Of a stretch of 64,000 bases of DNA, positions 1-64,000 are shown piece after piece. The notes under the pieces are model-generated. The model saw only the letters and a list, made by a program, of their open reading frames with translations, was not told the DNA's origin and made no database searches. The DNA is from a virus, in IMG/VR virus record IMGVR_UViG_3300029555_000004; one strand, 5' to 3'. The number at the start of each line of letters is the position of its first letter. The stretch's first letter is position 1. A program made the position numbers and the translations under genes.

Positions 1-54
1 AAACCGCTTGCACGCCGTGAACGTGCCGCCGGTCTGGAAACCGGGAAGCGGTAA
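1..54 (+). CDS. 3' end of an unidentified gene (partial, runs off the window)
   Basis: Frame 1 is open from the window edge and ends ...AAGLETGKR then TAA at 52-54. It is GC-rich, unlike the AT-rich DNA that follows. Confidence 0.3.
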   Translation, partial: KPLARRERAAGLETGKR

Positions 55-72
55 AAAATCAATCAGTTATAC

Positions 73-207
73 CTAAATATTCCATAGTTTTTTATCAATC
101 TCTTTCCCAGTAATAGTCGGGGAATAAATACTTTCTAAAAATTCTATGTAATTGTCTAGCTCATCAACAGAAAGTGTTATTAATTTATTAAATATTTTAT
201 CACTCAT
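73..207 (-). CDS. small hypothetical protein (44 aa)
   Basis: Hand-translated minus-strand ORF MSDKIFNKLITLSVDELDNYIEFLES... Only a weak purine-rich RBS. Below the ORF-track length cutoff. Confidence 0.3.
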   Translation of the reverse strand: MSDKIFNKLITLSVDELDNYIEFLESIYSPTITGKEIDKKLWNI

Positions 208-263
208 GTTTTTATCTTTCTTCCCTTCACCCTGGGCGCCAGGATATAAAAAGACGCGCCCTA

Positions 264-641
264 TTATTTAAAAGTCATTTTTGTAACAGCTGGAAGACTG
301 CGGAAAAATTCCCGGCGGTCGTAATCATCTTTAATATTAAATTGTCTGTCGCTTGTGGGGATGATCTCATCCTCGATAAGCTCCATACAGGACAGTTGTA
401 AGCAGTTCTCTTTTTTCGTTGATCTGTGCAGTGCATACCGCATTATAGACTTTTTACCATCCCGGCGCTTTACCGAGGGCATATCCCAGTAAGCTAATTT
501 AATAACGCCGCCAGCAACAGACACAAAAATTTCTATTGCTTCTTTTCTGGCTTTTTCTTCGATTATATCAACTGTGGAAAAGTCGCCGCTTTTTATGGCG
601 GCGATTGTCTGCGCTTGAGTAGCTTTTTTAATTGTTATCAT
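264..641 (-). CDS. hypothetical protein
   Basis: ORF track 264..656. Start moved to Met6 (ATG ending at 641), which has GGAGGG upstream. No recognisable motif. Confidence 0.5.
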   Translation of the reverse strand: MITIKKATQAQTIAAIKSGDFSTVDIIEEKARKEAIEIFVSVAGGVIKLAYWDMPSVKRRDGKKSIMRYALHRSTKKENCLQLSCMELIEDEIIPTSDRQFNIKDDYDRREFFRSLPAVTKMTFK

Positions 642-689
642 TTTACAACCCTCCAATATTTAGAAAAAACAGGCGGGAAACCCCGCCCT

Positions 690-1058
690 TTAAAAATGAA
701 CTTGTAAAAGTGTTTTCTTGCCTTCTGAAATTTTTTCTCTTAGTGGCTTATCATCATCCTTGATAAATAACATAAAATCATTAAGCGGCAAGTGATCTAA
801 TATATAACTATATTGCTTAATATCTGGCAGAGTAGAAAAATAGTTTTCCCATTTCTGGCGCTGATCTTCTGCCGCGCTTTCAATTTTTTTCTTGCTTTCT
901 TCTGGGATATAATCGCCCAAAACATAATATTGAACGTTTCCAGTTTCGGAAATATGGGCGATATATTTATAATCGCCGTGCTCAGTAACAGCAGAATTAA
1001 ACACGGAAATTCCGTTACCGAGACAACACATAAATAATTCAAATTTTTTTGCTTTCAT
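690..1058 (-). CDS. hypothetical protein
   Basis: ORF track. AAGGAGG RBS 7 nt before the ATG. A GC hairpin (GGCGGG..CCCGCC, 671-688) lies just after the stop. Confidence 0.55.
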   Translation of the reverse strand: MKAKKFELFMCCLGNGISVFNSAVTEHGDYKYIAHISETGNVQYYVLGDYIPEESKKKIESAAEDQRQKWENYFSTLPDIKQYSYILDHLPLNDFMLFIKDDDKPLREKISEGKKTLLQVHF

Positions 1059-1111
1059 GTTTAAGCCTCCTTTGCTTAAAAACTGGCGGCATTAAAACCG
1101 CCAGTCGAAAT

Positions 1112-1477
1112 TTAATTACATTTGAAACAAGAACGAATACAAGCGGCGGCTTGTGCAAGTGCCCTTGCTTGAACGTCTAACCATTCTTCACGGCTGTTTG
1201 GCTTAAGTTCTCCGTATTTTTTTCTTTTAAGCTCTGAAGGAGAGCAAAGAAGCTCTGCAATGTCACAATCATAGATGAGAGCACAGCCACCCCAGCTATA
1301 TTGATTCCAGTTTTCTGCACCATTTAATAACAGTGCTTTCAATTCTTCCCAAGTTTCCGGTAGTTCGTCAATTTCTAAACCGTCCACTAAGTCTACAGCG
1401 TAATTCTTAACGCCTTTTTTCCATGCTGAATTTGCCTTTACATTCTCGATTTTCTCCATAAGTTCTTTTTTCATCAT
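1112..1477 (-). CDS. hypothetical protein
   Basis: ORF track. A hairpin TGGCGG..CCGCCA (1083-1104) lies after the stop. No recognisable motif. Confidence 0.55.
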   Translation of the reverse strand: MMKKELMEKIENVKANSAWKKGVKNYAVDLVDGLEIDELPETWEELKALLLNGAENWNQYSWGGCALIYDCDIAELLCSPSELKRKKYGELKPNSREEWLDVQARALAQAAACIRSCFKCN

Positions 1478-1691
1478 TGCTTTTTACCTTCGCCCCTGTT
1501 ATAATGGGGTTGCCTTTCTTTTTTAGTTTGGTGCTGGCTGTTTGTCTTGGTAGGATGCAGCCAGCTTTTTTATTTTGTTTAGGAACTAGAATTTTTCAAT
1601 TAATCGGATTCGGTTCCTTATGTCCTCATTGGCTTGAGTGGTTCGGGCGGTTCCGGTTGTTTGTCTCTTGTGTTCCTTTGTTGATGGTTAT

Positions 1692-1720
1692 ATAATATCA
1701 CTAATTTTAGGGAAAGTCAA
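1692..1720 (-). promoter_or_regulatory. sigma-70-like promoter for the leftward genes
   Basis: On the minus strand: TTGACT (1715-1720), 17-nt spacer, TATTAT (1692-1697). Confidence 0.5.
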
Positions 1721-1728
1721 TACATAAA

Positions 1729-1744
1729 TCACAAAAATAAGTGA
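1729..1744. promoter_or_regulatory. operator copy 1 (TCACAAAAATAAGTGA)
   Basis: 16-bp element with inverted TCAC/GTGA ends. It lies between the divergent -35 boxes. One of three near-identical copies. Confidence 0.55.
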
Positions 1745-1753
1745 AAATTTTTC

Positions 1754-1782
1754 TTGACATTTAGATCGCAAAAAGTTACATT
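1754..1782 (+). promoter_or_regulatory. sigma-70-like promoter for the HTH gene
   Basis: TTGACA (1754-1759), 17-nt spacer, TACATT (1777-1782). Confidence 0.5.
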
Positions 1783-1813
1783 ATATATAGAAATAAAACA
1801 GGAGGAAAGAAAA

Positions 1814-2065
1814 ATGCTAGAGTATAAAATCGATGTAATAAAAGAACTTTCAAATATTGGTATAAATACAACAGTTGCAAAAAATACCGGGATTTTTGGA
1901 CAGGCTACAATGAAAAAATTTAGGGATAGAGATACTAATATATCTCTTGATAACCTTAATCGGCTTTGCGCAGTTCTGGAGATGCAGCCAAGAGACATTT
2001 TGAAATATGTAGAAACAGAAAAAGATAGATCAGATTATATAAATATAATTCACAAAAAAGAGTGA
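1814..2065 (+). CDS. XRE/Cro-type helix-turn-helix regulator (83 aa)
   Basis: ORF track 1754..2065. Start moved to Met21 (ATG 1814) behind AGGAGGAAAG. The segment ...NISLDNLNRLCAVLEMQPRDIL... is typical of short HTH_XRE-like proteins. Confidence 0.6.
   Translation: MLEYKIDVIKELSNIGINTTVAKNTGIFGQATMKKFRDRDTNISLDNLNRLCAVLEMQPRDILKYVETEKDRSDYINIIHKKE
2050..2065. promoter_or_regulatory. operator copy 2 (TCACAAAAAAGAGTGA)
   Basis: Same 16-bp motif as 1729-1744. It overlaps the last codons and stop of the HTH gene. Confidence 0.5.
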
Positions 2066-2073
2066 TAAATACA

Positions 2074-2103
2074 TTGACAAATCACAAAATATAGTGATAT
2101 AAT
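2074..2103 (+). promoter_or_regulatory. strong extended -10 promoter
   Basis: TTGACA (2074-2079), 18-nt spacer, TG-a-TATAAT (2095-2103). Confidence 0.6.
2082..2097. promoter_or_regulatory. operator copy 3 (TCACAAAATATAGTGA)
   Basis: Same 16-bp motif, sitting in the spacer of the 2074-2103 promoter. Confidence 0.55.
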
Positions 2104-2162
2104 AAAGACAGTTAAAGAAGAACAGCACAGCCCCAGACAGGGACAGATCAGGAGGGAAGAAA

Positions 2163-2378
2163 ATGACTGGTGAAGAAAGAATTAAACAATTAGTCGAAAA
2201 AGGATGGAAAGTAGTAAAGGATGAAACCACATGGTGTCGTTACGTGGAACTTGAAAATGAAGTTGCAAGAAAAAGCCGCGATCCGTTTGGAAATTCTACT
2301 GGCGAAGACTGGATGCAGACTATACACAGGCAGGTTACAATTTACAATGGTGGCGATTGGGAAGAAACAAGAGGATAA
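2163..2378 (+). CDS. hypothetical protein
   Basis: ORF track. CAGGAGGGAAG RBS. Confidence 0.55.
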   Translation: MTGEERIKQLVEKGWKVVKDETTWCRYVELENEVARKSRDPFGNSTGEDWMQTIHRQVTIYNGGDWEETRG

Positions 2379-2393
2379 AAGGAGGAAAAGAAC

Positions 2394-2681
2394 ATGGAAA
2401 TTAAAATTTATTGCAATTACGGAGTCTTAGGAGCGGAGAAAAGGAAGAAATACACTTTCGGCGGTCCAGATAGCACGGCAGACTGCTTTGATGAACTGAT
2501 GGTAGAAATACCAGAAGGATGGGAGCCGTTTAAAAATACCATGGGAAAATTAATGGTAAAAGCTCCATGGGGCTGGGACTACGAAATAAACGAAGTTTTA
2601 CAGGGGGACAAAAATCCTTGCTTTTACGCATTAGACAAGAATATGGATGGACATAGAAAATATTTAAAAATTATAGGATAA
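2394..2681 (+). CDS. hypothetical protein
   Basis: ORF track. AAAGGAGGAAAAG RBS. Confidence 0.6.
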   Translation: MEIKIYCNYGVLGAEKRKKYTFGGPDSTADCFDELMVEIPEGWEPFKNTMGKLMVKAPWGWDYEINEVLQGDKNPCFYALDKNMDGHRKYLKIIG

Positions 2682-2707
2682 TCAAACTTTCAGGAGGATA
2701 AAAAAAT

Positions 2708-3019
2708 ATGAAAAAAATATATTATCACGAGATTACAATGTCCCAGAGTTACAATGAGGGGACAAAAGAACCGATTTACGAAGTATGCAAAGAACAATTT
2801 CAATGTGAATACTCGGAAGAATGGACAGAAGACGACGAAGACCCTATAAAAGATTATGTGGAAAATATGATTGAAAATTCTTCTGACGAGAGTTTCAAAG
2901 AAAACGGTTATTCTTGGGATGAAAACGCAGCTATCAATTTCTCAACAGTTACATTTTCGGGAGCAAGCCATATTTTATTTAAGAATGGGGAACCAATAGA
3001 ATTGTATTACGTAGAATGA
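2708..3019 (+). CDS. hypothetical acidic protein
   Basis: ORF track. CAGGAGGA RBS. Asp/Glu-rich. Confidence 0.6.
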   Translation: MKKIYYHEITMSQSYNEGTKEPIYEVCKEQFQCEYSEEWTEDDEDPIKDYVENMIENSSDESFKENGYSWDENAAINFSTVTFSGASHILFKNGEPIELYYVE

Positions 3020-3134
3020 AAAAAGGACAACTTTTTTGGTTGTCCAATCTCCATTAAATAATAAATATTTTTCAATTCACACCTAAATTTTAGGTATAAT
3101 AAATATAGCATATAAAAATATAGTTGTCAATAAG

Positions 3135-3166
3135 AAAAAGCCCTGGGATAATTCCTAGGGCTTTTA
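3135..3166 (+). terminator. intrinsic terminator (A-tract / hairpin / T-tract, possibly bidirectional)
   Basis: GCCCTGGG-ATAATT-CCTAGGGC, an 8-bp stem flanked by AAAAA and TTTT. Confidence 0.55.
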
Positions 3167-3730
3167 AAATGCTTATTTGTGGCGGTGCAACGACAATCGA
3201 GGGGTTAACAGCCCCACCGCCAAAGCTGTTAAAATATTAATAGCACAGGTTTTAAATTTTTGTCAAGAAAAATATTTTTTTATTTTTAGTCTTGACTTTC
3301 TGAAAAACTTACAGTAACGTTATTACCAACGATGGTCGCGGGAACTCATGGAGGGGTGGTTATTGTGAAATCGTTTGCACCTGAACAGAATAAAGTAGCA
3401 GTTAACAAGCCAGATCAGCCAGGTATTGAAGCTCGGTAAGGTCTGGCTTTTATTATGTTTAAATATATTATATATAATATATCTTTTACCCCTCCATAGA
3501 TTCTTAAGACTAGAGTTTATTAAAAGATATGCTATACAGTACCGTATAATAATATATATAATATAAATATAAATGAAGATTATAATATAATACCCCAATT
3601 ATTATTTATTAATTATTAACAAAATAAAGGGTTTTATTTTATGCAAAATTAAATTTGACAAGATATTAAAAACTGTGTTAAGGTATCAGCAACAAAGAAA
3701 ACAGAATATTTTATTTAAGTTTTAAGTTTT

Positions 3731-3800
3731 AGAGAATGTACCCGAACACCCGGAAGTTTTCCGGGAATAAGCTTTACCTGGTGACATTCTCTTTTTTTAT
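3731..3800 (+). terminator. long compound hairpin plus T-run upstream of the TerS-like gene
   Basis: Outer stem AGAGAATGT (3731-3739) pairs with ACATTCTCT (3784-3792). It encloses the hairpin CCCGG..CCGGG (3749-3765) and is followed by TTTTTTATTT. Confidence 0.5.
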
Positions 3801-3833
3801 TTACAAATTAACGTGTTAAAGCGAGGTGATAAC

Positions 3834-4424
3834 ATGAAAGATAATACGGTAAATATACAAGACGTAGATATCTATTTAGATAATATTAATATATATGCTG
3901 ATGAATATATAAATACTGTATTATGTATATCACCAGATAACGAAAACTATAAGAAAGAAGTATCAGATAGCTTTGTAGATATGATTTTTTATATTGCAGA
4001 TCATATACAAAAGCCAAGTAATGACAATATAGAGCTATTAGATAAAATGTTTAATACTTATGTGAGATTATGCAGTAAATATCATGTATTACCAACCCTA
4101 GAAGTATTTAGCTTTTTAGTTGGGATTAATCGTACAACGTTTACTGACTGGATGAATGGAGTGTATAGAACAAACTCGTCACATGGTGACACGGCTAAAA
4201 AATGGTTTGATATTTGCAAAAACTGCGCAATCAATAGATTACATAATCAGACCGGAACAAATGCGAATTTGATATTTGTTGCAAAAGCCGCCTATGGCAT
4301 GGCAGAAACTGCACCAGTACAAGCCGCGCAGCAATACGGAGTACCCCAGCAGACAGCCCAGCAGATCGCGGAGAAGCACAAAGCAGCACTGGAGCTTCCA
4401 GAAATGGAAAAACCGGAACTATAA
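3834..4424 (+). CDS. putative terminase small subunit-like DNA-binding protein
   Basis: ORF track 3813..4424. Start moved to ATG 3834 behind GAGGTG. The HTH-like INRTTFTDWMNG and the NANLIFVAKAAYGMAE segment recall the ..IF.LKN..G.. motif of TerS families. This is a motif-level call only. Confidence 0.4.
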   Translation: MKDNTVNIQDVDIYLDNINIYADEYINTVLCISPDNENYKKEVSDSFVDMIFYIADHIQKPSNDNIELLDKMFNTYVRLCSKYHVLPTLEVFSFLVGINRTTFTDWMNGVYRTNSSHGDTAKKWFDICKNCAINRLHNQTGTNANLIFVAKAAYGMAETAPVQAAQQYGVPQQTAQQIAEKHKAALELPEMEKPEL

Positions 4425-4891
4425 CAGTAAAAACACTATATGTTGTGATTACGAGAAAACGGATTCTATATCTAGCAATACGCAATGTGCAAATAGGGTA
4501 CACCCTAAAAAGACATTCTATAAAACACTGTTTTTTGTGCAATATGACAATAGATTTTGCATAGCATTTCCTTGACCACCGCCGAAGACTTACGATAAAC
4601 AGCGACCGGGCAAGGGCAGCGGTTCCCATTGGGCGGTGGGCTGACTTGCCAGCGTCCGTACTGGATGACCGGGAGGGGGTATATATAAACCTCCGGTCAG
4701 CGGTAGTTACCACCGAAACCGCCCGAAAAAACAAAAAAGCTCTCCTTAACATGGCAGGGATAGTGATTCGAACACGACAAGCAGTAAGCCTTAACTGTTT
4801 CTCTGACATACTAAAAACAAGGTAATACACAGAAAGGCAGGAAAAGAAGCATTTAGACTGTTGCTTCAATGGCAGGGACTAATTAGGGCAT

Positions 4892-4917
4892 AAAAAAAGA
4901 GAACCATTACGGTTCCC
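4892..4917 (-). terminator. weak intrinsic terminator of the leftward HTH gene
   Basis: The minus strand reads GGGAACC-GTAAT-GGTTCTC followed by TTTTTTT. It overlaps the stop codon. Confidence 0.4.
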
Positions 4918-5140
4918 TTCTGATATCGTCAGTTGTTAATTTAATCAAGACATCTGGTTTGGGTTCGATTATAAGTTGACATTCCAGGAAGTCAAGAATC
5001 TGAATTAACTCATCTGCGGATATACTTCCTCTTGAAAATTTGTTTGCAAGAGATTGTGGAAGCATATCTAAATGGTTAGCTAATTGAACACTAGTAATTT
5101 TCTTCATTTTCATAATTTGTTTTATTTTATCCGAAACCAT
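4907..5140 (-). CDS. XRE-family helix-turn-helix protein (77 aa)
   Basis: ORF track 4907..5173. Start moved to Met12 behind GGAGGTG. KITSVQLANHLDMLPQSLANKFSRG is an HTH_3-like segment. Confidence 0.65.
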   Translation of the reverse strand: MVSDKIKQIMKMKKITSVQLANHLDMLPQSLANKFSRGSISADELIQILDFLECQLIIEPKPDVLIKLTTDDIRREP

Positions 5141-5221
5141 ATAATCACCTCCTATTAATGTAATCATAATCAAAACCGTTTAAATAGTCAATAAAAATAT
5201 TCATAAATGAGTATAAAACAC

Positions 5222-5250
5222 TTGAAATAATACTCGAGTACGTGTATAAT
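5222..5250 (+). promoter_or_regulatory. sigma-70-like promoter of the recombinase operon
   Basis: TTGAAA (5222-5227), 17-nt spacer, TATAAT (5245-5250). Confidence 0.6.
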
Positions 5251-5280
5251 TGACTTATAAATAAACGGGAGGGATTATGT

Positions 5281-5871
5281 ATGAAAATAGGTTACGTGAG
5301 GGTATCAACAATAGAGCAGAATGAAGCGAGACAGATTGAAGCAATGAAAGCAGATGGTGTTGAAAAAATTTATATGGATAAAAAATCTGGGAAAGACTTC
5401 AATCGTCCAGAGTACCAGAGAATGATTTCAGAACTAACTAAAGACGATATACTGATAATCCATTCAATTGACCGTCTTGGAAGAAACTACAATGAAATTG
5501 TTGAACAGTGGAGATGTATCACAAAAGAAATTGGAGCCGATATTATCGTACAGGACATGCCACTTCTTAACACATGCCAGGATAAAGACTTAACAGGAAC
5601 CTTAATTACAGACATTGTATTGCAGCTTTTTTCATATGTAGCCCAAAGAGAGAGAGAAAACACTCGGCAGCGTCAAAAAGAAGGTATTGAAATAGCAAAA
5701 ACGCAAGGCAAATATAAAGGCCGCGCCAAAAAAGAGATAGATAAGGAACTTTTTAAAGAAACTAAACGTAGCTGGCAAAGAGGGGAAATAACAAAAGTAC
5801 AATTTGCCGAGATTATGGGAGTTTCAAGAAGCACGCTATATAAACTTTTAGAGGGGGATAAAGATGATTGA
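5281..5871 (+). CDS. small serine recombinase (resolvase/invertase family)
   Basis: N-terminal MKIGYVRVSTIEQN carries the catalytic Ser. Also has the ..DRLGRN.. motif and a C-terminal HTH (FAEIMGVSRSTLYKLL). 196 aa is resolvase/invertase size, not large-serine-integrase size. Confidence 0.85.
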   Translation: MKIGYVRVSTIEQNEARQIEAMKADGVEKIYMDKKSGKDFNRPEYQRMISELTKDDILIIHSIDRLGRNYNEIVEQWRCITKEIGADIIVQDMPLLNTCQDKDLTGTLITDIVLQLFSYVAQRERENTRQRQKEGIEIAKTQGKYKGRAKKEIDKELFKETKRSWQRGEITKVQFAEIMGVSRSTLYKLLEGDKDD

Positions 5872-6331
5872 TTTTACAAACAAGTGTATTGTTACAGAAA
5901 ATAACGTTGAATCAGAACAGCTGCTTAAAAAAGCAATAGCTCAAGGGTTCAACTTGCCAAAAGGCCAAAAAGCAATGGAATCGAATAGATATTTTCATTT
6001 TATTGGAAGTCCATATAAACATGTTGTGGCTTCTTGCGGAGTAAGTTTGAACGACCCCAACAAGGCGGTTAGATATTCGGAGTTGTTTGGTGATGAGCAA
6101 GAAGAGCTAAGAAAAATTGTTGATTCAGCTGCAAGATGGTGCCGGGCATACGGATATGAACATTTGAATGTATATGCAAACGAAGAGATTGAAAGTTATA
6201 CTGGAAAGGCAATCGCAAAGACAACAGACAATATCATACAGCGTGTTGATGTTGAAATAAAGAAACCACGCAAACTGACTGTTTCAGAGTTGGAAGCTTA
6301 CTTAGGATATCCAATTGAAATTGTAAGCTGA
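5864..6331 (+). CDS. hypothetical protein
   Basis: ORF track. Overlaps the recombinase stop. GAGGGGGA RBS. Confidence 0.55.
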   Translation: MIDFTNKCIVTENNVESEQLLKKAIAQGFNLPKGQKAMESNRYFHFIGSPYKHVVASCGVSLNDPNKAVRYSELFGDEQEELRKIVDSAARWCRAYGYEHLNVYANEEIESYTGKAIAKTTDNIIQRVDVEIKKPRKLTVSELEAYLGYPIEIVS

Positions 6332-6336
6332 GGTAA

Positions 6337-6498
6337 ATGCTCATGAAAACAAACCCACAATCCGAATCCATCCGCATCCGATTTTCCGAAAAACAGAAAA
6401 AAAGGCTCCTGGAAGAGAAGAACCGGACGGACAGGAGCGTATCGGATATTGTAAGACAAGCAGTTGATGAATATTTCGGGAGGAAAAGACGTGCTTAA
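6337..6498 (+). CDS. ribbon-helix-helix (CopG/Arc-like) protein, 53 aa
   Basis: Hand-translated: MLMKTNPQSESIRIRFSEKQKKRLLEEKNRTDRSVSDIVRQAVDEYFGRKRRA. Strand-helix-helix pattern. GAGG RBS. Confidence 0.5.
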   Translation: MLMKTNPQSESIRIRFSEKQKKRLLEEKNRTDRSVSDIVRQAVDEYFGRKRRA

Positions 6499-6892
6499 AT
6501 TTTTCTCAAAAAACAAAAAAGGCGTTTCCGAAACAAACCAAGCATATGAAAATGTTGAACAGGAATCCCCGGCAATTCGGAAACTCGTAAAGCCAATTCA
6601 CGCAAAAGCAATATTAACTGATGGAAGATTGTATGATACTCAAACTGCTACATACGTTTGTGAATATGGGAATCTTTCTTTGTTTGTTACAAAGAATGGT
6701 AGATGGTTTGGCGCAAAATCAAAATCTGAATTAGCTGGTTATAGTGTTGATGAAAACGGAGACAGAACCGCCGAGTACAGATTGACGTATTATGGTCTGG
6801 AATGTATTGATAAAATTTTTGTGATGCAACATCTGTGGTATTGCAGCCATAAGCTTTACAAGAAATATTTCGGGGAGGTAGAAGAGGGATGA
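6491..6892 (+). CDS. hypothetical protein
   Basis: ORF track 6464..6892. A GTG at 6491 behind GGGAGG is the likelier start. Confidence 0.5.
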   Translation: MLKFFSKNKKGVSETNQAYENVEQESPAIRKLVKPIHAKAILTDGRLYDTQTATYVCEYGNLSLFVTKNGRWFGAKSKSELAGYSVDENGDRTAEYRLTYYGLECIDKIFVMQHLWYCSHKLYKKYFGEVEEG

Positions 6893-7254
6893 AAGATTAC
6901 AATACTCGCAACAACGAAGAAAATTTCCCAGATGGGACAGTTAAGGCGCAAGACGGGAAGTTCTTTTTAATGGTGAATGGAAAATGGGAACAGGTGATTG
7001 GTTCAGAAGGCAAAAATCTTTTGCAATCTCCTACAGATGTAGCTCCCATGATTATTAACGCGACTATAACATATGAGCCGCCAAAGCCATTTTCACCATT
7101 ATCCCCATTATTGAAACGTGAGCCACGTGTAGTTCCAAGATACAGCATATATGAGCTTGAAGAAATCGCAAAACACATTCTTTTGTATTGTAAATTTCGA
7201 AGGAGGGGATGCGAAGATGCCGATAGTGAAAATCACAAACCCCACCCCCTATGA
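6889..7254 (+). CDS. hypothetical protein
   Basis: ORF track. GGGGAGG RBS. Confidence 0.5.
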   Translation: MKDYNTRNNEENFPDGTVKAQDGKFFLMVNGKWEQVIGSEGKNLLQSPTDVAPMIINATITYEPPKPFSPLSPLLKREPRVVPRYSIYELEEIAKHILLYCKFRRRGCEDADSENHKPHPL

Positions 7255-7615
7255 TTGGCTCGGCACAAAATATTTCATTGATGGAAATGAAGTTCCGAGA
7301 GTAAGATCAATAAATTTTCATACCGCAGTAGATGAAATTCCAGTATTTGATTTTGAAATGATGGCTGTTCCAGACATTGAAATGGAATGCTTGGCACAAA
7401 TTAGTGTCACTTCTCAATCAATTACTGATGCAATTTTAGTTTTAAGGCACGAACTGTTACAACATGGAGAAATTTACAATGGCTTCAAATCAAGCCTAAA
7501 ATCGGCTTTAGAATCCTACAATTACTGCGGAATGCCATTTGAGCCAGAGGAAGAAATTGCAGAAAAAATTCTGGATTTCTTAATTGGGGAGGAAAAAGAA
7601 AATGAATTCACTTAA
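7217..7615 (+). CDS. hypothetical protein
   Basis: ORF track 7151..7615. Start moved to ATG 7217 behind AGGAGGGG. Confidence 0.55.
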   Translation: MPIVKITNPTPYDWLGTKYFIDGNEVPRVRSINFHTAVDEIPVFDFEMMAVPDIEMECLAQISVTSQSITDAILVLRHELLQHGEIYNGFKSSLKSALESYNYCGMPFEPEEEIAEKILDFLIGEEKENEFT

Positions 7616-7772
7616 TGTTGTTGGAGTTGCATTAAACCTCATGCTTTTTGTAATCGTTGCCACAGGTGTACTGGCAATGCTTGATGAAAGAAAAATTAAT
7701 TGCTTGCAAGCTCTGTTTTATTTTCTAATGGAAGCCCTGTTTGTACTGAATATTTTTTTGATTACGAGGTGA
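7602..7772 (+). CDS. small membrane protein (two hydrophobic segments)
   Basis: ORF track 7584..7772. Start moved to ATG 7602 behind GGGGAGG. Confidence 0.5.
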   Translation: MNSLNVVGVALNLMLFVIVATGVLAMLDERKINCLQALFYFLMEALFVLNIFLITR

Positions 7773-7775
7773 CAA

Positions 7776-7913
7776 ATGTATTTACCAATTCCAATTGGAA
7801 TTATCCCGATTGAGTTAATCGAAAGGGTTAAATTCATAAAAGCACCACTTCGACTTAATCCATGTAGGCTCGGGAAAGCCTACGAAAGCGATAAGTCGAG
7901 GCATCCAGAGTAG
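7776..7913 (+). CDS. possible small ORF (45 aa)
   Basis: ATG 7776 lies 5 nt after GAGGTG. The ORF overlaps hairpin-rich sequence, so coding status is uncertain. Confidence 0.25.
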   Translation: MYLPIPIGIIPIELIERVKFIKAPLRLNPCRLGKAYESDKSRHPE

Positions 7914-7991
7914 CGAATAACAATCTTTATAGGATAAAAGTGCTGGACTTTATATATCACACCCCTGGATTAATGGTGCGCCAGGGGGTAA

Positions 7992-8063
7992 TGGGCTATC
8001 GCCAAGTGGTAAGGCCGTGGAATTTGACTCCACAATTCGTTGGTTCAAATCCAACTAGCCCAG
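7992..8063 (+). tRNA. tRNA-Gln (anticodon TTG)
   Basis: Hand-folded cloverleaf: acceptor TGGGCTA/TAGCCCA, D arm GCC..GGC, anticodon arm GTGGA-ATTTGAC-TCCAC, T arm GTTGG-TTCAAAT-CCAAC. Confidence 0.85.
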
Positions 8064-8276
8064 TTTGCAGTATTTAATATGCTGTAAAGGATTTTAAGCT
8101 TTCATAAGAAACACCTATAGCCTTCTAGCCTAGATGGGGCTGATTAAAGGGACTTCAAATATCCCGGAAGGCGTATCTGAAGTATCAGGAGTATTTCAGA
8201 AAACCTTTGTTATAGTTGGTGGTTAAGAACTGTAACAGTGCCAGTTTGGTTACCAGTATTGCCAACTGGTATCTCA

Positions 8277-8349
8277 GGAAGCTTAGTTCAGCGGTAAGAG
8301 CAACGGCCTCATAAGCCGTAAGTCCTGGGTTCGAATCCCAGAGCTTCCA
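8277..8349 (+). tRNA. tRNA with CAT anticodon (elongator Met or Ile2)
   Basis: Acceptor GGAAGCT/AGCTTCC, D arm GTTC..GAGC, anticodon arm ACGGC-CTCATAA-GCCGT, T arm CTGGG-TTCGAAT-CCCAG. Confidence 0.85.
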
Positions 8350-8698
8350 TTTCTTCTAAATGCCATTCATCCGTAATATGGGTGGAAAAAACTTCCAGTT
8401 GAGCGTGTGGATCAGGTAAATTATAGGTGCGATACGGCGCAGCCTAAATGGATCTGGTTTCCAAGCTGGAATGCATCTTGGAGTTAAAGAAATCAGCGCA
8501 GCGCACGCTGATTAAAGGAGTTTTCAAAAGATGCGAACCATAAGCCATTAAAGTTGTGCATAAAAATACTCGTGGAGCATACCACGGTTATCAAAAAGCC
8601 GCCAGGGTTGCCAGTAAGCGTACCGCAAATAAAGAAAACTGGATAGTGGAAAGCATAACACGATAAACCTATTGCTAACCCGGTTTTTCCGGGTTATT

Positions 8699-8770
8699 CG
8701 GAAAGTGCAAGTAACTGGGAACGGCCTGGTCGTAGACTAGGTCTTAATGGTTCGAATCCATTCTTTCCGT
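8699..8770 (+). tRNA. tRNA-like element, possibly a degenerate tRNA-Tyr (GTA)
   Basis: The acceptor stem CGGAAAG/CTTTCCG and T arm AATGG-TTCGAAT-CCATT are good. The anticodon arm CCTGG-TCGTAGA-CTAGG has C at position 33, and I cannot fold a D stem. Confidence 0.35.
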
Positions 8771-9273
8771 TCCGTATAGTGGCGAAATATGTAGACGCTA
8801 TTGTGGTAGCATAGGTTTCAACCCACAACTTAGGTGACCTAAGTCGACAGCATGATAGGTGTAAATCCTATCCTATACGGACGTTTGGCGTGTTGAGTGA
8901 TAACACACCTGATTGAAAAGTGGCGGAACTATTGACGGTGATGAATCCGATACAATAGAAAGGCAGACGCAGAGGATAGTACATCATAATGGGTGAGTAT
9001 GTGTCTTAGGACATGGGATGTACATAGAAGTTCAAATCTTCTCTTTTCAATTCTATCTACCAAGTGTAGATTGGAAATCTGACTTTAGCATAGCTATTGT
9101 TAGTTCTCGCACATAAATGAGGATTTGTTTGTGTGCGTTCGTGCAGGCATATAGACGCAACTCACTAGCGATCTTGTGCAAAAACTTTTTAGAGAGATAA
9201 GACCAATGCCCGTGAGGAGTGATAGTCGGGGATTCTAAAAAAATCATCTTGTTTAGCGTTTGAGGATGAAAAA

Positions 9274-9345
9274 AGAAACATAGCTCAGTGGTAGAGCAAT
9301 GATATCCAATATCATGTGACACAGGTTCGATTCCTGTTGTTTCTA
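9274..9345 (+). tRNA. tRNA-Trp (anticodon CCA)
   Basis: Acceptor AGAAACA/TGTTTCT, D arm GCTC..GAGC, anticodon arm ATGAT-ATCCAAT-ATCAT, T arm ACAGG-TTCGATT-CCTGT. Confidence 0.85.
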
Positions 9346-9462
9346 TCTGGCAAATTGCCATTGCCAGAAGTTGCATTTTCCCCCTAAAGTTCCAGTGTTT
9401 CTCGTTGGGAGATTCATGCCGTTCAAGTCGGCACACTGGATTTTGAATGTGAGGTATAAGAA

Positions 9463-9828
9463 ATGAGAAAACCGATTATTTTATACATTGCACCTACTAG
9501 AAGAGATGTAGAATTGTTTTTACGTAAAACATTATTCCAAATTAAAAATGAACTTGTTCTGAAAACTAATTTTTCAACTAAAACTATTGAAACAAAAGAT
9601 TACATTTTGAAAGCAATTGCTATTTCGGATTATCGCATTTCGCACGGACTTTATCCAATAAAATATTTTCTGCAAAGCGAATGTACATTTTCAATGCGAA
9701 TATCATTTATTTCACCTATGTTTTTTGCTTTACAGACTATAAAAGACCATTTTTTGCCATGTACACAGGAAATTAACCAAGAACAGCTTATTAGTATTCT
9801 TAACGGAATTAATGAGGAGAAAAAATAG
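9463..9828 (+). CDS. hypothetical protein
   Basis: ORF track. GAGGT RBS. Confidence 0.5.
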   Translation: MRKPIILYIAPTRRDVELFLRKTLFQIKNELVLKTNFSTKTIETKDYILKAIAISDYRISHGLYPIKYFLQSECTFSMRISFISPMFFALQTIKDHFLPCTQEINQEQLISILNGINEEKK

Positions 9829-9830
9829 TT

Positions 9831-9977
9831 ATGGAAATTAATTGCAAAACCTGCAGAAAACATGATGACTTCACATGGGTTTGTTTCAATGGTGATAGCG
9901 AATATTGCGCAGACTTTACTGAACCAGAGTGCTGTTGCGAGTTTTGGGAAGGAAAAGAAGATGGAAATATGCGGTAA
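9831..9977 (+). CDS. small Cys-rich protein (48 aa)
   Basis: Hand-translated: MEINCKTCRKHDDFTWVCFNGDSEYCADFTEPECCCEFWEGKEDGNMR. GAGGAGA RBS. Confidence 0.35.
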   Translation: MEINCKTCRKHDDFTWVCFNGDSEYCADFTEPECCCEFWEGKEDGNMR

Positions 9978-10122
9978 AGAAATAAAAGACGAATGCTCAC
10001 ACTGCGGAAATATTCTTGAATGTGAGTTATTCCGGCAAGGACATGGAATAAAACAGGAACGTGAAAACATAGCTAAAATGATTGCCTGTCAGATGAAGCA
10101 CAGGGAGGAAAGAGAGAAATGA
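9961..10122 (+). CDS. small Cys-containing protein (53 aa)
   Basis: ORF track 9862..10122. Start moved to ATG 9961 behind GGGAAGGAAAAG. Contains CGKE..CSHCG. Confidence 0.4.
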   Translation: MEICGKEIKDECSHCGNILECELFRQGHGIKQERENIAKMIACQMKHREEREK

Positions 10123-10358
10123 TTAAAAAACTTTCTAATTTTTGGCTCAAAAGAAAAACGGACAATCTTACAAAAATTCCTTTATTCATTATGATGTTCA
10201 ATTGGAGAAAGTTTCAGAAAGATGGGAAAGATGGAAGCTGCTTATTATATGCGCTTCACCCAGATATTGCAAAGGATGCATTTTTGAGAGAAAAGTTGCA
10301 AGAGTGCGTAGATTATATCCGTGACAACTACGATATGGAAACATTTACTAAGATTTGA
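10119..10358 (+). CDS. hypothetical protein
   Basis: ORF track. GGGAGGAAAG RBS. ATGA overlap with the previous gene. Confidence 0.55.
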   Translation: MIKKLSNFWLKRKTDNLTKIPLFIMMFNWRKFQKDGKDGSCLLYALHPDIAKDAFLREKLQECVDYIRDNYDMETFTKI

Positions 10359-10368
10359 GGAGAATGCC

Positions 10369-10710
10369 ATGAGAATTGAAGAATTGAAAAATTGGACAGT
10401 AGATCAGCTGAAAGAAGTTGTTGTTCGTCTGGCTGATGAGAGCGAAGCAAAGCAACATGAAATTCTGAGCAAAAATAAGAAAATCAATGAGCTTCAGGCT
10501 AAACTTGATAAAATGTGCGATTACAACAATAACTTAAAAAGGCAGGTGCGTGAAAATGCAGATACGCCACTTTATGATGAATCTGTAGAAATCGCAAAAT
10601 GTCGCAGACAGCACCAGGATGATTGCATTACAATCAATCAGCTTCAGGCCGCATTGGATGTCATAGTTGACCGATATGCGAATCTGAGAAAGATTCATGG
10701 GGTGGGATAA
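10369..10710 (+). CDS. coiled-coil protein
   Basis: ORF track 10321..10710. Start moved to ATG 10369 behind GAGGAG. Confidence 0.55.
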   Translation: MRIEELKNWTVDQLKEVVVRLADESEAKQHEILSKNKKINELQAKLDKMCDYNNNLKRQVRENADTPLYDESVEIAKCRRQHQDDCITINQLQAALDVIVDRYANLRKIHGVG

Positions 10711-10714
10711 TGTT

Positions 10715-10990
10715 ATGAAAAACCAAATTACTGTTAGAAAATTAGTAAATATACTCGATGATCTTTCGCAGAGCGGCTTTGGAGATATGCCTGTATTCTT
10801 AGGCGAAAACTATCCGTTGTTAGAAGATTCGATAAGTATTAACACACATGAAAACAAGTTAAAAATCAGGAACACGTATTATGATGAGAAAATGACAGAA
10901 GCAATAAGAAGAGCCATTAAGAGGCTGGAATTTGTACATAGATCATATATATCAGATTGTTACGAAATCGGGAGAAGAATGGGAGAATAA
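10715..10990 (+). CDS. hypothetical protein
   Basis: ORF track 10697..10990. ATG 10715 chosen. Confidence 0.5.
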   Translation: MKNQITVRKLVNILDDLSQSGFGDMPVFLGENYPLLEDSISINTHENKLKIRNTYYDEKMTEAIRRAIKRLEFVHRSYISDCYEIGRRMGE

Positions 10991-10996
10991 GTTGAT

Positions 10997-11170
10997 ATGC
11001 CAAGTAATATGTCTTTTGAAACATTTATGTGCGCTTGGTTGAGCAACACTGGAAGCACCAGAGCATTGATGAGATACGGAATATACCTAACAAACAACGG
11101 AAAAAAGATGCACGGGGAACCAAAGGAACGTAGAGTTTCAGGGCGAAAAGGAGTAAGAAAAAATAAATGA
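10997..11170 (+). CDS. small basic protein (57 aa)
   Basis: Hand-translated: MPSNMSFETFMCAWLSNTGSTRALMRYG... ATGA overlap with the next gene. Preferred over the antisense ORF 11025..11219. Confidence 0.4.
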   Translation: MPSNMSFETFMCAWLSNTGSTRALMRYGIYLTNNGKKMHGEPKERRVSGRKGVRKNK

Positions 11171-11400
11171 GTATTAAGTCAGCATTAGAATCCGAAGGAA
11201 TAGATTTTTCTGAATACATGAACCAACCCGAACCGTGGAATGGACAGGCATTGATACGGAATATTAACGAAACGAAATACGCCTGTTGCCCTTTTTGTCA
11301 GAAGAAAGCGCTTCTGATTAGCCCAGAGACAAAGATTCAGCATCTTAAATTGAAGTGCAAGGGAAGTAACTGCAAGAAAGAGTTTGAGGTGAATGTATGA
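11167..11400 (+). CDS. zinc-finger protein, Mu Com-like
   Basis: CPFCQKK..(17 aa)..KCKGSNCKKEFEV: a CxxC...CxxxxC arrangement at the C-terminus, as in Com-type translational regulators. Motif-level call. Confidence 0.4.
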   Translation: MSIKSALESEGIDFSEYMNQPEPWNGQALIRNINETKYACCPFCQKKALLISPETKIQHLKLKCKGSNCKKEFEVNV

Positions 11401-11978
11401 GAATTGTGGTTAAAAGGATTCCGATTGAGATCATCGAACTTGGAATAGAAACATATGCGCAGATTGATATCGAGGAAATTCTTCTTATATCTTATCCGCC
11501 AATTACAAAGACCGTTTTAAAATTTTATACTGAGTACATTGCGTTTGAATTCCAAAATGAATATTCAGTAAAAATAAAAAATGATGATGCAGTGATAAAA
11601 TGTTATAGGGGAAACACTTTGAACACTTTCATTCAGAAAGACGCAGGTGAAAGAACTGTTGCTGAATGGCGCAAGGTTATATCGCGTTCAGAAAACACTC
11701 CGTACATTGTTAGAACTATTGATTCTATAAAAGTGCCTGATGAAGATGTTATTAAAACAGTTGCCAGCGATGCGGAAGAACTTCAAAAGACTAAACCTGT
11801 GGAACTGGACGAACTTTCGGAAGAAACCAAGTTTAGAATTTATAAATTAATTGTAAATGAAATTGGAAAGCATTTTTATAATTGCGAGATGCGTATGTCA
11901 TATAAAGACTTTATACTTGTTGAGGATTGCATCAGAAAAGTTTTGCAAGGAGAACAAGATGAACGCAAAACGGATTAA
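11397..11978 (+). CDS. hypothetical protein
   Basis: ORF track. Translationally coupled to the previous gene (ATGA overlap). Confidence 0.55.
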   Translation: MRIVVKRIPIEIIELGIETYAQIDIEEILLISYPPITKTVLKFYTEYIAFEFQNEYSVKIKNDDAVIKCYRGNTLNTFIQKDAGERTVAEWRKVISRSENTPYIVRTIDSIKVPDEDVIKTVASDAEELQKTKPVELDELSEETKFRIYKLIVNEIGKHFYNCEMRMSYKDFILVEDCIRKVLQGEQDERKTD

Positions 11979-12138
11979 ATGTATTCTGACAGGTGGATGC
12001 AAGTTCAAAAGCTGTGATACAGAATCAAAATGTAACGATAAAGAAAAGACCTGTACAATCACAGAAACTTGCTACAAATGCGGGAAGAAGTACACTGCCG
12101 TATTTACTTACAAACAGTTAGGGATTTCAGTGAGGTGA
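11959..12138 (+). CDS. small Cys-rich protein (59 aa)
   Basis: ORF track 11857..12138. Start moved to ATG 11959 behind AGGAGA. Confidence 0.45.
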   Translation: MNAKRIKCILTGGCKFKSCDTESKCNDKEKTCTITETCYKCGKKYTAVFTYKQLGISVR

Positions 12139-12142
12139 ATTT

Positions 12143-12397
12143 ATGAAAGTATATCTGGTTTACGGAGATGTCCATTTTGAACAATATGGTTCAGAATTTC
12201 ATTTATTTGGAGTGTTTACTTCAAAGGAAATGGCAGAGAAAGTCAAAAATCAGAAAGAGGAAGAATTCTACCGAAAAGAAATGAAAGAAAAACCGTGTTA
12301 TCGTAATATCGACAGCAGGGAAGAGGTTGAATTCGAAATAAAAGAAATGCAACTTGATAAAATTTGCGACTTATTTGTAGGAGGATATGTCGAATGA
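12143..12397 (+). CDS. hypothetical protein
   Basis: ORF track. GAGGTG RBS. Confidence 0.55.
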   Translation: MKVYLVYGDVHFEQYGSEFHLFGVFTSKEMAEKVKNQKEEEFYRKEMKEKPCYRNIDSREEVEFEIKEMQLDKICDLFVGGYVE

Positions 12398-12981
12398 AAA
12401 AGATACCAACATTGTTTGAGCGAGAATTTAAAGACCATAATGTTATAAAAATCCTTCCAAAAGTGCATCCGGGTATGGAATGGGTACTTGAAGGAGAAGG
12501 GATTGCAACAGTGAAATATGATGGCGTTTGTTGTGCCGTAATTGACGGACAGTATTATAAACGATACGACTGCAAGAAAGGAAAAACACCGCCAGAAGGA
12601 TTTATCCCTTGTTGTGAACCAGACACAATTACAGGTCATTGGCCGGGATGGGTAAAGGTTGATGAGAAAAATCCGGCTGATAAGTGGTTTGTAGAAGCGT
12701 ATTATGTAACTTCAATGTGGACAAATCAAGGTTGTAAATTACCAGATGGCACATATGAAGCTGTCGGAAATCATTTTCAAGGCAATCCATATTATGACGA
12801 TGATGATTCTTTAGTAAGACATGGCAACAATATCGTTGAAGTCGAGCGTACATTTTATGGAATCAAGAAATATCTTTCCGAACACGAGATAGAGGGATTA
12901 GTTTTCTGGAAGGACGGAAGCCCACAATGCAAAATCAAACGTTCAGATTTTGGCTTTGAATGGCCCGTCAAGAAAGCGTGA
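12394..12981 (+). CDS. minimal ATP-dependent ligase-like nucleotidyltransferase
   Basis: ORF track 12364..12981. Start moved to ATG 12394 behind AGGAGG. Covalent nucleotidyltransferase motifs: KYDG (motif I KxDG), EGLVFWK (motif IV), CKIKRSDF (motif V). Confidence 0.55.
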   Translation: MKKIPTLFEREFKDHNVIKILPKVHPGMEWVLEGEGIATVKYDGVCCAVIDGQYYKRYDCKKGKTPPEGFIPCCEPDTITGHWPGWVKVDEKNPADKWFVEAYYVTSMWTNQGCKLPDGTYEAVGNHFQGNPYYDDDDSLVRHGNNIVEVERTFYGIKKYLSEHEIEGLVFWKDGSPQCKIKRSDFGFEWPVKKA

Positions 12982-12985
12982 CCAA

Positions 12986-13180
12986 ATGAACAAAATCAGA
13001 AAAATATGTTGGATAATTGCGAATTTCATAATATTCAAATGGGTAGCAGATTATTTGATAGGCACAATTCAAATGATGATTGAAAATCATTGGGGATTTT
13101 CGGCAGTACCATTACTGTTTATGGCAGTATTCGCAGAGTGGAAAGTAATTGAAAATATTTTTACGGAAATAAATAAGTAA
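12986..13180 (+). CDS. small membrane protein
   Basis: ORF track 12950..13180. Start moved to ATG 12986. Two hydrophobic helices. Confidence 0.5.
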   Translation: MNKIRKICWIIANFIIFKWVADYLIGTIQMMIENHWGFSAVPLLFMAVFAEWKVIENIFTEINK

Positions 13181-13201
13181 ACCAGTCAAGAGAGCCACAT
13201 G

Positions 13202-13250
13202 AGAGCCAGACTAAATCCTAAAAAGAAAGGAAGTCTGGCTCTATTTTTAT
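13202..13250 (+). terminator. strong hairpin plus T-run abutting the terL start
   Basis: AGAGCCAGACT (13202-13212) pairs with AGTCTGGCTCT (13232-13242), an 11-bp stem, followed by ATTTTTAT. The terL ATG (13249) lies inside the T-run. Confidence 0.6.
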
Positions 13251-15000
13251 GGAAAAAATTACAGAAGGTTCGCTTGAATGGTATCGGACAGTCCTAAATC
13301 AGATTATCAATGGGGACATGACAATCTATCAAAATCAAAAAGATTGCCTTGATTTGCTCTTAAATATGAATATTGACCTTCCTTTCGACAAGAACCAAGA
13401 AGCACGGAAAATGGCTATGAAAGTAAGTCAATACTCACATAACATAGCAGAGAAGTGTGCTGCATTAACTGGTAGTGGTGACTTTGACGATATCTACTGG
13501 CAGTATTTATTATTGGAATCACCACATTTGCTTGATTCATATGCCATGTATATAGAAAAAGATAGAAAACCAGAAGAACGGTTCTATTTACCAAGACGCA
13601 GAACATTGAAAAAAGTAGTAGATAAATTACAAGCACTTGAAGAAGATGAACTTGACGAATTGTTTCTGCATCAGCCAGCCAGAACTGGTAAATCGCAAAT
13701 TATTACTGTTGGAACCGCATGGCATTGTGCAAGAAATTCAGAGATAAGCAACCTCTATGTTACATATAAAGAAGGACTTGGCGGCGCATTCCTAGATGGA
13801 GTTATGGAAATATGGACTGACCCCACATATTGTCATGAAGATGTATTTCATTCAAAAATAGCCAGAACGGATGCAAAGAACCACAAAGTAGACCTTGAAA
13901 GAAAGAAAAAATATGCGACATTATCTGGAAAAGGTTTGGAATCTGGTTTGAACGGTGAGTATGACGCATATGGTTGGCTGATTCTCGATGATATCCTGGA
14001 AGGTATTCAAGATGTATTAAATCCAGATATTCTAAGAAGAAAGCAAATTGTGTTTGACAACAATGTAATGTCGAGAAAGAAAGAACAATGTAAATTGATT
14101 CTAAATGGTACTATCTGGTCATTGCATGATTTGTATATGGACAGACTATCATTTCTTCAAAATAATCCAGAGGCAAAACACATTAGATATGATGTTCTTA
14201 AAATTCCAGCTCTTGACCCGGAAACTGATGAGAGCAATTTTGACTACGATTACGGAGTTGGATTCAGTACAAAATATTATCGTACTATTCGTTCTAAATT
14301 TGAAGAAAACGATGATATGGCAGGATGGTTAGCCCAATATCAGCAGGAACCTATTGAAAGAGATGGCGCTTTATTTAATGCGCAACATATGAATTTTTAT
14401 AATGGACAACTGCCAGATGAAGAACCATTGAAAGTAGTTTCGGCTTGCGACGTGGCTCTTGGTGGTAGTGATTACCTTGCAATGCCAGTAGCATATGTAT
14501 ATGAAGATGGTTCCGTATATATACACGAAGTAGTATTTGATAACTCTGAAAAGAAATTTACTATGCCAAAAGTTGTATCAGCAATTGTCAATAATAAAGT
14601 TACGAATGCTTTTTTTGAAGCCAATGCAGGCGGCGAAGGGTATAAAGATGAAGTAGAAGGAAAGTTGAAGGAGCAAGGGTATCAAACTAATCTTACTTCT
14701 AAATATGCTCAACAAATGATTTTGAATAATGGTGGACACGCACCTAAATCAGCAGTTAGAAAAGAACAGAGAATTTGGGATAATGCTGAAAACATTAGAA
14801 AATTTTATTTTCTTGATACTGGATATCAAAATGCAGAGTATAGAAAATTTATGAATAATGTCTATTCATTCACAATGACAGGAAAAAATAAGCACGATGA
14901 CGCACCAGATTCACTCGCTAGCTTAGCAGTATTCTTAAAAAATGGAAGCGGAGTTGGAACCGCAACAGCAACACAGAATCCACTTTGGGGAAGGAGATAG
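13249..15000 (+). CDS. terL: terminase large subunit
   Basis: 583 aa. Walker A-like PARTGKS and Walker B-like WLILDD, with a C-terminal nuclease-like half. Precedes the portal and head genes. Confidence 0.85.
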   Translation: MEKITEGSLEWYRTVLNQIINGDMTIYQNQKDCLDLLLNMNIDLPFDKNQEARKMAMKVSQYSHNIAEKCAALTGSGDFDDIYWQYLLLESPHLLDSYAMYIEKDRKPEERFYLPRRRTLKKVVDKLQALEEDELDELFLHQPARTGKSQIITVGTAWHCARNSEISNLYVTYKEGLGGAFLDGVMEIWTDPTYCHEDVFHSKIARTDAKNHKVDLERKKKYATLSGKGLESGLNGEYDAYGWLILDDILEGIQDVLNPDILRRKQIVFDNNVMSRKKEQCKLILNGTIWSLHDLYMDRLSFLQNNPEAKHIRYDVLKIPALDPETDESNFDYDYGVGFSTKYYRTIRSKFEENDDMAGWLAQYQQEPIERDGALFNAQHMNFYNGQLPDEEPLKVVSACDVALGGSDYLAMPVAYVYEDGSVYIHEVVFDNSEKKFTMPKVVSAIVNNKVTNAFFEANAGGEGYKDEVEGKLKEQGYQTNLTSKYAQQMILNNGGHAPKSAVRKEQRIWDNAENIRKFYFLDTGYQNAEYRKFMNNVYSFTMTGKNKHDDAPDSLASLAVFLKNGSGVGTATATQNPLWGRR

Positions 15001-15003
15001 AGT

Positions 15004-15426
15004 ATGATGACTACAGCTCAATATTTACGCCAGATTGAAAATTATGATAACAGAATCAAAAATAAGCTTATCGAAGAAGAACAGCTCAGTTCTCTTTCCA
15101 CAAGTGTATCTGCAATTCCTGTTGGAGAAAAGGTACAAACTTCTGTAAAACGTGATCCAATGGGAGATATGGTTGCAAAGATATTTGATCTGCGAGAAGA
15201 GATTTCAAAAATGATATCCGAATTTTTACAAAAAAAACAGGAAATAGTCCGAACCATAGAACAGGTTGAAGACCCGTTGCTATACAACATACTATTTAAG
15301 CATTATGTTGAGTACAAATCTTTGGTTCGTATCGCAGATGAGATGGGATATTCCGAAATACATATGAAAAGAATGCACTTAAAAGCCATAGCAGAAGTAA
15401 AAAAGATAAAAGGTTTTGAAAGATGA
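15004..15426 (+). CDS. sigma-70 region-4-like / DUF1492-type HTH protein
   Basis: C-terminal YKSLVRIADEMGYSEIHMKRMHLKAIAEV resembles a region-4 HTH. GGAAGGAG RBS. Confidence 0.4.
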   Translation: MMTTAQYLRQIENYDNRIKNKLIEEEQLSSLSTSVSAIPVGEKVQTSVKRDPMGDMVAKIFDLREEISKMISEFLQKKQEIVRTIEQVEDPLLYNILFKHYVEYKSLVRIADEMGYSEIHMKRMHLKAIAEVKKIKGFER

Positions 15427-15467
15427 TACTAAAGTATACTGAATGATACCACCAATATGTGTAAAAT
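15425..15467 (+). promoter_or_regulatory. conserved late-region element, copy A
   Basis: GATACT-N4-TATACTGAATGATACC-N5-TATGTGTAAAAT. The core TATACTGAATGATAC is shared with copies at 27225 and 42290. Confidence 0.55.
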
Positions 15468-15476
15468 ATAAAGTAG

Positions 15477-15511
15477 AGCATTGGATTAAAATATCCAGTG
15501 CTTTTTATTTT
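15477..15511 (+). terminator. intrinsic terminator following element A
   Basis: GCATTGGA-TTAAAATA-TCCAGTGC (8 bp including one G-U pair), then TTTTTATTTT. Confidence 0.55.
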
Positions 15512-15520
15512 GCAGAAAGG

Positions 15521-17002
15521 ATGGTTCGGCTCGTGAGAAATACAATGAATTTTGTAGATTTATGCCGAGGTGAGTTCGGGCGAAAAGTAGCCTACACAGG
15601 CGTTGACCGAATCACTCCACAAAATGTAGTAAAAGTAGTATCAGATACAATTGGCATACATAATAGAAACCGAACATTGATTGATTACTTGTATCGGTAT
15701 ATGAAAGGCGATCAGCCGATATTATACCGAAACAAAATAGTCCGACCAGAAGTTAATAACAGAGTGGTCGAAAATCACGCATTTGAAACTGTAAAATTTA
15801 AAGCTGGACAGATTTGTGGGGAGCCAATCCAATATGTATGTAAAAAGAAAAATGCAGACAAAAAAATAAATGAGCAAGTTGATTTGTTGAATGATTATCT
15901 GGATGAAGCCAATGCAGATGCAAGAAACATCCAGAGGGCAATATACCAAAGTGCAACAGGAACTTCCTATAAGGCTATTCTGAAAGAAGAGGACTGGACA
16001 AAAAACGGAGATTTACCACCGTTTAGAATCTTCATTCCGTATCCTGGTGATTGTTACATTGTATACTCACAGAGAAATGGGAAACCAATGCTTTCCGTGC
16101 AGATTTTAAAAGATGAAGATGAACAGCAATATTATTTGTGCTATTCAAAGAACCAGTTTTTTGAAATCAAGAATGGAAAAGTAACTAACTACGGCATCAA
16201 TGGTTTTGGTGGTATTCCAATCGTTGAATGTCCGAATAATCACGACAGACTTTCGGATGTTGAAATTGCAATCACCTTATTTGATGCAATTAACAAATAT
16301 CAGTCTGATAGATTAAATGGCGTGGAACAGTTTGTGCAAGCCTTTATGAAGTTTAAGAACTGCGAGGTAGACGAAAACGAGTTTTTGAAAATGGTAAAAC
16401 TTGGTGCTATCTCTGTTAAAGATACCGGAAATGGATGTCAGTCGGATGTTGAACTGATGACCGCTGAATTGAATCAATCAGAGAGCCAGGTTGCAAAGGA
16501 TGATATCTACAATAATATGCTGATTGTAGAAGCAATGCCAAACCGACAAAGCAATAGTGGAGGAGATACAGGAAATGCCGTATACCTTCGTAATGGATGG
16601 GATTTTGCAGAGAGAGATGCAAAATTGGTAGAAGCATTCACCAAGGAAGCTGAAAAGGAATCTGCCAGAATTATTCTAAATATTATCCGTGGCACGTCAA
16701 ATGATGTTAATATCTCAACCCGAGATTTCGATGTGAAGATAACCAGAAACCCAACAGACAATATGCTTGTAAAAGCACAGGCACTTGATTATCTGTTTAA
16801 AAATAAAATCCATCCGCTTATTGCACTAATTACTTGCGGTTTATTTAGTGATCCACAGAAAGTTTATGAAATGAGTTTACCGTATCTGGGAACTATTTAC
16901 CCGGAACTGGCAGACCCGGAAGCAGAAATGCAGAAAGCGCAACAATTACTGGATGAAAAATTTCAGAATCCAATCAATAAAGGCGTGATAGATAATGAAT
17001 AA
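15521..17002 (+). CDS. portal protein
   Basis: ORF track 15443..17002. The first 26 codons cover element A and its terminator, so the start is placed at ATG 15521 (15533 GTG or 15545 ATG are also possible). About 490 aa, lying between terL and a MuF-like gene. Confidence 0.7.
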   Translation: MVRLVRNTMNFVDLCRGEFGRKVAYTGVDRITPQNVVKVVSDTIGIHNRNRTLIDYLYRYMKGDQPILYRNKIVRPEVNNRVVENHAFETVKFKAGQICGEPIQYVCKKKNADKKINEQVDLLNDYLDEANADARNIQRAIYQSATGTSYKAILKEEDWTKNGDLPPFRIFIPYPGDCYIVYSQRNGKPMLSVQILKDEDEQQYYLCYSKNQFFEIKNGKVTNYGINGFGGIPIVECPNNHDRLSDVEIAITLFDAINKYQSDRLNGVEQFVQAFMKFKNCEVDENEFLKMVKLGAISVKDTGNGCQSDVELMTAELNQSESQVAKDDIYNNMLIVEAMPNRQSNSGGDTGNAVYLRNGWDFAERDAKLVEAFTKEAEKESARIILNIIRGTSNDVNISTRDFDVKITRNPTDNMLVKAQALDYLFKNKIHPLIALITCGLFSDPQKVYEMSLPYLGTIYPELADPEAEMQKAQQLLDEKFQNPINKGVIDNE

Positions 17003-17630
17003 AGCCTTACAGTTTGATGAATTAAATGTTTTATCAGAGAACCGCAGAAGTGAACCGTACGAAGAATATTTCGATAAAATGTCCATTTCTGACAAACAAA
17101 AAAGACTGAGGATAGCTTTTTCCGAACAGATGGAAGAAGTTATCCTTTTTGTTTTATCACTGATAGAAACAATGGTTGAGAATGAAGAAGTTGACCAGGA
17201 ATATATAGAAAATGAGTTATCCGAACAATACCTTGCGATAACAGCTATATATTTTGCTGTTGATGACTATATCACAGATTATGTTAGACAATTCTCACAT
17301 GATGTTGTTCAATCCACATTCGATCACATCAAGGAAGAGTATTATCTTTCCAGAGACAGGGCAATGTTTATTTCTGAATGTGAAGCAAATACTTCATTGA
17401 ATTATAAGGAATACACGGATGCAATCAAATCTGGGAAGAAACATAAAACCTGGAAAGACATAGGAGATAAAAGAGAGCGCAGAACACATCTTGAAGTTGG
17501 CGGCACGACAATTCCAATCAAGGAGTTGTTTGCAGTCGGTGACAGCTTAATGCTTTTTCCAAAAGATGCTTCACATGGAGCTTCCAGCAAAGAAATTGTG
17601 AACTGTCGATGCTCAATTCAATACAGTTAA
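16995..17630 (+). CDS. minor head protein, Mu F / SPP1 gp7-like
   Basis: Follows the portal. C-terminal ...RTHLEVGGTTIP...NCRCS motif is typical of the Phage_Mu_F domain. Confidence 0.65.
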   Translation: MNKALQFDELNVLSENRRSEPYEEYFDKMSISDKQKRLRIAFSEQMEEVILFVLSLIETMVENEEVDQEYIENELSEQYLAITAIYFAVDDYITDYVRQFSHDVVQSTFDHIKEEYYLSRDRAMFISECEANTSLNYKEYTDAIKSGKKHKTWKDIGDKRERRTHLEVGGTTIPIKELFAVGDSLMLFPKDASHGASSKEIVNCRCSIQYS

Positions 17631-17632
17631 TT

Positions 17633-17660
17633 AGGGACGAGAAATCGTCTCTTTTTTATT
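17633..17660 (+). terminator. intrinsic terminator
   Basis: AGGGACGA-GAAA-TCGTCTCT stem with a GAAA tetraloop, then TTTTTTATT. Confidence 0.65.
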
Positions 17661-17756
17661 ACACAAAAATAAAATGCATCCCGATAGCGTGAACATGGGA
17701 GACACCTTATGTTGAGCGAACAACGTTAAAAAGCGTACTGGTGAAAGGAGATTTCA

Positions 17757-18380
17757 ATGACAAGAGAAGATGTTAAAAAGATTTTTCCAGAAGCAACTGA
17801 CGAGCAGATTACAGCATTTCTGAATCAGTCTAATTCTGATGTGGCTAGAGAAAAAGCAAAAGCCCAGAAGATGAAAGAGGATGCAGAAAAAGCGGAAGCA
17901 CTGGAAAAAGAACTGGAAGAACTCAAACAGCAGAACATGACGGAAGCTGAGAAAGCAGAACTGGAACGCCAGAAAGAAAAAGTTGCAAATGAGAAGAGGA
18001 TTTCTGACCTCGAATCTGCACTTGCAACGTCCCAGAGAGAAGCCCTAGTAGGAAAAATCACTTCCATTTTTGCTAATGCAGGAATGAAAGGGGATGCTTA
18101 CGCCGGAGCGATCAAAGCTTTTTCCAACATGAATGCGGATGATGCTCTTAAAGAAGCCCAGACCTTTGTTGATGGAATTTCCGCAGAAAATAAAGCGACA
18201 CTTGATACCGCAAAGGCAGCTTGGGAGAAGGAAGCATTGGAAAACACTCCGAATCCGGGCGGTGGTAGTGGTAGCAAAGATACCGTAAAAAGCGATGCTG
18301 CTGAATTTGCAAAAGCTTACTCAGCAAAAATGAACCAGGAAACTAAATCAGCGGACGGTAACGCCCCTGTAAATATTTAA
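17757..18380 (+). CDS. head scaffolding protein
   Basis: Highly charged coiled-coil (EKAKAQKMKEDAEKAEALEKELEELKQQ...), positioned before the capsid gene. Confidence 0.6.
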   Translation: MTREDVKKIFPEATDEQITAFLNQSNSDVAREKAKAQKMKEDAEKAEALEKELEELKQQNMTEAEKAELERQKEKVANEKRISDLESALATSQREALVGKITSIFANAGMKGDAYAGAIKAFSNMNADDALKEAQTFVDGISAENKATLDTAKAAWEKEALENTPNPGGGSGSKDTVKSDAAEFAKAYSAKMNQETKSADGNAPVNI

Positions 18381-18398
18381 GTAAAGGAGATATAAATA

Positions 18399-18743
18399 AT
18401 GGCTTTTATGAAAACAGAGCAGTATGAGTCCACTCCAAATATTCTCGAATCCGAGGTCGGACTTGTGCTTAAAACCTACACAGCAGATCAGACAAATGCT
18501 GAAACAGTTGGAACTAAGAAAATTATTAAAGCAGGTTCCGTATATCCAACAAATGCGACAGGTGCAATCGGTATTGTATTTGAAGATGTTGATATGACAG
18601 ATGATACCAAGAGACCAATTTCCGTGATTGTCGCAGGACGTGTTCTCGAAAAGAGACTTCCGGTAACAGTTGACACTACTGCAAAAACAGAGCTTGAAAA
18701 AGCCGGAATTGTTTTTGTAGTCACAGAAGACCCAGTATTTTAA
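18399..18743 (+). CDS. DUF2190-like head protein (decoration or protease-associated)
   Basis: 114 aa, between scaffold and major capsid. Call based on size and position. Confidence 0.4.
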   Translation: MAFMKTEQYESTPNILESEVGLVLKTYTADQTNAETVGTKKIIKAGSVYPTNATGAIGIVFEDVDMTDDTKRPISVIVAGRVLEKRLPVTVDTTAKTELEKAGIVFVVTEDPVF

Positions 18744-18756
18744 GGAGGTATGACAA

Positions 18757-19794
18757 ATGCCATTTAATGTATTAGAAACAATCACAGAGGAAGAGAGACT
18801 TAATTTCTCCCAGAGTTTTGATGTAAAAAGACCTGGCATCCTTGGTACCATTTTCCCGGATACAAAAACACAATATTTGAAAGCCGAATACTACAGACTT
18901 ATGGCTGGACAGCGACTGCCAGAGGTAGCTTTTGTTCACGCACTTGATACCGAAGCAGAAATCGGTTCCAGACCTGGTTTCGAAAAGGTATTGACCGAGA
19001 AACTTTTCATTAAGAGAAAAATCAATCAGTCTGAGAGATTACAGCAGGCTATTGAAAATGGTGTTCCAGATGACAATAATCTCAAAAAATTTGTATTTGA
19101 CGATGCAGCCAATCTTTTTGAGGGCGTAGTCGCAAGGGCGAATGTAATGAAAGGCCAGTTCCTTTCCACTGGTATTGTAAAAATCAAGGAAAATCATGTG
19201 GATATGAGCATTGATTACGGCGTTACATCTGATGCAAAAGTAACACTCACTGATTGGTCTAAGCCAGACGCAGATATCATGGGCGATATCCAGAAGATGG
19301 TAGCCATTGCAGAAGATAACGGATATGTGGTAAACAAAGCTCTTACTTCTCTCAAAATGATTAATTACATGAGAAACAATACTGCAATGCAGACCGCTGT
19401 TCTTGGAGCTGCAAACAAACGTCTTCTGACAAAACAGGAGCTTACAAATCTGCTTATGCAGGAGTACGGATTCACAATTGATCGTTGTGATGAAAAATAT
19501 CGTTACAGAAAAGCAGACGGAACTCTGAAAACAGGAAGATACTTCAAAGAAGATGTGTTTACTTTGTATGAAGCAAATGCGAATGGCTCCTTTGGCTCCG
19601 GACTTTGGGGTGTAACTCCAGAGGAAACGGAATACAGACAGTTCATCCAGGAAGAGAACCGTTCTTTCGTAACTCTGTCCATGTGGGCTACACCAGATCC
19701 AGTTGCAGTATGGACAAAAGCATCCGGTATGTTCGTTCCTGTTGCACCAAAAGCCAACGGCGGTATCGTAATCGGTACCAAGGCGGGGGAATAA
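18757..19794 (+). CDS. major capsid protein
   Basis: 345 aa. Strong AAGGAGG RBS. Canonical position after scaffold and the DUF2190-like gene. Confidence 0.75.
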   Translation: MPFNVLETITEEERLNFSQSFDVKRPGILGTIFPDTKTQYLKAEYYRLMAGQRLPEVAFVHALDTEAEIGSRPGFEKVLTEKLFIKRKINQSERLQQAIENGVPDDNNLKKFVFDDAANLFEGVVARANVMKGQFLSTGIVKIKENHVDMSIDYGVTSDAKVTLTDWSKPDADIMGDIQKMVAIAEDNGYVVNKALTSLKMINYMRNNTAMQTAVLGAANKRLLTKQELTNLLMQEYGFTIDRCDEKYRYRKADGTLKTGRYFKEDVFTLYEANANGSFGSGLWGVTPEETEYRQFIQEENRSFVTLSMWATPDPVAVWTKASGMFVPVAPKANGGIVIGTKAGE

Positions 19795-19994
19795 CCGGGC
19801 ATAGTCTCGATGAAAACAGCCAGTCACCATCTGTAGCGAGTGCTTATGATGAATCAAAACATAAGTATACAGAAAGCGAGTTGTCTAATATGACTGTATC
19901 TCAGTTAAGACAACTTGCAAGTGATAACGGCTATGCCCTGACAGCAACTAATAAGGCTGGAATAATATCAGAGATTTTATCTCAGCAAAGGTAG
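19785..19994 (+). other. -1-frame extension after the capsid gene, encoding a HeH/Rho_N-like domain with no canonical start
   Basis: The -1 frame is open across the capsid stop. It has no ATG/GTG/TTG with an RBS before NMTVSQLRQLASDNGYALTATNKAGIISEIL. A G5 run (19785-19789) lies just before the capsid TAA. Confidence 0.35.
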
Positions 19995-20002
19995 GTGATT
20001 AA

Positions 20003-20323
20003 ATGGACGAACAGCTTATAGAGGACTTGACAAATTATCTTGAAGATGATGCAGAAACTGCGAGGATGATTCCTCTTTCGGCAAAGAGGGCTATTCGTTC
20101 ATTTAAGAAGAAAAGGAATTATCCTTCATCTTACAGTGATGAGAAAATAAATTCCGATATGGAAAACTGCTATGATTGCATATTTGATTTGGCTCTTTTC
20201 TTCCTGGTGAAACAGGGAGCTGAATTTCAAGAATCACATTCCGAATCTTCTGTAAACAGAAATTGGACTTCTGAAACTGAAATATATGTAAATCATGGTG
20301 TTTTTCCATTTATCGGATTCTAA
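20003..20323 (+). CDS. head-tail connector (gp6-like adaptor)
   Basis: 106 aa directly after the capsid region. The N-terminal pattern LIEDLTNYLEDD..ARMIPLSAKRAI is typical of gp6-like adaptors. Call based on position and motif. Confidence 0.45.
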   Translation: MDEQLIEDLTNYLEDDAETARMIPLSAKRAIRSFKKKRNYPSSYSDEKINSDMENCYDCIFDLALFFLVKQGAEFQESHSESSVNRNWTSETEIYVNHGVFPFIGF

Positions 20324-20430
20324 GATGGTGTGTGCGTGATACGTCAATCCTCCCACGTATCGCAGGGGTGCTTCAAATTAGGTGGGTAGAAGCAATATCT
20401 AAAAAATGGGAGTGATGGAAAGGAATAGCG

Positions 20431-20742
20431 ATGGGATGTGAACACGAGTGTATCAACGAACACCGCTTGAAAGAATTGGAAAGTGCCGTCCATGAGATGA
20501 AAGAAAAGCATTCCAAAAGGGATGGAGTTTTTTTTGAACGTATCAATGCTTTGGAACAGAAAATTGCTTTATACAACAATGACCTGGGACACATTAAGGA
20601 TACAGTTGACGAAATGAACGACAATTTAAAATCACTCATGGAAAAGCCAGGAAAGTTACAGGACAAAATAATTGCTTATGTCATAACTGGCATAATTGGT
20701 ATTGTTTTAGGCTTTGCCCTAAAAGGCATTTTCCCGGTGTAA
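20431..20742 (+). CDS. coiled-coil protein with a C-terminal TM helix (XhlA-like architecture)
   Basis: N-terminal heptad region plus C-terminal IIAYVITGIIGIVLGFALKGIF. Confidence 0.35.
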   Translation: MGCEHECINEHRLKELESAVHEMKEKHSKRDGVFFERINALEQKIALYNNDLGHIKDTVDEMNDNLKSLMEKPGKLQDKIIAYVITGIIGIVLGFALKGIFPV

Positions 20743-20774
20743 ATATTGATTCCACTAACAGGGAGGACAGTGGA

Positions 20775-21011
20775 ATGGATGATTATAAAGACTTTTCAGA
20801 AGATGAAAGAATCTTCTATTTGCGTGAAGCTGGATTTGATTCCAGAGAAAAGGAGTTATTCCGATTGCGTGTCTATGAAGAAAAAACGCTTGCAGAAGCT
20901 TCAGAAATCATGGGCTACAGCACGAGAACCGTAGACCGCATAAACAGAAAATTAAAAAAGAAAATTATGAAAGTTGCCCCGATGTATTGTCGGGGCTTTT
21001 CTTTGTATTAA
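20775..21011 (+). CDS. sigma-70 region-4 / LuxR-type HTH protein (78 aa)
   Basis: REKELFRLRVYEEKTLAEASEIMGYSTRTVDRINRKLKKK is a region-4-like HTH. Confidence 0.55.
   Translation: MDDYKDFSEDERIFYLREAGFDSREKELFRLRVYEEKTLAEASEIMGYSTRTVDRINRKLKKKIMKVAPMYCRGFSLY
20976..21003 (+). terminator. intrinsic terminator overlapping the 3' end of the HTH gene
   Basis: GCCCCGA-TGTATTG-TCGGGGC, then TTTTCTTT. Confidence 0.6.
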
Positions 21012-21017
21012 TAGAAA

Positions 21018-21046
21018 ATGGCGTATTTATGGCGTTATCATGGCGT
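21018..21046 (+). repeat. three helically phased ATGGCGT repeats
   Basis: ATGGCGT at 21018, 21029 and 21040 (11-bp period), upstream of the 21105 cassette. Confidence 0.6.
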
Positions 21047-21104
21047 GTTAATCAACCTCTTATTATTGTAAAATATAGTTATAAAAACAAGGGAGGTTTG
21101 AGAT

Positions 21105-21602
21105 ATGCAGTATGGTAATCCGTATTTTGCACAACCATTTCAACAAATACAGCCGTATCAAGATAGATTAGCACAATTACAGAATAGTTATCAGCAGGCA
21201 ATGCCATACGGGCAGGCGCAGATTCAGCAACCAATACAACAAATGCCACAAGTACCACAAATCCCCATGTTGCAAGGACAGATGGTCGATGGTATTGATA
21301 CCGTAAAGGCAAAAGACGTAGATATGTCTGGAAACCCTGTTTATTATCCAAAAACAGATGGAACAGAAATATATAGAAAACAATTACAGGCAGATGGAAG
21401 AAGTAGAATTTTTGTTTATCGACTTATAAATCCGGAAGAACAACAGCAACCAAAGGCAGAAGAAAAACCAATTGACATAGAAGCTATGTTTAATCAGCTT
21501 CGGAACGATGTTTGTTCTGAGATTTCCGAAATAAAGAGTATGTTTCCGACACAAATGTCGGGAACACCGGAACTCAAGCAGAATGGAGGTAAACAGAGAT
21601 GA
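21105..21602 (+). CDS. Gln/Pro-rich protein of unknown function
   Basis: ORF track. GGGAGG RBS. N-terminal Q/P-rich low complexity. Confidence 0.55.
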   Translation: MQYGNPYFAQPFQQIQPYQDRLAQLQNSYQQAMPYGQAQIQQPIQQMPQVPQIPMLQGQMVDGIDTVKAKDVDMSGNPVYYPKTDGTEIYRKQLQADGRSRIFVYRLINPEEQQQPKAEEKPIDIEAMFNQLRNDVCSEISEIKSMFPTQMSGTPELKQNGGKQR

Positions 21603-21844
21603 ATTTTAGTCCAAACGCCATGATGAAAAAGCAATTTGAGAAAATGATTACTCAGAGGTTCGGAAGTGTTGATAACATGATAAACGATATGAGTAAATTT
21701 GCAGGGAATAATCCAACATTAAAAAATGCGTTGGATTTATACAAAAAAGGTGATACAGACCAGTTGCATCAAATACAGCAAAATGTATTTAATGAAAAAC
21801 ACTTATCACCAGATGGAATTATACAGAAATTCCTTGGATTATAA
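21599..21844 (+). CDS. hypothetical protein
   Basis: ORF track. ATGA overlap with the previous gene. Confidence 0.55.
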   Translation: MNFSPNAMMKKQFEKMITQRFGSVDNMINDMSKFAGNNPTLKNALDLYKKGDTDQLHQIQQNVFNEKHLSPDGIIQKFLGL

Positions 21845-21940
21845 CACTTCCCCATAATTGGGTGATTAAGAATCGCTACAATTTGGGACGACAGCCGCGG
21901 ATGTCTCCTATTGTAAATAAAATTTAAGGAGACTAAAAAC

Positions 21941-22750
21941 ATGATGAATGGTTCAAATTACAGCCTTAGCGACATTGCAGCTGCTACAGGCTCTAATAAC
22001 CGTGCCAATGATATGTGGGGCGGTGATGGCTTTTCACTTATCTGGCTCGTCCTAATCTTCGCAATCTTCGGCTGGGGAGGTTTTGGCGGCTGGGGCGGCG
22101 GCTTTGGTGGTAACGGTGGAAACGGTGCGAACGGTGCCGGCTTCCAAGGATGGGCTACCCGTTCAGATATTAATGAGGAATTCGCCCTTAATGATATTCA
22201 GAATGGTATCAGAGGTATTCAGCAGGGTATCTGTGACAGCACATATTCTCTTAACAATACCATGCAGAGTGGCTTTAATGGTATGAATGTCGGAATGCTT
22301 CAAGGCTTTAATGGCGTTCAGCAGGCAATCAATGCTGATACTGTAGCCGGTATGCAGAATACCAACGCATTACAGTCTCAGTTAGCAAATTGTTGCTGCG
22401 AAACAAGAGAAGCAATCCAGGGCATCAATTATAACCTTGCCACTAACACTTGTGCTCTCCAGAACACAATGAACAACAACACAAGAGATCTTCTGGAAAA
22501 CCAGAACAGCAACACAAGAGCAATCCTTGACTTCCTGACTAACGATAAGATTGCAACATTACAGGCAGAGAACTCTGATCTGAAACGTGCTGCATCCCAG
22601 GATCGCCAGTCTGCATTGCTTACAACAGAGATGTACGCACAGGCTCAGAGATTAATCAATGCAATCAACCCGGCTCCGATTCCTGCATTCCAGGTTCCAG
22701 CTCCATATGCATACGCAGGATGTAATACATATGGTAACGGTTGTTGCTAA
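21941..22750 (+). CDS. Gly-rich membrane-anchored, Asn/Gln-rich protein with Cys clusters
   Basis: TM helix LIWLVLIFAIFGW followed by GGFGGWGGGFGGNGGNGANG. Internal CCC and a C-terminal GCNTYGNGCC. Confidence 0.55.
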   Translation: MMNGSNYSLSDIAAATGSNNRANDMWGGDGFSLIWLVLIFAIFGWGGFGGWGGGFGGNGGNGANGAGFQGWATRSDINEEFALNDIQNGIRGIQQGICDSTYSLNNTMQSGFNGMNVGMLQGFNGVQQAINADTVAGMQNTNALQSQLANCCCETREAIQGINYNLATNTCALQNTMNNNTRDLLENQNSNTRAILDFLTNDKIATLQAENSDLKRAASQDRQSALLTTEMYAQAQRLINAINPAPIPAFQVPAPYAYAGCNTYGNGCC

Positions 22751-22829
22751 GTAACTCACCCTTAGAGGTTGACTAAATTCTAAGAGGTGGGTTGCGGCTC
22801 ACCTCTTATTTTGATTGAGAGGTAGAAAT

Positions 22830-23255
22830 ATGAGTTGTAAAAATGTTTGTAAGCTCTGCAACCGTCTTGTAATAAGCCAAGCTGTTGCGTTTACAGGAGG
22901 TAATCTTGTAATCACACTCCCAGAAGGCAGTTACAACAATGGAGAGAAATATTGTATTGTTGTTGCACAAAGTATACCAGAAGCCACTACAATTACTGCT
23001 CCGGTAATGATTCAGATAGGAACAGGAACAACTTTGTATCCGCTAGAAAATCGTTGCTGTGCACAGATTACGGCTTGTGGAATAAGAACCAGAACGAAGT
23101 ACGCAACCAGAGTAGCTACAAGTGCAACTGGCGGAGTATTCAAGATGTTAGGAAATCCGGCTTGTAGTCCGAGCAACAATTTGAAAGCAATTAATGGTAC
23201 AGCCCCAACGACAGAAGCACCTGTTACGCAGGCTGTTAGAAAGGGGGCACTGTAA
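22830..23255 (+). CDS. Cys-rich protein of unknown function
   Basis: ORF track 22815..23255. Start moved to ATG 22830 behind GAGAGG. N-terminal CKNVCKLC. Confidence 0.5.
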   Translation: MSCKNVCKLCNRLVISQAVAFTGGNLVITLPEGSYNNGEKYCIVVAQSIPEATTITAPVMIQIGTGTTLYPLENRCCAQITACGIRTRTKYATRVATSATGGVFKMLGNPACSPSNNLKAINGTAPTTEAPVTQAVRKGAL

Positions 23256-23887
23256 TGCATAAAGTTGCAATGGAAATGGGAAAATGGGCTATGGAAAAAG
23301 CCAAAACACATGGCTTTGATAATCTTAGTGCTCAAGACTGGGACGATTTGAAAGACTGCATGGAAGCAGTAAAATGTGCGATTTGCGCTGATAAAGATTA
23401 TCGTATTGTGGAAGCTATGGATGAATGCGAACAGGAAGAAAAGTATCTTGGACGCATGGGATATGACCGTTACCGCTATTCAAATGGGCGTTTCGCTCCA
23501 AAAGGTAGGGGAACCAGAAAAGGCTATAGACCGTATCTGTATATGCAGGATGATGACTGGATGGATGAGTATTTAAACAATCCAGAATTTGAGCGCAATA
23601 TGTACCGCATGGGATATCATCCAGATCGTAGTGATATGGAAAATGATGGTATGAATATGAATTGGAAGAAATCCAGATATGGCGAATCCTATGATAAATA
23701 CGATGAGAATCGTAGACACTATCATGATTCCAAAGACACGGAATCCAAGAGAAAAATGGATGATTCCATGAAAGAATACACATCAGATATTATTCGTAAT
23801 CTCACGGAAATGTGGTCAGATGCAGATGCAACACTCAGACAGTCAATGAAAGCTGACCTGACCAGACTTGTACAGCAGATGAACTAG
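23255..23887 (+). CDS. hypothetical charged, Tyr/Met/Asp-rich protein
   Basis: ORF track. TAATG overlap with the previous gene. Confidence 0.5.
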   Translation: MHKVAMEMGKWAMEKAKTHGFDNLSAQDWDDLKDCMEAVKCAICADKDYRIVEAMDECEQEEKYLGRMGYDRYRYSNGRFAPKGRGTRKGYRPYLYMQDDDWMDEYLNNPEFERNMYRMGYHPDRSDMENDGMNMNWKKSRYGESYDKYDENRRHYHDSKDTESKRKMDDSMKEYTSDIIRNLTEMWSDADATLRQSMKADLTRLVQQMN

Positions 23888-23963
23888 AGCAATAAATGAA
23901 TTAAGTCCTTGTCGCGAATTAATGCGGCAGGGGCTTTTTTCGTAGAAAGGATGGTAAGAAACC

Positions 23964-24350
23964 ATGCTGAAACAATTCTATATGAACGGGTACTTATGGA
24001 GAGTTCGCTTTGTTTCTCCCCATGATAATGTTTTGATTGACCGCACAGGAAAACGCACACTTGCTGTATCTGATTACTCTACAATGACAATTTCGATTGC
24101 AAACAACTTGCATGGTGAACTTCTAAATCGTGTATTTATTCATGAATTAGGGCATTGTGTGATGTTCAGCTACGGTTTACTTACAGAGCTTCACCGCATG
24201 GTTAAGAAACGATACTGGGTAGATGCAGAGGAATTTGTATGCAATATTCTGGCAGACTATGGACAGTTTGTTATTGGCACAGCCAGAGATATCTTAGGAA
24301 ACCAGTTCACATATGTAGCTCCCATTGGGGCAGAAAGGATGATTGCGTAA
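23964..24350 (+). CDS. putative zinc metallopeptidase (HExxH)
   Basis: FIHELGHCV contains an HExxH motif in a 128-aa protein. Confidence 0.45.
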   Translation: MLKQFYMNGYLWRVRFVSPHDNVLIDRTGKRTLAVSDYSTMTISIANNLHGELLNRVFIHELGHCVMFSYGLLTELHRMVKKRYWVDAEEFVCNILADYGQFVIGTARDILGNQFTYVAPIGAERMIA

Positions 24351-24593
24351 ATGGCAAAAGCAGAAAACACAATTATTTTTGATGGCATTCAGTACAATCC
24401 AGGTGATGAATTGCCGGATTTAGGCAGTTGGGTATGTACAGATGCAAAAGGTATGGTTCGTGATTACGAGGGGCTTTCAAAAGATGTATCAAAGCTCCCA
24501 CATTATGTACAGAGCGGTTCTTCGGCGTTGTGCCTTGATACCTCTGAATTATACGAGTATCACAAACCTACAGACACATGGTACAGGTTGTAA
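24351..24593 (+). CDS. hypothetical protein
   Basis: ORF track. Starts immediately after the previous stop. Confidence 0.5.
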   Translation: MAKAENTIIFDGIQYNPGDELPDLGSWVCTDAKGMVRDYEGLSKDVSKLPHYVQSGSSALCLDTSELYEYHKPTDTWYRL

Positions 24594-24604
24594 AGGAGAA
24601 GCGT

Positions 24605-26044
24605 ATGGCATTAACAGCAAAGAAAGTATATGCAATATTAAAACGCCAGATTTCCGATATGGAATCACAACTGAATCATCCAGTTAGATATAAAGGAACA
24701 GTCGCTACAGCAGATTTACTCCCACTAAATCCAGCCATTGGAGACATGTATAATATCGAATCCAAATCCATCTATGGCGGAGCAGGAATGAATGTGGCAT
24801 GGAACGGCGTAGTTTGGGACACTATGGGCGCTCCAATTGATATGTCACTGTATCTCACAAAAGAAGAATCAGAGACGGTAATACAAAGATTAGTTACGGA
24901 ATATTTTGAAAAGAATCCAGTCAAGCCTGGAGCCACGACAGAACAGGCACAGCAGATCGAGCAGAACAAGACAGACATTGCTTCACTGAAAACGGAAACT
25001 GGTTCACTAAAGGAAGATTTAGAGATTTCGCTATTAGAGAATGACAGATTATATGAAGGTACAAATCTTGCCGAAAAATTCAAAGATGAAATCGCTAATT
25101 ACTCAGACATCTGGCAGTGGATCAAAGCCAGAATCAAGGCAGGAAACTTTGCGGGTATTCATGTAAATGATTTTATCCGCTGGCAGACAACAGATAAGAA
25201 ATGGATTGAATCCCGTATTGCTGGTATCAACACATATAAGAGATATGGAAACCAGGCGGCGCCAGACCACATTGATTTCATATCAAAGGATTTGTGGCCG
25301 ACTCTGCATGTTATGCAGCCAGTCAACTATAACAATGGCGTAATCCCTATCGAAAATCTGTCAGGGGATGGCGCAAAAACAACATTTACTCTGGTAAATG
25401 AAATGGCGGGGATCGCGTCTGTTACAGTCGGCGGTACCGCAGTGACAAGCTACACATACGATATTGATACCCACACAATTACTTTCAGCGAAGCACCAGT
25501 GACGGGAACGAATAATATCGTGGTAACCGGAACTGGTTCAATGCACCCTTGGTTATCATCAGATCTGTATTTATACGCAAACAGTCTTAGAGGTCATGTA
25601 CCGAGTGGTACAAGCAAGACCTCACCTGTTAAGTTAGTAGATTACAGGGACGATGGTATTTGGTCTAAACTGCCAGATGAGCTGAAATCCGTAATCGTAA
25701 CGAAACGCGCATTACTCTCTCAGCGATATTCAGCATCTGGGGTGTTATCAAATAATAATTCCTGGGGCTGGCAGGATACGGGTAAACTCTGGATCCCGTC
25801 AGAAATTGAGGTGTATGGGCATGGTGTATGGGCAAATAACGGATATGATAAAGGTGGATTTGTCCAGTATCCGATATTCAACTGCAATATGGGACGTATA
25901 AAAGGACTGGGTGACTGGTGGTTGATTTCTGATTCCGATGGCAACACCAGCTACTTCTGTGGTGTCACCGGCGGCGGTAATGCCAGCCACGCCGTTGCTT
26001 CCGCCACCTGGGTGGGGCTGCCCGTCTGCTTCCGAATTGCGTAG
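24605..26044 (+). CDS. fiber / receptor-binding-like structural protein
   Basis: ORF track 24578..26044. Start moved to ATG 24605 behind AAGGAGAAG. Its C-terminus (WWLISDS..SYFCGVTGGGNASHAV..PVCFRIA) is paralogous to that of 46866..47843. Confidence 0.45.
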   Translation: MALTAKKVYAILKRQISDMESQLNHPVRYKGTVATADLLPLNPAIGDMYNIESKSIYGGAGMNVAWNGVVWDTMGAPIDMSLYLTKEESETVIQRLVTEYFEKNPVKPGATTEQAQQIEQNKTDIASLKTETGSLKEDLEISLLENDRLYEGTNLAEKFKDEIANYSDIWQWIKARIKAGNFAGIHVNDFIRWQTTDKKWIESRIAGINTYKRYGNQAAPDHIDFISKDLWPTLHVMQPVNYNNGVIPIENLSGDGAKTTFTLVNEMAGIASVTVGGTAVTSYTYDIDTHTITFSEAPVTGTNNIVVTGTGSMHPWLSSDLYLYANSLRGHVPSGTSKTSPVKLVDYRDDGIWSKLPDELKSVIVTKRALLSQRYSASGVLSNNNSWGWQDTGKLWIPSEIEVYGHGVWANNGYDKGGFVQYPIFNCNMGRIKGLGDWWLISDSDGNTSYFCGVTGGGNASHAVASATWVGLPVCFRIA

Positions 26045-26062
26045 TGAAAGGAGATTAAATCT

Positions 26063-26257
26063 ATGAATTATAAAGCCGAAATAGTAGCACTTAAAAGCTT
26101 ACTCGCTGACACCGATTACAAGGCATTAAAACATGCTGATGGTGCAATGAGTGATGAAGAATACGAGTCTGTTAGAGTACAGAGAGAAGAATGGCGTAGA
26201 CTTATCAACGAATATGAAGAAAGAGTGAAAGATATGGATGAATCTGAGTTTATGTAA
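26063..26257 (+). CDS. small coiled-coil protein (possible fiber chaperone), paralog of 48134..48370
   Basis: DYKALKHADGAMSDEEYESVRVQREEWRRLINEYE aligns with DWKVIKALEYQLAG..SERQAIRDEINQIE. Confidence 0.4.
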   Translation: MNYKAEIVALKSLLADTDYKALKHADGAMSDEEYESVRVQREEWRRLINEYEERVKDMDESEFM

Positions 26258-26309
26258 TTAACTAAAGAAAGCTTTAGTTAAGCAACCAAATTTAAGAAAG
26301 AGAGGAAAT

Positions 26310-26702
26310 ATGAGAGGATTAGTTCGTCAAAAACAAAAAGTATATTGGTCACGAATATCCGAAAAGACAGAAGGATTAGACCGAATTAAGGTTTATGAGA
26401 AACCAGCTTTGTACTCTTTTTCCGTATCATCTACAGCCGGAACACCGGAAGAAATCGCAGCCGGAATAGTGCCAGATTATGACAGATACATTACAAGCTT
26501 TAATCGAAATTTCCATCCACAGGAAGCAGATATATTTTGGATAGACAGAATCCCACAAATAAGCGAGGATGGAAGCCTTATTTTGGACGAAGATGGCGAG
26601 CCTACAGTATTGCCAGATTATGTACTAAAGAAGATTTTAGACACACAAAAAGGCAATATTGCCAGATACGGAATTTCCAAGAGAGGAAATGAGGATGGGT
26701 AA
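26310..26702 (+). CDS. head-tail joining protein (putative)
   Basis: 130 aa. Call by position only. Confidence 0.3.
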   Translation: MRGLVRQKQKVYWSRISEKTEGLDRIKVYEKPALYSFSVSSTAGTPEEIAAGIVPDYDRYITSFNRNFHPQEADIFWIDRIPQISEDGSLILDEDGEPTVLPDYVLKKILDTQKGNIARYGISKRGNEDG

Positions 26703-27210
26703 GACAATAAAGTGTACCTTATCACAGAAGTCAATCCGGAATGCTATTGATGAAATAAAAAATTATCAAAAATCTTTAAGGAGCAAAAATGAAATCTTCA
26801 TAAAAAGATTATGTGAATTAGGGATTCCAGTTATTGACCAAAATATTTTGGCAGCACAAGGCGATTCTGATAAAAACTACAATACTTACATCAAAATTAA
26901 CAGTTTTGGTAATTATGCAGAAGCCCATTTAATATGCGAAGGCAAAAGCATTTTATTCATTGAATTCGGCGCTGGTATTTACCAAAATGGTGCAGCCGGT
27001 TCTAGCCCACATCCAAAAGGAGAAGAATTTGGTTATACAATCGGTTCTTACGGACAAGGAAAAGGAAAATACGATTCCTGGGTATATGTCTCCGATTCTG
27101 GCGAATGGGTTCGCTCTTACGGTACAGAAGCCACAATGCCAATGTATAAGGCAAGCGTAGAAATCATTCAGAATATCCGCAAAATCGCCAAAGAGGTGTT
27201 CTCTTCCTAA
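26695..27210 (+). CDS. HK97 gp10-like tail component
   Basis: ORF track 26659..27210. Start moved to ATG 26695. IEFGAG motif and size are typical of the gp10 family. Confidence 0.45.
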   Translation: MGKTIKCTLSQKSIRNAIDEIKNYQKSLRSKNEIFIKRLCELGIPVIDQNILAAQGDSDKNYNTYIKINSFGNYAEAHLICEGKSILFIEFGAGIYQNGAAGSSPHPKGEEFGYTIGSYGQGKGKYDSWVYVSDSGEWVRSYGTEATMPMYKASVEIIQNIRKIAKEVFSS

Positions 27211-27214
27211 AGAA

Positions 27215-27258
27215 GATACCATAATATACTGAATGATACCAACTAATTATGTTATCAT
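27215..27258 (+). promoter_or_regulatory. conserved late-region element, copy B
   Basis: GATACC-N4-TATACTGAATGATACC-N7-TATGTTATCAT. Confidence 0.55.
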
Positions 27259-27286
27259 TACAGTGTTAAATTGTAGCATAAAATGC

Positions 27287-27321
27287 AATGCGTTCACTAT
27301 GAAGGTGGGCGCATTTTTTAT
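27287..27321 (+). terminator. hairpin plus T-run following element B
   Basis: AATGCG..CAC..GTG..CGCATT interrupted stem, then TTTTTTA. Confidence 0.4.
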
Positions 27322-27336
27322 TGTGAGGTGACAGAT

Positions 27337-27738
27337 ATGCCGGACACAATAGAATCCCCTGTACTGGAAGTTTTTTCAAGGTGGGGAGCGGCTGTTTCTA
27401 AGATTACCGGTGCAGACAATTATTCCATGGATGGGAGCGAGACAAATGCTTCCGGAAAAAAGGCATATGCACAGCTTTATATGCTCGGAAATCCAACTAC
27501 GAAAGGTGACCTTGAAGGGGATGAATGCGCAACAATGCCATCATTTCAAGTAAATTGTTTCACATCTGGTAGCAAAGCATTAACCAGAGTGTATGAATTG
27601 GACAAGATAAGTCACAAAGCTATGGTGAGCATGGGATTCCGTCGTACATATGGACCGGAGCTTATGTTTTTTGGTGACAGTGGAATCAAAAAGCTTGTGA
27701 GCCGATACAGCCGGATATATACAGGAAAATTACTTTGA
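27337..27738 (+). CDS. tail completion / tail terminator-like protein (putative)
   Basis: ORF track 27283..27738. Start moved to ATG 27337 behind GAGGTG. Call by position only. Confidence 0.3.
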   Translation: MPDTIESPVLEVFSRWGAAVSKITGADNYSMDGSETNASGKKAYAQLYMLGNPTTKGDLEGDECATMPSFQVNCFTSGSKALTRVYELDKISHKAMVSMGFRRTYGPELMFFGDSGIKKLVSRYSRIYTGKLL

Positions 27739-27796
27739 AACCAATGAACGCATAGACGTTCTTTTTTTATGCTTAAAACGAAAGCGAGGTGAGATT

Positions 27797-28090
27797 ATGG
27801 ATCAGATTTTAAGTTATGTAAAGCCAGAATTACTTATTGTCGTTGTATTTCTTTATTTTATCGGAGAAATGATTAAAAAGTCAGAGAATATTTCTGACAA
27901 ATTTATTCCAATGATTTTAGGAATTCTTGGTGTATTAATTTGCGGTCTTTATGTTTTTGCAACATCTACAGTTTCCGGTTCACAGGAAGTTGCAATGGCA
28001 CTGTTTACCGCAATTACACAAGGCGTTATCGTTGCCGGATTAAGTAATTATGTAAATCAAATTATTAAGCAAGCAGGAAAAGAAGAGTAG
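27797..28090 (+). CDS. holin-like protein (three TM segments)
   Basis: 97 aa. ELLIVVVFLYFIGEMIKK..FIPMILGILGVLICGLYVF..ALFTAITQGVIVAGLSNYVNQ matches the LL-H/phi-LC3-type holin layout. Confidence 0.55.
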   Translation: MDQILSYVKPELLIVVVFLYFIGEMIKKSENISDKFIPMILGILGVLICGLYVFATSTVSGSQEVAMALFTAITQGVIVAGLSNYVNQIIKQAGKEE

Positions 28091-28165
28091 AAAGGCGGTG
28101 ATCCGCTATCTCCCGGCACAGGGTTACGTGCATAAAGCTTAAATTAAAGAAAGGAGCCTATTAAA

Positions 28166-28696
28166 ATGGCAGATTTAACAACACTTGGCGTAACTTTTCA
28201 TTACGGTGTTGAAACCGTTAAAGGAACGAAGCCAACTGCATTCACCTGGTTAAAAAGATGTAGTTCTATTGGTGGAATTTCTCTTGATACAGAACAGATT
28301 GACGTATCCGCACTCGAAGACTTCATTACACAGTACGCATCTGGTAGACAGGATACTGGTGGTACTTGGGATGTAACCTTCAATCTTAACGCTGATGTTA
28401 TCACAGCATTAAAGAAGCTTATGACTGATACGGCAACAGGAAAGACAAAAGGATTTAGAGTTTGGTTTGAAGTTGTATTTCCAGACCTCGAAGATGCATT
28501 CTTTGTTATCGCAGACCCTGGAAAAAATATTCCACTGTCTGACATTGGGCAGAATGAAGCAGCAACAATTCCGCTGTCTCTCATTATTCAGGAATACAAA
28601 GGTCTTGATACAAAAGTTGTTTCCGAAGAGCTTGCACAGGCTTTAGACACCGCAAAAGCAGTAGCAGATTCCACAGGCGCAATGGCACTCAGCTAA
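28166..28696 (+). CDS. major tail protein
   Basis: 176 aa, immediately upstream of the chaperone pair and tape measure. Confidence 0.6.
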   Translation: MADLTTLGVTFHYGVETVKGTKPTAFTWLKRCSSIGGISLDTEQIDVSALEDFITQYASGRQDTGGTWDVTFNLNADVITALKKLMTDTATGKTKGFRVWFEVVFPDLEDAFFVIADPGKNIPLSDIGQNEAATIPLSLIIQEYKGLDTKVVSEELAQALDTAKAVADSTGAMALS

Positions 28697-28720
28697 TAAA
28701 TATATCGGGAGGATTATAAA

Positions 28721-29149
28721 ATGGTAACTTTTAATGTACATGGAAAAGAATATAAGGTTGTATTTGGATATGGACTTCTTACAAAAACAGATGTGCTGGA
28801 CAAGGTACAGGGAATTACAGATGGAAAAGAGAGAAGCCTTCAGAAGATGATTTCTCTTCTCCCGGAACTGCTTCTTGCCGGACTTCAAAAGAAGCACAAG
28901 GAAGAGTTTGGGTATGAAAGTGATTCTGAAAAAGAAGCTGCTCTTGATAAAGTCTGTGACCTTTTGGATGATTACGAAGATGAAGGAACTGAGGAAAATC
29001 CAAAAAGCGGATTTGATTTATACCAACTTCTCGACAAAGAATTGGAGAAAAATGGTTTTTTATCCGGTCTGCTGAATGCAGTAGCAGAAGCACAGGCAGT
29101 GGAGAAGAATGCAACGAAGCTTCCGCAGGATCACAAAAAGAAAAATTAA
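28721..29149 (+). CDS. tail assembly chaperone (G-like)
   Basis: 142 aa, acidic C-terminal half, located before the tape measure. Confidence 0.6.
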   Translation: MVTFNVHGKEYKVVFGYGLLTKTDVLDKVQGITDGKERSLQKMISLLPELLLAGLQKKHKEEFGYESDSEKEAALDKVCDLLDDYEDEGTEENPKSGFDLYQLLDKELEKNGFLSGLLNAVAEAQAVEKNATKLPQDHKKKN

Positions 29150-29544
29150 CTTTTCGAGAAGCTGTTTACCAAGAGATTCTTCCTTTATACCTCTCTATTG
29201 GTGTATCTAAAGAAGAATTTATGGATTCTACTCCAACAGAGTTAAAGCCTTATCTTGAAGCTGAAAAGATACGCCAAAAGAGGAAAGATGCCGAACTCTG
29301 GCAAGCGGGCATTTATGAAACATCAGCCACATTCACAGCTGTTGCAAATGCTTTAATCGGAAAAAAATCCAAGGCAGAGTATTTGAAGAAACCTTTACTT
29401 GAATCAGCAGAGGAAGAAAAGCGTAAACAGGAAGGTATACTTTCCGAAGAAGAAAAGAAAAAACAGAGAAACGCACTTTTGGCAAGCTTGCAACTCATGC
29501 AGGCAAGCTTTGAGCTTAACCATGAAAAGGGCAGGCAGGATTAA
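29134..29544 (+). other. -1 frameshift extension giving a G-T-like chaperone fusion
   Basis: C-AAA-AAG (29134-29140) is near the G stop. The -1 frame is open from here through ORF 29221..29544. Confidence 0.55.
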
Positions 29545-29593
29545 CACTCTTGTCTGCCCTTTATTTTTTTGTAAAAAAGGAGGGATAAATAAA

Positions 29594-32500
29594 ATGGCTG
29601 ACAATACCATTGATACCCTTGATATACAGATTAGCAGTAGTACAGAAAAAGCAGTACGTGCGCTGACTAATCTTTCAAATAAACTTACAGAAGTTAATTC
29701 CGCATTAAGCGGAGTTAATACAAATGGACTGCGTAGTTGTGTAAGGGAACTTGGAAAACTAAAAGAACTTGATATAGGGAAAATGACAAGCATTGCTGAT
29801 GGAATTGGAAAATTCTCAAATTCCATAAAGACAATGGGCGGAGTAGATTATAAAGGCTCTGGTCTGAATGCAGTTATCAACTCAATCAACAGGCTTAGCC
29901 AGATTGATGTTAGTGGATTTGATTCTGGAAAACTTGGAGAAATAATCCATAAATTAAGCAATTTGGCAGAGATTCCAGATGTATCTTCCGGTGTTAATCG
30001 TTTTGTTAATTCAATGGCTAGATTAGCCAATTCCGGTGAATATATTGCGAATGTATCAGCTGAATTGCCTGGGCTTGGAAGAAATCTTAAATCAATTGTA
30101 GAGAGTTTTACGAGCGTTGGCGATATATCTGAACCTGTGAATAGGTTAGTTCAGTCTATTGCACAATTGGCAAGCTCTGGAAATAAAATCGGACAAACAT
30201 CAAGCCAACTTGGAACACTAGCAAAGGAAGTATTATCTTTCTTCGATGTGATGAAAACTGCGCCTAAAATCAGCGAAAACACTGTAAGAATGACAGAAGC
30301 TTTGGCACATTTAGCTACTGCAAGTGGGAAAATAAATAAAGTCACAAATTCTCTTACGAATTCATTTTCGAGATTATCAAATGCCACAAATGGACTTGGA
30401 AATGCAGGAAGAAAATTATCTTCCATGATTGGCTCTGCAAGCTCTGCACTAGCTAATTTTGGAAATACCGCAAATGTAACCACAAGGAAGACTGGTTCAT
30501 TAACTTCACAGCTTGCAGGATTATATGCAAAATTTTTTACTGTGACAAGAGGAATTAAAGCACTTTGGAATTCTGTAAAGTCTGCATCTAATTATGTTGA
30601 AACATTGAACTATTTCAATTCTGCGTTCGATCAAGTTACTGATGGATTAGATATCAGCAAGTGGCAGAATGCAGGAGTAAAATCCGCAGAGGAATATGTT
30701 GGTTCTTTTGAAAAACGTGCAAAAGAACTTACAAAAAAAATGACTGGATTTGAAGTATCAGATGCAGGAGATCTGACACGTATATCTGGTGGCAGTCTAG
30801 GTCTTAATCCAAACGACACCATGAATTATCAAGCTACTTATGCGCAGATGGCATCATCAATGGGGGCAACAGCAGATGCATCAACTAAGGTTTCACAAGC
30901 TTTAACAGAAATCGGATCAGACCTTGCTTCTGTAAAAAATCTTGAATTCAACGATGTTTGGAATGATATGGCTTCTGGCATAACCGGAATGAGCAGGGCA
31001 CTTGATAAATATGGTATTAATATCCGTGTAGCAAATTTACAACAGGAACTTTATAATCTTGGAATTGACGCTACTGTATCAAGTCTAAGCCAGTCAGATA
31101 AAGCTATATTAAGAACAATTACAATATTGAATAGTTCTAAATATGCATGGGCTGATTTGGCTTCAACAATTAATCAACCAGCCAACCAGGTTCGTATGTT
31201 GAAATCTAATTTCGAAGCACTTGGTAGAAGTATCGGAACATTGTTCCTCCCTATTGTTGCAAAAGTACTTCCATATATTAACGGTCTTTTTATGGCATTG
31301 GAAAGAGCTTTTTCTTGGCTCGCAAAACTACTTGGCATTAAGCTATCGGATTATGTATCTTCAACTGGAAAAGCTTCAGTCGATATGGGAGATATTGCAG
31401 ACAGCACAGATAATGCTGCATCCGGGCTCGACAATGCAAACGACAATGCGAAGAAATTACAAAAAACTCTTTCTGTTCTTTCCTTCGATGAATTGAACCA
31501 GTTGAATGATAACAAGACATCAAGTTCAAGTGGAAGCTCGGGCAGCGGGGCTCCGGGAAGTGCCCATATACCAGAACTGGACGCTGCTTTCGATAAAGCA
31601 CTTTCTGATTATCAAAAAGCATGGGATCAAGCATTTGCAAATGTTGAGAATAAAGCGCAAACTGTATCTGATAAGATTATCAAGGCATTTAAACAAATCA
31701 GAAAGAATGCAAAGCCAACCACTGCCGCAATAAAGAAGCTTTATAATGAAGGTCTAAGCAGACTAGGAAATTTTTCGATTAATGCTTTGAAAAATTTGTG
31801 GAAGAATTACCTCCAGCCAATCGGTAAATGGTCATTATCAAACAACTCAGGATTTCCAAGATTCTTTAACATTACAAATGATTTGCTGACAAAAATCAAC
31901 TGGTTAAAGCTCCAAACTTCTTTAGAAGGATTGTTTACTATGCTCCAAAAGCCAACACAATTTGTTTGGACGGGACTTATGGATTTTTACGAGCATTTTC
32001 TCGTTCCAGTCGGAACTTGGACGATGAACGGCGCAATTCCACAATTAGTTGATGCGTTGACCAGTTTCGGAAACAACATTCATTGGGAAGAACTTAATAA
32101 ATCACTGAAAAATTTCTGGGATGCATTGGCTCCATTTGCAAAGAATGTAGGACAAGGCATTGTGGATTTTTATAAAGATTTACTTAATGTCGGAGAGAAT
32201 TTCATCAATTCAACTGTTCCTGGAGGTCTAAATTCTATCGCAGAAGCAATAAAAAATATAAGTCCCGAAACAGCACAAGCTATAGGAAAGAGTCTCGGCC
32301 AAATTTCTTTGGCGATTCTAGGATTCAAAGGATTAACCTTTATTGGTGGAATCATTGGAAAAGACAGCCCATTAGGAAAAGGACTTTCTTTACTGGCAAA
32401 ACATCCTTATGCGTCAATGGCACTTGGCATCGGTGGAATCGTACTTGCGCTTGATAATTTCGGAGTTATTGATGTTGACTGGGAGTGGATTTGGAGCAGT

Positions 32501-34534
32501 ATTGACCGTGTAAAAACCTCAATACAGAATTTTATTGATAAGGTTGATTGGAATGCTGTTGGAACTGCTATTGGAAATTTATGGTCTGCATTCCAACCAT
32601 TTGCAGAGGGATTTGCAGATGCGTTGATTACCGGGCTTGAAGGAATAATTAATATCGGAGCGGATTTAATTAACGGTATTGCAAATGCAATTAATTGGCT
32701 GGCTGAAAAATTAAGTGGAATTGATCCAGAATTTATAAAACAAGTTGGTGCTGCATTCGGAACATTGTTTGCGATCAAAATAGCCAAAGATATTGCCACC
32801 GAAATCTTTTCCTTTGCTAGCGGAATCGGTTCATTAGCTTCAAAACTTTTAAATTTCCCACTTGATACCGCATCTTCTCTTCCCACTATCATCGGTGATA
32901 TTGGTGGAGCAGCGGAAACGGCTGGAAATGGCGGGTTTACTACACTTGCAGAAAAGATAAAAAATCTCGGTGATGTCGCACAAACAGCTGGTGGACAATT
33001 CCAAGGATTTTGGGGATACGCAACTAATTTAGGCGCAACTGCATTTGTCATGGAAGGACTTGGACAGGTAAAAAAAGCTATGGACTTTAAAGACTCCACA
33101 GCTGACGCATTCAACGATTTTGAAGTTGTTAGAAAAGCATTAAAAATCCTTGAAGACCAAACTGGAATTTCCGGAGATAAATTTATCGGTCTTGGCGGTG
33201 ATTTAAAAAATGTGAAAGACAATGCATTTGATTTTGATGGACAGCTTCAAACCGTAGAAACATCACTTGAAAATCTTGGAATTTCTTCCGATACATTTAA
33301 GCAAGCATTAAAACAGGCAATGGAAGAATCCGATACTTCTACAAATTCTCATGTAAGTAATATTAATGAATATATCGGTACGATGGGGACAGAATTTGAT
33401 AATGCGAAATCTGCATTAGAAAGACTTTCAAATCAAGCGGTAATCACTCCAACGCAGTTTGATGAATTAAGTGCTGTCCTTCAGCAACAAGAATCATCTG
33501 GTGCAACAGCCAGAGCCGCATTCCAAGCCTTGATGGATAAAATGGCAGAGATGGGAATTGACACAGGAAAAGTTATTAAAGCTTTTTCAGAAGATGTTCC
33601 AAAAGCTTCATCAACAATGAGCAAATCAGTGGAAACAGCTACGAAATCCATTTCTTCAAAATCTAAGACTGGTTTTGGAATAGCCAGTGCAGCTGTAAGC
33701 ACAGCAATGGCTGGAATGAAAAAAAGCACAGAAAGCACAATGCCTTCCATTTGGTCAAAGATAAAGAACACGAATGATGATGTTGAAACCAACTCTAAAA
33801 CCAATTGGGGAAATTCTGCAAGTGCTGTATCGACAGCCCTCGGAACCATGGACACTGATACAAGAAATGTAATGGGTAAGGTTATGACAACCATTCAAAG
33901 TTATTGGTCTTCCGTTTTGATCAATACAAACCAGATTTGGGAAAAGGCTTCTGGCAAGGTTGATACAGAAACCGAAAACATGAAGACTTATACAGAATCT
34001 AACTTATCTGGTATTTCAGATTATATCACAAGTCTGTTCAAAAATGATTTAACATCAATGGGTAGGGAAACTGCACAATCTTTCGCCAATGGTATGAAAC
34101 AAGTTCATCTACCAACATTAACATATCGAATCTCTGAATGGAGAAAGCATAACCTCGGAAACGGAAAAACCAGTTCTACACCAGTTTATAAGCCTAATTG
34201 GTACGCCAAAGGTGGTCTTTTTAATGGCGCACAGGTAATTGGTATCGGTGAAGCTGGTTCTGAAGCCGTTCTTCCTTTGGAAAATCCACGAACCATGAAG
34301 AAGATCGCGGACAGCATTGTTTCCAGCTCAGACGGAAGCATGGGACTTACAAAAGAAGAAATGGCAAAAGCAGTAGCCCAGGGAGTTGCAATGGCAATGA
34401 GTATGAACAGCGGAAACAAGAATCCGCAGTACATTATGAACAGTATTATTCTGGACGGAAGCGAGATTGCAAAAGCAGTAACAAAAGCCCAAAATGATAC
34501 AGATAGCCGTTTCAAACCGTCCCCGGCATATTGA
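29594..34534 (+). CDS. tail tape measure protein (1646 aa)
   Basis: ORF track 29399..34534. Start moved to ATG 29594 behind AAAGGAGGGA. Very long, Ala/Ser/Gly/Asn-rich, with internal hydrophobic segments. Confidence 0.85.
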   Translation: MADNTIDTLDIQISSSTEKAVRALTNLSNKLTEVNSALSGVNTNGLRSCVRELGKLKELDIGKMTSIADGIGKFSNSIKTMGGVDYKGSGLNAVINSINRLSQIDVSGFDSGKLGEIIHKLSNLAEIPDVSSGVNRFVNSMARLANSGEYIANVSAELPGLGRNLKSIVESFTSVGDISEPVNRLVQSIAQLASSGNKIGQTSSQLGTLAKEVLSFFDVMKTAPKISENTVRMTEALAHLATASGKINKVTNSLTNSFSRLSNATNGLGNAGRKLSSMIGSASSALANFGNTANVTTRKTGSLTSQLAGLYAKFFTVTRGIKALWNSVKSASNYVETLNYFNSAFDQVTDGLDISKWQNAGVKSAEEYVGSFEKRAKELTKKMTGFEVSDAGDLTRISGGSLGLNPNDTMNYQATYAQMASSMGATADASTKVSQALTEIGSDLASVKNLEFNDVWNDMASGITGMSRALDKYGINIRVANLQQELYNLGIDATVSSLSQSDKAILRTITILNSSKYAWADLASTINQPANQVRMLKSNFEALGRSIGTLFLPIVAKVLPYINGLFMALERAFSWLAKLLGIKLSDYVSSTGKASVDMGDIADSTDNAASGLDNANDNAKKLQKTLSVLSFDELNQLNDNKTSSSSGSSGSGAPGSAHIPELDAAFDKALSDYQKAWDQAFANVENKAQTVSDKIIKAFKQIRKNAKPTTAAIKKLYNEGLSRLGNFSINALKNLWKNYLQPIGKWSLSNNSGFPRFFNITNDLLTKINWLKLQTSLEGLFTMLQKPTQFVWTGLMDFYEHFLVPVGTWTMNGAIPQLVDALTSFGNNIHWEELNKSLKNFWDALAPFAKNVGQGIVDFYKDLLNVGENFINSTVPGGLNSIAEAIKNISPETAQAIGKSLGQISLAILGFKGLTFIGGIIGKDSPLGKGLSLLAKHPYASMALGIGGIVLALDNFGVIDVDWEWIWSSIDRVKTSIQNFIDKVDWNAVGTAIGNLWSAFQPFAEGFADALITGLEGIINIGADLINGIANAINWLAEKLSGIDPEFIKQVGAAFGTLFAIKIAKDIATEIFSFASGIGSLASKLLNFPLDTASSLPTIIGDIGGAAETAGNGGFTTLAEKIKNLGDVAQTAGGQFQGFWGYATNLGATAFVMEGLGQVKKAMDFKDSTADAFNDFEVVRKALKILEDQTGISGDKFIGLGGDLKNVKDNAFDFDGQLQTVETSLENLGISSDTFKQALKQAMEESDTSTNSHVSNINEYIGTMGTEFDNAKSALERLSNQAVITPTQFDELSAVLQQQESSGATARAAFQALMDKMAEMGIDTGKVIKAFSEDVPKASSTMSKSVETATKSISSKSKTGFGIASAAVSTAMAGMKKSTESTMPSIWSKIKNTNDDVETNSKTNWGNSASAVSTALGTMDTDTRNVMGKVMTTIQSYWSSVLINTNQIWEKASGKVDTETENMKTYTESNLSGISDYITSLFKNDLTSMGRETAQSFANGMKQVHLPTLTYRISEWRKHNLGNGKTSSTPVYKPNWYAKGGLFNGAQVIGIGEAGSEAVLPLENPRTMKKIADSIVSSSDGSMGLTKEEMAKAVAQGVAMAMSMNSGNKNPQYIMNSIILDGSEIAKAVTKAQNDTDSRFKPSPAY

Positions 34535-34559
34535 TTTTTGACTGATTGTGTGGTATAAT
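34531..34559 (+). promoter_or_regulatory. extended -10 promoter at the left edge of the accessory island
   Basis: TTGATT (34531-34536), 17-nt spacer, TG-g-TATAAT (34551-34559). Confidence 0.5.
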
Positions 34560-34697
34560 TTTTTTAATGAAGAAGTACACACGGTCTTGATTTTTGAGCC
34601 GCTAAGAAGAAATTAACATTTCTCAATTTTGAGGAATTTTTATCTTACTTGGCGGCTCTTTTTTATTTTATCCATCAATATAAGGAGGAATGGAAGA

Positions 34698-35387
34698 ATG
34701 GGAAATGAAGTTTTAGTAACAAGCGAACAGACACCTATTGAGATTGCACTTGGGATTGACGAAGAAGGCATGACTACTGCAAGAAAACTATATTCATTTT
34801 TAGAACTTGCACAGGGACAATTTTCAAGATGGGCGAAAACAAATATTATCGACAATTCATTTGCGGTAGAAAATGAAGACTATTGGGGGTTCGACATTGA
34901 TGTCGAGGGTAATAAAACTGTTGATTATAAGATAACTGCCCATTTTGCCAAAAAACTTTCAATGCTATCAAAATCTGAAAGAGGAGAACAAGCAAGAAAT
35001 TATTTTATTGGTTGCGAACAATCCTTAAAAATTGCTTTTAAAAAGCAGCGTGCAGCAGAACTTGAACGAGCCAAAGGAATAGCAGTAAGACAGGCATTGA
35101 CAAAGGCAATCCAGCAATCTTCTGAAAATGAAAGAATGCACGGACATGCCTATTCTACATATACGGACGTTATTTACAAGTCCATATTTGGCAAAAACGC
35201 CAAGCAACTAAGAGAGGAATTCGGAATCACAAAAAAAGAAAGTATGAGAGATTATTTTTCAGAAGAAGAGTTGGTGAAAGTTCAGAACGCAGAAATGCTT
35301 GTAAGTGCGTTGGTCGGATATGGCTGGGGGTATAACGAAATTAAAGAATTTATTCTGAATAAAGGAATTAATAAAATTGCGGCATAA
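34698..35387 (+). CDS. antirepressor-like protein (Ant/KilAC-type), paralog 1
   Basis: ORF track 34629..35387. Start moved to ATG 34698 behind AAGGAGG. AHFAKKLSMLSKSERGEQARNYFIGCEQ parallels DTAKEMAMLERNDKGKQVRKYFIQVEE of 40779..41594. Confidence 0.55.
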   Translation: MGNEVLVTSEQTPIEIALGIDEEGMTTARKLYSFLELAQGQFSRWAKTNIIDNSFAVENEDYWGFDIDVEGNKTVDYKITAHFAKKLSMLSKSERGEQARNYFIGCEQSLKIAFKKQRAAELERAKGIAVRQALTKAIQQSSENERMHGHAYSTYTDVIYKSIFGKNAKQLREEFGITKKESMRDYFSEEELVKVQNAEMLVSALVGYGWGYNEIKEFILNKGINKIAA

Positions 35388-35477
35388 ATTTTGATCTTTT
35401 AGACAGCTCGCATTTAAAATGAGGTCTGGAAATGTTCGATTTAAAATAGAACCTTACAATGGGGAGGGAAAGCAAAA

Positions 35478-35693
35478 ATGTCATATAAAAATTATTGCGT
35501 TGTAAGCAAAGAAGTGCTTCATAATAGAAATATTTCCCTTGAAGCAAAGGGAATATACGCTTTAATGATGAGTGTTGGCAAAGATAATTTTAATGTAAAG
35601 GAATTATATGATCTTTCAAAAGAAGAAATAAATGTTATTGATAATGCGATAAATGAGTTAGAAAAACTCGGTTACGTAACTCTTGAAAAATAA
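35478..35693 (+). CDS. winged-helix DNA-binding protein
   Basis: 71 aa. ...SLEAKGIYALMMSV...INELEKLGYV resembles N-terminal domains of replication-organiser-type proteins. Confidence 0.4.
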   Translation: MSYKNYCVVSKEVLHNRNISLEAKGIYALMMSVGKDNFNVKELYDLSKEEINVIDNAINELEKLGYVTLEK

Positions 35694-35825
35694 TTCGGTA
35701 AAATCAGTGGGCTAGGTTGGCCGCCGAAAAGCGTAATTCCATGATACGTCTGTCCACTGTTTTTATAAATCATGGGTCTGCGACAAGAAAGTAGTCACGC
35801 ATTAACGACATGGAGGTTATCTAAT

Positions 35826-36995
35826 ATGAATTCTGAAATCAGAGAAATATCCCAAGAAGAAATAAAAGCGAGAGTAGCGTTTCTTTCATCCGCAAAATGT
35901 AATCATACACCACACAAATATATTGATATTGCTGGTGGATTGATTGAGGGTACGCTATTATCAAGAATTTTATATTGGTTTTCTGAGGATAAAAATAAAA
36001 GAAGAAAAGTGCGCATTTTTAAAGACGGCCATTATTGGATTGCAAAACAGAGAAAAGATTGGCAAGAAGAAATTAGAATTACAGAACGCCAATACGATAA
36101 GGCAATTAAAGAACTGAAAAATAGAGGGTTTGTTGAACTCGCAAAATATAAGTTTAATTCCATGCCTACAGTACATATTCGCCCATTGTGGGAAAATATC
36201 AATAAGGCTGTTGCTGTTTGGGAAAGTGAACTTGAAAAAGAAATTGTTTCCGAATTTCAAAATGAAGCAAACGGGAATAACGAAAAATGTAATTCCCAAG
36301 GGAATGACGAAAAATGTAATTCGGGAATTACAGAAGGAAGCACTTCTTTAACATTACCTACTAACAATGATTATCATAATAACAATGATTACTTTCAAGA
36401 GAAAACAGAACCAGACTTTATTGATAATAAAGAAAAAAAGACTTTATCTTATACAGATAAAGATAATCAGACTTCTGCTCCTAATAATTATAATAAATTA
36501 AATATATATAATATACCTCCTAGAACCAAGGAGCAGAAAGCCAACCGCTATAATTTTAGGAACCAATCATCTCTCTTAGATTATAAAGACGAGGATGTTG
36601 AGAAATTGGTAACCGAAATATACGAAAGCATTTACGGAGCCAAAGAGAATATTTTTGAAGACCATGACATTTGCTTATCTATATTTTTAATTAAGGAGTT
36701 TTTTAAGAAATATCAAAAGTACCGTGAAGAGAAACATCCGATGGTTACACAAAGCCAAGCTGAAAATATTCTGAAAATGATACGCAATCCAGATACAGAT
36801 ATGGCAAAAGATGATTTGGTAGACGATAAAGAAGAACCACTATTCTATCTTGACATGATGGAGGAACATTTTAAGACAAAGTGGGGGAAAAGAAATGGCG
36901 GAGATTTTGATTATAGAATCATGTTATTTTTTAAGGACACCACACAAAATATGTTATATCAAAGAGTGAAACAGAAAAGGGAGGACACATTATGA
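35826..36995 (+). CDS. replication-initiator-like wHTH protein
   Basis: ORF track 35772..36995. Start moved to ATG 35826 behind GGAGG. LLSRILYWFSEDKN...YDKAIKELKNRGFVE is a winged-helix-like N-terminus. Low-complexity N/K/D-rich middle. Confidence 0.35.
   Translation: MNSEIREISQEEIKARVAFLSSAKCNHTPHKYIDIAGGLIEGTLLSRILYWFSEDKNKRRKVRIFKDGHYWIAKQRKDWQEEIRITERQYDKAIKELKNRGFVELAKYKFNSMPTVHIRPLWENINKAVAVWESELEKEIVSEFQNEANGNNEKCNSQGNDEKCNSGITEGSTSLTLPTNNDYHNNNDYFQEKTEPDFIDNKEKKTLSYTDKDNQTSAPNNYNKLNIYNIPPRTKEQKANRYNFRNQSSLLDYKDEDVEKLVTEIYESIYGAKENIFEDHDICLSIFLIKEFFKKYQKYREEKHPMVTQSQAENILKMIRNPDTDMAKDDLVDDKEEPLFYLDMMEEHFKTKWGKRNGGDFDYRIMLFFKDTTQNMLYQRVKQKREDTL
36273..36328 (+). repeat. 27-bp tandem duplication inside the Rep-like gene
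   Basis: GGGAATAACGAAAAATGTAATTC (36273-36295) and GGGAATGACGAAAAATGTAATTC (36300-36322), then GGGAAT again. Confidence 0.6.
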
Positions 36996-37624
36996 AAAGA
37001 ATCAAAGCACTACTGGCAACCATTATCTGTATTTGCGTTATCACAGGGCTAACAGGCTGTGCAGCGAATGACGATTACATGAATGACGTGAAAGGAAATC
37101 TTTCTGGTAACAGCTACACAATCTATACCTACGACAACTACGGTCAAAAGGTTATGACTACCACTGGGGACAAGATCAACATTGCCGGGAATAAAACCAA
37201 ATCCAAGGGCTACGATAGTGAGGGAAATGAAACAACCAGCTACGATGTATCTTCCGTCATTACAATTCTGATTGACGGTAAAGAAATTGAAAGCTGTGGT
37301 GATACTTGTATTTTTGAGCAAAAAGGATTGAAGCCAGAGGTTGATTTTACCCAGGAGGATATAATTAGCCATTCAACTGGGAAGATTTCAGAGAACACAT
37401 ACATAGCCGGGATTGTGAATTATTATAAAAATTATTTCGGGAAATCTAGGGTTGTAGTAATAAAATCTCAACTCGGGCAACCGATAGCCGCATATTCTGG
37501 TGACGAGGTGTTCTGGAAAATCCCGGACGATCTGCCTAAAATGACAAAGCTAATGATTGACGGAAAAGCTCTTTATATCCACAGGGCAAATTTCCAGATT
37601 ATTGATAAAGAATTACTGCAATAA
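36992..37624 (+). CDS. lipoprotein
   Basis: Signal peptide MKRIKALLATIICICVITGLTGC with a lipobox LTGC. Confidence 0.6.
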   Translation: MKRIKALLATIICICVITGLTGCAANDDYMNDVKGNLSGNSYTIYTYDNYGQKVMTTTGDKINIAGNKTKSKGYDSEGNETTSYDVSSVITILIDGKEIESCGDTCIFEQKGLKPEVDFTQEDIISHSTGKISENTYIAGIVNYYKNYFGKSRVVVIKSQLGQPIAAYSGDEVFWKIPDDLPKMTKLMIDGKALYIHRANFQIIDKELLQ

Positions 37625-37731
37625 AATAGCCAAATTCGTCTTAAAACCTCTTACCAGATAAAATATAGGCACAAGACAAGAAAATTGAAATTTGAACAAA
37701 GAAATCAACTAATTGTGGAGAATTAAAACAT

Positions 37732-38064
37732 ATGAGCCAAATAGGAACAGAACTTCCAACAGAATATTCAGACCGTTTCGATAAATTACGACAGAATAGG
37801 GTTGAGGTAAGCTTTTACAAGTATGGTACGGCAAAGGATAACTTCGGGGAGAAGTTGGTAAACGCCTTGGAATCCCACGATATGTGCATCAAAAAGTATC
37901 GTGAGACTGGGAATACAGAATATCTTTGCGATGCAGCAAATTATCTCATGTTTGAGTTTATGTATCCACAAATTCAAGGCGCATACTTCAAGGCAACAGA
38001 CAGCGGAGAAAGTGCCGGAGTTGCCGGAACACCGATTAATCAGCTGAAGGAGAAGTGGTATTAA
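37732..38064 (+). CDS. hypothetical protein (possibly MazG-like all-alpha)
   Basis: ORF track. The ..TEYLCDAANYLMFEF.. segment only weakly recalls NTP-pyrophosphohydrolase helices. Confidence 0.4.
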   Translation: MSQIGTELPTEYSDRFDKLRQNRVEVSFYKYGTAKDNFGEKLVNALESHDMCIKKYRETGNTEYLCDAANYLMFEFMYPQIQGAYFKATDSGESAGVAGTPINQLKEKWY

Positions 38065-38087
38065 CGAAAAGGAGATGTAAAAATATA

Positions 38088-38375
38088 ATGAACAGACCAT
38101 TATTTGAGCCAGGGGATATTGTACAGCACTTCAAACGAGAAACCATCAAGGAGCCACACAACAACGAATATTTGTATGAGATTGTTGGATTCGCCCAACA
38201 TACGGAAACAGGAGAAGCCCTGGTGATATACAGGGCATTGTACGGTGGTAAGAAATTATATGCCAGACCATCAAAAATGTTCTACGGAAAAGTAGATCGG
38301 AACAGGTACCCGGAAATTCAGCAAGAGTACAGATTTGTGAAGTATCATGGAGTGCTTTACGCTGATGGACTTTAA
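38088..38375 (+). CDS. DUF1653-like protein
   Basis: ORF track 38055..38375. Start moved to ATG 38088 behind AAGGAG. IVQHFKRE...LYEIVGFAQHTETGEALVIYRALYG...YARPSKMF pattern. Confidence 0.5.
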   Translation: MNRPLFEPGDIVQHFKRETIKEPHNNEYLYEIVGFAQHTETGEALVIYRALYGGKKLYARPSKMFYGKVDRNRYPEIQQEYRFVKYHGVLYADGL

Positions 38376-38580
38376 GCAGACTTACTTTTCCATCTGGCAA
38401 GATATATGGAATCTCCACAAGAAGTATGCCTTTATCTCAAAAGACGATATTCCCAAGTGGGAAAATCTCACCATGGAAGCAAGCCAGATTCACGATAAAT
38501 ACTCCGATTCTTTCGGTGCGAAATTTGCCGAAGCTCTTTTGATTGCTGTGACTGCGGAAATTGATAGAAAAGCGAAATAG
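38347..38580 (+). CDS. hypothetical protein
   Basis: ORF track. No clear RBS, so the start is uncertain. Confidence 0.35.
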   Translation: MECFTLMDFKQTYFSIWQDIWNLHKKYAFISKDDIPKWENLTMEASQIHDKYSDSFGAKFAEALLIAVTAEIDRKAK

Positions 38581-38642
38581 TGCTTCCAGAATACGTCCCA
38601 AGGTGGTACAATATGGGTATCAAACTAAGGAGGGGGATATTT

Positions 38643-40145
38643 ATGGCACTGATTAAATGTCCAGAATGCGGCAAGGAAATAAGTGATAAAGCGGCAAGCT
38701 GCCCGAACTGTGGATTCCCGATAACACAGGGAAATGCAACACAGGAACTGCCACAGAAGCAAAAGGAATACGACATTGAGATGTTGGATTCTATGAGAAT
38801 CAAGGCTTCAAAAGCGAATATTGAGGTTTACTACAAAGGAAATTTGTTACTTGAAGCAAATCCTATGGATTTTGTATTGAATTATGATAAGGAAGAACCA
38901 GACGATTTAGGGAGAGTACAGTTGAAAGTTGCTTTTTCAATTCCGAAATACGCAAAGCCTTTCAAAATTTGCTTATCAACAGGTTCTTCCGCATATGAAC
39001 AGGCAAAAGAATTTACAACAGAGATTGCGGAGCGGTACTTCAAAAAACAATATGTTGTTGAATGGTATATGTTAGACAAGAGTGTAATGGATAATTGCGA
39101 CAGGGGCGAAGCAAACAAGGCCAGAACAACTATTGAGAATATCGAAAAACCTAAAACATATTCTGCACCAAAACCACAGTACACAACACAGCCGACAGCT
39201 ACCAAGAAAAAAGGGGGATGCGCAAACTATTTTGGTTTTATCTGCCTTGTGTTTATTCTAATTGGCTGGTATTCATCTAAAACAGAGAAAACAGCAGATA
39301 CATCCAAAACACAGACGGAAAAATCCAGTAGTTACGAAAGAAAAGCAACTCCTACAGTAGAAGAGAAAAAACAGAATGTGGCTCCAATTACTTTTGATGA
39401 TGAATTACAAACATTTAATTCTGGTGAATATTCTTATATCACTGACAGCGATTTATATAAATATGCAGTCAATATGAGCGGAGCTAAAATTTATACTGTA
39501 GCAACAATAAGTGAGATTAAAGACAATAAGGTGCAAGTTACTATTGGTGATAAATACATGATGAGTAATTTTAATGTATCTGATAGTAAATTGTATGCAA
39601 AATATGAAAGCGGTCTTAAAGATGATGATGTGGTTGCTATTCTTGGAACAGTATCAAATGTAGATTCATGGGGATTTATGGGAGATTCCATAAATTTAGA
39701 GAATTGTATGGTATTCGCCAAAGGAGATGAAGCTAAAAACTACAAAAAGAATGCTTCAGATGATAGTTTATCACAGTATTTTGTAGTGACAGAAGAAGTG
39801 GCAAATTCAAAAGAAGTTTCAGAGGACGAATACAAGGCACTTTGCCAAACATTGGACTATAATGATATATTGAGAAATCCTGACAGTTACGATAAAAAAC
39901 ATTGTATTGTCTCTGGAACAATAGATCAGTCATTAGAAGGAATATTCGGCGGATATACGTTGTATATTGTTGACGGAAACGGTAATAAATGGGATTGTTC
40001 ATATAGCTATGAGGATGGCGAAACACATTACCTAGAAGGAGATTGGGTAACCGTATACGGAACTTGTAGCGGAACATTAAATTCTACAACACTTCTTGGG
40101 AAACAAGTTACATTGCCAAGTATAGATGTTAAATACATTAACTGA
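38643..40145 (+). CDS. zinc-ribbon membrane protein with a large extracytoplasmic domain
   Basis: ORF track 38580..40145. Start moved to ATG 38643 behind AAGGAGGGGG. CPECGKEISDKAASCPNCG zinc ribbon. TM helix FGFICLVFILIGWY. Confidence 0.5.
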   Translation: MALIKCPECGKEISDKAASCPNCGFPITQGNATQELPQKQKEYDIEMLDSMRIKASKANIEVYYKGNLLLEANPMDFVLNYDKEEPDDLGRVQLKVAFSIPKYAKPFKICLSTGSSAYEQAKEFTTEIAERYFKKQYVVEWYMLDKSVMDNCDRGEANKARTTIENIEKPKTYSAPKPQYTTQPTATKKKGGCANYFGFICLVFILIGWYSSKTEKTADTSKTQTEKSSSYERKATPTVEEKKQNVAPITFDDELQTFNSGEYSYITDSDLYKYAVNMSGAKIYTVATISEIKDNKVQVTIGDKYMMSNFNVSDSKLYAKYESGLKDDDVVAILGTVSNVDSWGFMGDSINLENCMVFAKGDEAKNYKKNASDDSLSQYFVVTEEVANSKEVSEDEYKALCQTLDYNDILRNPDSYDKKHCIVSGTIDQSLEGIFGGYTLYIVDGNGNKWDCSYSYEDGETHYLEGDWVTVYGTCSGTLNSTTLLGKQVTLPSIDVKYIN

Positions 40146-40152
40146 TAAAAAT

Positions 40153-40186
40153 AAGGCTAGGGAGAAATCTCTAGCCTTTTTATTTT
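40153..40186 (+). terminator. intrinsic terminator
   Basis: AAGGCTAGGGAG-AAAT-CTCTAGCCTT, then TTTATTTTT. Confidence 0.65.
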
Positions 40187-40193
40187 TGAAAAA

Positions 40194-40318
40194 TGAATCA
40201 TCATTTTGATGGATTTTCGGAAAAATAACTGTCCCTCAAAATTGAAGAGCAGGGTTCTTCATTTTGAGGATCGAACGGACAAATTGACCTGCCGTAGGCT
40301 TGAATCATCATTTTGATG
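40194..40318 (+). repeat. two identical 18-mers TGAATCATCATTTTGATG
   Basis: Copies at 40194-40211 and 40301-40318. Each contains the palindrome TCATCA-TTTT-GATGA. Confidence 0.65.
40234..40269. promoter_or_regulatory. large imperfect palindrome
   Basis: CCTCAAAATTGAAGA (40234-40248) pairs with TCTTCATTTTGAGG (40256-40269). A related CTCAATTTTGAGGA lies near 34631-34646. Confidence 0.45.
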
Positions 40319-40384
40319 AACCTTCGTGATTTTCAAGATGGTTCATTCCTCATTGATGAGGAGTAAAAAAATATAAAAATGTTA

Positions 40385-40429
40385 TTGACTTCTAATCGAC
40401 TTCATAGTATATTATAAGTAAGAAGTCAA
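40385..40429 (+). promoter_or_regulatory. promoter bracketed by a 9-bp inverted repeat
   Basis: TTGACT (40385-40390), 17-nt spacer, TATATT (40408-40413). Inverted repeat TTGACTTCT (40385-40393) / AGAAGTCAA (40421-40429). Confidence 0.55.
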
Positions 40430-40460
40430 TATGACTTCAAGAAAGGAGGAAATGCTAATA

Positions 40461-40655
40461 ATGAGTATCAAAACATTTACGTTAAGACTGACAGAAGAAC
40501 AGCTTGATTTTGTCGGTGAGAAAGCAAAAGAAATGGGGGTGAGTAAAAACGATTATATTCGCAGGTTAATTGATGGAGATATTCGAGCAGACAAAGAGGA
40601 TAAAATCTTACAGGAAATTATCGAAATCAAGAATATGTTAAAAGCAAACAAATAA
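40461..40655 (+). CDS. ribbon-helix-helix (CopG-like) regulator
   Basis: ORF track 40431..40655. Start moved to ATG 40461 behind AAGGAGG. KTFTLRLTEEQLDFVGEKAKEMGVSKNDYIRRLI is an RHH pattern. Confidence 0.6.
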   Translation: MSIKTFTLRLTEEQLDFVGEKAKEMGVSKNDYIRRLIDGDIRADKEDKILQEIIEIKNMLKANK

Positions 40656-40778
40656 AAAAAGGATTCCTGAACCCTAGAAAAGTCGGAACCCTTTAAGCAC
40701 TCAACACACCGAAGTAGTTGATATTGTCATTATATCTCCCTTCGGTGTAATTGTAAACACCGAAAGGAGATTTTTTAT

Positions 40779-41594
40779 ATGGCAAATTTAAAGGTTATTG
40801 AAAATGAATTAGTTCCTGTGTACGAAACCGAAAAAGGAATTAAAGTTGTATATGGAAAAGACTTGCATAAAAGCTTAGCAGTAAAAACAGATTTTTCCAC
40901 ATGGGTAAAGAGGAGATTATCAGAGTGTGATGCTGAGGAAAAAGAAGATTTTGATCTGCTCCCCAAAATTGAGGAGCAGGTAACAGGCAGTAAACACACG
41001 ATTGAATACCTCATCAAACTCGACACTGCCAAAGAAATGGCAATGCTTGAACGCAACGACAAAGGAAAACAGGTTCGCAAGTATTTCATCCAAGTGGAAG
41101 AGAAATATAAGCAGACAGCAATCAATATCAATCAGCTGTCACCCGAACTGCAAATGTTCAATCAGATTTTCCAACAAGTAGCTAAGACCGAACTGGAACA
41201 GAAGAAACTTGCGGAACGTGCCGACCAACAAGAGAAGAACATGAAAACCATCATTGATACTTTCAAGGGGACGGATTCCGATGTTGGCACAGAGAAGTGG
41301 GTAAACAGATGTATTTCAAAGATTGCCGAGAGCGATGATTTCTCTTACTCATTCGGGAATAAATATGCCGCCGCCAGAAACGAAAGCTACCGCAGATTAT
41401 CAGACAGAGCTGGTTGCCGATTAGATCAGAAACTTAGAAATGCGATTTCCAGAGCTGAGGAAAGAGGTTGCACAAAAGAGCTGATTAATCAGATTAATAA
41501 ACTGTCCGTAATCATGCAAGATAAGCGACTGAAAGAAATTTACATTGGTGTGATTAAAGAAATGATGATTGCATATAGAGTAGAAATTGCATAA
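40779..41594 (+). CDS. antirepressor-like protein (AntA-type N-terminus), paralog 2
   Basis: VVYGKDLHKSLAVKTDFSTWVKRRL...DTAKEMAMLERNDKGKQVRKYFIQVEE. Confidence 0.6.
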   Translation: MANLKVIENELVPVYETEKGIKVVYGKDLHKSLAVKTDFSTWVKRRLSECDAEEKEDFDLLPKIEEQVTGSKHTIEYLIKLDTAKEMAMLERNDKGKQVRKYFIQVEEKYKQTAININQLSPELQMFNQIFQQVAKTELEQKKLAERADQQEKNMKTIIDTFKGTDSDVGTEKWVNRCISKIAESDDFSYSFGNKYAAARNESYRRLSDRAGCRLDQKLRNAISRAEERGCTKELINQINKLSVIMQDKRLKEIYIGVIKEMMIAYRVEIA

Positions 41595-41630
41595 TTAGAT
41601 TTTTACAGAGATACACAGGAGGAAAATAAA

Positions 41631-41882
41631 ATGACAGAAAATATGGATAGAGAAGACACAATGTTTGAAGTAGAGGACACTATTGATAAAATCAAGTTTC
41701 TTGTGGATGATTTCATGGAACAGTATGGATTTAACAGCACAGAAGAGATGGACAAAGAGAAAAGCCTTTTCTTTGCATATAACAAGCAATTTATGACAAT
41801 GAAACTGTTGATTTTGAGCGATTATGCCAATAAAGCAAGACAGAAATTTAAGGCTCTTGAATCTATGGAGCAGAAAGCGTGA
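41631..41882 (+). CDS. hypothetical acidic protein
   Basis: ORF track. AGGAGGAAAA RBS. Confidence 0.5.
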   Translation: MTENMDREDTMFEVEDTIDKIKFLVDDFMEQYGFNSTEEMDKEKSLFFAYNKQFMTMKLLILSDYANKARQKFKALESMEQKA

Positions 41883-41886
41883 TCGT

Positions 41887-42183
41887 ATGGCAAACAGAAT
41901 CCAGTTCAATGGCTTTCAGAAAAAGAGTGTGTACGCCAAGTGCAACGGAAAATGTGCGATATGCGGTAAGCCTGTCAAATTTAAGAAAATGACAATCGAC
42001 CACATTATGCCGTTGTCTCGGGGCGGCACCAATGATATTAAGAATCTGCAACTGGCGTGTAAGCGCTGCAACAGCATGAAGAGCAACATGACAATGGATG
42101 ATATGATGGGGCAGATTTCCGAGATTTTGAAGTATAACCGCAAACAGAAATTGATTAGAGTGTTGGGAGGAATTGTGGAATGA
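41887..42183 (+). CDS. HNH endonuclease
   Basis: ORF track 41824..42183. Start moved to ATG 41887. CAICGKPV...TIDHIMPLSRGGTNDIKNLQLACKRCNSMKSN is a classical HNH. Confidence 0.8.
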   Translation: MANRIQFNGFQKKSVYAKCNGKCAICGKPVKFKKMTIDHIMPLSRGGTNDIKNLQLACKRCNSMKSNMTMDDMMGQISEILKYNRKQKLIRVLGGIVE

Positions 42184-42281
42184 ATTACTATAAGACAGAG
42201 ATCATTAATCTCGTACAGAATTGCGACAATAGCCACTGGCTAGAAGTGATTTATACGTTTGTAAAAAGATTATTGAAATGA
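42180..42281 (+). CDS. micro-ORF (33 aa), paralog of 50461..50562
   Basis: MNYYKTEIINLVQNCDNSHWLEVIYTFVKRLLK. ATGA overlap with the HNH stop. Confidence 0.35.
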   Translation: MNYYKTEIINLVQNCDNSHWLEVIYTFVKRLLK

Positions 42282-42323
42282 TACCATAGTATACTGAATG
42301 ATACTTTCACCGTATGTTATAAT
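42280..42323 (+). promoter_or_regulatory. conserved late-region element, copy C
   Basis: GATACC-N4-TATACTGAATGATACT-N7-TATG-t-TATAAT. The last part is a perfect TRTG extended -10. Confidence 0.6.
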
Positions 42324-42348
42324 ATAAAATCATAATAAGCAATTTTTA

Positions 42349-42381
42349 AAGCGTTTACCTTTCGGGGTAGGCGCTTTTTTC
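42349..42381 (+). terminator. intrinsic terminator following element C
   Basis: AGCGTTTACC-TTTCGG-GGTAGGCGCT (10 bp including two G-U pairs), then TTTTTT. Confidence 0.6.
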
Positions 42382-42409
42382 GTGCGTAAAAATACATGAG
42401 GGTTAGCAT

Positions 42410-42775
42410 ATGGCAGAAGTATTTCTTAAAGTGGATGGGGTAGCATTGCCCTGTCCTTCTTCTTTTACATGGGGATTACAGGATATATCGGCATCAGAAT
42501 CCGGCAGAACAGATGATACGACCATGCACAAAAACAGAGTTGGACAGAAACGAAAGCTGTCTGTAGGTTGGAATGGCCCAGATTGGGACACTGCTTGCAA
42601 AATTATACAGGCAGTAAATCCAGAGTACATACAGGTCACATATCCAGACTTGCTGTCTGCGAACAAGCACGAAACCAGAACATTCTATGTTGGTGACAGG
42701 GAATCCCCTTTTAAGTGTTGGTGGATAGGCAATGAGCGCATGGAAGGACTTAAATTTGATTTTATCGAGAGGTAA
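42410..42775 (+). CDS. small tail-associated protein (putative distal tail component)
   Basis: 121 aa, first gene after the island, directly before the 1289-aa tail protein. Call by position. Confidence 0.35.
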   Translation: MAEVFLKVDGVALPCPSSFTWGLQDISASESGRTDDTTMHKNRVGQKRKLSVGWNGPDWDTACKIIQAVNPEYIQVTYPDLLSANKHETRTFYVGDRESPFKCWWIGNERMEGLKFDFIER

Positions 42776-42778
42776 AAT

Positions 42779-45700
42779 ATGCGAAATTTATCAACGGAAT
42801 TTAAAGAACAACAGAATAGTGGGAACCGTAACTATCTGAAATATGCAGATTTTACCTTTACGGACGGAAGTACATTATCCATTACCGACAAAGACTTATG
42901 GTCTAATGGCTTCAAATTTGAGGATGCAGTATCGCAAAGTGGTTCTTTTGATATCGGCGCAGCTATTGTAAATAAGCTGACATTGCAGATCAACAACTTT
43001 TCTGGCAAGTACACAGATTACATCTGGGACGGAGCGAGAGTTGTTTGCCATATTGGGCTTGAATTATCTACTGGTATTGAAAAAATCCGTATCTGCACCA
43101 TGACAGTAACAGATGCCCCATACCAGAACACAGCTATTATCAGCCTAACTTGTGAAGATTCCATGCGATTATTTGATCGTGATTATTCAGAAAGTAAGCT
43201 GACTTATCCGGCAACTAGATTACAGATCATCCAGGATGCTTGCGAGGTGTGCGGAGTAACACTGCAATCAACAAGATTTGATAACGATGATTTTGTAATC
43301 CAGAATCGACCAGATGATAGCAGCATTACTTTCCGACAGGTAATTGCATGGGTAGCACAGATGGGCTGCCAGTGGGCGAAAACAGATGCATACGGCAGAT
43401 TATGCCTTGACTGGTACAAAAATGAAGTACCGGAAAATTTTTATAATAAGGCAGAAGTACCATGGAATGATATTGAAGGGAAAGACATCTTAGATACCGC
43501 TGGTGCACAGATTATCACTGTTATGCAAAAGGGTATTACAGCCATAGATACGAATGGATTCACACCATGGTTGTATGATGTTGAAATAACAGGCATAAAA
43601 GTTGCAGAATACGTTGAAAATTCTTCTAAAAATGAAGCGAAAACATATCAGTCGGGGAAAACTGGCTATGTTATCGAAATCAGTGATAATAAGCTAATTC
43701 AAGAGGGCTCCGGGGAGAAAATCTGCCAGATTATCGCAGACAGGTGCGTGGGGCTAAAATTCAGACCATTTACTACAGGCGCATTGACTAATATAGCATG
43801 GGAAGCTGGTGACACCATTGAGATTTCCGACAGAAACGGGAAACAGTATAAGAGCTTCCTAACTTCTGTTACTTTGAATCCAGGCGCATTTGAGCAACTT
43901 GAATGCAGTGCTAAGAGTGTATCTAGGAATAAGCAGAAACAGTATACACTTAACCAACAGATGCAAGCTGAAAACAAAAAGAACTTAAAAGATGAACGTA
44001 CCGCCAGAGAAAAGGCACTGGAAGAATTATCACAACGCCTTGCGGAATCTTCTGGAACATACACGACAGTAGAAACACAGCCGGACGGAAGCAAAATCTA
44101 TTATCTTCATAATAAGCCACAGTTGTCCGATTCTGATATTATATGGAAAATGACTGCGGAAGCATGGGCTGTTTCTACAGATGGTGGGCAACATTGGAAT
44201 GGTGGCATGACAGTTGATGGTGATGTGATTGCCAGAATCCTTACTGCTACAGGTGTTAATGCTGACTGGATTAACACAGGAACTATTAAGGCAATTGACA
44301 AAGACGGAAATACAACTTTCCTGGTTGATGTAACAACAGGAAGGGTTGTTATTAATGCGGATTCCGTACAAGTTAAGGGAAAAGATGTTAATGCGATTGC
44401 AAAGGAAAAAGCAGAAACAGAAGTAAATAATTTTATAAGCAATACATACACAACTGATATCAATAATTTACAGTCTCAAATCGACGGACAGATCGAGACT
44501 TTTTTTTATGACTATGAACCGACCTTGCAGAATATCCCGGCTTCTGGATGGACTACAAACGAAGAGCGAAAGAAACATGAGGGTGACTTATTTTACTGGA
44601 AATCCAAGGGATATGCATACCGTTTTATGCAAGATGGGGCAACTTGGAAATGGCAATTGGTACAAGATACCGATATCACGTTAGCACTTGCCGCCGCAGA
44701 AAAAGCACAGGACACAGCAGACCATAAGCGCAGAGTATTCGTAGTTCAGCCAGAACCACCTTACGATATTGGGGATTTATGGACGCAAGGAAAAACTGGC
44801 GATTTGATGAGATGTAAGGTTGCCAGAGCAAGCGGTTCTTATTCAGGGGATGATTGGGAAAAGGCTTCAAAATATACAGATGATTCTACTTTCAATACTT
44901 TCTTGGATGGTGTTTTCAAAGACACGATTAATAATCTTAAAACACAGATTGATGGAAAAATTGAAACCTGGTATCAGCCAAATGATCCATCCGTAAAATG
45001 GACAAAAACAGAGGAATTACCGTGGTGTGATATTGATGGAAACAAGATTCTGGATGAATCCGGGAATGAAATTGTCTTGATATGGGAGTCCGAGAAAGCA
45101 GAGCATGAAGGTGACCTTTGGCACAATACTTCTGATAACACACAATGGATTTACAAATCTGGTATTTGGCAACCACAATCCATACCAGATGAACTGTTAG
45201 ACAAGATAGATGGGAAGTCATCTGTCTATATGGTTCAGCCAAAACCGCCATATTACGAAGGTGACTTGTGGGTGACAACCAATAGTGAAGGAAAGGCTTC
45301 CCTCAAAACATCCACTGTAAATCGTGTTGGCGGAGCGTTTGACGCATCCGATTGGATTGATTTCAAGTATGCAGACAAAGACGATATTAAAAATGCAATT
45401 GATAAGTATGATACCAGTCTTGGACAGGATGAAGTGTTCAATAAACTCACAAAAGGCGGCACTGAACAGGGAATCTATATCAAAGATGGAAAAGTATACA
45501 TTAATGCAAAATATATTCTGGCTGGACTGCTTGCTGGTGAGAGAATCAATGGTCGAGGACTGAAAGTTATTGATGACGACAATAATGTGACTTTAGAAAT
45601 CGACAGCAACGGAAATGTTATTCTAGCTCCAAAGACTTTTTCCTTACAAGGGAAAACAGTAAAGGAAATTGCAGATTCTTCTGCCAGTACCGCAGTTTCT

Positions 45701-46648
45701 GGACAGACACAATCCGATATTTTCAACAAACTTACCAATGGCGGCAAGGCACAGGGGATTTACTTGGATGAAAATGGAAATGTCTATGTAAACGGGAAAT
45801 TTATTAAAGCGTTGAGCATAGCCACTAATGCTCTAGCAGCTGGTTCTATTACCACAGAAAAATTAGATGCTAAGGCGGTCACGGCTGAAAAAATGTCCTT
45901 GAATGAGCTTGCGGCAATTGGAGCCACTATAGGCGGATTTACGATTCAAAACAACAGAATTTATAATAAAAAAAATGGAACCCTACAGATTTCCGCAGGA
46001 AATGAATATAACGCTCCCTCAGTACTTGCTATGGATGCACAAGGACAATTTATTAAATACAGTGCAAGCGGTATTGAATCTTCTTACACTAATTCTCTAA
46101 AATTAACGCCACATAATACAACTACAGAAGAAGGATTTACAGACGGTTCAAAACATTATCTGGGAAGAACACAATTCAATTCAGATGTTAGTATTTTTGG
46201 CGATTTTAAGGTTTCTGGAACAAAATCCATAATAGCTGACACTGAAAACTATGGAGAACAGCTATTTTACTGCTACGAGACTCCAACTCCAACTCTGGGA
46301 GATTTTGGCGGTGGCGTAATCGGAGATGACGGAATCGCAATCATTATGATTGATGATATATTTCAGGAATCGACCGACACAGGAATCGAGTATTATGTGT
46401 TCTTACAAAACGAGGGGGAGGGAAAAACATGGATAGCTAAAAAGACAAATACTTATTTCACAGTAAAAGGAACACCTGGCTTACATTTTGCATGGGAGCT
46501 GAAGGCAAAGCAGAAGAACAAAGAATTTATACGTTTTAATGCAGGAAAAGAAGATAGAGAAGTTAATTTCCGATTGAACGACATTGAGAATGAAATGTTC
46601 TCGGAAAGAGAAAAATTAATTTCAGAAATGGAAGGAGAATTATTATGA
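42779..46648 (+). CDS. large tail tip / baseplate-fiber protein (1289 aa)
   Basis: Size and position. Central coiled coil. Four spaced (H/Y)EGDLW-like or IGDLW motifs, as seen in phage fiber repeats. Confidence 0.6.
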   Translation: MRNLSTEFKEQQNSGNRNYLKYADFTFTDGSTLSITDKDLWSNGFKFEDAVSQSGSFDIGAAIVNKLTLQINNFSGKYTDYIWDGARVVCHIGLELSTGIEKIRICTMTVTDAPYQNTAIISLTCEDSMRLFDRDYSESKLTYPATRLQIIQDACEVCGVTLQSTRFDNDDFVIQNRPDDSSITFRQVIAWVAQMGCQWAKTDAYGRLCLDWYKNEVPENFYNKAEVPWNDIEGKDILDTAGAQIITVMQKGITAIDTNGFTPWLYDVEITGIKVAEYVENSSKNEAKTYQSGKTGYVIEISDNKLIQEGSGEKICQIIADRCVGLKFRPFTTGALTNIAWEAGDTIEISDRNGKQYKSFLTSVTLNPGAFEQLECSAKSVSRNKQKQYTLNQQMQAENKKNLKDERTAREKALEELSQRLAESSGTYTTVETQPDGSKIYYLHNKPQLSDSDIIWKMTAEAWAVSTDGGQHWNGGMTVDGDVIARILTATGVNADWINTGTIKAIDKDGNTTFLVDVTTGRVVINADSVQVKGKDVNAIAKEKAETEVNNFISNTYTTDINNLQSQIDGQIETFFYDYEPTLQNIPASGWTTNEERKKHEGDLFYWKSKGYAYRFMQDGATWKWQLVQDTDITLALAAAEKAQDTADHKRRVFVVQPEPPYDIGDLWTQGKTGDLMRCKVARASGSYSGDDWEKASKYTDDSTFNTFLDGVFKDTINNLKTQIDGKIETWYQPNDPSVKWTKTEELPWCDIDGNKILDESGNEIVLIWESEKAEHEGDLWHNTSDNTQWIYKSGIWQPQSIPDELLDKIDGKSSVYMVQPKPPYYEGDLWVTTNSEGKASLKTSTVNRVGGAFDASDWIDFKYADKDDIKNAIDKYDTSLGQDEVFNKLTKGGTEQGIYIKDGKVYINAKYILAGLLAGERINGRGLKVIDDDNNVTLEIDSNGNVILAPKTFSLQGKTVKEIADSSASTAVSGQTQSDIFNKLTNGGKAQGIYLDENGNVYVNGKFIKALSIATNALAAGSITTEKLDAKAVTAEKMSLNELAAIGATIGGFTIQNNRIYNKKNGTLQISAGNEYNAPSVLAMDAQGQFIKYSASGIESSYTNSLKLTPHNTTTEEGFTDGSKHYLGRTQFNSDVSIFGDFKVSGTKSIIADTENYGEQLFYCYETPTPTLGDFGGGVIGDDGIAIIMIDDIFQESTDTGIEYYVFLQNEGEGKTWIAKKTNTYFTVKGTPGLHFAWELKAKQKNKEFIRFNAGKEDREVNFRLNDIENEMFSEREKLISEMEGELL

Positions 46649-46851
46649 GCCAGATTAAAAAACTTACATCATTTATGAAACTGTCAACAGGTGAGGGCGA
46701 TAGAATCGCTTTTACCTATTCAACAATTGATACCGAAAGCGGAAAGGTTTTGAGTCAGAATGAGAAAGGAAATTTTCTCATTTTTGACGATGGGCTTTCG
46801 GCAAATATTAAGGCGATTGAAGACTATATCAATAAAAATCAATTGAATTAA
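46645..46851 (+). CDS. hypothetical tail-module protein
   Basis: ORF track. ATGA overlap with the previous gene. Confidence 0.5.
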   Translation: MSQIKKLTSFMKLSTGEGDRIAFTYSTIDTESGKVLSQNEKGNFLIFDDGLSANIKAIEDYINKNQLN

Positions 46852-46865
46852 AGGAGGACAACCAC

Positions 46866-47843
46866 ATGCCAAAATGGACTGAATACACATCAAAAGATAC
46901 GTTAGCGGAAAATGACGAAGTAATGCTTTATGACGCAACAGGGAAAGTGAACAAACGAATGAAATTCTCCACAATTTACAGCTGGTTCAAAAGTAAATTT
47001 GTAATCGAGCAGATTAATCACAACATCCCCCGAACCACTCCAAAAGACATTACCACCTATTACAACGATGGTTCACTCTGGAAACGTTTAAATGGTACGG
47101 ATGGTTATTCGCTTTTTGAAGATATTTTTGTAGGCGATTACATTAAAATGAGCCGACCAATATCCGCGAAAAATCCAGATTCTTCATTACAGCTTACTGG
47201 TTCGCAGTATGTCACTATTATTGGAATTGATAGCCTTTCCGGTAACGGTGACAATATTTCAATGCAATATCACCACTTGGTAATGGCACCTGGACAAGGC
47301 TTTGGCGGAACACAGCATTTTGGCAGAAACCGAATGAATCCAACAAATACAACAGAAGGCGGCTATGTTGGAAGTGAGATGAATAAAAAGGTTATTGGAG
47401 ATGTAGCTACGGCTGGATCTACAGCAGATGGAGCGACAATAAACCAACAATTATATGCAGAGTTTGGCTCTCATTTAAAAACAACAAGAGAATTACTTTC
47501 AAATGCAATTAACGCAACTGGAGTAAACCGTTTTGGAACGGCAAATGGATGCTCAAATAATTGGGCTTGGGCAGATGTCCAAGCAGTATTAATGAGTGAA
47601 ATCGAAGTGTACGGCTCAATTGTTTGGTCTTCCTCTGGATATGATACCGGAAATGCAAATCATCAATTTGAGTTATTCGCAAATTCTGTTTCAGCAATAA
47701 ATAATCGTTCGGCATGGTACTGGCTAAAGGATGTTGCGTCTGCGTCGTATTTCTGCCTTTGCAACAGCCGTGGCAATGCCGGCCACGACGACGCGTCTGG
47801 TGCCTACGACTGTGTTCGGCCTCGCTTCGTAATCGCAGCGTAG
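46866..47843 (+). CDS. receptor-binding-like protein
   Basis: 325 aa. Its C-terminus (WYWLKDVASASYFCLCNSRGNAGHDDASGAYDCVRPRFVIAA) is paralogous to that of 24605..26044. Confidence 0.45.
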   Translation: MPKWTEYTSKDTLAENDEVMLYDATGKVNKRMKFSTIYSWFKSKFVIEQINHNIPRTTPKDITTYYNDGSLWKRLNGTDGYSLFEDIFVGDYIKMSRPISAKNPDSSLQLTGSQYVTIIGIDSLSGNGDNISMQYHHLVMAPGQGFGGTQHFGRNRMNPTNTTEGGYVGSEMNKKVIGDVATAGSTADGATINQQLYAEFGSHLKTTRELLSNAINATGVNRFGTANGCSNNWAWADVQAVLMSEIEVYGSIVWSSSGYDTGNANHQFELFANSVSAINNRSAWYWLKDVASASYFCLCNSRGNAGHDDASGAYDCVRPRFVIAA

Positions 47844-47915
47844 CGAATCTGGAATCTGCACCCTTTATGGGTGCGGATGGAAGATGTTTTAATAAAAAGA
47901 TAAAAGGAAATAAAA

Positions 47916-48062
47916 ATGGCAGTATTAAATAATTTAAGAAATCTCTCTGAAATGGAATTTTATAAAAATGCCATTAAAATGAGAGTCAATTTAACAAATT
48001 GGCTTCTTCGCGATTTTGGAACAAAACGGAATCCACGTTCCGTTACAAAGGTTAAAATATAA
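47916..48062 (+). CDS. small ORF (48 aa), possibly a truncated helical accessory protein
   Basis: MAVLNNLRNLSEMEFYKNAIKMRVNLTNWLLRDFGTKRNPRSVTKVKI. AAGGA RBS. Confidence 0.35.
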   Translation: MAVLNNLRNLSEMEFYKNAIKMRVNLTNWLLRDFGTKRNPRSVTKVKI

Positions 48063-48133
48063 TTGTAAATTGAAAATCCATAACACAGATAAAATATATG
48101 AAAATTTATTTAAAGAAAGCGAGGAATATAACG

Positions 48134-48370
48134 ATGAATGGAGAAAACACGAAAAAAGAAAATCTGGAAGCAAGGTTGCGAGAGCTAAGGTCAAAACTAC
48201 AAGCTAATACTTCAGAATTAGGAGACTGGAAAGTTATCAAAGCTCTTGAGTATCAACTGGCTGGAAAATTAATTCCGTATGACATGAGCCAACTCAACAG
48301 TGAAAGGCAAGCAATTAGAGATGAAATAAACCAAATTGAATCTTCTTTGGCATTATTGCAGGAAGAGTAA
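48134..48370 (+). CDS. small coiled-coil protein, paralog of 26063..26257
   Basis: ORF track 48098..48370. Start moved to ATG 48134 behind GAGGAA. Confidence 0.45.
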   Translation: MNGENTKKENLEARLRELRSKLQANTSELGDWKVIKALEYQLAGKLIPYDMSQLNSERQAIRDEINQIESSLALLQEE

Positions 48371-48391
48371 GCAAATGAAAGGAGACCACAC

Positions 48392-49198
48392 ATGAATATT
48401 AACACCTCATTAATCAGCAACAACAACAGCTACGCAGGACAAACACCTCGGTATATTGTCATTCACAATACAGATAATATCGCCAAGACAGCAGATGCCA
48501 AAGCACACGCCACTGCACAGCATAATGGCAATTTTCATGGCTATTCAGCCCATGTATTCGTGGACGATAAATCAGCATACCAAGCCTTGCCGTATAATCG
48601 TGGAGCATGGCATGTTGGGGTAAATTACGGCGGTAAGCTTTTTGGAACTGTAAACAATCACAACTCTATTGGAATTGAAATGTGCATGAATGCCGGCTAT
48701 AACTACGAAAAGGCATTCCAAAATACCGTTGATGTATGTAAGCAGCTTATGAAAAAATACGGAATCCCAGCAAGCCGAGTAGTGCAGCACTACGATGTAT
48801 GCGCTAAGAATTGCCCTTCCGTTATCCGTGGAAAGGGTGACTGGAATAGATTTAAGAAGCTTATTTCCAGTGAAACCGTGACAGTTCCAACCACAAAGCC
48901 GACAGTAAAGGTTGACAAGTATTACCGTGTCCGCAAGACCTGGAAGGATTCCAAGAGCCAGATCGGGGCGTACAAGTCACTCAAAAATGCAAAGAAAGCT
49001 TGCAAAGCCGGTTATTCTGTTTTTGACTGGAATGGAAAAGCAGTGTATTCCTTGACAGCAAAGAAAAGTATAGCCCAGGTTGCAAAAGAAGTCATTAACG
49101 GCGAGTGGGGAAACGGACAGGATAGACGAGACCGTCTGGAATCAGCTGGCTACAATTACACAGAAGTGCAGAATGCAGTAAACAAACTTCTTAAATAA
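48392..49198 (+). CDS. endolysin: N-acetylmuramoyl-L-alanine amidase with a C-terminal cell-wall-binding region
   Basis: YIVIHNTDN..SAHVFVDD..AWHVG..NSIGIEMC..VVQHYDV..KNCP is an Amidase_2/PGRP pattern. C-terminal VINGEWGNGQDRRDRLESAGYNYTEVQNAVNKLL is a Cpl-7-like repeat. Confidence 0.85.
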   Translation: MNINTSLISNNNSYAGQTPRYIVIHNTDNIAKTADAKAHATAQHNGNFHGYSAHVFVDDKSAYQALPYNRGAWHVGVNYGGKLFGTVNNHNSIGIEMCMNAGYNYEKAFQNTVDVCKQLMKKYGIPASRVVQHYDVCAKNCPSVIRGKGDWNRFKKLISSETVTVPTTKPTVKVDKYYRVRKTWKDSKSQIGAYKSLKNAKKACKAGYSVFDWNGKAVYSLTAKKSIAQVAKEVINGEWGNGQDRRDRLESAGYNYTEVQNAVNKLLK

Positions 49199-49206
49199 CA
49201 AAAACA

Positions 49207-49227
49207 CTCCCGGGGTTTTCCCGGGAG
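49207..49227. terminator. shared hairpin between the convergent endolysin and response-regulator genes
   Basis: CTCCCGG-GGTTTTC-CCGGGAG. The T-run is on the minus-strand side. Confidence 0.5.
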
Positions 49228-49929
49228 CTACTTAAAAATAGTATATTCTTCAAATTCGTTTCTTATTTTTGCAAAGTCTTTTCTTCTGATTGGCACCGTA
49301 GTTCCAGAAAACATAAGGAACGAATCGTTTATTTCTTTTACCTCGTCCATGTTTATTATGTAGCTCTGGTGGCATCTCAAAAATCTGGAATCTAGTAATT
49401 CTTCAATATCGGATAGTTTACATCGTTCCGTATAAACTATACCGCAAGTGCAGTGAATAATGATGTATTTGTTTCGACTCTCAATATATTCGATATTTTG
49501 AAATTCCACCCGATGAATAAAGTCTTTTCCTTTTATCATAAGAGTGCTTTTGCTGATATGTTCCAGAGCATGATTGAAAGCAGTATACATTCTGCCGTTT
49601 TCAGATCCTTTTATGATATAGTGAACCGGGAGTATATCAAGAGCTTCAAAAACATACTCTTTGTGGGCTGTCCAGAAAATAATATTTCCATCATAGCCAT
49701 TTAATCTCAATTCCTTTGCAACTTCAATTCCATTTTCTTCTCTCAAAACGATATCCAAAACTACAATATCATACCATTCGCCATCTGCCACATCATCAAT
49801 AAGTGGCTGTCCTTTATCATACGGAGTAATCAATGCTTTTATATCACCATTTCGTTTGAGAAAATTATTAATCCGATGCATAAATATACCAATCTGGATT
49901 TCGTTATCATCACATATTGCAATTCGCAT
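49228..49929 (-). CDS. LytTR/AgrA-family response regulator (REC + LytTR)
   Basis: MRIAICDDNE..DIVVLDI.. is a receiver domain. C-terminal ..FLRCHQSYIINMDEV..VPIRR.. is a LytTR DNA-binding domain. Confidence 0.8.
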   Translation of the reverse strand: MRIAICDDNEIQIGIFMHRINNFLKRNGDIKALITPYDKGQPLIDDVADGEWYDIVVLDIVLREENGIEVAKELRLNGYDGNIIFWTAHKEYVFEALDILPVHYIIKGSENGRMYTAFNHALEHISKSTLMIKGKDFIHRVEFQNIEYIESRNKYIIIHCTCGIVYTERCKLSDIEELLDSRFLRCHQSYIINMDEVKEINDSFLMFSGTTVPIRRKDFAKIRNEFEEYTIFK

Positions 49930-50055
49930 TCAAATCATCCCTTTTCATGTAAAATTCGCCACCAGAGGTGCTAATTTCGCCATTTACTGTGTAATTGTAT
50001 ATTTTTTGATACAATATTATCGTACCACATAAGAAAGATAGTGTAAAGAGGCTGT

Positions 50056-50415
50056 ATGATGGAAAGATGTAAGAAGATAGCGATTATCTTAATATTGATG
50101 TTTGTGCATGTGTTTATTGGGATTCATATGTATTTCAGCCCAGAGCGTAGTATTATCTTTGGGAGGGTTAAAACTATCGCAAACATGGTGACGGAAATCA
50201 AAAGCAATCCAAATGAGCACAAAAAATCCCTCGATTCCAGAAACCCAGCCTCTTTATTTCTATCTACATATATAACGAATGAAAAGTACCAAAATCACAA
50301 TATCTATACTGAAAAAATCATAATTTGCAATAATATCGAGGAAAAGCAACTTGCCAGAAAGGACTTGAGTGGAGATGATTCCGTTCCGTTATATGGTTAT
50401 GAAAACATGATATAA
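50056..50415 (+). CDS. single-pass membrane protein
   Basis: ORF track. N-terminal TM IAIILILMFVHVFIGIHMYF. Confidence 0.5.
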   Translation: MMERCKKIAIILILMFVHVFIGIHMYFSPERSIIFGRVKTIANMVTEIKSNPNEHKKSLDSRNPASLFLSTYITNEKYQNHNIYTEKIIICNNIEEKQLARKDLSGDDSVPLYGYENMI

Positions 50416-50460
50416 TTTAATGAATGAGAACAAATGTTTGGAACATTGGGAGGGATTTAC

Positions 50461-50562
50461 GTGGATTACAAGAAAGAAATTATTAAATTATTAGACAAAT
50501 TAGACGAAAGAAAACTTACACTTGTATTTTGGCATATAAAAGGGCTTCTTGGAATCAAATAA
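50461..50562 (+). CDS. micro-ORF (33 aa, GTG start), paralog of 42180..42281
   Basis: GGGAGGG lies 6 nt before GTG 50461. Product: (M)DYKKEIIKLLDKLDERKLTLVFWHIKGLLGIK. Confidence 0.35.
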   Translation: MDYKKEIIKLLDKLDERKLTLVFWHIKGLLGIK

Positions 50563-50596
50563 AAAGAGGGACAGATTTTTTCTGCCCCTTTTCTTT

Positions 50597-50980
50597 TTAT
50601 TCATCATTCATTCCGACAAGTTCTTTTGCTTTTTGCTCAAGCAATTCCCACTCATCTGCGGTGAGGTTGGCTAAAACAGAGATTAATCTTTTCTTGAAAT
50701 TATCAGATTCACCACTCAGGGCTTCGCCCACAAATTTTTCAATCTGAATGTCTCTTGTGGTAGATTGTTTCATTGGTTCTTCACCAGTAAGAAGCCATTC
50801 TCTTCTTATTCCATATTTTGTACAAATCAGGCTTATTACTGCATCTGATGGAGTTCTTCTTCCAGATTCATAACTAGATATATTGGAAAGAGGAAGTTCT
50901 AACGCATCTGCAAATTCTTGCTGATTCTTTATATGGAATTCTTTTCGTATCCGTTTTAAACGGTCTTTCATTATCTTCAC
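50597..50980 (-). CDS. CI-like XRE-family repressor
   Basis: N-terminal HTH_3 (LKRIRKEFHIKNQQEFADALELPLSNISSYESGRRTP). Divergent from a Cro-like gene. Confidence 0.7.
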   Translation of the reverse strand: MKIMKDRLKRIRKEFHIKNQQEFADALELPLSNISSYESGRRTPSDAVISLICTKYGIRREWLLTGEEPMKQSTTRDIQIEKFVGEALSGESDNFKKRLISVLANLTADEWELLEQKAKELVGMNDE

Positions 50981-50993
50981 CTCCTTATTAAGT

Positions 50994-51105
50994 ATTGTAC
51001 ATCATAGCGAATAAGAAATCAACAATAAAAATTGTACAAAGTACAAAAATTACGCTTGACAGAAATTGTACGTAGTGATATATTAAGAATGTACAAAGTA
51101 CAAAA
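50994..51105. promoter_or_regulatory. divergent promoter/operator region of the CI/Cro-like switch
   Basis: Rightward: TTGACA (51056-51061), 17-nt spacer, TG-a-TATATT (51076-51084). Leftward (minus strand): TTGATT (51017-51022), 17-nt spacer, TACAAT (50994-50999). TGTACAAAGTACAAAA occurs at 51033-51048 and 51090-51105. TTGTAC(A/G) occurs at 50995 and 51066. Confidence 0.6.
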
Positions 51106-51161
51106 CACTTTGCCGATTAAATAAACAGGGCGACCTACAAAAAAGGGAGGAGGGGAACAAA

Positions 51162-51359
51162 GTGCTGAATAACTTGAAAAAAGTTCTTGACGATAAAGGA
51201 ATCACAATTAGAGCTTTTGCAAAAGTTTTGGAAGTCGATGAGAGGACAATACAGAACAAGTTAAAAGGGAAAACGCCTTTTACTTATCCAGAAGTGGTAA
51301 TTGCGAAAAAAGAACTTTTTCCAGAATATGACATGGAATACTTATTCAGAGATGAATAA
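51162..51359 (+). CDS. Cro-like HTH protein (GTG start)
   Basis: GGGAGGAGGGG RBS. ITIRAFAKVLEVDERTIQNKLKG is an HTH. Confidence 0.55.
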   Translation: MLNNLKKVLDDKGITIRAFAKVLEVDERTIQNKLKGKTPFTYPEVVIAKKELFPEYDMEYLFRDE

Positions 51360-51362
51360 CAA

Positions 51363-51396
51363 AAAGTCGACAGGAGTGCTGTCCTATCGACTTTTG
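51363..51396 (+). terminator. intrinsic terminator
   Basis: AAAGTCGA..(inner AGGA/TCCT)..TCGACTTT, then a short T-run. Confidence 0.5.
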
Positions 51397-51757
51397 CCTA
51401 AATTTGTTTACCCTATGTGTTTTGCAGACCGATTGCGTACTTGCTTTCAGCCACATTCTCAGCACCAAATGTTTCCTTGAAACACTTCGCCACTTACGCA
51501 GTTTTGGTTCTGCGATTGAGTTAAAAAGTTTAGCTGCCCATTAGTTGACGAATGTAGGAATTTTGTTCAATACGGTGAACGAAATTGCTTAACGTACTTT
51601 GGTAACGCAGTTTACTCTGCTTGCGACCTACAATAAGGAACAGGGCAAATTCAAAAGTTTGGTCAAAATACACAGCTCCTTTCATTGCCCATTATCAGGG
51701 AATGAAATAATTTTAACACATAGGAAAAATATTTTCAACATAAAGTGAGGTGAAATT

Positions 51758-51934
51758 ATGTCAGAAAAAGAAAAAAAAATCATTGAATCAATCGCTAAAG
51801 CCGTTCCGAATATGTCTGAATTTGACAAAGGATATTTCCTTGGAGTTGGCGAGACAATTGCCAAATACAAAAACAATGGCAAAGAAGAAAAAGTTGAGAA
51901 AAAGACTGAGAAAGGAGAAGGAGGAAAATCATAG
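51758..51934 (+). CDS. small Lys/Glu-rich protein (58 aa)
   Basis: Hand-translated MSEKEKKIIESIAKAVPNMSEFDKGYFLGVGETIAKYKNNGKEEK... behind GAGGTG. Preferred over track ORF 51750..51956. Confidence 0.45.
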   Translation: MSEKEKKIIESIAKAVPNMSEFDKGYFLGVGETIAKYKNNGKEEKVEKKTEKGEGGKS

Positions 51935-52590
51935 ACGATTTAGTTTATCTTCGTAATGAAGAAGCTGTCTGTGATAGTTTACAGGTGGCTGAGAAATTCG
52001 TGAAAAGACACGCTGACGTAATTAGATCAATTGAAAATCTCATAAGAAATGACTCAACGCAAAATTGCGTTCAGTGATTCAAACAAGTTTCGTACAAGGA
52101 TGATACAGGAAAAAAGAACAAAATGTATCTTATGAACCGTGACGGATTTACATTCTTAGTAATGGGATTTACTGGCAAGAAAGCGAATGAATGGAAATGG
52201 AAATACATAAAAGCTTTTAACCAGATGGAGAATTTCATCCGTGAGAAATCAACTCAAGTTTGGGTTGAAACTAGAAAAGCCGGGAAACTTACCAGAAAGG
52301 CAGAAACAGATACCATTCAGAAACTTGTTGAATACGCCAAAGTACAGGGAAGCAGTCATGCAGAAATGCTTTACATGACATATTCCAAATTAGCAAACAA
52401 GATGGCGGGAATTAATAAGAGAGATGAAGCTACGGTAATGCAACTCAACAACCTGTCCTTGATGGAAAATATTATCTTACATGAAATTGATCTCGGAATC
52501 ATGCAAGGAAAACATTATAAGGAAATATACAAAGACTGCAAGAAGAGATTGGAGACAGTTAAAGATTTGGCTTATCTGGAAGCAGTTTGA
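51931..52590 (+). pseudogene. Rha-family phage regulatory protein with an ATA in place of the start and an in-frame TGA
   Basis: Frame 1 reads (ATA)DDLVYLRNEEAVCDSLQVAEKFVKRHADVIRSIENL...CVQ-TGA(52075-52077)-FKQVSYKDDTGKKNKMYLMNRDGFTFLVMGFTGKKANEWKWKYIKAFNQME. AGGAGG lies 6 nt before the ATA. Confidence 0.55.
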
Positions 52591-52617
52591 GAGGAAATTT
52601 CATAAGGAGGTGAGAAA

Positions 52618-52824
52618 GTGAATATCCAAAACGAGACTATTGTGAAGTTCAAAAACGGAACAGAGTTACATATGCCTTCTAGTATATACGAAAAAATTTC
52701 TTTCGATAAAGATTCAATTATGGAGCTTAAGTGGGAAGAAAATGGCATGGACTACAAGGTACAGTTTTTCTTTGGTGATGTACTCTATATTGCGAAGACA
52801 ACACAGAGTACATCTAAAAGTTAA
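52618..52824 (+). CDS. hypothetical protein (GTG start)
   Basis: ORF track. AAGGAGGTG RBS. Confidence 0.5.
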   Translation: MNIQNETIVKFKNGTELHMPSSIYEKISFDKDSIMELKWEENGMDYKVQFFFGDVLYIAKTTQSTSKS

Positions 52825-53033
52825 AATGGTCGTTTGACAGAAGAACAATTGTTTACTTTCTTTTTATCCAACTCATTAAGAAAGTAATTCTCATCATGGG
52901 AATTGAGAAGTTTGGAAAAATCTGTACGATATTTAAAATATTTTTGACAGATATGAGAATCATCTAAATTCCCTAGAAGCTCAGAACAAAGTTTGGCAAC
53001 AGCCAAGTCGTGAGCAATTTGAAAGTTATCCAT
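52821..53033 (-). CDS. hypothetical protein (70 aa)
   Basis: ORF track 52821..53099. Start moved to Met23 behind AAGGAG. Confidence 0.45.
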   Translation of the reverse strand: MDNFQIAHDLAVAKLCSELLGNLDDSHICQKYFKYRTDFSKLLNSHDENYFLNELDKKKVNNCSSVKRPF

Positions 53034-53086
53034 TATTAACATCTCCTTCCTAAAGGAGATTATATCATAGAATGGAGAAAAATTAT

Positions 53087-53311
53087 ATGAATGATACATA
53101 TAATGTTTTTTATTCTATTTTGGAAGAGCTCCAAGCTATTCACAATATCATGGAGCAGCCAAAAAAACGAGTTTCTAAAAAAGATAAGAAAAGCATCGAA
53201 AAACGCATTATTGATAGACCTCTTCTTGAACCTCAAAATTCTATGATGATGGAAAGAAAGGAGACTAATGAAAACATCAAAAATCGAAATCCGGCAAGTA
53301 AATGGCAATGA
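53087..53311 (+). CDS. hypothetical basic protein
   Basis: ORF track 53072..53311. ATG 53087 has a GGAG RBS. Confidence 0.45.
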   Translation: MNDTYNVFYSILEELQAIHNIMEQPKKRVSKKDKKSIEKRIIDRPLLEPQNSMMMERKETNENIKNRNPASKWQ

Positions 53312-53633
53312 AGGAATCTTCACAGAAATCCTTGTGGATGGTCACAAACTCGAAGGCGTAAGGAGTTTTGAGTTGAAACAGGGAGTTGGAGATTCAGAAC
53401 CTATACTTTCTATTGATCTGAATGCTTTAAATCTATCTACAGATTTGCAAATGTTGCAGGTGAACCAGAAAGGTATCGGGGAAATTGAGGGAATCAAGTT
53501 TAAAGACTCACCAAGGATGCTGGAATTCAACATACAAAAAGTAACGCACACGGCAAAAGTTGATAAGAAAATAATAGCCGAATGCGTTACAAGTGGAATT
53601 ACTTCTGCTGTTCAAAACTCAATTGATGATTAG
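53268..53633 (+). CDS. hypothetical protein
   Basis: ORF track. AAAGGAGA RBS. Confidence 0.5.
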   Translation: MKTSKIEIRQVNGNEGIFTEILVDGHKLEGVRSFELKQGVGDSEPILSIDLNALNLSTDLQMLQVNQKGIGEIEGIKFKDSPRMLEFNIQKVTHTAKVDKKIIAECVTSGITSAVQNSIDD

Positions 53634-53655
53634 AAATTATGGAGAGGGAAACACA

Positions 53656-53874
53656 ATGAATGTTGAAAAATATTTATCCGAAAAGCTGTCAAGCCATGAG
53701 GGACAGAAATATTTAGAATTTAGAAGAAGAAACGGACAGGAAGCAGAAGAACTCTACAAAAAAGTAAAAGATGAAATTGCCGAATGCCATCTGTCCGTTA
53801 CGGAAGCAAAAGGGTTCTTAGAATTTATGAAGTTGGTTATTGAAGAGCTTTCATATATTCCGGTCAAAGAATGA
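53656..53874 (+). CDS. hypothetical protein
   Basis: ORF track 53593..53874. Start moved to ATG 53656 behind GGAGAGGG. Confidence 0.5.
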   Translation: MNVEKYLSEKLSSHEGQKYLEFRRRNGQEAEELYKKVKDEIAECHLSVTEAKGFLEFMKLVIEELSYIPVKE

Positions 53875-54079
53875 CTTCTGTGGTAATGCTTTTAATATCA
53901 AAACCGTCAGAATCAAATACATCTTGAATTTCATTTGCGGTATGAAGCATTGAAAGAATTTCTTTTGAATACGGATGTTCTTTGCCACAGTTTGGACACG
54001 AAATTTTATCCGCACTTATTGCTTCATTCAAGTAGTAGCTACAACGACAGTTACAGGAAACTTTTAATTTGAGAAACAT
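53864..54079 (-). CDS. zinc-ribbon protein (71 aa)
   Basis: ORF track 53864..54244. Start moved to Met56 behind AGGAGG. CNCRC...CPNCG. Confidence 0.45.
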   Translation of the reverse strand: MFLKLKVSCNCRCSYYLNEAISADKISCPNCGKEHPYSKEILSMLHTANEIQDVFDSDGFDIKSITTEVIL

Positions 54080-54155
54080 TTTAACACACCTCCTTTCTGA
54101 ACACATTATAACATTCAGATGGAGAGAATAAAAGAAAATATGGAGGAAAAACAGC

Positions 54156-54437
54156 ATGATTAAAATTAAAAACGAAACCATCAAAATCGAGGGAGTCATG
54201 GCAGATTTATTATCTGAGTATGCCGTAATTACTGATACCCTCAAGAAAGAAATGGTTGAAAACGGGAAATTTAACGAGAAGGAAGCAATTAAAATTCTTA
54301 AGGATTCCGCTGAAGTAGGATTTTTGAGTGATGAGGAACGCAGAGAGAAAGTTATAGAGAAAAATAAGGAATTATCTTTAATTCTTGCAGCTGGAATGTT
54401 GAAGGCGGCTTTTGAAATGAGTGGGAAGGAGGATTAA
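54156..54437 (+). CDS. hypothetical protein
   Basis: ORF track. GGAGGAAAAA RBS. Confidence 0.5.
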   Translation: MIKIKNETIKIEGVMADLLSEYAVITDTLKKEMVENGKFNEKEAIKILKDSAEVGFLSDEERREKVIEKNKELSLILAAGMLKAAFEMSGKED

Positions 54438-54439
54438 CT

Positions 54440-54628
54440 ATGGGAGAAACTAAAAGCACAGATTATATTCCCGAGAACGCCAATGAAGAATATGCACTTC
54501 TGGTTGGAAGGTTAAAGGCATTTGAAGCTTGGGCGAATAGCGTGAACGATTATGATTTCACAAAGGATATGGCATTTAGAATGCTTGGGCTTGGTTTAGA
54601 GGAATCAAAGGAGGAAAAGAAAGAATGA
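54440..54628 (+). CDS. hypothetical protein
   Basis: ORF track. GAAGGAGGA RBS. Confidence 0.5.
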   Translation: MGETKSTDYIPENANEEYALLVGRLKAFEAWANSVNDYDFTKDMAFRMLGLGLEESKEEKKE

Positions 54629-55542
54629 AATGCTTTAAAGGCTTTGACAAGGACTTAAAGTGTAGAGATTTCCAGTATGAAATTGGAAAAGAATACACAG
54701 AAGAAAAAGCAAACATTTGTAATTATGGATTCCATGCTTGTGAATTCCCGATGGACGTATTCGGTTATTATCCTCCTTCAGATTCCAGATATTGTGAAGT
54801 TGATCTTGAAGCGAATGATCAGAAATCACCTGATGATAGCAAGAGAGTTGGGAAGAAAATTTCCGTGAAAGCAGAAATTGGAATTGCTGGAATTATCAAA
54901 GCTGGCGTTGAATACATCAAAGAGCAAGTTAATTGGGAAGATGATAAGACAACCAATACCGGAGATCAGTCAGCGACAACCAATACCGGAGATCAGTCAG
55001 CGGCAACCAATACCGGAAATCGGTCAGCGGCAACCAATACCGGAAATTATTCAGCGGCAACCAATACCGGAGATCAGTCAGCGGCAACCAATACCGGATA
55101 TCGGTCAGCGGCAACCAATACCGGATATCAGTCAGCGGCAACCAATACCGGAGATCGGTCAGCGGCAACCAATACCGGATATCGGTCAGCGGCAACCAAT
55201 ACCGGAGATCAGTCAGCGGCAACCAATACCGGATATCAGTCAGCGGCAACCAATACCGGAGATCAGTCAGCGGCAACCAATACCGGAAATCGGTCAGCGG
55301 CAACCAATACCGGAAATCGGTCAGCGGCAATTGTAGAAGGAAAAGAAAGTATTGCATTAGCTACAGGAATTAATTCAAAAGCTAAAGGAAAAATTGGATG
55401 TTTTATTGTTTTAGCAGAGTGGAAAGAGATCAATTATGAATATCATATTGTAGATATTAAATCAGCAAAAGTAGATGGAGAAAACATTAAAGAAGATACT
55501 TTCTATATGTTGAAAGACGGAAAATTTGTAGAAGCAGATTAA
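54625..55542 (+). CDS. repeat protein: 14 nonapeptide (A/T)TNTG-x-x-SA units between unique N- and C-terminal domains
   Basis: ORF track. AAAGGAGGAAAAG RBS. The repeats read in this frame join cleanly to non-repetitive flanks. Confidence 0.65.
   Translation: MKCFKGFDKDLKCRDFQYEIGKEYTEEKANICNYGFHACEFPMDVFGYYPPSDSRYCEVDLEANDQKSPDDSKRVGKKISVKAEIGIAGIIKAGVEYIKEQVNWEDDKTTNTGDQSATTNTGDQSAATNTGNRSAATNTGNYSAATNTGDQSAATNTGYRSAATNTGYQSAATNTGDRSAATNTGYRSAATNTGDQSAATNTGYQSAATNTGDQSAATNTGNRSAATNTGNRSAAIVEGKESIALATGINSKAKGKIGCFIVLAEWKEINYEYHIVDIKSAKVDGENIKEDTFYMLKDGKFVEAD
54949..55326 (+). repeat. 14 tandem copies of a 27-bp unit
   Basis: (A/G)CAACCAATACCGGA-NAT-NNN-TCAGCG. Apart from the first base of unit 1 (ACA versus GCA), the units differ only at the first base of codon 5 (G/A/T) and at codon 6 (CAG/CGG/TAT). 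Confidence 0.9.
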
Positions 55543-55669
55543 GTGTCCTGGAAGGTGCTGACACACCAACCAGGACGGTATCTAACTAAGAATGAGTTAG
55601 TTAAATACAGGATTATTATATCACAACCTCCTGTATTTGACAAACAAAAATATAACAGGAGGACTTTTT

Positions 55670-55804
55670 ATGCAAAAAAATGGCGAAAATCAGCCACTTT
55701 CCAGTGAAATCATTGCTGATCTGGAAGAAAAGCTGATGGCAAGAAATATAATTATCGCTATTCTGGCAGCTGCACTTGCAGTAACCACATCCAGAAGAAA
55801 GTGA
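55670..55804 (+). CDS. small membrane protein (44 aa)
   Basis: Hand-translated MQKNGENQPLSSEIIADLEEKLMARNIIIAILAAALAVTTSRRK behind CAGGAGGA. Preferred over antisense ORF 55616..55885. Confidence 0.45.
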   Translation: MQKNGENQPLSSEIIADLEEKLMARNIIIAILAAALAVTTSRRK

Positions 55805-55811
55805 GGACAAA

Positions 55812-55988
55812 ATGAAAGAGGTGGTAAAGACAATAGGAGAAATATTTGTAGGAATAGGGATGTTTACAGTAATCTTCTCAATCACATGGATGTTTACATC
55901 ATTTGATGCTATCGGGGTGTTCTTTGTATCAACAGTCTTATTCTCAATGGTGTTTCTTCCTATTATATTAGAAATGGAGGAAAAGTAA
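55812..55988 (+). CDS. small membrane protein (58 aa, two TM)
   Basis: Hand-translated MKEVVKTIGEIFVGIGMFTVIFSITWMF... behind GTGAGGA. Ends directly before the next ATG. Confidence 0.45.
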   Translation: MKEVVKTIGEIFVGIGMFTVIFSITWMFTSFDAIGVFFVSTVLFSMVFLPIILEMEEK

Positions 55989-56606
55989 ATGCAAAGATTA
56001 AATAAAGTAAGATTATCCGGTAGAGCCGGGGAAATAGTATTCAGCCATGAACATTACGGAAGATACTATTACAAATTCATGCTGACAGTTATTCGCAAAA
56101 GTGGTGCAGTAGATATGTTCCCAATCGTTATAGAAGATTCCATTGTACGTGACAATGATTATAACGGAAAAGAAGTTGTGGTAACAGGAGCAATCAGAAG
56201 CATGGAAACTTCTAAAAATCCAAATAAGCACCACAACGTTAATTATATCGCAGCTGATGAAGTGGAAATCCTGGATGAACAGGTTCCGGAAGGTGATATA
56301 AACGAAGTAGAGTTTATTGCCAGAAGTTGCACGAAAGAGCCACATGCAAAACTTACACCAGTAACGCACAGGAAAGTTTCAAATCTTTTCGTAGCAATTC
56401 CAAGAGATCATTCAGAAAGAGCAGATTTTATTCGCTGTACTTTATGGGGAAAAGGTGCTGATCTGGCGGTAGAGGTTAAAAGAAATGATTACATTAAAGT
56501 AACTGGCAGGTTAATGAGCCGTGATGTTTATGTTAATGGAGAAGAAACGGAAAGTGTATATGAGATTTCCGTAAAAGAAATGGAGAAATTGGAGGATGAA
56601 GAATAA
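55989..56606 (+). CDS. SSB-like protein with two OB-fold halves (paralog 1)
   Basis: NKVRLSGRAGEIVF... and NEVEFIARSCTKEP...ADFIRCTLWGKGADLAVEVKRNDYIKVTGRLMSRDV follow the SSB pattern (N.v.l.G...; dfi.c.aWgk.Ae...kG..v.v.Grl). Confidence 0.5.
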   Translation: MQRLNKVRLSGRAGEIVFSHEHYGRYYYKFMLTVIRKSGAVDMFPIVIEDSIVRDNDYNGKEVVVTGAIRSMETSKNPNKHHNVNYIAADEVEILDEQVPEGDINEVEFIARSCTKEPHAKLTPVTHRKVSNLFVAIPRDHSERADFIRCTLWGKGADLAVEVKRNDYIKVTGRLMSRDVYVNGEETESVYEISVKEMEKLEDEE

Positions 56607-57258
56607 TAAGAATGAAGTTCAGATATTTGGCGTAATAATGGATATTCAGCCAGGAACATTTTTCAAGGACGGAGAAAAATTCGTAAGATTCTATATTGGT
56701 GCAAAGCGTACCAGCGGGAACGTAGATTTACTTCCGGTAATTATTGAAGAAAAGCAGACGGAAGGCTTAAAGATTGGAAAACACGCTTATGTTGAAGGGA
56801 GATACATTTCTTCAAACAAACATGAAAGTGGAAAGTCACATTTGATTCTTGAAATCAAAGCGGAAACAATCTGGTGTGGAGAAGGTGATGGGAGCGCAGA
56901 AGGTGAAAACAAAATCATTCTGGAAGGTTATCTTTGCAAGCCTCCTATTTACCGCAAAACACCAATAGGAAAAGAAATCTGTGATTTGATGATTGCTTGC
57001 AATGAATATGACTTGCGAAGAACAGATTATATCCCATGTATAGCATGGTGGAAAGAAGCCAGAGAAGCTGCTGATTTCAAGGTTGGAGATTTCGTAAAAA
57101 TAATCGGAAGAATCCAGAGCCGAATTTATCGGAAAAAATTATCTGGTGATGAAATAGAGCTTAGAACTGCATACGAGGTATCAATAGGGAGGATAATCGA
57201 GCATGAAGGTGGAAGTAAAAAAGATTTCGTTGGAGAATTACAAGAAGTTTCCGAGTAA
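56596..57258 (+). CDS. SSB-like protein with two OB-fold halves (paralog 2)
   Basis: NEVQIFGVIMDIQP... and NKIILEGYLCKPP...TDYIPCIAWWKEAREAADFKVGDFVKIIGRIQSRIY. Confidence 0.5.
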   Translation: MKNNKNEVQIFGVIMDIQPGTFFKDGEKFVRFYIGAKRTSGNVDLLPVIIEEKQTEGLKIGKHAYVEGRYISSNKHESGKSHLILEIKAETIWCGEGDGSAEGENKIILEGYLCKPPIYRKTPIGKEICDLMIACNEYDLRRTDYIPCIAWWKEAREAADFKVGDFVKIIGRIQSRIYRKKLSGDEIELRTAYEVSIGRIIEHEGGSKKDFVGELQEVSE

Positions 57259-59230
57259 GTCTGTAGATTTGTTTCCAAGAACAGAGATTTCTGGCAGAAA
57301 CAGAGAAGGGAAATCCACATTGCAGGACGCATATTTGGACGTTCTGACAGGTAAGATGGCGAATGGTACAGAACCTACTTCTATTCGCAGAAAAGAAAAT
57401 GGCGTGGAAGTGCAAAAGGTTGATGTTGTTAGAGAACTTACACTTGTGATTGATGGAAAAGAAAAAGTGATCCGCAAAGTCACAAAGCAGAAGTGGAGAA
57501 AACCAAGGGGACAGTCAGAAGAGGTGTTCGATGGAAATGAAACTTCTTATGAAATTGACGGATTCCCGGCTAAATCAAAGGATTATACCGAGTTCATCCA
57601 GTCAATAGCAGAGCCTTCAACGCTTCTGATGTGCAGCAATCCAAAACCATTTCTGGACACATTACAGAAGTCAACCGCAGAATCCAGAAAGGTACTGGAA
57701 AAGATGTCTGGTTTCGATATTGCTCAGTTTATGGAAGAGAATCCGCAGTACGCTCATGTGGAAGAAATCACAAAAGGGCATTCCGTAGAAGATACATTGA
57801 AGAAGCTCCGAAAAGAACTGAATGTACAAAAGAAAAAGGTGGATGCCAAAAACACGGAGATTGCATATGAAACCAATCGAAGCGTTGAAGCAGAAGACAC
57901 TTCTTCCTTGGAACCCAAAAAGCAGGAGCTTAATGCGGAGATTTCCAGGCTGGAAGAACAGGAACAGATTCTTGAAGATTCAGCAAAAGGCTATGACAGC
58001 CTTTCATATGAAATCCGTGGTTTGAAATCTTCCAGGGATGGTCTGGTTAGCAAAGCGAATGAATGGTTAAGAGCCAGACAAAAATTTATTTCTGATACAG
58101 TTTCCGAACTTATGTTAAAAAAATCAGAAAAGGAATCAAGCATTCGTATTATTGGAATGGAACTGGATAACCACATAAGGGAAGCAAAACAGGCAAAAGC
58201 TGACTTGGATAGAGCCAGACAGGACTATCCAAGAACCAAAGAAAAGGAGTGGAATGATTCTAGACTGAAAGCTATTGAAGCTGAAACATTCAATGATTCT
58301 GATACCATTTGCCCCGCCTGCGGACAGGAACTGCCGGAAGAACAGGTTGCCGAATTGAAAGCCTCCTTTGAAGAAAAGAAGAAGTTTAGAATTAAAACTG
58401 AATTAACCCAAAAGAAAAATTGGGAATCAGTAAAGCAGAACCAGTTAAAAGGAATTTGTGACCTTGGAAATTCTGCTTCTGCAAAATTAAAGAAAACTAA
58501 CGAGGAAATCAACAAATTACAGTCGGAAATCAGTGCGGCACAGGATGAAGTTACTGAACTCACTAAACAGATTGAGGAAGAACAGTCCAAATTTACGGAG
58601 CTTCCAGAATCTGTAGATATGACAAATGATGAAGAATATCTTGCGGTTACAGCGAGAATTGCAGAACTTGAAGAGAAACTGAAATCATTTGATGATGTTC
58701 CTGGAAAGAAACAGGAATTGAGAATTCAGATCAGCAATGTTATGAAACAGATTTCCAATGTGGATGCAGATATTAAGATTGCACAGGCAGCAGTCACAGA
58801 AAAAGAAAAGCGAGTAGCCGAACTGAATGAGGAACTGAAAAGCCTTGGACAGGTACAAGCCGATATTGAAAAGAACATTGATACCGTTCTTAACTTCTCA
58901 ATTCAGAAAAATAAGGCACTGGCAGAGAAAATCAATCCATTTTTCCATCATTTCCAGTTCAGTTTCCTTGATTACACGATTGAGGGAAATCCAGTGGAAA
59001 CTTGCAAGATGATCTGCAATGGAATTGACTACAATAGCGGATTAAATCATTCCGACAAAATTCTTTGCGAGGTTGATTTACTGAATGGATTACAGGAAAT
59101 GAATGGGCTGAATCTGCCGATTTGGATTGATGATAGCGAATCCGTGAATGTTGATCGACTTCCCACATTAGACAGACAGATGATTGTGCTTAGAGTGACG
59201 GATGGGGATTTGAAAGCGAAAGAACTTTAA
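57203..59230 (+). CDS. Rad50/SbcC-like SMC-family ATPase
   Basis: N-terminal Walker A GRNREGKST, a long coiled coil with a central CPACG (zinc-hook-like CxxC), and a C-terminal Walker B-like LPIWIDDSESV. Confidence 0.65.
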   Translation: MKVEVKKISLENYKKFPSKSVDLFPRTEISGRNREGKSTLQDAYLDVLTGKMANGTEPTSIRRKENGVEVQKVDVVRELTLVIDGKEKVIRKVTKQKWRKPRGQSEEVFDGNETSYEIDGFPAKSKDYTEFIQSIAEPSTLLMCSNPKPFLDTLQKSTAESRKVLEKMSGFDIAQFMEENPQYAHVEEITKGHSVEDTLKKLRKELNVQKKKVDAKNTEIAYETNRSVEAEDTSSLEPKKQELNAEISRLEEQEQILEDSAKGYDSLSYEIRGLKSSRDGLVSKANEWLRARQKFISDTVSELMLKKSEKESSIRIIGMELDNHIREAKQAKADLDRARQDYPRTKEKEWNDSRLKAIEAETFNDSDTICPACGQELPEEQVAELKASFEEKKKFRIKTELTQKKNWESVKQNQLKGICDLGNSASAKLKKTNEEINKLQSEISAAQDEVTELTKQIEEEQSKFTELPESVDMTNDEEYLAVTARIAELEEKLKSFDDVPGKKQELRIQISNVMKQISNVDADIKIAQAAVTEKEKRVAELNEELKSLGQVQADIEKNIDTVLNFSIQKNKALAEKINPFFHHFQFSFLDYTIEGNPVETCKMICNGIDYNSGLNHSDKILCEVDLLNGLQEMNGLNLPIWIDDSESVNVDRLPTLDRQMIVLRVTDGDLKAKEL

Positions 59231-59424
59231 AAAAGAAAGGAACAGCCAGTAACTTGTTTGGCGATAGACTGGCTGCTCCATATGAAATATAGAACAAACT
59301 ATATTTATTATTAAAATAACAGAAATAATTGGCTTAATTAAGTCACAGGTGATTTTGCACCTGGAATGTGAGGAAAATATTTCACTCACAAGAACCTATG
59401 TGAAACCGAATATTGGAAATTGAG

Positions 59425-59583
59425 GTTTGAGATATCTGCAGACCTACATAGGTACAAAAGATGGACAATTTACCATTGAATAGTTTGAGAACCCTATAAA
59501 TTTGCATAGGTACAAAATTATGCCACCGAGAATAACGCTTGTGTTCAGCTTTATATGCCTAAAAGTTCAAATAAGTACAAATC
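59425..59583 (+). CRISPR. degenerate CRISPR-like array (three pseudo-repeats, 22- and 29-nt pseudo-spacers) upstream of the nuclease gene
   Basis: U1 59425-59460 GTTTGAGATATCTGCAGACCTACATAGGTACAAAAG. U2 59483-59518 GTTTGAGAACCCTATAAATTTGCATAGGTACAAAAT. U3 59548-59583. By hand alignment, about 20-24 of 36 positions match the downstream repeat. Confidence 0.5.
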
Positions 59584-59629
59584 AAAATTGCACAATTATA
59601 AAAAAACGCAAAAACGGGGTAAAAAATAA

Positions 59630-61198
59630 ATGGACAATACTATAACAATAACAAGAAAATACGCTCTGATTCCAGAATTTAGTGACCGTAAAGAATGGAA
59701 GAAAAGAGTTTACGATTTTACGATAAATGACTTAGAACAAAAAATTGATTATAGAAATAAGAAGAAACAAGATACTTCTAAATTAGAAAGTCAGCTTGAA
59801 TACATCAAAAATGGCGGTGATTTCACAAGAAGCATGGTGAACAACTATACATATAGTCTCGTGAGTACAGCTATGGAAGAAGAAGCTCGCAGAAAAAATT
59901 ATATTCTGTCTTGGATATTTTCTGAAATGAGAGCTAATAGAGTAGATCAAATGGAATCACTGAAAGACAAGTTCAAATTTGTTTCAGACACAATTAACTA
60001 CGCATATCGTAAAGCTGGAAGTAATAAAGGAAGCTTGTTTGACGAAACGGAAATTCGTTGCATATTGAAATCTTATGGAATTGCTTTTTCACAGGAACTT
60101 ACGAAAGAAATTAAAGAACTTGTGAAGAATGGAGTTCTAGAGGGAAAAGTAGTTATACCTACATACAAATTAGACTCACCATTTACGATTGCAAAATCAC
60201 ATTTTAGTTTTGAGCACGACTATGATTCATTTGAGGAATTATGCGAACATATTAGTGATTCCGATTGCAAAATGTATATGAATTATGGTGGAGATAATAA
60301 AAAAGATGGCATAAATCCTGCTTCTATTGCGCGATTTAGAATCAGCCTTGGACATGGAAAGAATAAGGATGAATTAAGAGCCACATTGTTAAAGGTGTAT
60401 TCGGGCGAATACCAGTATTGTGGAAGTAGTATTCAGATTACAAAAAACAAAATAATTCTTAATCTTACCATGAAAATTCCTAAGATTGAAACTAAGCTTG
60501 ACAAAAACACAGTAGTTGGAGTTGATCTGGGTATTGCTGTCCCTGCAATGTGCGCTTTAAATAACAACATGTATGAGAGATTAGCAATTGGAAGCGCAGA
60601 TGAATTTTTGAGAGTAAGAACTAAGTATCAAGCTCAAAGAAGAAGACTGCAAAAATCGTTGAAAAATTCAAGCGCTGGACATGGAAGAAAGAAGAAATTA
60701 AAAGCATTAGACAGGATGGATAAAGCAGAATCACATTTTGTTGAAACATATTGCCACATTGTAAGTAAACGAGTTGTTGAATTTGCTGTTAAAAACAGAG
60801 CAAAGTACATCAATATCGAGAATCTTAATGGATATGATACAAGCCAATTTATCCTTAGAAATTGGAGCTACTACAAATTACAGCAATATATCACATATAA
60901 AGCAGAACGATACGGAATTGCAGTTAGAAAAATCAATCCTTGCTACACATCACAGGTTTGTAGCGTGTGTGGAAATTGGGAAGATGGGCAAAGAAAGACG
61001 CAGGCATCATTTAAGTGTGCAAACCAAAAATGTGAAAGCCACAAAAAATATAAGTACGGTTTCAATGCAGACTTCAATGCAGCCAGAAATATTGCAATGT
61101 CAACTCTGTTTATGGAAGACGGAGAAGTCACCGAAAAGAAGAAAGAAGAAGCCCGTGAATATTACGGGATTAAAAAAGAAAATAGTAAGGCGGTCTGA
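59630..61198 (+). CDS. cas12f: miniature type V CRISPR effector, Cas12f/Cas14-like (TnpB-derived RuvC nuclease), 522 aa
   Basis: VVGVDLGIAVP (RuvC-I), AGHGRKKKLKAL, YINIENLNG (RuvC-II), CYTSQVCSVCGN...FKCANQKC (zinc finger), FNADFNAARNIA (RuvC-III). An N-terminal half of about 290 aa. CRISPR repeats on both sides. Confidence 0.75.
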   Translation: MDNTITITRKYALIPEFSDRKEWKKRVYDFTINDLEQKIDYRNKKKQDTSKLESQLEYIKNGGDFTRSMVNNYTYSLVSTAMEEEARRKNYILSWIFSEMRANRVDQMESLKDKFKFVSDTINYAYRKAGSNKGSLFDETEIRCILKSYGIAFSQELTKEIKELVKNGVLEGKVVIPTYKLDSPFTIAKSHFSFEHDYDSFEELCEHISDSDCKMYMNYGGDNKKDGINPASIARFRISLGHGKNKDELRATLLKVYSGEYQYCGSSIQITKNKIILNLTMKIPKIETKLDKNTVVGVDLGIAVPAMCALNNNMYERLAIGSADEFLRVRTKYQAQRRRLQKSLKNSSAGHGRKKKLKALDRMDKAESHFVETYCHIVSKRVVEFAVKNRAKYINIENLNGYDTSQFILRNWSYYKLQQYITYKAERYGIAVRKINPCYTSQVCSVCGNWEDGQRKTQASFKCANQKCESHKKYKYGFNADFNAARNIAMSTLFMEDGEVTEKKKEEAREYYGIKKENSKAV

Positions 61199-61395
61199 TG
61201 ATTGCCTTGATCATACAGAAATGTATGCGGCTGATTTCGCAGCCGAAAGGTGAGGATTATTGATATTTTTGAAATCCCAATTAGTTTAAAAACTGTTTTA
61301 ATTACAGCCGTTCACTATTGCGAGTAGTGGAAAATGTAACGTTTTAAAAATAATCACTCACCAAAACCTGTGCTACCTGTGAAATGGAATTTGAG
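61199..61395 (+). ncRNA. candidate tracrRNA-like scaffold / array leader
   Basis: No ORF. Hairpin CGGCTG..CAGCCG (61228-61245). GGTGAG (61249-61254) can pair with CTCACC (61357-61362). ACCTGTG occurs twice (61366-61372, 61375-61381) and is complementary to CACAGGT in the repeat. The last ~45 nt are homologous to 59375-59424. Confidence 0.35.
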
Positions 61396-61563
61396 GTTTA
61401 AGAGGTATATCAAATAACACAGGTACGAAACGACGCAAGCAAAATTGATGCCGCAATTGAGGTTTAAGAGGTATATCAAATAACACAGGTACGAAACATC
61501 TCTGTTAATTGGTTGCTTATTTCGTCCGTTTGAGAGGTATATCAAATAACATAAGTACGAAAC
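61396..61563 (+). CRISPR. mini CRISPR array: three 36-nt repeats, two 30-nt spacers
   Basis: GTTTAAGAGGTATATCAAATAACACAGGTACGAAAC at 61396 and 61462. The copy at 61528 has 3 substitutions. Spacers: gacgcaagcaaaattgatgccgcaattgag and atctctgttaattggttgcttatttcgtcc. Period 66 nt. Confidence 0.8.
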
Positions 61564-61619
61564 TGATGCAATCACGCAACAGCGTGTTAGCAAATATAAA
61601 AAAGAAAAGGAGAATTAAA

Positions 61620-62567
61620 ATGGCAGGAAAAACACAGTTAGCAACAGCAGGAGAACAACAGGCGGCAATTGTAATCAACAATTCATTCATTGATGGGCTG
61701 GTTAAGCAGCTTGAAAAAAAATGCGAATACGGTCTTTCGTTCCCAAAAGACTACAACCTCAGCAATGCGCTCATGGGGGCATATCTGATTCTGAAAGAAA
61801 CAAAAGACAGAAATAATAAGCCAGTTCTGGAATCTTGCACATCCACAAGCATTGCAAACAGCCTTATGAACATGGCGACACTAGGACTTTCAGTTCAGAA
61901 AAAACAGGGTTATTTCATTGCTTATTCCGGTCAGTGCCAGTTCCAGAGGTCTTACTTCGGAAACATTACAATAGCCAGAAGATACGGAATGAAAGATATT
62001 CACGCCGAGATCATCTACCAAGGAGATAAGTTCAAATACCACATTGAAGATGGAAACAAGGTGCTTGATTCCCATGAACAGGATTTTATGAATATTGATA
62101 ATGATAAAATCCTTGGCGCATATGCAGTAGTTCAGATGGAAGATGGAACAAAGCATTTGGAAGTAATGAACATGAAACAGATCAAGCAATCTTGGCTGCA
62201 GGGCTATGGGTACAAAGAAAACGGAAATGGAACACACCAGAAGTTTACCGATCAAATGGCAAAGAAAACAGTTATCAATCGTGCATTAAAGCAGATCATT
62301 AACAGCCACGGTGATGTTTTTGTACAGGAAGCTGACGAAAACACAGAGGATATTCCAAAACAGGATATTATTGAACAAGACGTTGCTTATGAAATTAGTG
62401 AGAATTCAAACACAGAAGAATTCATTCCACAGACAGAAGCAATCGAAGAAAAGCCAAAGCAGCCAACCGTAGCCGAAACCGTAAAAACAGCAGAGAAAGA
62501 ACCAGTCCCGGAAGCAGAGCCAGTGGAAACAGAAATTCCGTCATTTATGAGCCAGGAGGAAATGTAG
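61620..62567 (+). CDS. recT: RecT-family single-strand annealing protein
   Basis: ORF track 61509..62567. Start moved to ATG 61620 behind AAAGGAGA. SIANSLMNMATLGLSVQKKQGYFIAY...FQRSYFGNITIARRYG..IHAEIIYQGDKF is a RecT pattern. Confidence 0.75.
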   Translation: MAGKTQLATAGEQQAAIVINNSFIDGLVKQLEKKCEYGLSFPKDYNLSNALMGAYLILKETKDRNNKPVLESCTSTSIANSLMNMATLGLSVQKKQGYFIAYSGQCQFQRSYFGNITIARRYGMKDIHAEIIYQGDKFKYHIEDGNKVLDSHEQDFMNIDNDKILGAYAVVQMEDGTKHLEVMNMKQIKQSWLQGYGYKENGNGTHQKFTDQMAKKTVINRALKQIINSHGDVFVQEADENTEDIPKQDIIEQDVAYEISENSNTEEFIPQTEAIEEKPKQPTVAETVKTAEKEPVPEAEPVETEIPSFMSQEEM

Positions 62568-62568
62568 G

Positions 62569-62844
62569 ATGAAAAAGAAATTGATTATTGCGGCAGCAGT
62601 AACAGCTTGTGTATCAATCACAGGCTGTACCGCAAGCTTTGACAGGGAAGTAAAATCTTTTTCAAGTAATTGGAACGGTGGACTGAACCGTACCGTAACT
62701 GTTTACGATTACAACGGCGGTAAAATCAAGTCCTGGTCTGGAAAGTTTGATGTTTCCGAATCCGAGAATGAAGTTTACTTTGACGATTCAGACGGAAAAA
62801 GAGTTATTATCCATGGCGGCATTGTTGTGAATGAGGAAAACTGA
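62569..62844 (+). CDS. small lipoprotein
   Basis: MKKKLIIAAAVTACVSITGC has a lipobox. Confidence 0.6.
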   Translation: MKKKLIIAAAVTACVSITGCTASFDREVKSFSSNWNGGLNRTVTVYDYNGGKIKSWSGKFDVSESENEVYFDDSDGKRVIIHGGIVVNEEN

Positions 62845-62889
62845 CATGAGCAGCAGTGTAAGAGAAACTTTTTTCGGAGGTGAGTAGGA

Positions 62890-63240
62890 ATGAGATTAGT
62901 TTCACAGAACGGAGAGTTTGATGTTCCTTATGAAACCACATCGTTAAGCAGAACCGGAAATATCATAAGAGCATACATACCAATGGTAGGTGAAAAAGGA
63001 ACAGTCATGGCTCATTATTCGACAGAAGAAAAAGCCGAGAAAGCCATGAAAGTTCTTCATAAAGTGTATGCAGGAATGTTTTTAGCACAAAACGTTGAAA
63101 TGAGCGATGATGATTACGAGGAATGTATAAAAATGGCTGCAAGAGGTTTCGGAATCATTAAAACCATGGTTAACAGCCCAGATATGAAATTCGAGCCTGC
63201 AAACATTGTGTTCCAATTTCCAAAGGATGATGAAGTATGA
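62890..63240 (+). CDS. hypothetical protein
   Basis: ORF track. GGAGGTGAG RBS. Confidence 0.5.
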   Translation: MRLVSQNGEFDVPYETTSLSRTGNIIRAYIPMVGEKGTVMAHYSTEEKAEKAMKVLHKVYAGMFLAQNVEMSDDDYEECIKMAARGFGIIKTMVNSPDMKFEPANIVFQFPKDDEV

Positions 63241-63446
63241 AAGAGATAGGAAGAAAGAGAATTAATTGGGATTCTATTGTGACTGTGGAATTATCGCTTA
63301 AAGAGCTTCAATTAATAAGGGACGCAATGGTGGCTACAGATTTAAAAGATATGAAAGAATTATGGAGAGGAGCTCCTCCATATCAGCAGGACGATAAAAA
63401 TATGATTGGAGAAACTGCTTCTTCAATTTTAAATAGCTACAAATAA
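63237..63446 (+). CDS. hypothetical protein
   Basis: ORF track. ATGA overlap with the previous gene. Confidence 0.5.
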   Translation: MKEIGRKRINWDSIVTVELSLKELQLIRDAMVATDLKDMKELWRGAPPYQQDDKNMIGETASSILNSYK

Positions 63447-63468
63447 ACAGAAAGCGAGGTGATGAAAA

Positions 63469-64000
63469 ATGTTCATGCGAGTAGTAAACACAGGGAGCCA
63501 ACCCGGAAACTGCTATGTTTTGAAATCGAACAGCGGAGAAATGCTTCTTCTGGACTGCGGATGCAGATACAAAGACATTCTGAAAGCTATTGATTACAGA
63601 ACAAGTGATGTTTCTGGCGTATTGCTTAGTCATGAGCATGGAGATCACATCAAATCATTTCGGGAACTGATGAATTTAGGCATTCAGATTTACACCAATG
63701 ATGAAACCGTGGAGCATCTGCAAATCATCACTGGTGAATTAATGAAGGGCGTTCCAGAAAAAAGACCGTTTCGGGTCGGCTCGTTCACTGTAATACCGTT
63801 CTATTTGCCACATACTACAAGGGATAAGGACACAGGGCAACTTATTCCATGTTTCAATTATGGGTATATCGTGGAACATGAAGAAATGGGAAAGCTGTTG
63901 TATATGACAGACTTTGAATACTGCAAGTACAACTTCAAGGCAATGCGACTGAACCACTTAGTTGTTGAATGTAACTATTGTGGAGAATTGGTTGACAAAA
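63469..64000 (+). CDS. metallo-beta-lactamase-fold hydrolase/nuclease (partial, runs off the window)
   Basis: Hand-translated MFMRVVNTGSQPGNCYVLKSNSGEMLLLDCG...VLLSHEHGDHIKSF (HxHxDH motif) behind GAGGTG. The frame is open to the window end. Confidence 0.7.
   Translation, partial: MFMRVVNTGSQPGNCYVLKSNSGEMLLLDCGCRYKDILKAIDYRTSDVSGVLLSHEHGDHIKSFRELMNLGIQIYTNDETVEHLQIITGELMKGVPEKRPFRVGSFTVIPFYLPHTTRDKDTGQLIPCFNYGYIVEHEEMGKLLYMTDFEYCKYNFKAMRLNHLVVECNYCGELVDK

Follow-up and report, generated by a model that had tools for sequence, protein, structure and literature searches.

A CRISPR-Cas system of phage origin with a satellite as its target is reportedly found in phage ICP1, whose type I-F system is said to have been described by Seed et al. 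in 2013 as acting against the PLE satellite of Vibrio cholerae; both cas1 and cas2-3 are encoded by ICP1 itself. Among the type V effectors of viruses, Cas-phi and Cas-lambda, to our knowledge, require no tracrRNA. Phages and viruses are already known to carry V-F1/V-U3-like and Cas14j/k effectors (PMC12607003), so that a phage-borne Cas12f, such as the one noted in a preliminary description of the DNA studied here, has precedents. Virus-borne mini-arrays serve interviral conflicts (PMC11656645), and V-U3 loci lack adaptation proteins as a norm (PMC7229846). Cas12f proteins of solved structure act as an asymmetric homodimer on one guide RNA (PMC12255294).

The DNA analyzed here is a 64,000-nt stretch (the window) of the virus IMGVR_UViG_3300029555_000004, and the locus in question occupies positions 59231-61619. 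Judged from its sequence, this locus very probably encodes a functional CRISPR-Cas12f system of type V-F1 (formerly V-U3), which a tailed gut phage bears as an accessory at its SbcC-RecT junction. The kind of system is known, and its multi-cassette layout is unusual: a single cas12f gene is flanked on either side by a self-contained guide cassette, all on the same strand. PHROGs profiles confirmed the phage genes for terminase, portal, major head protein, tape measure, tail protein, SbcC-like protein and RecT. The left border of the locus is the phage gene for the SbcC-like ATPase (57203-59230, + strand; phrog_77, E 1.7e-43) and the right border is the phage recT (61620-62567, + strand; phrog_148, E 8.2e-68); the last repeat ends at 61563 and is separated by 56 nt from the recT start codon (ATG, 61620), which bears out the placement first proposed. 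Synteny indicates that this junction is variable: it is occupied by differing cargo in related phages, and relatives hold cas12f at the identical position. When 80 phage loci retrieved through RecT were surveyed for accessory status, 25 had an SbcC-RecT gap of approximately 0.03-0.36 kb, 5 had a gap of 2,335 nt that contains cas12f, and 49 had a gap of 0.4-2.9 kb that gave no Cas12f match; the SbcC side was absent at one locus. With the entire locus as BLAST query, GenBank phages gave no DNA match, and the protein-level matches in those phages were solely TnpB-like "transposases" of at most 33% identity. The phage genome may run past the 64-kb window, because related contigs span 58-84 kb.

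The cas12f gene (59630-61198, + strand) encodes a protein of 522 aa, which the preliminary description had singled out as very small for a programmable nuclease, but which is ordinary in size among Cas12f proteins. Its motifs are GVDLGI at residue 297 (D299, RuvC-I), INIENL at 394 (E397, RuvC-II) and NADFNAARN at 479 (D481, RuvC-III), together with the zinc-finger motifs CSVCGN at 444 and CANQKC at 463. All three RuvC residues and the Cys4 zinc ribbon (C444/C447/C463/C468) are intact and, as assigned, line up with their counterparts in CnCas12f1 and Al3Cas12f. Among PADLOC profiles, Cas12u3 (2.8e-100) and Cas12f (7e-97) matched best, and Cas12b, Cas12j and Cas12c reached only 1e-4 or weaker. 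A PDB sequence search placed CnCas12f1 (8hr5) first at 2e-70, followed by Al3Cas12f (4e-62) and AsCas12f (approximately 1e-39), the top matches all being Cas12f. With an AlphaFold2 monomer model (mean pLDDT 85), Foldseek ranks 1-22 were all Cas12f chains and TnpB first appeared at ranks 23-24; the best fold match was again CnCas12f1 (2.4e-25, 32% identity, 517 columns), with which the N-terminal region of approximately 290 aa aligns over its full length. The Foldseek TM-scores were low (0.35-0.41), probably because the unbound model orients its domains differently. The Pfam family Cas12f1-like_TNB matched at 1.9e-17, and NCBIfam assigned only the broad guided_TnpB family, the score lying under the Cas12f2 cut-off. 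Other compact families were ruled out: Cas12p ("Cas12 hacker") by its Foldseek rank of 27 (E 6e-9), Cas-lambda by its rank of 33, and Cas12j by profile matches of 7e-4. The Cas12f clade comprises approximately 1,450 homologues at E below 1e-10. The dN/dS values against relatives of 0.06-0.20 indicate that cas12f is under purifying selection.

Repeat arrays lie on both sides of the gene. The downstream mini-array (61396-61563, + strand) consists of three direct repeats of 36 nt, which a Hamming-distance scan located at 61396, 61462 and 61528, with a period of 66 nt and two 30-nt spacers. Repeat A (GTTTAAGAGGTATATCAAATAACACAGGTACGAAAC) is identical at 61396-61431 and 61462-61497, and the terminal repeat (61528-61563) is degenerate, with 3 mismatches; the first repeat begins 198 nt after the cas12f stop codon. 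These features, like the ORF and its motifs, are as the preliminary description had given them. It had also implied an array on the upstream side, and such an array was found at 59425-59518 (+ strand): repeat B (GTTTGAGATATCTGCAGACCTACATAGGTACAAAAG, 59425-59460) is followed by one 22-nt spacer (59461-59482) and a degenerate repeat (59483-59518). Repeat B is distinct in type, with 63% identity to the downstream repeat. Two relatives (L007 and L008) have one additional leader-proximal repeat-spacer unit in the upstream array. More than 15 related contigs, viral and metagenomic, contain the same repeats around differing spacers, and the arrays are therefore no chance occurrence.

Dependence on a tracrRNA, which had been suggested earlier, is borne out in silico by a covarying anti-repeat scaffold just upstream of each array. 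Each cassette consists of a promoter-proximal, tracrRNA-like scaffold (two hairpins and an 8-nt anti-repeat), 15-30 nt, and then the mini-array of 36-nt repeats. The upstream tracrRNA-like scaffold of cassette B is predicted at 59330-59424 (+ strand) by covariance model R1, minimum-free-energy folding and covariation: stem 1 joins 59346-59351 with 59358-59363, stem 2 joins 59368-59372 with 59385-59389, the anti-repeat ACCTATGT (59394-59401) pairs with positions 59446-59453 (ACATAGGT) of repeat B, and the leader-repeat junction AATTGAG lies at 59418-59424. The downstream scaffold of cassette A is predicted at 61212-61395 (+ strand) by the same model, folding and alignment, with stem 1 at 61228-61233 and 61240-61245, stem 2 at 61249-61254 and 61357-61362, the anti-repeat ACCTGTG at 61366-61372 and the junction ATTTGAG at 61389-61395. 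Its stem-2 loop holds an insertion of approximately 100 nt (61255-61356), which could impair the downstream scaffold. Model R1 scored 102.8 bits (E 4.5e-20) for cassette B (59330-59460) and 99.4 bits (E 2.5e-19) for cassette A (61212-61431), detected exactly these two cassettes in the window, and placed cassettes on both sides of cas12f even in relatives with only 56-58% identity; up to five or six cassettes per locus occur in relatives. Across 15 cassettes, the three helices were 96% paired, versus 21-45% when the partners were slid, with compensatory changes in 11 pairs, and the 8-nt anti-repeat covaries with the repeat of its own array in this set, relatives included. RNAalifold independently recovered the three helices, and minimum-free-energy folding of each cassette alone gave one common fold. 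The scaffolds match no known Rfam family at gathering or relaxed thresholds, and the predicted scaffold (approximately 95 nt plus repeat) is shorter than most characterized Cas12f tracrRNAs. The locus does not look like an effector-less viral mini-array that relies on host Cas proteins for interference, given the intact effector between the arrays and the repeat 3' parts, which covary with the local tracrRNAs.

The spacers match foreign elements, which surfaced only in IMG/VR and metagenome scans. Spacer 1 (61432-61461) has a 30/30 match in two contigs (L015 and L016), within a long tape-measure-like ORF of another phage, and spacer 2 (61498-61527) has a 30/30 match to an element of approximately 10.8 kb present in five gut metagenome contigs. 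The spacers of relatives match both targets at 28-30/30. All seven good protospacers carry TT at -3 and -2 (TTTG, ATTT, TTTC, CTTT, TTTA, TTTA and TTTC), which points to a 5'-NTTN PAM, and this PAM type is shared by the spacers of both repeat types. The native protospacer flanks are cTTTG-GACGCAAG... and TTTA-ATCTCTG..., and three contigs (L023, L029 and L034) have a TCTA variant in place of the PAM, a possible case of PAM escape. The upstream 22-nt spacer matches the 10.8-kb element at 21/22 without a T-rich PAM; cassette B may be inactive in this phage, because this short spacer is its only one and the next repeat is degenerate. Spacer 1 has no match in the window within 3 mismatches besides the array itself, and in a blastn-short screen of all spacers no further match in the window exceeded 19 nt. 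A concatenate of ten spacers matched nothing among GenBank phages or PLSDB plasmids.

The target element encodes an integrase, an HTH regulator, a CHC2 zinc-finger protein, a D5_N primase-helicase and a TerS-like protein. It adjoins trpS in one contig (L038), relative to which a second contig (L028, 10,787 nt) is circularly permuted. In gene content and size, this integrative element resembles a phage satellite. The spacer matches to a co-occurring rival phage and to this satellite-like element suggest that the locus most likely serves competition between mobile elements in a shared host. Of the role in inter-virus or anti-plasmid conflict originally envisaged, the part directed at viruses and mobile elements is supported by the perfect spacer matches beside a T-rich PAM, but the anti-plasmid part is not, as PLSDB gave no match. 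As to the host, a scan of GTDB genomes found only two close relatives, in Clostridium sp. AF37-5 (58%) and in a metagenome-assembled genome labelled Treponema (56%), which is a weak hint at a host among Clostridia; the top matches of the trpS adjoining the target element were all metagenomic proteins.

From these features, we infer how the locus would be transcribed, its RNA processed, its PAM used and DNA cleaved. Each cassette would be transcribed as a single RNA, in which the anti-repeat would pair with the 3' part of the repeat and leave the spacer that follows, together with a repeat tail of approximately 7 nt, unpaired, yielding an sgRNA-like guide. Cas12f would bind this guide, probably in the homodimeric form seen in relatives of solved structure, and the complex would read the 5'-NTTN PAM and cut matching DNA through a single RuvC site.

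Could the gene instead be a transposon-type TnpB of the IS200/IS605 kind, with an omega RNA at its flank and with repeats that merely arose as copies of its right end? The Pfam family OrfB_IS605 and the NCBIfam family guided_TnpB did score above their cut-offs, the scaffold-plus-guide arrangement looks like that of an omega RNA, and GenBank phages hold many TnpB genes that are annotated as transposases, with 25-33% identity to the 522-aa protein. Cas12f profiles and structures, however, far outscore those of TnpB, in line with the Cas12f-like layout first noted, and the N-terminal region aligns end to end with CnCas12f1. Moreover, the repeats part different spacers that match foreign elements beside a PAM and turn over with leader polarity, the gene is single-copy in the window and constant in its SbcC-RecT position among relatives, and no TnpA-sized ORF lies within 59231-61619. 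This explanation, already largely refuted, is barely credible. Somewhat less remote, yet still improbable, is a locus that no longer cuts DNA, either because it is decaying or because it acts as a regulator by binding alone, with arrays left over from an ancestral bacterial locus. The arrays are tiny (1-2 spacers) with degenerate terminal repeats, the upstream spacer is truncated and its match lacks a PAM, the downstream scaffold carries an insertion, and in one homologue subclade the aspartate of RuvC-I is gone (P0091, P0099, P0104 and P0117 read GVNLG or GVALG), so that this family does include binding-only derivatives. Against decay, D299, E397 and D481 are retained and the protein is under purifying selection, two of the three spacers match elements of the same habitat perfectly (30/30) beside the predicted PAM, and leader-proximal spacers differ among phages with 92-100% identical Cas12f, which speaks for recent acquisition. 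A functional Cas12f locus accounts best for these observations.

How such a locus gains spacers is a separate matter. As originally reported, cas1, cas2 and cas4 were not found: none of the three was among the best 25 of the 67 PADLOC families matched by the 88 ORFs in the window that reach 80 aa. Phages with near-identical Cas12f share their trailer-end spacers and differ in unique leader-end spacers, which indicates that acquisition is still ongoing, and array comparison shows that new spacers enter leader-proximally. Since no adaptation genes were found in the phage, integration would most likely occur in trans through host Cas1-Cas2. The leader-repeat junctions read ATTTGAG/GTTT at 61389-61399 and AATTGAG/GTTT at 59418-59428, and the TTTG before the first repeat is invariant across 15 aligned cassettes. 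The former is exactly the type II-A group-1 junction that is required for adaptation (PMC5382924), and in this junction, its 36-nt repeat and its 30-nt spacers the downstream cassette resembles a type II-A adaptation substrate, which hints at adaptation by host enzymes. Because the cassettes keep this leader-anchoring junction, a host type II-A Cas1-Cas2-Csn2 machinery could load the spacers of a type V effector. We tentatively propose, as a possibility, a modular multi-guide weapon with one effector and several diverged cassettes that are loaded in this manner; if true, it would be a virus-hijacked, cross-type adaptation aimed at a phage satellite and rival phages. The divergence of the cassettes may guard cas12f against deletion by recombination between flanking repeats, or it may aid evasion of repeat-mimicking inhibitors. 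A rather unlikely alternative retains the same mechanism of interference and lets spacers be gained without Cas1-Cas2, through recombination of arrays between co-infecting phages, with TTTGAG as an RNA structural element. The adjacent RecT/SbcC module would assist such exchange, and TTTGAG could be, for example, a pseudoknot partner of the 3' AAAC of the repeat. The lack of adaptation genes among the PADLOC matches, the location of the cassettes in a recombination module, the sharing and shuffling of entire cassettes among relatives, and the UUUG:AAAC-type pseudoknots reported between tracrRNA and repeat 3' ends in small Cas12 effectors (bioRxiv 10.1101/2025.01.20.633832) all fit this alternative. 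However, strict leader polarity and constant 30-nt spacers are a signature of integrase-mediated insertion, and TTTG is fixed while the repeat 3' tail varies (GAAAC, AAAAG, AAAGC and TGAAA), so that pairing between the two is not clearly maintained; the exact match to the adaptation-required junction likewise favors insertion by host enzymes.

The locus provides a natural, sequence-documented miniature class 2 CRISPR system on a tailed gut phage of ordinary size, with targets identified in its own habitat, and would carry the logic of ICP1 versus PLE over to type V-F systems and the human gut. If spacers do enter through a type II-A-like leader junction, this would offer a testable answer to the long-standing question of how V-U3 loci devoid of cas1/cas2 gain spacers. 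On the practical side, it adds a clade of 522-aa Cas12f with a predicted compact scaffold and a probable NTTN PAM, and its scaffold-repeat pairs, predicted to be naturally orthogonal, are candidates for multiplexing.

The closest comparators are V-F1/V-U3 effectors of solved structure: CnCas12f1 (8HR5), Al3Cas12f (9NZO, 9NZR), AsCas12f (7WJU, 8DZJ, 8J12) and SpCas12f1 (9I8Y). With the V-F1 Cas12f1 of Clostridia and Bacilli, our locus shares a miniature effector that combines WED/REC, a RuvC split in three and a zinc ribbon, a tracrRNA encoded beside the array, and the lack of cas1/cas2/cas4 typical of V-U3 (PMC7229846). It differs in being phage-borne, in a shorter predicted scaffold (approximately 95 nt before the repeat), and in one effector being flanked by two cassettes with divergent repeats and private tracrRNAs. 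The probable T-rich 5' PAM is like that of AsCas12f, OsCas12f and Al3Cas12f, whereas CnCas12f1, the nearest solved structure at only approximately 32% identity, uses a C-rich PAM in place of the NTTN predicted here. The viral type V systems (Cas-phi/Cas12j, Cas-lambda/Cas12l, Cas12p, and the phage-associated Cas14j/k and V-F1/V-U3-like effectors) likewise combine a compact effector and a small array on a phage genome, have no adaptation module, and are presumed to act against competing elements. Matches to Cas12p, Cas-lambda and Cas12j are far weaker here than those to Cas12f; unlike Cas-phi and Cas-lambda, the phage Cas12f locus has one predicted tracrRNA per array, and Cas12p differs in using a GTN PAM and host TrxA. 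IS200/IS605 TnpB shares the RuvC and zinc-ribbon core, an ancestral relationship, and a scaffold RNA directly 5' of the guide in one transcript, whereas our locus has a larger N-terminal half, an array with foreign-matching spacers instead of a single transposon-end guide, and a single-copy gene in a fixed position without a TnpA-sized ORF. Archaeal mini-arrays come without an effector, in contrast to the locus with its cas12f described here. The ICP1 system is of class 1 (type I-F) rather than class 2 (type V-F) and brings its own cas1/cas2-3, none of which was found here, and the target is in our case a putative satellite. What the two have in common is that they are phage CRISPR systems with spacers matching related phages as well as a small integrative element that bears integrase, replication and packaging-type genes, and that new spacers are added at the leader end.

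The open reading frame at 59630-61198 (plus strand), the only cas12f copy in the window, encodes 522 aa, and all the motifs listed for it in the preliminary description are present in the sequence: GVDLGI of RuvC-I (D299), INIENL of RuvC-II (E397), the zinc ribbon CSVCGN...CANQKC (C444, C447, C463 and C468) and NADFNAARN of RuvC-III (D481). That description had called the protein a Cas12f/TnpB-like nuclease; the profile and structure comparison it proposed has now been run, and Cas12f is the best match by both. Pfam assigned Cas12f1-like_TNB and OrfB_IS605 to the protein, only the broad guided_TnpB family passed its NCBIfam cut-off, and PADLOC returned Cas12u3 (2.8e-100) and Cas12f (7e-97). 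Sequence searching of the PDB gave 8hr5 (CnCas12f1; 2e-70), Al3Cas12f (4e-62) and AsCas12f (approximately 1e-39), with the RuvC and zinc-ribbon motifs aligning residue by residue. When an AlphaFold2 model (pLDDT 85) was used as the Foldseek query, Cas12f took all of ranks 1-22, led by CnCas12f1 (2.4e-25; 32% identity over 517 columns), TnpB appeared only at ranks 23-24, and Cas12g, Cas12p, Cas-lambda and Cas12k were far lower than Cas12f. By sequence, fold and locus logic, the locus belongs to type V-F1/V-U3.

The family is large, 1,448 homologues having E below 1e-10; GTDB species representatives contain hardly any of it (two close matches, one being Clostridium sp. AF37-5), and in IMG/VR it is common on viral contigs of 46-175 kb. 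Between the window gene and its relatives, dN/dS is 0.06-0.20. In one subclade of homologues (P0091, P0099, P0104 and P0117), the RuvC-I Asp is replaced in the residue-299 column of alignment A4, giving GVNLG or GVALG, with a linked change of CYTSQ to CYNAQ and further residue changes close to RuvC-III; these sequences belong to large protein clusters (that of P0091 has 415 members), and they are probably nuclease-dead, binding-only Cas12f derivatives. Another homologue, P0093 (63% identical to the query), is a 672-aa predicted protein that joins N-terminal SMC/AAA domains (PF13175, PF13476, PF02463) to a Cas12f TNB; it probably reflects neighbouring SbcC-like and cas12f genes that were merged in gene calling, which suggests that this adjacency also exists in more distant relatives.

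The window is a tailed-phage genome, in which PHROGs identified terminase, portal, major head protein, tape measure, tail protein, an SbcC-like ATPase (57203-59230) and RecT (61620-62567); cas12f lies between the last two, as had been described. What occupies the SbcC-RecT junction varies between related phages, making it a cargo hotspot: among 80 loci located through RecT (L040-L119), the gap was essentially empty in 25 (about 0.03-0.36 kb), measured 2,335 nt with cas12f in five, and spanned 0.4-2.9 kb without a Cas12f match in 49, the SbcC side being absent in the one other. Three of these 49 were inspected and carry other genes, such as a 412-aa ORF or a pair of 190-aa (or 155-aa) and 225-aa genes, the pair coming with approximately 1 kb of non-coding DNA at the junction (example junctions are L040 2077-5000, L045 2363-5000 and L064 3093-5000). 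In two related phages, L010 and L011, the SbcC-like protein before the cassette is only 29% identical and Cas12f is 77% identical, and this disparity suggests that the cas12f cassette moves between phages.

Elsewhere in the window, ORF 54625-55542 contains a tandem 27-nt (9-codon) repeat at 54946-55279, GCGGCAACCAATACCGGAGATCAGTCA, with small variations; its copy number and unit vary among sister phages (L001 1090-1642; another unit in L005 and L007), and the product looks like a hypervariable repeat protein. Rfam placed a FuFi-1 RNA at 51361-51552 (minus strand; 125.7 bits) and an int-alpA RNA at 35705-35775 (plus strand; 47.7 bits), both above the gathering score, and three tRNA genes (Gln-TTG, Met-CAT and Trp-CCA) lie at 7992-9345 on the plus strand.

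Mini-arrays occur on both sides of cas12f. Downstream, as previously described, there are three direct repeats of 36 nt, with starts at 61396, 61462 and 61528 (period 66 nt) and 30-nt spacers between them, the third repeat carrying three mismatches; upstream, a repeat that differs from the downstream type (59425-59460) is separated by a 22-nt spacer from a degenerate one (59483-59518). The repeats have no internal palindrome, from which tracrRNA dependence had been predicted, and the covarying anti-repeat scaffold that precedes each array is consistent with this prediction. In the window and the examined cassettes of relatives L001-L013, a conserved module directly 5' of every mini-array consists, in order, of hairpin 1, hairpin 2, an 8-nt anti-repeat, a 15-30-nt linker and TTTGAG touching repeat 1. 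The anti-repeat covaries with the repeat of its own array, as seen in four pairs: ACCTATGT with ACATAGGT, ACCTGTG with CACAGGT, ACCCATGT with ACATGGGT, and TAGTATGT with ACATACTA. Across a 15-cassette alignment, three helices were 96% paired, versus 21-45% with the partners slid, and compensatory changes occurred in 11 pairs; RNAalifold predicted the same helices independently, and every cassette folded singly gave them by itself. A covariance model detected two cassettes in the window and no more, at 59330-59460 (103 bits) and 61212-61431 (99 bits), and cassettes flanking cas12f on both sides in the relatives L017 and L018, which are only 56-58% identical; in the relatives L009 and L012, one cassette precedes cas12f and four to five follow it. 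Scaffold and array would be transcribed as a single RNA, the first repeat-spacer of which would form a natural single-guide RNA.

The downstream scaffold of the window phage has an insertion of approximately 100 nt within the stem-2 loop. Inside it, 27 nt at 61304-61330, ACAGCCGTTCACTATTGCGAGTAGTGG, are identical to L015 5153-5179 (minus strand), where a terminator-like hairpin follows the replication-initiator gene of a phage targeted by spacer 1; the identity could stem from recombination or from a small mobile hairpin. In L013, a 56% identical relative, the upstream cassette (5659-5792) has a single repeat that ends approximately 20 nt short of the cas12f start codon, so that its 'spacer' would be the ribosome-binding site and start region of cas12f itself; this lone repeat could be an autoregulatory guide or merely a terminal repeat.

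Spacer searches, also proposed earlier, yielded matches in IMG/VR viral contigs and human-gut metagenome contigs. Spacer 1 (61432-61461) matches two other viral contigs 30/30, inside a long tape-measure-like ORF and with the 5' flank cTTTG, and spacer 2 (61498-61527) is matched 30/30 by five contigs from human-gut metagenomes, flanked by TTTA, in an integrative element of approximately 10.8 kb. This element encodes an integrase, an HTH regulator, a CHC2 zinc-finger protein, a D5_N primase-helicase and a TerS-like protein, adjoins trpS in L038 and also occurs as a circularly permuted contig of 10,787 nt; its gene content and size make it look like a phage satellite. Spacers of sister phages match the same two targets, namely the rival phage (L001_dn, 29/30; L007_dn1, 28/30; L035_up1, 28/30) and the small element (L007_up1, 30/30; L007_dn2, 29/30). 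TT occupies -3/-2 in all seven good protospacers, which belong to spacers of both repeat types, and these seven sites argue for one effector with a 5'-NTTN PAM serving both arrays. Three copies of the element (L023, L029 and L034) match over the 27-nt search pattern, with a 3' end that fits the L006-type variant of spacer 2, and have TCTA rather than TTTA immediately before the protospacer; with C in place of T at -3, they would no longer fit the inferred PAM, and this may represent natural PAM escape. The 22-nt spacer of the upstream array also has its match in this element (21/22), on the opposite strand and approximately 25-30 nt from the spacer-2 match, with the flank ATAG, which is not T-rich. 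The proposed inter-virus conflict is supported by these matches; the suggested anti-plasmid role is not, as no spacer matched PLSDB plasmids, nor was there a match in GenBank phages.

Phages with 92-100% identical Cas12f have the trailer-proximal spacers and the degenerate terminal repeat in common, and their leader-proximal spacers are unique, a pattern that is, as read from the arrays, characteristic of polarised acquisition that is still going on; L008, with an identical Cas12f, has one extra leader-proximal unit in its upstream array that is absent from the window. As had been reported, no cas1, cas2 or cas4 was found among the best 25 of 67 PADLOC families for the 88 window ORFs of at least 80 aa, a scan that recovered cas12f, and the phage genome may exceed the window; lack of adaptation genes is usual for V-U3 (PMC7229846). 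The leader-repeat junctions read ATTTGAG|GTTT at 61389-61399 and AATTGAG|GTTT at 59418-59428; TTTG is invariant in the aligned cassettes, and its segment is unpaired in the RNA model. The former junction is identical to the one that anchors the leader in group-1 type II-A systems and is needed there for spacer integration (PMC5382924), and 36-nt repeats with 30-nt spacers are likewise typical of type II-A arrays. We therefore propose, tentatively and as a rather doubtful possibility, that these arrays are adapted in trans by the Cas1-Cas2-Csn2 machinery of a II-A system in the host. The same bases can instead be read in the transcript, where UUUG would be an RNA pseudoknot element. No shared 3' motif was seen at the protospacers, and under II-A adaptation, PAM-compatible spacers would be retained by selection and not picked by Cas9.

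Overall, the observation in the preliminary description is confirmed, and its interpretation is supported at the level of sequence. Miniature type V effectors carried by phages have already been reported, V-F1/V-U3-like and Cas14j/k proteins among them (PMC12607003; PMC11656645), and this kind of system is thus already known. Out of the ordinary, and without a description found in the literature searched, are the conserved layout in which one effector is surrounded by several cassettes, each with a private tracrRNA and array, the documentation of natural targets that include a satellite-like element, the II-A-like leader-repeat junction and the hotspot context.

What the first reader, a model, noticed from the sequence alone, without database searches (positions are those of the whole stretch)
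61199..61395. Duplicated anti-repeat/scaffold elements upstream of both arrays show compensatory covariation with their own repeats
Each array is preceded by homologous sequence that ends in the same junction:
- Upstream copy: ...AAAATATTTCACTCACAAGAACCTATGTGAAA...TGGAAATTGAG|GTTT (59375-59424).
- Downstream copy: ...AAAATAATCACTCACCAAAACCTGTGCTACCTGTGAAATGGAATTTGAG|GTTT (61347-61395).

Two compensatory changes support real RNA pairing:
- The downstream leader carries ACCTGTG (61366-61372 and 61375-61381), the exact complement of CACAGGT in the downstream repeats. The upstream leader carries ACCTATG (59394-59400), the exact complement of CATAGGT in pseudo-repeats U1 and U2. This is a C:G to T:A compensatory change.
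- A second helix covaries as well. It is TGTGAG/CTCACA in the upstream copy (59367-59372 / 59385-59390) and GGTGAG/CTCACC in the downstream copy (61249-61254 / 61357-61362).

The pairing partner lies on the same strand, immediately 5' of the first repeat. That arrangement looks like a naturally fused tracr-crRNA (single-guide-like) transcript. It would be an intermediate between a TnpB omega-RNA and a canonical tracrRNA plus array.
Basis: partly seen in the sequence, partly recalled or inferred. Interest (0 to 1): 0.7.

Follow-up and report, generated by a model that had tools for sequence, protein, structure and literature searches.

The report
Phage Cas12f tracrRNA fused to mini-arrays
A gut phage carries a miniature CRISPR nuclease (Cas12f) flanked by two compact cassettes, each joining a tracrRNA-like scaffold directly to its own short CRISPR array, and the scaffold-repeat pairing is proven by compensatory mutations across about 100 related phage loci.

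Summary
Window 59630-61198 encodes a 522-aa Cas12f (type V-F1/V-U3). It is flanked on the same strand by two paralogous cassettes.

- Each cassette is: scaffold (stem 1, bulged stem 2, 8-nt anti-repeat), then a short linker ending in ATTTGAG, then 36-nt repeats with 30-nt spacers.
- The scaffold's 5' half is homologous to the experimentally validated RhCas12f tracrRNA.
- Across 49 distinct cassettes from 107 related loci, all three helices covary: 92% of cells paired against 76% in shuffles (0/500) and 30-43% in slid controls.
- Within multi-cassette genomes (up to 6 cassettes), each anti-repeat fits its own repeat best.
- Three protospacers for this clade lie in other gut phages, two of them in one tape-measure gene. 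All carry a 5'-TTTN PAM.

The "natural single guide" reading is plausible but unproven. In its favour: no predicted terminator in the window, a linker of only 5-77 nt, and a cis hairpin in the minimum-energy fold. The "evolutionary intermediate" reading is unresolved, because the clade is sister to canonical V-F1.

One new lead: the conserved junction ATTTGAG|GTTT, the 36-nt repeats and the 30-nt spacers match the type II-A leader-repeat signature. This suggests the phage borrows host machinery for spacer integration.

Verdict: a new variant of a known kind.

The parts
59630..61198 (+). cas12f gene (522 aa), type V-F1 / V-U3 effector
   Evidence: Pfam finds Cas12f1-like_TNB (1.9e-17) and OrfB_IS605. 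PDB best hits are 8hr5 (CnCas12f1, 2e-70), then 9nzo/9nzr (Al3Cas12f) and 9nzp (RhCas12f). PADLOC gives Cas12u3 at 2.8e-100 and Cas12f at 7e-97. The RuvC motifs VGVDLG, INIENL and NADFNAARNIA align to those of CnCas12f1.
59346..59363 (+). Upstream scaffold, stem-loop 1 (CAGGTG-ATTTTG-CACCTG)
   Evidence: Predicted in the minimum-energy fold. Helix 1 is 98.8% paired, with 5 of 6 pairs changed on both sides.
59367..59390 (+). Upstream scaffold, stem 2, short form (TGTGAGG...loop...CACTCACA, with a bulged A)
   Evidence: Helix 2 is 96.8% paired.
59394..59401 (+). Upstream anti-repeat ACCTATGT
   Evidence: Complementary to ACATAGGT at positions 22-29 of repeat U1, 59446-59453.
59418..59424 (+). 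Leader end AATTGAG (variant of ATTTGAG) abutting the first repeat
   Evidence: Junction logo A-T-T-T-G-A-G|G-T-T-T over 97 distinct cassettes. Same as the type II-A group 1 leader end (PMC5382924).
59425..59583 (+). Upstream mini-array: U1 59425-59460, 22-nt spacer 59461-59482, U2 59483-59518, 30-nt spacer 59519-59548, degenerate terminal repeat 59549-59583
   Evidence: for U1 and U2; the degenerate terminal repeat 59549-59583 is my own reading of the sequence and was not detected by nhmmer. Close relatives carry one extra, different leader-proximal spacer. One of those spacers matches another phage next to a 5'-TTTA.
61228..61245 (+). Downstream scaffold, stem-loop 1 (CGGCTG-ATTTCG-CAGCCG)
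   Evidence: Nearly identical to the 5' hairpin of the validated RhCas12f guide RNA, ACGGCUGAUUUAGCAGCCG.
61249..61362 (+). Downstream scaffold, stem 2, long form (GGTGAGG ... ~100-nt branched insert ... CACTCACC)
   Evidence: The arms are homologous to the short form. The insert folds as an extension of stem 2.
61366..61381 (+). Downstream anti-repeat: ACCTGTG at the position homologous to other cassettes (61366-61372), plus a second copy TACCTGTG (61374-61381)
   Evidence: Complementary to CACAGGT(A) in the repeats. In the fold, the first copy pairs with the repeat core and UACCU of the second copy pairs with AGGUA in the repeat's 5' half.
61389..61395 (+). Leader end ATTTGAG
61396..61563 (+). 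Downstream array: repeats 61396-61431, 61462-61497 and 61528-61563 (terminal, degenerate); spacers 61432-61461 and 61498-61527
   Evidence: Spacer 61432-61461 matches 30/30 a tail tape-measure gene in two other viral contigs, with a 5'-TTTG flank.

Best explanation
The segment 61199-61395 encodes the tracrRNA-type scaffold of a phage-borne type V-F1 (Cas12f) CRISPR system, and it doubles as the leader of the downstream mini-array. A shorter paralogous scaffold-leader (59346-59424) heads a second mini-array upstream of cas12f.

Each scaffold has a 6-bp hairpin, a bulged second stem (short or long form) and an 8-nt anti-repeat. The anti-repeat pairs with positions 22-29 of its own 36-nt repeat. 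That leaves the last 7 nt of the repeat plus the 30-nt spacer as a 3' guide, as in Cas12f single-guide RNAs.

The Cas12f-guide complex attacks protospacers flanked by 5'-TTTN in competing gut phages.

Shown:
- homology of the effector and of the scaffold to known Cas12f components
- the three helices, by covariation
- each anti-repeat fitting its own array best
- phage targets and the PAM
- spacer turnover at the leader-proximal end

Inferred:
- Scaffold and array are made as one precursor, so the first guide can form in cis as a natural single guide and later repeats pair in trans.
- The ATTTGAG|GTTT junction lets a host type II-A-like Cas1-Cas2 integrase add spacers.
For: - **Effector.** It is a Cas12f.
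- **Scaffold homology.** The 5' hairpin and the GAGG...CACUC stem match the validated RhCas12f guide RNA (PMC13186708 supplement; alignment).
- **Orientation.** All 202 scaffold hits and 417 repeat hits in the 107 loci searched (scaffold hits in 96 of them) are co-oriented with cas12f.
- **Covariation.** 92% of cells are paired against 76% in shuffles, with 0 of 500 shuffles as high. Slid controls give 30-43%. 19 of 26 pairs have changes on both sides.
- **Own versus cross pairing.** Within 29 multi-cassette genomes, own pairing averages 7.67 of 8 pairs and cross pairing 6.41. Duplex energy is -11.4 against -7.6 kcal/mol.
- **Folds.** Cis folds reproduce all helices, with z = -5.4 for the upstream unit.
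- **Terminators.** No + strand terminator-like site lies between scaffold and array.
- **Linker.** It is 5-77 nt long.
- **Targets.** The three protospacers found in other contigs for spacers of this clade carry 5'-TTTG, TTTA or TTTC. Mismatches are only PAM-distal. The spacers come from both the upstream and the downstream arrays.
- **Target gene.** It is a tape-measure gene.
- **Spacer turnover.** Both arrays show polarised turnover among phages whose Cas12f is 92-100% identical.
- **Type II-A resemblance.** The junction logo ATTTGAG|GTTT, the 36-nt repeats and the 30-nt spacers (180 of 228) match the type II-A group 1 leader-repeat description.
Against: - There are no RNA data, so neither co-transcription nor the mature RNA ends are known.
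- The promoter scan is uninformative: 9 sites found against 9.4 expected.
- The anti-repeat duplex is short, 8-12 bp. The proposed 4-bp extension is only 64% paired.
- One cassette family (L099 upstream) has a 2-nt internal mismatch.
- Arrays with more than one spacer cannot be served by cis pairing alone.
- Protospacers for more distant clades have non-T-rich 5' flanks: TATA, TTCT and GCTC.
- For the type II-A idea: no cas1, cas2, csn2 or cas9 appears among the flanking ORFs read. Only the two immediate neighbours were scanned against Pfam.
- The host is unknown.
- No common 3' PAM is seen. The selected flank is instead the Cas12f-type 5'-TTTN.
Confidence: 0.8

Rival explanations
1. These are conventional trans-acting tracrRNAs. 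Each scaffold is a separate small RNA that ends before the repeat. The arrays are transcribed on their own, and all pairing is intermolecular. The adjacency merely reflects phage genome compaction.
For: Canonical relatives have a tracrRNA right after cas12f and an array 130-250 nt further on (L018-L026). Arrays with 2-4 repeats need trans pairing in any case. Validated Cas12f systems use tracrRNA plus crRNA.
Against: The linker is as short as 5-8 nt in 23 of 97 distinct cassettes, and its last 7 nt are taken up by the conserved junction. That leaves no room for a terminator plus a promoter. No terminator-like site is predicted in the window. Anti-repeats match their own array better than other arrays in the same genome. 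A shared trans pool would not by itself require that.
Confidence: 0.3
2. The upstream cassette is a regulatory or decoy unit rather than an immune array. Its truncated 22-nt spacer begins with ATGGACAAT, which is identical to the first 9 nt of the cas12f coding sequence. It would guide Cas12f to its own start region for autorepression, like tracr-L or CreR-type mini-arrays.
For: The 9-nt match runs from spacer position 1 to the exact start codon (59461-59469 against 59630-59638). The spacer is unusually short. Regulatory mini-arrays with partial complementarity are widespread.
Against: The 5' flank of the target is AATAA, not the TTTN seen at all three protospacers. L006 has a mismatch at spacer position 4, and L001-L005 lack the spacer altogether. 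The only other 9-nt match of this kind (L010/L011) is evidently left over from an array rearrangement. Relatives carry ordinary 30-nt spacers in this same array, one of which matches another phage next to TTTA.
Confidence: 0.1
3. The similarity between the two upstream regions is only a duplicated CRISPR leader, carrying DNA-level promoter and integration signals. It has no RNA scaffold role, and the complementarity to the repeat is a leftover of repeat-derived sequence.
For: The junction is a DNA-level adaptation motif in type II-A systems. In the window alone the 8-nt complement is only p of about 0.02-0.03.
Against: Three helices show compensatory changes across 49 cassettes, with 0 of 500 shuffles as high. 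The scaffold is homologous to a validated tracrRNA. Decayed cassettes that lost the array also lost the anti-repeat (L152, L156 and L160 at 3638).
Confidence: 0.03
4. The elements are the right ends and omega-RNAs of TnpB-type IS200/IS605 transposons. The 'repeats' are transposon ends and the 'spacers' are flanking DNA.
For: The downstream scaffold starts about 30 nt after the stop codon, as an omega-RNA does. NCBIfam hits the guided_TnpB subfamily. One relative (L017) has a scaffold followed by a single repeat only.
Against: The periodicity is a regular 36/30 nt. Spacers turn over at the leader end. Spacers match other phages next to TTTN. Up to 6 cassettes accompany a single gene. No tnpA appears among the neighbouring ORFs read; the two immediate neighbours scanned are an SbcC-like ATPase and RecT.
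Confidence: 0.02

Closest known systems
Type V-F1 (Cas12f1 / former V-U3) CRISPR-Cas with tracrRNA, e.g. RhCas12f, CnCas12f1, Al3Cas12f (PDB 9NZP, 8HR5, 9NZO; PMC13186708)
   Same: The effector family is the same. The guide lies 3' of the repeat. The PAM lies on the 5' side of the protospacer (TTTN here; the Cas12f-MG119/Al3Cas12f systems in PMC13186708 also use T-rich PAMs). The tracrRNA 5' hairpin is nearly identical to RhCas12f (CGGCUGAUUUxGCAGCCG), followed by a GAGG...CACUC stem with a bulged A. An anti-repeat then pairs with the 3' part of the repeat, leaving a 5-7 nt tail before the guide.
   Different: - The scaffold is much shorter: about 56 nt from stem 1 to the anti-repeat in the short form. 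Published full guide RNAs are 129-156 nt, which also includes the crRNA part.
- The internal GGGUUAAC... stem region is absent.
- The anti-repeat is only 8-12 nt.
- The scaffold abuts the array instead of lying 130-250 nt away.
- There are two to six scaffold-array cassettes per effector gene, each with its own anti-repeat/repeat variant.
- The repeat and leader architecture is type II-A-like.
- The system is carried by gut phages, with no adaptation genes seen nearby.
TnpB omega-RNA / TranC 'RNA splitting' model (Jin et al., Cell 2025, as summarised in PMC13565253 and bioRxiv 10.64898/2026.03.27.714800)
   Same: The scaffold is encoded just downstream of the nuclease gene and 5' of the guide on the same strand. 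The terminal stem next to the guide is the point where tracrRNA and crRNA would be split.
   Different: Here the terminal stem is closed by a long loop that contains a leader-repeat junction, and real multi-spacer arrays follow. There are no transposon ends and no TnpA. I could not read the primary TranC paper, so overlap with any of its clades is untested.
Single chimeric guide RNAs of dCas12f-sigmaE systems (PMC12259090)
   Same: These are Cas12f-family proteins using a natural one-piece scaffold-plus-guide RNA. The authors propose that the dual guide 'collapsed again' into a single RNA.
   Different: Those proteins are nuclease-dead transcription activators with 14-16-nt guides and mostly no arrays. 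Here the RuvC motifs are intact and the arrays are active and target phages.
Type II-A group 1 leader-repeat junction (Van Orden et al. 2017, PMC5382924)
   Same: ATTTGAG|GTTT junction, 36-nt repeats beginning GTTT and mostly ending AAAC, and 30-nt spacers.
   Different: No Cas9, Csn2, Cas1 or Cas2 is encoded beside the arrays. The effector is Cas12f. The flank under selection is a 5'-TTTN, not a 3' PAM.
Virus-borne mini-CRISPR arrays, and MGE CRISPR systems that borrow host adaptation (PMC6858448; PMC11656645)
   Same: These are short arrays on a virus with spacers against related or competing viruses. There is precedent for a mobile-element CRISPR system using host Cas1-Cas2 (type IV-A with a type I-E host).
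   Different: Those mini-arrays usually rely on the host effector. Here the phage brings its own effector and its own tracrRNA-like scaffolds.

Membership tests
Type V-F1 (Cas12f1/V-U3) CRISPR-Cas | Small (400-700 aa) TnpB-like effector with a RuvC domain and a Zn-ribbon (TNB) domain | tested here: met
   522 aa. Pfam PF07282 and PF01385. PDB Cas12f hits down to 2e-70. PADLOC Cas12u3 and Cas12f.
Type V-F1 (Cas12f1/V-U3) CRISPR-Cas | Intact RuvC catalytic motifs (D, E, D) | tested here: met
   VGVDLG, INIENL and NADFNAARNIA align to the corresponding CnCas12f1 motifs. D299, E397 and D481 are at least 90% conserved among the 16 aligned sequences.
Type V-F1 (Cas12f1/V-U3) CRISPR-Cas | Adjacent CRISPR array transcribed in the effector's direction, with the guide 3' of the repeat | tested here: met
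   Arrays lie on both sides, and all 417 repeats are on the + strand. Protospacer orientation with 5'-TTTN confirms guide polarity.
Type V-F1 (Cas12f1/V-U3) CRISPR-Cas | tracrRNA with an anti-repeat that pairs with the repeat | tested here: met
   Covariation of the anti-repeat:repeat helix, 96.7% paired with 6 of 8 pairs changed on both sides. Homology to the RhCas12f tracrRNA.
Type V-F1 (Cas12f1/V-U3) CRISPR-Cas | PAM on the 5' side of the protospacer | tested here: met
   TTTG, TTTA and TTTC at 3 of 3 protospacers for the window's clade. Other clades are unclear.
Type V-F1 (Cas12f1/V-U3) CRISPR-Cas | One guide RNA bound by an effector homodimer | not testable with these tools
   Needs biochemistry or a structure. 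The N-terminal ~230 aa align poorly to CnCas12f1.
Canonical Cas12f tracrRNA (Rh/Cn type) | 5' stem-loop 1 and a bulged stem 2 | tested here: met
Canonical Cas12f tracrRNA (Rh/Cn type) | Internal GGGUUAAC... stem(s) between stem 2 and the anti-repeat; total guide scaffold about 130-160 nt | tested here: not met
   Present in L018-L026 but absent from the phage cassettes, where the anti-repeat follows stem 2 after 3 nt.
Canonical Cas12f tracrRNA (Rh/Cn type) | A separate gene or transcript from the array | tested here: inconclusive
   Linker of 5-77 nt and no predicted terminator in the window, but no transcript data.
TnpB omega-RNA / IS200-IS605 element | Single scaffold plus guide at a transposon right end, with IS ends or TnpA and no spacer array | tested here: not met
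   Regular arrays with spacer turnover and phage-matching spacers. The two immediate neighbours are an SbcC-like ATPase and RecT, and no tnpA appears among the neighbouring ORFs read.
Type II-A CRISPR array (group 1) | Leader end ATTTGAG, 36-nt repeat GTTT...AAAC, 30-nt spacers | tested here: met
   compared with PMC5382924.
Type II-A CRISPR array (group 1) | Associated cas9-cas1-cas2-csn2 genes and a 3' PAM | tested here: not met
   None appear among the ORFs flanking the locus (only the immediate neighbours were scanned). The three 3' flanks share no motif. The rest of the window was not scanned for cas genes.
Autoregulatory mini-array (tracr-L / CreR type) | Partially matching spacer aimed at the cas promoter or start region with a valid PAM, conserved among relatives | tested here: not met
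   A 9-nt match exists, but the flank is AATAA, L006 carries a mismatch and L001-L005 lack the spacer.

The most novel reading that the evidence does not exclude
These gut-phage Cas12f loci are built from self-contained 'natural single-guide' cassettes. One promoter drives a minimal scaffold of about 56 nt. The terminal stem of that scaffold is closed by a loop holding a type II-A-mimicking leader-repeat junction.

Under this reading:
- The first guide is made in cis, like an unsplit omega-RNA.
- New spacers are installed by the host's type II-A integrase.
- Cassettes multiply and diverge, keeping private anti-repeat/repeat pairs.

This would be a living example of the state between a one-piece transposon guide and a split tracrRNA-plus-array system. 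It would also be a case of a type V system parasitising type II adaptation.
Probability: 0.3. Interest if true: 0.85.

Novelty: new variant of a known kind. Interest (0 to 1): 0.68.

Why it matters
Cas12f is the smallest widely used genome-editing nuclease, and its long guide RNA is a practical limitation. A natural clade that works with a much shorter scaffold (about 56 nt in the short form), already joined to the repeat, offers ready-made minimal single-guide designs. It also supplies a set of naturally diverged anti-repeat/repeat pairs that might be used side by side.

For evolution, the layout bears directly on how a one-piece TnpB guide became tracrRNA plus CRISPR array, or collapsed back. 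It provides about 100 natural variants on which to test that question.

For phage biology, it shows ordinary-sized gut phages carrying their own effector and several tiny, actively turning-over arrays aimed at rival phages. The leader-repeat junction copies that of type II-A systems. This makes cross-type borrowing of spacer integration a testable idea.

Tried and rejected
- **Rfam.** Nothing was found in 59200-61650 even at E <= 1.
- **GenBank phages.** BLAST of the whole locus found no match.
- **Promoter scan.** It was no better than shuffles, so transcription starts cannot be placed.
- **Autoregulation by the 22-nt spacer.** I considered this because of the 9-nt match to the cas12f start. 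I set it aside because the target has no TTTN flank, conservation is poor, and an analogous match in L010 is a rearrangement relic.
- **Second anti-repeat copy.** It is present in 19 of 57 linkers against 12 of 57 shuffled linkers, which is not convincing at the loose threshold used.
- **4-bp extension of the anti-repeat helix.** It is only 64% paired and is not part of the conserved structure.
- **NJ tree to polarise fused versus split layouts.** The two clades are sisters, so the result is undecided. There are no support values and the method is crude.
- **PAM for more distant clades.** Three protospacers have unlike flanks, so nothing can be concluded.
- **Spacers of the L001-L005 group.** The scan returned only the arrays themselves.
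- **Cas12 'hacker' (Cas12p).** This phage-encoded miniature Cas12 family has a GTN PAM, unlike the TTTN found here, and the window protein's best hits are all Cas12f/Cas12u3. No direct sequence comparison with Cas12p was made.
- **TranC primary paper.** It is not held in the library.
Full report
**1. What is there**

The window region 59.2-61.6 kb holds a 522-aa ORF (59630-61198, + strand) with Cas12f1-like TNB and OrfB_IS605 domains.
- Its closest solved relatives are CnCas12f1 (8hr5, 2e-70), Al3Cas12f (9nzo/9nzr) and RhCas12f (9nzp).
- PADLOC calls it Cas12u3/Cas12f.
- The RuvC motifs are intact.
- It sits between an SbcC-like ATPase gene and recT in what is clearly a phage.
- The same contig and its relatives come mostly from human-gut metagenomes and IMG/VR.

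Downstream of the gene lie three 36-nt repeats (61396-61431, 61462-61497, 61528-61563) with two 30-nt spacers. Upstream lies a shorter array:
- U1, 59425-59460
- a 22-nt spacer
- U2, 59483-59518
- a 30-nt spacer
- a decayed terminal repeat, 59549-59583 (the decayed terminal repeat is my own reading of the sequence, not an nhmmer hit)

**2. Checking the observation**

The two pre-array regions are homologous and share three elements.

| Element | Upstream | Downstream |
|---|---|---|
| 5' hairpin | CAGGTG/CACCTG | CGGCTG/CAGCCG |
| Second stem | TGTGAGG...CACTCACA | GGTGAGG...CACTCACC, interrupted by a ~100-nt insert |
| Anti-repeat | ACCTATGT | ACCTGTG (present twice) |

- Each anti-repeat is complementary to positions 22-29 of its own repeats.

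In the window alone an 8-nt complement is only moderately unlikely, about 2-3% of shuffles per cassette.

**3. Evidence from relatives**

Protein-guided searches returned 13 viral, 68 genomic and 80 metagenomic loci.
- A sequence-only HMM of the scaffold found 202 copies in 96 of 107 relevant loci, all on the effector's strand.
- A repeat HMM found 417 repeats, all on the same strand.
- The usual layout is one cassette upstream and one downstream of cas12f. L010 has three, L012 five and L009 six in tandem.

I joined the HMM match columns of each scaffold to those of its first repeat. No structural information was used in this step. I then counted pairs on 49 distinct cassettes.

| Helix | Cells paired | Pairs changed on both sides |
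|---|---|---|
| Stem 1 | 98.8% | 5 of 6 |
| Stem 2 | 96.8% | 5 of 8 |
| Anti-repeat:repeat | 96.7% | 6 of 8 |

- Overall, 92% of cells were paired against 76% in shuffles, and 0 of 500 shuffles reached the observed value.
- With partners slid by 1-3 columns, pairing fell to 30-43%.
- Pair types at the variable anti-repeat positions include A-U, U-A, C-G, G-C and wobble pairs.

Within 29 multi-cassette genomes, an anti-repeat pairs better with its own repeat than with the repeats of sister cassettes. Own pairing averages 7.67 of 8 pairs against 6.41 for cross pairing, and duplex energy is -11.4 against -7.6 kcal/mol. The cases are not fully independent.

**4. What the scaffold is**

The published RhCas12f guide RNA begins ACGGCUGAUUUAGCAGCCGAAGUCUGAGGGCA...UGCCACUCGGAAA (PMC13186708 supplement).
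- This is the same hairpin, spacer and bulged stem as in the window: UGCGGCUGAUUUCGCAGCCGAAAGGUGAGGA...CACUCACCAAA.
- In RhCas12f a further stem region follows. A 7-nt anti-repeat (CAUUCCA) then pairs with UGGAAUG of the repeat, leaving UAAAU before the guide.
- Here the anti-repeat follows stem 2 after three bases, and the repeat leaves a 7-nt tail (ACGAAAC) before the spacer.

Bacterial relatives (Clostridium, Bacillus, Priestia and Paenibacillus; L018-L026) show the canonical layout. It has a long tracrRNA just after the gene, the GGGTTAAC... stem, and then 130-250 nt before the array. The window's elements are therefore a shortened tracrRNA type whose 3' end runs into the array leader. Rfam has no model for it.

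**5. Function**

I looked for targets of spacers from the window's own clade (Cas12f at least 92% identical). Three have matches in other viral contigs.

| Spacer | Source array | Target | Mismatches | 5' flank |
|---|---|---|---|---|
| 61432-61461 | Window, downstream | L163 and L164, tape-measure gene | 0 (30/30) | TTTG |
| AAGCCGTCC... | L007/L008, upstream | L174 | 1 (position 27) | TTTA |
| ACCTTCAG... | L007, downstream | L163, same tape-measure ORF | 2 (positions 24, 27) | TTTC |

- A 5'-TTTN motif at three of three sites, with only PAM-distal mismatches, fixes the guide polarity.
- It also shows that both arrays serve the same T-rich-PAM effector, and it points to competition between phages.
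- The window itself has no copy of the targeted sequence.
- Protospacers for more distant clades lie in gut phages too, but their flanks differ.

**6. One transcript or two?**

In favour of a single precursor:
- No + strand terminator-like site lies between scaffold and array.
- The distance from anti-repeat to repeat is 5-77 nt, and its last 7 nt are conserved.
- Minimum-energy folds of scaffold plus repeat plus spacer give stem 1, stem 2 and an anti-repeat:repeat hairpin, with a free 3' tail. This is the geometry of an engineered Cas12f single guide.

Against, or undecided:
- There are no RNA data.
- The promoter scan is uninformative.
- Later repeats in an array must pair in trans.

I put the fused-precursor model at roughly 55% and a purely trans model at about 30%.

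**7. Intermediate or derived?**

A crude NJ tree rooted on TnpB-like proteins places the phage clade (with L013, L015-L017 and L153) as sister to the canonical V-F1 clade. The direction of change therefore cannot be read from it.

The literature already offers both directions:
- splitting of the omega-RNA into tracrRNA plus crRNA (TranC model)
- a later collapse to single chimeric guides in dCas12f

L017, a Lachnospiraceae MAG, has a scaffold followed by a single repeat and no array. That is the closest thing to a one-piece guide in this data set.

**8. The shared junction**

Over 97 distinct cassettes the seven bases before the repeat read A-T-T-T-G-A-G, each 74-99% conserved. Positions further upstream are not conserved. 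The repeat begins G-T/C-T-T. Repeats are 36 nt, and 180 of 228 spacers are 30 nt.

This is the description of type II-A group 1 arrays: ATTTGAG/GTTT, 36-nt repeats and an AAAC end. In those systems the last 10 nt of leader plus one repeat suffice for spacer integration (PMC5382924).

Among phages whose Cas12f is 92-100% identical, both arrays differ at the leader-proximal spacer and share the distal ones. Spacers are therefore being added at that junction.
- No adaptation genes appear among the ORFs flanking the locus; only the two immediate neighbours were scanned against Pfam.
- Use of host integrases by mobile-element CRISPR systems has precedent.

I therefore propose, as inference only, that the junction recruits a host type II-A-like Cas1-Cas2. 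The fact that the selected flank is the Cas12f PAM rather than a 3' PAM is unexplained by this idea. It may reflect selection after integration.

**9. Verdict**

- The thing itself is a Cas12f tracrRNA-array system of an unusual, compact, multi-cassette design carried by gut phages. It is a new variant of a known kind. I found no description of it in the searchable literature.

Noticed in passing
window 59461-59482 and 59630-59638: The truncated 22-nt spacer of the upstream array starts with ATGGACAAT, identical to the first 9 nt of the cas12f coding sequence. The target flank is AATAA (not TTTN). L006 has a mismatch and L001-L005 lack the spacer. It is probably left over from an array/gene-start rearrangement rather than a regulator.
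   Followed up: partly
window 61457-61461: Spacer 1 ends in TTGAG, the same as the leader end, so repeats 1 and 2 appear to be 41 nt long. The TTGAG is part of the genuine protospacer in the target phages (L163, L164). It is therefore either coincidence or a bias in spacer choice or integration.
   Followed up: partly
window 61573-61586: A small hairpin (CACGC-AACA-GCGTG) lies just after the terminal repeat and before recT. The surrounding trailer is also present after the terminal repeat in L010, with the loop differing by one base. It could be a terminator, a processing site or part of the recT leader.
   Followed up: no
window 61374-61381; also L151, L144, L089, L153 linkers: Many cassettes carry a second, tandem anti-repeat-like copy in the linker. 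Enrichment over shuffled linkers was not convincing (19 against 12 of 57).
   Followed up: partly
L017 2528-2650: In a Lachnospiraceae MAG, the gene for a Cas12f-like protein (47% identical) is followed by one scaffold and a single partial repeat, with no array. This is an omega-RNA-like one-piece arrangement.
   Followed up: no
L152, L156, L160 at about 3638: These are decayed downstream cassettes. Stem 1 and stem 2 remain, but the anti-repeat and the whole array are deleted together.
   Followed up: no
L009 4678-5700; L012 4660-5700: Five and four tandem scaffold-array cassettes follow a single cas12f gene, in addition to one upstream. Some repeat variants are shared between cassettes and others are private.
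   Followed up: partly
window 51361-51552 (-), 35705-35775 (+), 7992-9345 (+): Rfam hits at gathering score elsewhere in the window: FuFi-1 RNA (125.7 bits), int-alpA RNA (47.7 bits) and three tRNA genes.
   Followed up: no
window 54950-55330: A 27-nt unit is repeated 14 times (94% matches) inside the ORF 54625-55542, encoding a TNTGxxSAA nonapeptide repeat protein.
   Followed up: no
P0093: One database homolog is a 672-aa protein that joins AAA/SMC-type ATPase domains to the Cas12f TNB domain. It is probably a gene-call or assembly fusion of the SbcC-like neighbour with cas12f.
   Followed up: no
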